Of a stretch of DNA of 7,199 nt, positions 1 through 7,199 are shown in pieces (position 1 is the first letter of the stretch; the number at the start of each line of letters is the position of its first letter). Where the stretch lies: the NCBI GenBank assembly GCA_002779075.1, contig PEXK01000043.1, positions 1 through 7,199 on the forward strand, in the 5' to 3' direction. The position numbers were made by a program, and so were the translations under genes. This DNA is from Candidatus Diapherotrites archaeon CG08_land_8_20_14_0_20_30_16 (GTDB lineage Archaea > Iainarchaeota > Iainarchaeia > Iainarchaeales > 0-14-0-20-30-16). The notes under the pieces were generated by a model. The model saw nothing but the letters and a program-made list of their open reading frames with translations. It was not told the origin of the DNA and searched no databases.

Positions 1-723
1 AAATATTTTAATATATATTTATTAACTGGAGGATTTCCAGAAACAATTAATGATTATATTAAAAATTTGAAAACAGGAGCTGCAAAAATAAATTCAACAT
101 ATTATGAAGATATTATTGAAAAAATATTTGAAAAGATGAATAAGAAAATTTCGATTGATATATTAAAGGTAATAGTTGATTCTATAACAAATACATTAAA
201 ATATAGCACAATAAAAAACAAAACCAAATATTCTGAAAAGACAATAAAATGGTATTTGAATGAAATGTCTGAATTGATGTTATTATTTGAAATTAAAGAA
301 AAGCAATCAAACAAATTAAAAAAATTTTACATAAAAGATCCATTTATTATGCATTCAATAAGAACTTATTATACTAGTACAAATTATTTTGAAGATAGTT
401 TTAATACAATTATGGATGAGCGAGAAAAAGGAATATTTGTTGAAAATTGTGTGGCGGGACACTTGCATAATTTATATAATTGGAATTTAGAATTTTATAG
501 AGATGAGAAACAAAAAGAGGTTGATTTTATTGTTAATAAAACAGCAATAGAAGTGAAATATCGTACAAAAATAGAAATGCCTACTTTAATTAAAGGTGTA
601 GAGGAATATATTTTGTTAACTAGATTTCCAGTTGGGCTTGCAGATTTGCAAATTAATAATAGGCTTGCAATACCTTCATGTGTATTTTTGGCGATGTTGC
701 AAAAACCATTAAATTTTTTATAA
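1..723 (+). CDS. AAA+ ATPase of the COG1373 type, C-terminal portion (DUF4143-like region); the 5' end lies outside the window
   Basis: Frame 1 is open from base 1 (KYFNIYLLTGGFPETINDYIKN...), so the TTG at 67 in the ORF track is not the true start. LLTGGFPE, KFYIKDPFI and the C-terminal EVDFIV...AIEVKY (PD-(D/E)xK-like) pattern are typical of AAA_14/DUF4143 ATPases. Stop is TAA at 721-723. Confidence 0.75.
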   Translation, partial: KYFNIYLLTGGFPETINDYIKNLKTGAAKINSTYYEDIIEKIFEKMNKKISIDILKVIVDSITNTLKYSTIKNKTKYSEKTIKWYLNEMSELMLLFEIKEKQSNKLKKFYIKDPFIMHSIRTYYTSTNYFEDSFNTIMDEREKGIFVENCVAGHLHNLYNWNLEFYRDEKQKEVDFIVNKTAIEVKYRTKIEMPTLIKGVEEYILLTRFPVGLADLQINNRLAIPSCVFLAMLQKPLNFL

Positions 724-741
724 TATTTGTAATTTTTTGAT

Positions 742-760
742 AATGATTCCGTATCATTTT
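742..760. terminator. Small hairpin plus T-run between convergent genes; possible bidirectional terminator
   Basis: AATGAT (742-747), loop tccgt, ATCATT (753-758) form a 6-bp stem, followed by TT and flanked by T/A runs (TTTTTT at 733-738). It lies between the ATPase stop (723) and the HepT stop (775). Confidence 0.3.
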
Positions 761-774
761 AAAATTAAAAAAAA

Positions 775-1101
775 TTACTTTTTTAACAGTTTAACTATCT
801 TATTTTTTAATTCAGGAATATCTTTAGTAACTGTTTGCCAAACTAGTTCATAATCTATACCAAAATAAAAATGTGCAACCCGATCCCTCATCCCTGCAAT
901 ATCTTTCCAAGGAACATCTTTATGCTTGTTTTTAAATTCGACAGGTAGATTTTTTACAGCTTCACCAATAATTTCTAACAACTGCATCATTAATTAATTC
1001 TTCTTTGAGAAAACTAGATAAGTCTAAACCTTTAGTATATTTTTTGATTTTCTCGATTGAATCAAGAATGTGTTGTAAAAAATTTTAGAATCCTTTTTCA
1101 T
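775..1101 (-). pseudogene. hepT: HepT (DUF86) toxin of an MNT/HepT pair; reading frame disrupted by two frame changes
   Basis: The C-terminal ORF 775-990 carries LEIIGEAVKNLP and the RX4HXY motif (GMRDRVAHFYFGIDYELVW). The N-terminal ATG at 1101-1099 gives MKKDSKIF and then hits a stop. The expected N-terminal HepT sequence LQHILDSIEKIKKYTKGLDLSSFLKEELINDAVVRN is present in the -1 frame between about 1078 and 968. The ATG overlaps the upstream MNT stop (ATATGA), as in typical TA operons. Confidence 0.75.
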
Positions 1102-1338
1102 ATGGCCACCAAATCTTGCAAAATCTGTTTCTTAAGTCTTGGATTAATGCTCCTGAGGGAAATCAAATCTACCGGAATGCCTATTTTTTTCTCTATTTTG
1201 TTTACAACTCTACTTAAATCTAAAAGTGAAAAACAATTCAAAGGTTTAAATAGATCCAAAATTAAGACCTATTTGGTTCAAAATCCTTTGGGTAGAGATG
1301 ATGCTTTGCCATTGATTGCTTTGGGTTTTCTGAAAGTA
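1098..1338 (-). pseudogene. mntA: MNT-type nucleotidyltransferase antitoxin remnant with the catalytic core missing
   Basis: Frame ending with TGA at 1100-1098 reads VLILDLFKPLNCFSLLDLSRVVNKIEKKIGIPVDLISLRSINPRLKKQILQDLVAI, a typical MNT C-terminal half. A different frame upstream reads ...STQRILNQIGLNFGSI then a stop, containing the GS of the GSx10DxD motif. The roughly 20 residues that should separate GS from the SLLDL region, including DxD, are absent. No full-length ORF exists. Confidence 0.5.
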
Positions 1339-1360
1339 TAATTAAAAAGTCTACCGAAAT

Positions 1361-1372
1361 CTATTTATATAG
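1361..1372. promoter_or_regulatory. Possible bidirectional TATA box between the MNT/HepT locus and the membrane-protein operon
   Basis: CTATTTATATAG reads TTTATATA on the plus strand, 18-27 nt upstream of the ATGs at 1389 and 1398. It reads TATATAAA on the minus strand, upstream of the MNT remnant. Confidence 0.35.
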
Positions 1373-1388
1373 AAAAGTATTATGTTTT

Positions 1389-1781
1389 ATGATTCCTATG
1401 TATGATTTAGTATTGCTTTCTATTTTTTCTGGATTTTTTTCAGATATGTCATTTATATTGAAAATCTTTCTGCTTGTTGCTGTCTTAGGCTTTTTGAACC
1501 AGCATATTGAAAATAAAACATTGAAAGTAATAGTTGCTATTTTCATGGTTTATATTGTTATTTTCGTTGATTGGGCTACTTTCGGCTGGATGTATTTGAT
1601 TTATGCTGTTTTAGGCTTAGGAATATCAAGTATATTTGTTGATTTCTTCTTTATTACTAATATGAATCCAGAAGAAAGAGGTGGCGGACATCAAGGAATG
1701 ATGCCTGGAATGGGCGGTATGCAAGGAATGGAACCTGAAATGGAACATATACAGTATGAACATCAACCAAGAGGGAGATAA
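1389..1781 (+). CDS. Small membrane protein P1 (130 aa, about 4 TM helices) with a Met/Gly/His-rich C-terminal tail; unknown function
   Basis: Hydrophobic segments: YDLVLLSIFSGFF, FILKIFLLVAVLGFL, LKVIVAIFMVYIVIFV, WMYLIYAVLGLGISSIFVDFFFI. Tail: ERGGGHQGMMPGMGGMQGMEPEMEHIQYEHQPRGR. An in-frame alternative start is at 1398. The stop TAA at 1779-1781 overlaps the next ATG (TAATG). Confidence 0.7.
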   Translation: MIPMYDLVLLSIFSGFFSDMSFILKIFLLVAVLGFLNQHIENKTLKVIVAIFMVYIVIFVDWATFGWMYLIYAVLGLGISSIFVDFFFITNMNPEERGGGHQGMMPGMGGMQGMEPEMEHIQYEHQPRGR

Positions 1782-2158
1782 TGTTTAATTTAAACCAAAG
1801 AGGAATAGGTGTTGTTGCAGTAATGGGTCTTGCATTTCTTTTCTTTTTAGTTCTACCTATAATTCTTTTCAAATTAAATGGAATGAGCAAGGTCCTTTTC
1901 CAGATTATTATGGTATTCACTATAATTGGATATGTAAAACAGATGGGTTTAGATGGCGCATTAATGTGGATTGTTTCGGGAATTTTGGTATATTTCATAG
2001 TATGGAAGTATATTTATTTGTTTTCTAGTTTATATTTATTGATGCTTCTGATGGGTTTTGGCTTTACATCAGCAATTATGTGGGGATCAAACACTTTGAG
2101 AAGCAAAATCGGTGGCTGGTCTGAGAGTTGGAAACAGAGAAAAGCTATGGTGAAGTGA
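1781..2158 (+). CDS. Small membrane protein P2 (125 aa, about 4 TM helices); unknown function
   Basis: ATG at 1781 is preceded by GAGGGAG at -10 to -4. Hydrophobic segments: GIGVVAVMGLAFLFFLVLPIILF, VLFQIIMVFTIIGYV, ALMWIVSGILVYFIVW, YLFSSLYLLMLLMGFGFTSAIMW. The C-terminus is basic. The stop is TGA, immediately followed by TAA. Confidence 0.7.
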   Translation: MFNLNQRGIGVVAVMGLAFLFFLVLPIILFKLNGMSKVLFQIIMVFTIIGYVKQMGLDGALMWIVSGILVYFIVWKYIYLFSSLYLLMLLMGFGFTSAIMWGSNTLRSKIGGWSESWKQRKAMVK

Positions 2159-2163
2159 TAAAT

Positions 2164-2406
2164 ATGATGCCTTTAATGCTTGATATTGTTTTGGGTACAC
2201 CAAAAGGCGATATCTGGCTTGCTCTTTTGCTCTTTCTGGCAGTAGTGACTTTTGCATGGGCTAAAGGGAAATTAGGGGATGCTTATACGGCAATAGCTTT
2301 TGTTTTGATTTTGGGTCTGGTTTTCATAAGCCACACTGAGTTTGTATGGGTTGTAGTGGGTGTATGGTTGCTGAAGGAATATGGCCTGAAGATGTTTAAG
2401 GTGTAA
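2164..2406 (+). CDS. Small membrane protein P3 (80 aa, about 3 TM helices); unknown function
   Basis: I prefer the ATG at 2164 (MMPLMLDIV...) over the TTG at 2128 in the track. GGTGA/GTGAT motifs lie 5-10 nt upstream, and 2128 would overlap P2 by 31 nt. Hydrophobic segments: IWLALLLFLAVVTFAWA, AYTAIAFVLILGLVFI, FVWVVVGVWLL. Confidence 0.65.
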   Translation: MMPLMLDIVLGTPKGDIWLALLLFLAVVTFAWAKGKLGDAYTAIAFVLILGLVFISHTEFVWVVVGVWLLKEYGLKMFKV

Positions 2407-2408
2407 AT

Positions 2409-2732
2409 ATGGATTTGTTTACCTTTGCTATATCCCTTTTGGTTATGCTTATAGCTATGCAGTATGGCTATTTTTGGATAGTTGTTGTTATAGGGGCTAT
2501 TCTTATTTTTATGGGCAAATCAAAGCATATATTTATAATAGTTATTGCTCTAATTATCTTATTGTTTCTTATTAGGGGTACACCCTATGAAGGGTACAAT
2601 GTTTATTGCGTTGCTTTAGGTATAGGAGCATTTTTGTTGATGAATAAGGAGGAAGCTGCAGATACCTATAATCCAGAAGACCAATATGGTGATTTACTGA
2701 AGGGTTTAGGTGGAGGCTCGGGTGGAATCTAA
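2409..2732 (+). CDS. Small membrane protein P4 (107 aa, about 4 TM helices) with an acidic then Gly-rich tail; unknown function
   Basis: ATG at 2409 lies 2 nt after the P3 stop and is preceded by AAGGTG (GGTG at -9 to -6). Hydrophobic segments: LFTFAISLLVMLIAM, YFWIVVVIGAILIFM, HIFIIVIALIILLFLI, VYCVALGIGAFLLM. Tail: NKEEAADTYNPEDQYGDLLKGLGGGSGGI. Confidence 0.7.
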   Translation: MDLFTFAISLLVMLIAMQYGYFWIVVVIGAILIFMGKSKHIFIIVIALIILLFLIRGTPYEGYNVYCVALGIGAFLLMNKEEAADTYNPEDQYGDLLKGLGGGSGGI

Positions 2733-2733
2733 A

Positions 2734-3078
2734 ATGAAATATCTTTTTTTAGTTATAGGGGTAGTTTTGACTTTGGGAGCAATGGTAAACTCAAGCTTAT
2801 TTTATCTAGGATTAGTAGTAATGGGTTTGTCTTTTGTTTTCACAACTACAAGTGAGAAGTCTGTTGCTAAGATTGAAGAACGCAAGTCTTTAATCGATAG
2901 ATTAGACAAGATCAATTTCAATATGCCTGATAATGCTTTATCTAACATTGTTGGTGACGTTATGGCTGTCACTGCAAAAATGAGCAAAGGGGAAAAAGCA
3001 GATTTAAGTGCAAAGAACCTAGTTGCAGGCACAGTAAGTACAATAAACAGTGTAACCGGTGTATTGAAGAATAAATAA
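2734..3078 (+). CDS. Membrane-anchored protein P5 (114 aa): N-terminal 2-TM hairpin plus a soluble helical domain of about 70 aa; unknown function
   Basis: I prefer the ATG at 2734 (MKYLFLVIGVV...) over the GTG at 2710. It lies 1 nt after the P4 stop with GGTGG at -13 to -9. TM segments: YLFLVIGVVLTLGAMV and LFYLGLVVMGLSFVF. The rest is polar: SEKSVAKIEERKSLIDRLDKINF...KGEKADLSAKNLVAGTVSTINSVTGVLKNK. Confidence 0.65.
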   Translation: MKYLFLVIGVVLTLGAMVNSSLFYLGLVVMGLSFVFTTTSEKSVAKIEERKSLIDRLDKINFNMPDNALSNIVGDVMAVTAKMSKGEKADLSAKNLVAGTVSTINSVTGVLKNK

Positions 3079-3160
3079 TCTGTGTGAATGAATCTTAAGT
3101 TTAAAAGCCTTATTCTAATTTTGTTCAAAAAAGCAATATTAAAGCAAATGATTAAATAAA

Positions 3161-3168
3161 TTTAAATA
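3161..3168 (+). promoter_or_regulatory. TATA-box-like element upstream of vapB
   Basis: TTTAAATA is centred about 27 nt upstream of the vapB ATG (3192). This spacing fits an archaeal leaderless or short-leader transcript. Confidence 0.4.
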
Positions 3169-3173
3169 TATAT

Positions 3174-3183
3174 CTGTATACAG
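3174..3183. promoter_or_regulatory. Perfect 10-bp palindrome between the TATA box and the vapB start; candidate VapB(C) operator
   Basis: CTGTATACAG is its own reverse complement. It sits 9 nt upstream of the vapB ATG, immediately downstream of the TATA-like box. Confidence 0.35.
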
Positions 3184-3191
3184 TATATAGT

Positions 3192-3416
3192 ATGAGAACT
3201 ATAATGATTAAAGATGAAGTATACAATATGTTGGCTTCAATTAAAGAAGACAAAAGTTTTTCTGAAACAATAAACTCTTTGATTAAAAAAAATACTGATA
3301 TTAGAAAGGCAAACTTAATAAAATTATATGGTATTATAGATGAAAAAAAAGCTAATGAAATGATGGTTAGTATAAAAGAGGTTAGAAGTAATGCAAGGGC
3401 CAATACTTTTGGATAG
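3192..3416 (+). CDS. vapB: VapB-type antitoxin (archaeal PF02697/UPF0330-like)
   Basis: MRTIMIKDEVYNMLASIKEDKSFSETINSLIKK matches the archaeal antitoxin pattern (I.I.DEVY..L...K...ESFS..I..L). The product is 74 aa. The gene overlaps a downstream PIN gene by 26 nt. Confidence 0.75.
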   Translation: MRTIMIKDEVYNMLASIKEDKSFSETINSLIKKNTDIRKANLIKLYGIIDEKKANEMMVSIKEVRSNARANTFG

Positions 3417-3816
3417 TTCTATAATTATTTCTTTTTTGAAAAAAGCAATTCCCAAAGAATTAATTTTAGATTCTATAGGTTTGTATGTTTCTTCAATCTC
3501 TGTTTTTGAAACTGCTTATGGTGAACTGTTTTTAGAGGCAAAGGGACAAAAATCTTTGATGAAAGAATTATATTCTTTTTTTGACAATGTAAATGTGATT
3601 GCTATAGATTTTATTCAAGCACAAAAGGCCTCTGAATTAAAAGCGGTATTGAAGGTTAAAGGAATTAGTATAAATGATTTTGATTTGTTTATTTTAGCTT
3701 TGGGTATTACTAAAAATGTACCAATATACACTTTGGATTCTGATTTTGAATTAGCAAAAGATGTTTTGGAATTAATTTATAATTATGATAAAATAGTTCT
3801 TGTAAAACAGGAATAA
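3391..3816 (+). CDS. vapC: PIN-domain ribonuclease toxin VapC
   Basis: Four PIN acidic positions are visible: LLDSS (D8), SVFETAYGE, NDFDLFILALG, YTLDSDF. GAGGT lies at -13 to -9 before the ATG at 3391. The product is 141 aa. Confidence 0.85.
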   Translation: MQGPILLDSSIIISFLKKAIPKELILDSIGLYVSSISVFETAYGELFLEAKGQKSLMKELYSFFDNVNVIAIDFIQAQKASELKAVLKVKGISINDFDLFILALGITKNVPIYTLDSDFELAKDVLELIYNYDKIVLVKQE

Positions 3817-3821
3817 CTTTT

Positions 3822-5072
3822 TTAATTAATCTTACTTAATCTAATAACAGCATCAGCTAATTTTTTTGAATCGTGTCTATTTGGATTCTTTTCATTAATT
3901 AGATCTTCTTTTATAAATTTTGTACTGTCTTTTACTGCTGGTTCAACAAAGTATTTCTTTTCTTCCAAACATTTCTTTAATTGCTCTTTACTGGGTTGCT
4001 TTGTGTTAAAAAGCACAAAATCTAAATCTATGAATTTTTCAATCCATTCTAAATAATTTTCTGCTTTGAAACCATGGGTCTCAGGATAATTAGTCATTAC
4101 ATTACATACATAGATCTTTTTTGCTTTGCTCTTTTTGATTTCGTTGCACAATTCAGGCACAAGCAGGTTTGGTAAAACACTTGTAAATAAATCTCCAGGA
4201 CCAATAACAATTGCATCTGCATCTTTAATAGCTTCTTTGGCCTCTGGGTTTAGTTTGGGTTTTGTTGATAGTCCTAATTCTTTTATCCCTAAACCAAATT
4301 TGCCTATATTGTCTTCGCCAATAATCATTTTATCATCTTTTAGTTTTGCAACAAGCTCGCACTTATCAAAAGTTACAGGCAAGACCCGCCCCCTAATTCT
4401 TAGAAGATCAGAGAATTGGTTACAAGCTTCTTTTGTGCCGAGGTCTTGATCCAATCTTGCTAGAATCAAGTTTCCAATAGTATGCCCCTTTAATGATGAT
4501 TTCGTATCGAACCTCAATGTAAAAATTTTCTTTTGCTTGTCATTAAGTGTTGAAAGGCTGATAATTGCATTTCTCAAATCTCCTGGTGGCAAGACACCAA
4601 ATTCTGTTTTGAGTAACTGTGATGAACCACCAGAATCCATTGTGCTGATTATTGCAGATATGTTTGATGTATATTCTTTTAATCCTGTTAAAATAGTATA
4701 CTGGCCAGTTCCTCCGCCAAGGGTAACTATTTTCTTAGCTTTTGAAAGCTTTGTTTCCACATACACATTTTCAAAAAGGCTATCATTACAGCCAGAGAAG
4801 AATTTGTAGATTTTATATGCTGAATAAATTATTGCTAATCCGCCAATAACAAAGATTATGCTTGCTATAATTGTATGAAGGGAGGTATCAAAACTAAACA
4901 ACCGCGATACTCTTGTGCTTAAGAAAGTCATTACCCTTGACAAATAAGGATAAAGCCCCAAGAAAAGTGCAATAAATAATCCTATTATTCCTAAGATAAA
5001 AATTACTAGCCATATTTTCAGGTTTGATGTCAAAAAAACAGCTTTTTTTGCTTTCTCAGATAAAGAAGTCAT
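3822..5072 (-). CDS. YvcK/CofD-family (UPF0052, PF01933-like) protein with an N-terminal two-helix membrane anchor
   Basis: KIVTLGGGTGQYTILTGLKEYTSNISAIISTMDSGGSSQLLKTEFGVLPPGDLRNAIISLS matches the YvcK signature (GGGTG ... DDGGSSG ... PPGDxRN). The N-terminus has IWLVIFILGIIGLFIALFLGLY and TIIASIIFVIGGLAIIYSAY. I prefer the ATG at 5072 (MTSLSEKAKK...), with a minus-strand TTTAAATA about 23 nt upstream. The track start at 5129 is a TTG and remains possible, because an AAATTTAAAG box lies at about 5163-5172. Confidence 0.8.
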   Translation of the reverse strand: MTSLSEKAKKAVFLTSNLKIWLVIFILGIIGLFIALFLGLYPYLSRVMTFLSTRVSRLFSFDTSLHTIIASIIFVIGGLAIIYSAYKIYKFFSGCNDSLFENVYVETKLSKAKKIVTLGGGTGQYTILTGLKEYTSNISAIISTMDSGGSSQLLKTEFGVLPPGDLRNAIISLSTLNDKQKKIFTLRFDTKSSLKGHTIGNLILARLDQDLGTKEACNQFSDLLRIRGRVLPVTFDKCELVAKLKDDKMIIGEDNIGKFGLGIKELGLSTKPKLNPEAKEAIKDADAIVIGPGDLFTSVLPNLLVPELCNEIKKSKAKKIYVCNVMTNYPETHGFKAENYLEWIEKFIDLDFVLFNTKQPSKEQLKKCLEEKKYFVEPAVKDSTKFIKEDLINEKNPNRHDSKKLADAVIRLSKIN

Positions 5073-5091
5073 AAATATAAAAGAAAAAAGA

Positions 5092-5099
5092 TATTTAAA
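5092..5099 (-). promoter_or_regulatory. TATA-box-like element upstream of the ATG at 5072
   Basis: The minus strand reads TTTAAATA, centred about 23 nt upstream of the ATG at 5072. Confidence 0.3.
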
Positions 5100-5253
5100 T
5101 ATAGATAGTATATTTTTATAATTGAACAAATGCTAGGTCATCAACAATAAGATCTAGAAAAGCTTTAAATTTGGCTAGACTGAGAACAGAAGAAATACAA
5201 GAACAAGCAAGAAAAAAAGCAAACCCAAAGTTAAGATGATCTATTGGCCAAAA

Positions 5254-5297
5254 ATTACAACACTATCATAAAAAAAATAAAAGGGATTTTTATGACT
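5254..5297 (+). repeat. Copy A of an imperfect direct repeat of the DRG promoter/start region
   Basis: Copy A is ATTACAACACTATCATAAA, 19 nt, then ATGACT (ATG at 5292). Copy B is ATTATACAACAGTATCATAAA, 17 nt, then ATGACT (ATG at 5366). Copy A opens only a 4-codon ORF (MTQL, then a stop). Confidence 0.55.
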
Positions 5298-5327
5298 CAG
5301 TTGTAAATTTCTTCAAAAAAATCAGAA

Positions 5328-5371
5328 ATTATACAACAGTATCATAAATAATTGATGTGATATTTATGACT
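5328..5371 (+). repeat. Copy B of the direct repeat, containing the real DRG start
   Basis: See copy A. The two copies are offset by 74 nt (ATG to ATG). GTGAT at -9 to -5 of the ATG at 5366 is a partial Shine-Dalgarno motif. Confidence 0.55.
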
Positions 5372-6481
5372 ACTAATTTTGATTATGAATATGGAAAAGC
5401 ATTAGAACAATATGAAAATGCGAAAACTATAGACGAAAAAATCAAGGCATTAGAATTGATGCAAAGTACAGCACCAAGCCACAAAGGTGCTGAAAATTTG
5501 AGATCTGATATTGTTGGAAAGTTAGCTAAACTCAGACAGAAATTAGAGAAATCCAAAGCAGTTAAAGGTGGTTCAAAAGGATTAAGGTTTGCAAGAGATG
5601 ATTCTGCAACAGTTGTTTTGTTAGGTCTTCCAAATAGCGGTAAGAGCACTTTGCTTTCAAAAATAACAAATGCAAACCCTAAAATTAGTGATTATGCATT
5701 CACTACTAAAGTTCCTGAAATAGGAATAATGGAATATCAAGGAACAAAAATACAAATTGTTGAATTACCTGCTTTAGTTGAAGGTGCAAATAAAGGGCGG
5801 GCTCGCGGAAAAGAAATTTTAAGCCTTGCCAGAAATGGAGATTTGATAGTTCTGGTTTTGCTGGGGTCAAAAGAGGCAACAGAATACAGTTTAGATGTTT
5901 TGATTTCTGAACTCCAACTAAGTAATGTTGTAATTAATAAAAAAAAGCCGCAAATATCTATAAATAAAACAGGTTCTCAGGGAATCGAAATATTAGGTGA
6001 ACGAAATATTTTAGATGCTCCACAGAAACTGTATAATATACTAAAACAGAGATACTCTCACATAATTTTGCGAATTGATGAAAAAGCAAAAACAGATGAT
6101 ATTTTAGAAGCAATGGACTCAACAAAAAGTTATAAAAAAGTAATTGGTATCTGGTTAGATGGAAATGAAGACTGCACAATAAAAGGCATACCCATTTATA
6201 GTATGAAAATCATCCCCGAAATTAAAAAAACAATTTACAACAATTTAGATTTGATAATTGTTTATACAAGAAAACCTAGTGAGAAAGATAATGATAATGT
6301 TCCTGTTGCATTGAGGCAAAATAGCACAGTAAAAGATCTTTGCAACCTTCTTCATAAAGAATTTATTTTGAAGTTTAAGTTTGCAAGAGTTTGGGGTTCT
6401 GCAAAATATCCTGGCCAGCAGGTTTCTTTGAATTATGTTTTAAGTGCAAACGATATTGTTGAATTATATGTAAAAAACTAG
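5366..6481 (+). CDS. DRG-family (Obg/TRAFAC class) GTPase with a C-terminal TGS domain
   Basis: Three regions match DRG. The N-terminal helix is SHKGAENLRSDIVGKLAKLRQKL. G1 is GLPNSGKST (5624-5650) and G2 is YAFTT. The TGS region is IIVYTRKPSEKDNDNVPVALRQNSTVKDLCNLLHKEFILKFKFARVWGSAKYPGQQV, which parallels eukaryotic DRG1 (IYTKPKG...PVVL...TVEDFC..IHK...EFKYALVWG). I prefer the ATG at 5366 over the GTG at 5357. Confidence 0.85.
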   Translation: MTTNFDYEYGKALEQYENAKTIDEKIKALELMQSTAPSHKGAENLRSDIVGKLAKLRQKLEKSKAVKGGSKGLRFARDDSATVVLLGLPNSGKSTLLSKITNANPKISDYAFTTKVPEIGIMEYQGTKIQIVELPALVEGANKGRARGKEILSLARNGDLIVLVLLGSKEATEYSLDVLISELQLSNVVINKKKPQISINKTGSQGIEILGERNILDAPQKLYNILKQRYSHIILRIDEKAKTDDILEAMDSTKSYKKVIGIWLDGNEDCTIKGIPIYSMKIIPEIKKTIYNNLDLIIVYTRKPSEKDNDNVPVALRQNSTVKDLCNLLHKEFILKFKFARVWGSAKYPGQQVSLNYVLSANDIVELYVKN

Positions 6482-6484
6482 TTA

Positions 6485-6489
6485 TTTTT
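6485..6489 (+). terminator. Oligo-T run immediately after the DRG stop
   Basis: TTTTT begins 4 nt after the TAG (6479-6481). Archaeal termination commonly uses oligo-T tracts. Confidence 0.3.
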
Positions 6490-6509
6490 CTTAGAGTCAA
6501 TTCTAAAGA

Positions 6510-6531
6510 AACCTATATAAATCCATAGGTT
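6510..6531. promoter_or_regulatory. 7-bp stem hairpin that embeds a TATATAAA box upstream of the surface-protein gene
   Basis: AACCTAT (6510-6516), loop ATAAATCC, ATAGGTT (6525-6531). TATATAAA spans 6514-6521, about 80 nt upstream of the TTG start at 6600. Confidence 0.35.
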
Positions 6532-6599
6532 ATATTTAATTATCAAATTGATGGTTAGACATTGGTTTGTTACAATTATTGAACTAAGGTGAGGATTGC

Positions 6600-7199
6600 T
6601 TGGATTTTAATAGAGTTTTTTTGGTTTGTTTCTTTTTATTTGTGATTGCTGGTTTTTCATATGCTTTTACTGGTTGTCAGACCTTTACTGATGAAAATCT
6701 AGGTCAAACCCTTACTTTAGAAGCAGATATTAATTGATGGGTAGGTGATTGTTTTAGTTTAAGTACAACAGATGATTCCAATTATTTGGAAATAGATTGT
6801 GATAACTATAGTATTGATTCAAATGGGGATAGTTATAGGCTTTTTGATATAAATCAAGATATTAATAAGATTACATTTCGTAATTGTGATATTAATATAG
6901 TTAATTCCTTTGCCCAAGATTCCTTTGCCCAAGATTATTCTACTTTTTGTAAGTTTAGTTCTGAGGATTTAAATATATTGGAGATTTTGGATTCAAACAT
7001 ATATTTGAATAATGAGGTCTTTTTGAATTTTGGTTTTTTTGATACTAATTCTTTGGATTTAAATTTTAATGGTTCTTATTTTGAAGTTAGATAAATACCG
7101 TCATACTGGATTTTGTTGTCTTTGGGTTTAAATTATTTAAAGATATATGATTTAAATGTATCTTATGATGTTGATGATCCTGCAAAACCAATGATTGCT
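6600..7199 (+). pseudogene. Secreted, probably lipid-anchored, repeat-rich surface protein gene interrupted by in-frame TGA (6735-6737) and TAA (7092-7094); continues beyond the window
   Basis: A strong RBS, AAGGTGAGG (6586-6594), lies 5 nt before the TTG at 6600. The signal peptide is MDFNRVFLVCFFLFVIAGFSYAFTGC, with a lipobox-like FTGC. The same frame continues after the TGA (WVGDCFSLSTTDDSNYLEIDCDNYSIDSNGD...; track ORF 6786-7094). It is open again after the TAA to base 7199 (IPSYWILLSLGLNYLKIYDLNVSYDVDDPAKPMIA). Confidence 0.5.
6906..6935 (+). repeat. Perfect 15-bp tandem duplication (2 copies) inside the surface-protein ORF
   Basis: TCCTTTGCCCAAGAT occurs at 6906-6920 and again at 6921-6935. 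It is in frame and gives SFAQD-SFAQD. Confidence 0.9.

Follow-up and report, generated by a model that had tools for sequence, protein, structure and literature searches.

A five-gene membrane-protein cassette of Iainarchaeota and its association with a giant surface protein gene

What could be the role of five small, consecutive genes that all encode polytopic membrane proteins? This question is raised by a contig of a Candidatus Diapherotrites MAG, of which a stretch of 7,199 nucleotides (hereafter the window) was analysed. Between positions 1389 and 3078, five ORFs on the forward strand encode small polytopic membrane proteins of 80–130 aa, here designated P1 to P5, which are annotated as hypothetical proteins at NCBI. 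A previous sequence-only reading had considered these ORFs real, coupled genes whose products belong to no recognisable family. This holds true, whereas two features escaped that reading, namely the paralogy of P1, P2 and P3 and the neighbourhood of a gene encoding a giant surface protein.

Layout, expression signals and conservation of the cassette

The five genes are located at positions 1389..1781 (P1, 130 aa), 1781..2158 (P2, 125 aa), 2164..2406 (P3, 80 aa), 2409..2732 (P4, 107 aa) and 2734..3078 (P5, 114 aa). A 1-nt overlap (TAATG) joins P1 to P2, and the remaining gaps measure 5, 2 and 1 nt in this order. The ORF listing thereby bears out the coordinates and spacings proposed by the sequence-only reading, and of the product sizes, given as 81–130 aa, only that of P3 had to be corrected from 81 to 80 aa. 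Each internal start had also been proposed to follow an SD-like motif at a distance of 5–10 nt. All four motifs can be read from the forward strand, i.e. GAGGGAG (1771–1777) upstream of P2, GGTGA (2149–2153) 10 nt 5' of the P3 start, AAGGTG (2398–2403) 5 nt 5' of the P4 start and GGTGG (2721–2725) 8 nt 5' of the P5 start; however, GAGGGAG is separated from the P2 ATG by only 3 nt. In related loci, SD-like 5-mers precede the starts of P2, P3 and P4 in 37%, 22% and 47% of the cases, respectively, as compared to 4.5% at random positions. SD-like words are found 5' of P2 in 32 of 49 related loci (26% background), and an SD-like 4-mer is present 5' of the P4 start in 30 out of 34. Longer start options exist for P3 (TTG at 2128) and P5 (GTG at 2710), and alignments of homologues favour the ATG codons at 2164 and 2734, respectively. 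The P1 protein called at NCBI comprises 127 aa and is three residues shorter than the 130-aa ORF; the start at 1389 is favoured because the N-terminal 'MIxM' is kept in close homologues.

A TATA-box-like element, TTTATATA, can be read at positions 1364..1371 of the forward strand, 18 nt 5' of the start codon of P1. The archaeal TATA box is usually located ~25 nt upstream of the transcription start, and based on this spacing TTTATATA probably represents the cassette's own archaeal promoter, which would generate a leaderless mRNA or an mRNA with a very short leader. A scan for bacterial sigma-70 promoters returned 10 sites versus 11.9 expected and is not informative. Scans of the whole window retrieved no Rfam or tRNA matches.

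Exhaustive phmmer searches against 1.84 billion representative proteins revealed relatives for every one of the five proteins (71, 17, 3, 14 and 9 homologue clusters for P1 to P5, respectively), with E-values reaching 3e-39. The homologues are separate small proteins, and the 197 matches of the P1 family at 90% clustering are all unnamed or 'hypothetical'. The same five genes were called by independent gene callers on 15 contigs. In nine orthologue pairs, dN/dS values range from 0.03 to 0.52 with mostly saturated dS, indicating purifying selection on homologues of all five proteins. Strain-level dN/dS carries no signal, as the ten of the 15 P2-bearing contigs that were compared share 99.7% identity or more with the window. 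Homologues, dN/dS and SD enrichment agree in that the genes are real and not AT-rich noise, as had been claimed, and the cassette is a real, co-translated operon.

The order P1 to P5 is kept in five of five genome loci and the conserved synteny extends across 49 metagenome loci. Among 57 related archaeal loci, P1 is present in 57, P2 in 53, P3 in 44 and P4 in 37, with most absences occurring at contig ends; the gene order never differs, P4 always follows P3, and in most loci of sufficient length P4 is followed by a fifth gene of P5 architecture. The source names of these relatives are Ca. Diapherotrites, Ca. Iainarchaeum and 'archaeon', in addition to one Micrarchaeota label. As far as source names show, the cassette is therefore specific to Iainarchaeota (NCBI: Candidatus Diapherotrites) and not DPANN-wide. 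Thus, the earlier guess of a DPANN origin was right for the contig itself, whereas a spread across DPANN is not observed.

Protein families, topology and comparison with known systems

Hydropathy analysis assigns two to four TM segments to each of the five proteins, in line with the number of hydrophobic helices proposed before, and their orientation was deduced from the positive-inside rule by counting K+R per loop in 35–121 sequences per family. P1, P3 and P4 are predicted to possess three TM helices each in N-out, C-in orientation, P2 has four (N-in, C-in), and P5 consists of an N-terminal TM hairpin followed by a cytoplasmic domain. According to this rule, all five C-terminal tails or domains face the cytoplasm and the outside-facing parts comprise short acidic N-termini and loops only. 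The polar parts claimed previously were all recovered, i.e. the Gly/Met/His-rich tail of P1, the acidic and then Gly-rich tail of P4 and the helical domain of P5.

The AF2 model of P1 (pLDDT 82 overall, >90 in the core) contains helices at residues 4–39, 43–59 and 62–90, followed by the cytoplasmic tail, which is modelled as disordered. A repeat search detected a tandem 30-nt duplication in this tail (1683..1742, forward strand, 73% identity), which encodes GGGHQGMMPGM and then GGMQGMEPEM. The richness in Met and His is not conserved and tail composition varies freely across the P1 family. Residues D19 (93%), K25 (90%) and D85 (100%, within VDFFF) as well as G78 are conserved in 121 P1 sequences. 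The conserved residues are V52, L69, Y71, K76 and G102 in P2, and W32, K34 and G38 in the WAKGxLG loop as well as W62 in P3.

Profile comparison by hhalign aligned P1 with P2 at 98.3% probability (E 1.8e-13 and 1.6e-14) and with P3 at 95.6% (E 1.1e-8 over 77 columns), and all three group in one BLAST cluster. TM helices 2–4 of P2 are equivalent to TM1–3 of P1, and the common core carries the cytoplasmic loop motif [KR]xxLGxG, in its fuller form [FW][VA][KR]x[HYN]LGx[GA]. At the level of sequence profiles, P1, P2 and P3 are accordingly paralogues built on one 3-TM core, with P3 as the smallest version. P4 has no detectable relation to P1–P3 by hhalign and further sequence comparisons; it is marked by conserved W23 and G99 and by the motif YNPEDQYGDLLKGLGG in its cytoplasmic tail. 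P4 and P5 match in hhalign at 79% over 33 TM columns, which is possibly compositional. The P5 domain of ~75 aa is Lys-rich and helical and ends C-terminally in a conserved (V/I/L)(F/L)K motif; distant and close P5 sets align over their full length (hhalign 75%, E 2.5e-5). The AF2 model of P5 (helices 2–15, 20–38, 53–58, 66–84 and 93–113) is of low confidence (pLDDT 63), too poor for fold inference.

Searches of Pfam, NCBIfam, PHROGs, PADLOC, PDB sequence profiles and Foldseek yielded no significant match for P1–P5, consistent with the sequence-only reading, which had recognised no family. Small subunits of the Mrp/Mnh/Mbh type resemble the cassette in that several small polytopic proteins are produced from a translationally coupled operon. 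Their dismissal by the sequence-only reading stands: no such family was found at E<=1 for P1–P5 in Pfam and NCBIfam, none occurs among 67 P1 and 21 P2 family members, and neither the window nor the 57 related loci carry a large antiporter-like subunit (MnhA/D type) beside the cassette. The same applies to class III (pilin) signal peptides. In archaeal type IV pilin-like proteins, the N-terminal FlaFind-type prepilin-peptidase motif [KRDE][GA][ALIFQMVED][ILMVTAS]x3 precedes one hydrophobic helix, to which a globular domain is attached. The motif occurs in 2/121 P1, 3/61 P2, 0/43 P3, 1/44 P4 and 1/35 P5 sequences, and each of the five is either polytopic or a hairpin protein, unlike single-helix pilins. 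A pilin-like appearance was noted for the MNxKG sequence conserved at the N-terminus of P2; however, this protein fails the motif test and contains four TM helices.

The sole Pfam family recurring among P1 members is DUF4118 (PF13493), which constitutes the multi-helix TM domain in sensor kinases of the KdpD type, with matches at E<=1 in 6 of 67 P1 members (best E 8.5e-6) and in 1 of 21 P2 members (E 0.88). P1 of the window scores 10.3 bits (E 0.61) and does not reach the Pfam gathering score of 28.4 bits. The P1 sequence VDFFFV resembles SFDLFFIAP at the cytoplasmic TM end in E. coli KdpD; however, P1 is a stand-alone protein, whereas DUF4118 is a domain of a kinase. We rejected this identity, as hhalign of the P1 profile with residues 386–510 of E. 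coli KdpD returned 1.0% over 13 residues around D-[FL]-F-F and the hmmsearch scores of P1 versus the KdpD TM domain were negative.

The Ced system of Crenarchaeota (CedA1 pilin, CedA2) is likewise an archaeal cluster of very small hydrophobic helical proteins, and CedA1 (PDB 8dfu) was the top Foldseek match of the P1 model, but this match is insignificant (E 4, probability 0.14, TM-score 0.30/0.42). Ced loci carry the polytopic CedA and the VirB4-like ATPase CedB, and membership among Ced or VirB2-like conjugative pilins would call for a VirB4/HerA-type ATPase and a VirB6-like polytopic protein, whereas the cassette has no conserved neighbouring ATPase. As to viral sequences, the best E-value for the cassette proteins was 0.3 in PHROGs and 1.9 in a Foldseek search of BFVD; 2.9 million viral contigs of IMG/VR contain no relative of the cassette, and phage records contain no DNA match. 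The only PADLOC match was that of P4 to PDC-M50A (E 8e-4), extending over 33 TM residues. Full-text literature searches found no publication describing the cassette. P1–P5 constitute previously undescribed protein families.

The giant surface protein gene and insertions at the locus

Upstream sequence of 2 kb or more is available for 27 loci, and in 26 of these a gene encoding a giant protein is located directly upstream of the cassette on the same strand; the exception is L032, in which 2.4 kb of upstream sequence contain no such gene. In total, ORFs of this family are present 5' of the cassette on the + strand in 45 loci. Complete giant proteins comprise 2,158–2,552 aa (~2,400), and 5'-truncated ORFs reach up to 2,618 aa. 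They possess a single N-terminal TM anchor preceded by a cytoplasmic N-terminus of ~40–60 aa, while their bulk is extracellular and rich in Ig-like or transthyretin-like domains, with weak matches to CarboxypepD_reg, SpaA, Big_1, MG4 and SspB-adhesin. The giant proteins are acidic (pI 4.05–5.12), contain 20–28 Cys in full-length copies and have in common a C-terminal domain (~220 aa) that includes the motif VCV...FFWNP. In the window species, the giant protein diverges by 10% between samples, whereas identity over the remainder of the locus is 99.7% or higher; such a divergence is typical of an exposed surface protein.

The gap between the giant gene and P1 ranges from 4 to 201 nt, and in several loci it measures only 4–15 nt, so that the giant gene and the cassette must be transcribed together in these cases. 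The adjacency is kept despite wholly different downstream genes, i.e. CofD/DRG/RpiA in the clade of the window versus a PolB block elsewhere. The conserved unit is a six-gene module composed of the giant surface protein and the five small membrane proteins. Long-range synteny is generally strong in the Iainarchaeota lineage, which weakens adjacency as an argument. Further secreted proteins are encoded inside or beside the cassette in L025 (1,405 aa), L034 (425 aa, with a class III signal) and L016 (788 aa).

In the genome from which the window derives, an AAA_14/DUF4143 ATPase gene and decayed HepT/MntA remnants are inserted between the giant gene and P1, and consequently the giant gene lies outside the window. 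VapBC is also among the genes inserted around this cassette, and the insertions would explain why it has a TATA-type promoter of its own. The AAA_14/DUF4143 gene is found beside the cassette only in the subclade of the window; toxin-antitoxin (TA) and ATPase genes have repeatedly entered the interval that separates the giant gene from P1. In the relatives, flanking TA genes are absent or different, and the cassette resides between the giant gene and genes for CofD-like, DRG GTPase, RpiA-like and PolB proteins. Co-transcription of the giant gene and the cassette is thus not obligatory, given the TA/ATPase insertions between them and the cassette's own promoter in the window. The locus provides a useful case of TA genes that repeatedly enter one intergenic spot and thereby split an ancestral operon.

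Candidate roles of the cassette

What do these proteins do? We infer, at about even odds, that P1–P5 form a hetero-oligomeric membrane platform working with the giant surface protein, as its anchor or assembly base. A stoichiometric multi-subunit complex of the five proteins may underlie this function, in which P1, P2 and P3 would provide a pseudo-symmetric core that is joined by P4 and P5. This platform would hold or organise the membrane anchor of the giant protein, and the disordered tails of P1 and P4 together with the P5 domain could couple the S-layer-like or adhesin-like protein to the cytoplasm. The non-membrane mass of P1–P5 is mostly cytoplasmic, leaving little that could reach the giant protein's extracellular bulk, and this counts against a platform; any contact would have to be confined to the membrane or to the giant protein's cytoplasmic N-terminus of ~40–60 aa. 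The giant protein's own TM anchor also counts against it, as there is no obvious need for another one. The repeated insertions between the giant gene and P1, the generally strong synteny of the lineage and the locus L032 speak in the same direction.

Two known systems offer themselves for comparison. In the S-layer operon of Sulfolobales, as known in general and from a review, the very large acidic outer lattice protein SlaA is encoded beside and co-transcribed with the membrane stalk or anchor protein SlaB, resembling the arrangement favoured here, and under the platform reading both systems would fasten a surface layer to the cytoplasmic membrane. However, SlaB is one single-pass, mostly extracellular protein, whereas P1–P5 are polytopic with their mass in membrane and cytoplasm. 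In addition, a TM helix of its own is present at the N-terminus of the giant protein, and the cassette offers no partner composed of a single TM helix and a coiled-coil stalk; a sequence relation to SlaA/SlaB was not found. In the accessory Sec loci of Gram-positive bacteria, the gene for a giant serine-rich adhesin is clustered with several small membrane proteins, as it is here. These loci contain the SecA2 ATPase, SecY2, Asp1-5 and glycosyltransferases. In contrast, SecA2, SecY2 and glycosyltransferases are neither present nor conserved at the cassette locus, and P1–P5 show no Sec-like signal.

Transporters are commonly built as heteromers of small paralogous polytopic subunits, and P1, P2 and P3 could likewise assemble into an autonomous channel or transporter, in which D85 and the pair D19/K25 of P1 line an ion or solute path, P4 and P5 are regulatory and adjacency to the giant gene merely reflects inherited synteny. 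The strong general synteny in the lineage agrees with this, as do the separation of the cassette from the giant gene in several genomes and the fact that it may possess a promoter of its own. Yet, adjacency outlasts rearrangement of the neighbourhood, with the gaps of 4–15 nt mentioned above. D85, D19 and K25 are conserved charges at the membrane boundaries, but these positions are at helix ends and not mid-membrane; the Met/His/Gly-rich P1 tail of the window is superficially like a metal-binding tail, but its Met/His richness is not a feature of the family. As no similarity to transporter families emerged from Pfam, NCBIfam or PDB, neither by sequence nor by fold, we consider a transporter unlikely.

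A comparably low probability is assigned to a biogenesis factor, that is an insertase, holdase or export-assisting device that would insert the signal anchor of the giant protein and translocate its ~2,400 residues, by analogy with Asp4/Asp5. The giant-gene context speaks for this role as it does for the platform, and so do the other large secreted proteins encoded at L025, L034 and L016. Insertases of the Oxa1/YidC/DUF106 superfamily, to which EMC3 and Get1 also belong, consist of a 3-TM core with a hydrophilic groove, in which a helical hairpin on the cytoplasmic side connects TM1 with TM2. Oxa1/YidC-type members have a charged groove residue, of which the conserved K25 within TM1 of P1 may be reminiscent; however, the TM1–TM2 loop of P1 comprises only ~10 residues, unlike the hairpin of the Oxa1 family. 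Moreover, no SecY-, SecA-, YidC- or Oxa1-like signal was obtained with Pfam, NCBIfam, PDB profiles and Foldseek, and the neighbourhood holds no conserved ATPase. Finally, cargo of a mobile element, provirus or defence island, to which the flanking TA genes (HepT/MntA, VapBC), the DUF4143 ATPase and the weak PADLOC match of P4 might point, is effectively refuted and highly improbable, since the flanking TA genes differ or are missing in relatives, the cassette is fixed between the same chromosomal genes, and viral contigs, PHROGs, phage records and searches for flanking repeats were all negative.

Returning to the membrane platform, a more specific version appears possible but clearly less probable than the platform as such: the giant protein and P1–P5 might represent a hitherto unknown, phylum-specific archaeal envelope machine, whose base of three 3-TM paralogues and two accessory subunits anchors an S-layer protein or host-contact adhesin of ~2,400 aa and links it to the cytoplasm via disordered, Gly/Met-rich tails and a basic, helical domain. 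If true, this would differ from the described modes of S-layer anchoring, which use the protein's own C-terminal TM helix, a lipid anchor or a SlaB-type stalk, and the cytoplasmic link could allow for signalling, positioning or remodelling of the cell surface. Full-text literature searches returned nothing on the envelope of Iainarchaeota, and for the parts of the six-gene module no described family, solved relative or published mention was found. DPANN archaea rely on the cell surface in their contact with hosts and the environment. Taken together, the cassette contributes five membrane-protein families that are new and marked by clear signature residues, and the module, whose function is deduced from context, provides a concrete candidate for the envelope or attachment machinery of an entire uncultivated phylum.

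Five coupled genes for small membrane proteins

All five genes described by the sequence-only reading are present on the plus strand: P1 at 1389-1781 (130 aa), P2 at 1781-2158 (125 aa), P3 at 2164-2406 (80 aa), P4 at 2409-2732 (107 aa) and P5 at 2734-3078 (114 aa). P1 shares one base with P2 (TAATG), the remaining intergenic gaps measure 5, 2 and 1 nt, and hydropathy analysis predicts 2-4 transmembrane (TM) segments per product, in line with polytopic membrane proteins. An SD-like word precedes each internal start, that is GAGGGAG (1771-1777), GGTGA (2149-2153), AAGGTG (2398-2403) and GGTGG (2721-2725), all on the plus strand; the spacing of 5-10 nt originally assigned to these motifs fails at P2, where just 3 nt separate the SD end from the ATG. 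Upstream alternative starts are available for P3 (TTG 2128) and P5 (GTG 2710), but alignments of homologues favour the ATG starts. A TATA-like TTTATATA (1364-1371, plus strand) is located 18 nt upstream of the P1 start. The window is AT-rich (GC 21-38%), and Rfam and tRNA scans of it returned nothing. In ENA, JGI and Logan samples, P2 was found on 15 contigs, and the 10 that were fetched are 99.7-100% identical to the window, with the same five genes called by gene callers.

At NCBI, all five products are annotated as 'hypothetical protein' (PIU22143-PIU22147, locus tags COT14_02670-02690), encoded on a 7,199-bp contig assigned to a Candidatus Diapherotrites archaeon MAG. Their lack of a recognisable family was borne out by searches of Pfam, PHROGs, NCBIfam and PADLOC, and of the PDB by single sequence and family profile, none of which gave a significant match; the same was true of phage DNA, and literature searches turned up no description of the cassette. 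Homologues exist for every one of the five. An exhaustive phmmer search with the concatenated sequences against 1.84 billion representative proteins yielded 114 matches at E<=1e-3 (P1 71, P2 17, P3 3, P4 14, P5 9), each a separate small protein corresponding to exactly one of P1-P5. Searching with a P1-family profile added 197 matches, none with a Pfam domain; those with names are all 'hypothetical' and come from Ca. Diapherotrites, Ca. Iainarchaeum, 'archaeon' and, once, Micrarchaeota. Values of dN/dS range from 0.03 to 0.52 over all five genes (nine orthologue pairs, dS mostly saturated). P1-P5 are conserved protein-coding genes of undescribed families, whose distribution is, as far as the data go, limited to Iainarchaeota. 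A distant relationship to a known fold is possible.

Conservation of the cassette and anatomy of its products

The synteny of the five-gene block, which the sequence-only reading had proposed to examine, proved to be conserved. Scanning GTDB (one genome per species) with a close P1 alignment retrieved five archaeal loci, in all of which the order P1-P2-P3-P4-P5 and the strand are identical (HMM E 1e-22 to 1e-45). A more distant P1 subgroup, used to scan metagenomes, contributed 49 additional loci and look-ups of two distant P1 proteins a further three, giving 57 loci altogether. Gene order is invariant across them, with P2 downstream of P1 in 53/57, P3 in 44/57 and P4 in 37/57, and contig ends explain the majority of the missing genes. 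In the related loci, median gaps are 8 nt (P1-P2), 47 nt (P2-P3) and 12.5 nt (P3-P4), and SD-like 5-mers occur upstream of the starts of P2, P3 and P4 in 37%, 22% and 47% of cases, as compared to 4.5% at random positions. The P5 HMM detects the close clade only; in most sufficiently long loci, the gene following P4 has the P5 architecture, namely a TM hairpin followed by a Lys-rich polar stretch with the end ...SKNF..LKK(I/L)FK, and hhalign gives a full-length match between the close and distant P5 sets (75%, E 2.5e-5). The most divergent loci, L064 and L066, have the giant gene, P1 and P2 followed by an unrelated TM protein, and P3, P4 and P5 were not detected. This Cys-containing protein has 71-77 aa (L064:3678-3890; L066:8816-9046). 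Taken together, the cassette is a conserved, translationally coupled operon for five small membrane proteins of new families, and we regard its reality as almost certain.

Profile-profile comparison shows P1, P2 and P3 to be paralogues. For P1 and P2, hhalign returned 98% (E 1.8e-13) with the initial alignments and 98.3% (E 1.6e-14) with larger ones, TM1-3 of P1 corresponding to TM2-4 of P2; for P1 and P3, the larger alignments gave 95.6% (E 1.1e-8, 77 columns). The three families fall into a single BLAST cluster and have in common a loop motif that follows the first helix of the core (consensus SFVKNHLGKGP in P1, TTVRGYLGSGP in P2, SWAKGNLGSAK in P3). P4 and P5 show no detectable relation to P1-P3 in the same type of comparison. 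Conservation computed over 35-121 sequences per family highlights D19 (93%), K25 (90%), G78 (99%) and D85 (100%, in VDFFF) in P1; V52, L69, Y71, K76 and G102 in P2; W32 and K34 (each 100%), G38 and W62 in P3; W23, G99 and the tail motif Y.PEDQYGDLLKGLGG in P4; and P65 and K112 in P5.

AlphaFold2 modelled P1 (67 sequences) as three helices at residues 4-39, 43-59 and 62-90 (block pLDDT 85-98), followed by a tail that is disordered from about residue 95; the model of P5 is of low quality (pLDDT 63). Foldseek returned nothing for the P1 and P5 models against the PDB or for P1 against viral models (best E 4, 5.5 and 1.9). Counts of K+R per loop predict an N-out/C-in topology for P1, P3 and P4 and N-in/C-in for P2 and P5; all tails and domains of P1-P5 are therefore predicted to be cytoplasmic, and the predicted outside parts comprise short acidic N-termini and loops only. 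The P1 tail is Gly/Met/His-rich in the window, carries an SP[VI]SSG.D...RQ motif and a basic end in the wider clade, and varies widely in length and composition among relatives. Its Gly/Met-rich section is encoded by a 30-nt tandem duplication (1683-1742, 73% identical), suggesting that this low-complexity tail expands through repeat growth.

Comparison with known systems bears out two exclusions made earlier by eye: P1-P5 have neither matches among Mrp/Mnh/Mbh subunits nor large subunits nearby, and the class III (pilin) signal peptide motif occurs in at most 5% of family members. DUF4118 shares solely a D-F-F-F motif (hhalign 1%), CedA1/VirB2 pilins reach a Foldseek E of 4 and an ATPase is missing, SlaB-type anchors differ from P1-P5 in topology, and a relation to defence or phage proteins is unsupported.

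A giant surface-protein gene upstream of the cassette

Immediately 5' of P1, and on the same strand, related loci carry a very large ORF. A member of this giant family is present in 45 loci, and in 26 of the 27 with at least 2 kb of upstream sequence, L032 being the exception. Complete copies comprise 2,158-2,552 aa, and ORFs cut by contig ends reach 2,618 aa. The protein has one N-terminal TM helix following a cytoplasmic segment of ~20-60 aa, a pI of 4.05-5.12, 20-28 Cys in full-length copies, weak matches to CarboxypepD_reg, SpaA, Big_1, MG4 and an SspB-type adhesin domain, and no PDB relative by sequence. Its members have a common C-terminal domain of ~220 aa, with the pattern ...YW.GA..C.DF.G...PD...YG...FFTP...L.G..GM..N... 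continuing as ...SL.D.F.LV..G.VCV...G...F.WNP.... Where nothing is inserted, 4-201 nt separate the giant gene from P1; in L019, L023, L025, L027 and L037 this gap is just 4-15 nt, which leaves no space for a promoter before P1. The adjacency is kept despite clade-specific downstream neighbourhoods, consisting of CofD-like, DRG and RpiA-like genes in the window's clade and elsewhere of genes for ~165-aa, ~500-aa and ~170-aa proteins, then PolB. The cassette was ancestrally joined to the giant surface-protein gene.

The window species has its giant gene on the longer contigs L002 and L003, where an AAA_14/DUF4143 gene and HepT/MntA remnants stand between it and P1. The C-terminal parts of the two giant proteins (L002:1-2175; L003:2-1609) are 90% identical and the remaining locus 99.7-100%; diversifying selection on an exposed protein, or its recombination, may account for this divergence between two samples.

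The junction between the giant gene and P1 received toxin-antitoxin genes in several independent events. Junction insertions (window/L001-L006, L011, L017, L018, L030, L051, L052, L058) comprise AAA_14-DUF4143, HepT/MntA, HicB, MazE and PIN-like ORFs, with the short ORFs of L030, L051, L052 and L058 as candidate members of this set; they occupy one and the same intergenic position in different lineages and break up a transcription unit that is contiguous elsewhere. The window itself contains the C-terminal part of the AAA_14/DUF4143 ATPase (67-723) and, on the minus strand, the decayed remains of a type VII toxin-antitoxin pair, HepT/MntA (775-1259; remnants within 775-1341). The HepT ORF (775-990) spans no more than positions 33-119 of the HepT profile, with the N-terminal part in a different frame, and MntA is reduced to a 53-aa C-terminal piece (1098-1259); gene callers place a 79-aa opposite-strand ORF across these remnants. 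A VapB/VapC (PIN) pair (3192-3816) between P5 and the CofD-like gene represents a recent insertion, because the related genomes L011 and L012 lack it at the corresponding position.

Among the other neighbours, the CofD/YvcK-family protein (3822-5129, minus strand) has ~130 N-terminal residues of TM helices preceding its CofD domain, a membrane-anchored form that also adjoins the cassette in L011 and L012. It is followed by a DRG-type GTPase (5357-6481) and two short TTG-start ORFs at the contig end (6600-7094), the first starting with a signal-peptide-like stretch that ends in FTGC and the second carrying the short repeat SFAQDSFAQD; they have no family matches and may be pieces of a secreted-protein gene truncated at the contig end. 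In other loci, the downstream block (L016:12607-16426, L017:8824-11577, L055:10833-16345, L061:10313-15612) encodes the ~165-aa protein on the minus, the ~500-aa protein on the plus and the ~170-aa protein on the minus strand, then a family-B DNA polymerase. The three proteins lack Pfam matches; the ~170-aa one is a coiled coil with a KIKYLVRNEKILGRNL motif and also occurs near the cassette in L012 and L013. In individual loci, further large secreted proteins are encoded within or next to the cassette. In L025 (8666-12880), P2 and P3 are separated by the gene for one of 1,405 aa that carries a signal peptide; in L034 (6632-7906), a beta-helix protein of 425 aa, bearing a class III (pilin-type) signal peptide, is encoded between the giant gene and P1; and in L016 (10224-12590), P5 is followed by a 788-aa protein weakly matching Peptidase_M64.

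A candidate role for the cassette

As three of the subunits are paralogues, their order is fixed and the genes are coupled, P1-P5 may assemble into a single hetero-oligomeric membrane complex. We consider it rather probable that the cassette is functionally tied to the giant protein. In the simplest scenario, the complex would act as a membrane platform surrounding the N-terminal anchor of the giant protein, its cytoplasmic face being formed by the tails of P1 and P4 together with the domain of P5. Such a platform working with the giant protein is the best explanation overall, with about an even chance of being correct; we rate it lower when the platform is narrowed to a permanent structural anchor as opposed to a role in biogenesis. 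It is unlikely that P1-P5 are a helper for biogenesis or insertion of the giant protein, and just as unlikely that these polytopic proteins constitute an autonomous channel or transporter. That the cassette is mobile-element or defence cargo is highly improbable, given that its chromosomal context is fixed, that it is absent from viral contigs and that neither PHROGs nor PADLOC lends support.

For the platform, the nearest functional analogies, and analogies only, are SlaA/SlaB, where a surface protein has a membrane partner, and accessory Sec, where a giant adhesin has dedicated small membrane proteins. The sequence-only reading of a multi-subunit membrane complex is supported in part and has been extended. 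The families of the components are new, and the mechanism is a proposal from genomic context. In an uncultivated DPANN phylum, the cassette, whose function we infer from context alone, provides a concrete candidate for the envelope or attachment apparatus.
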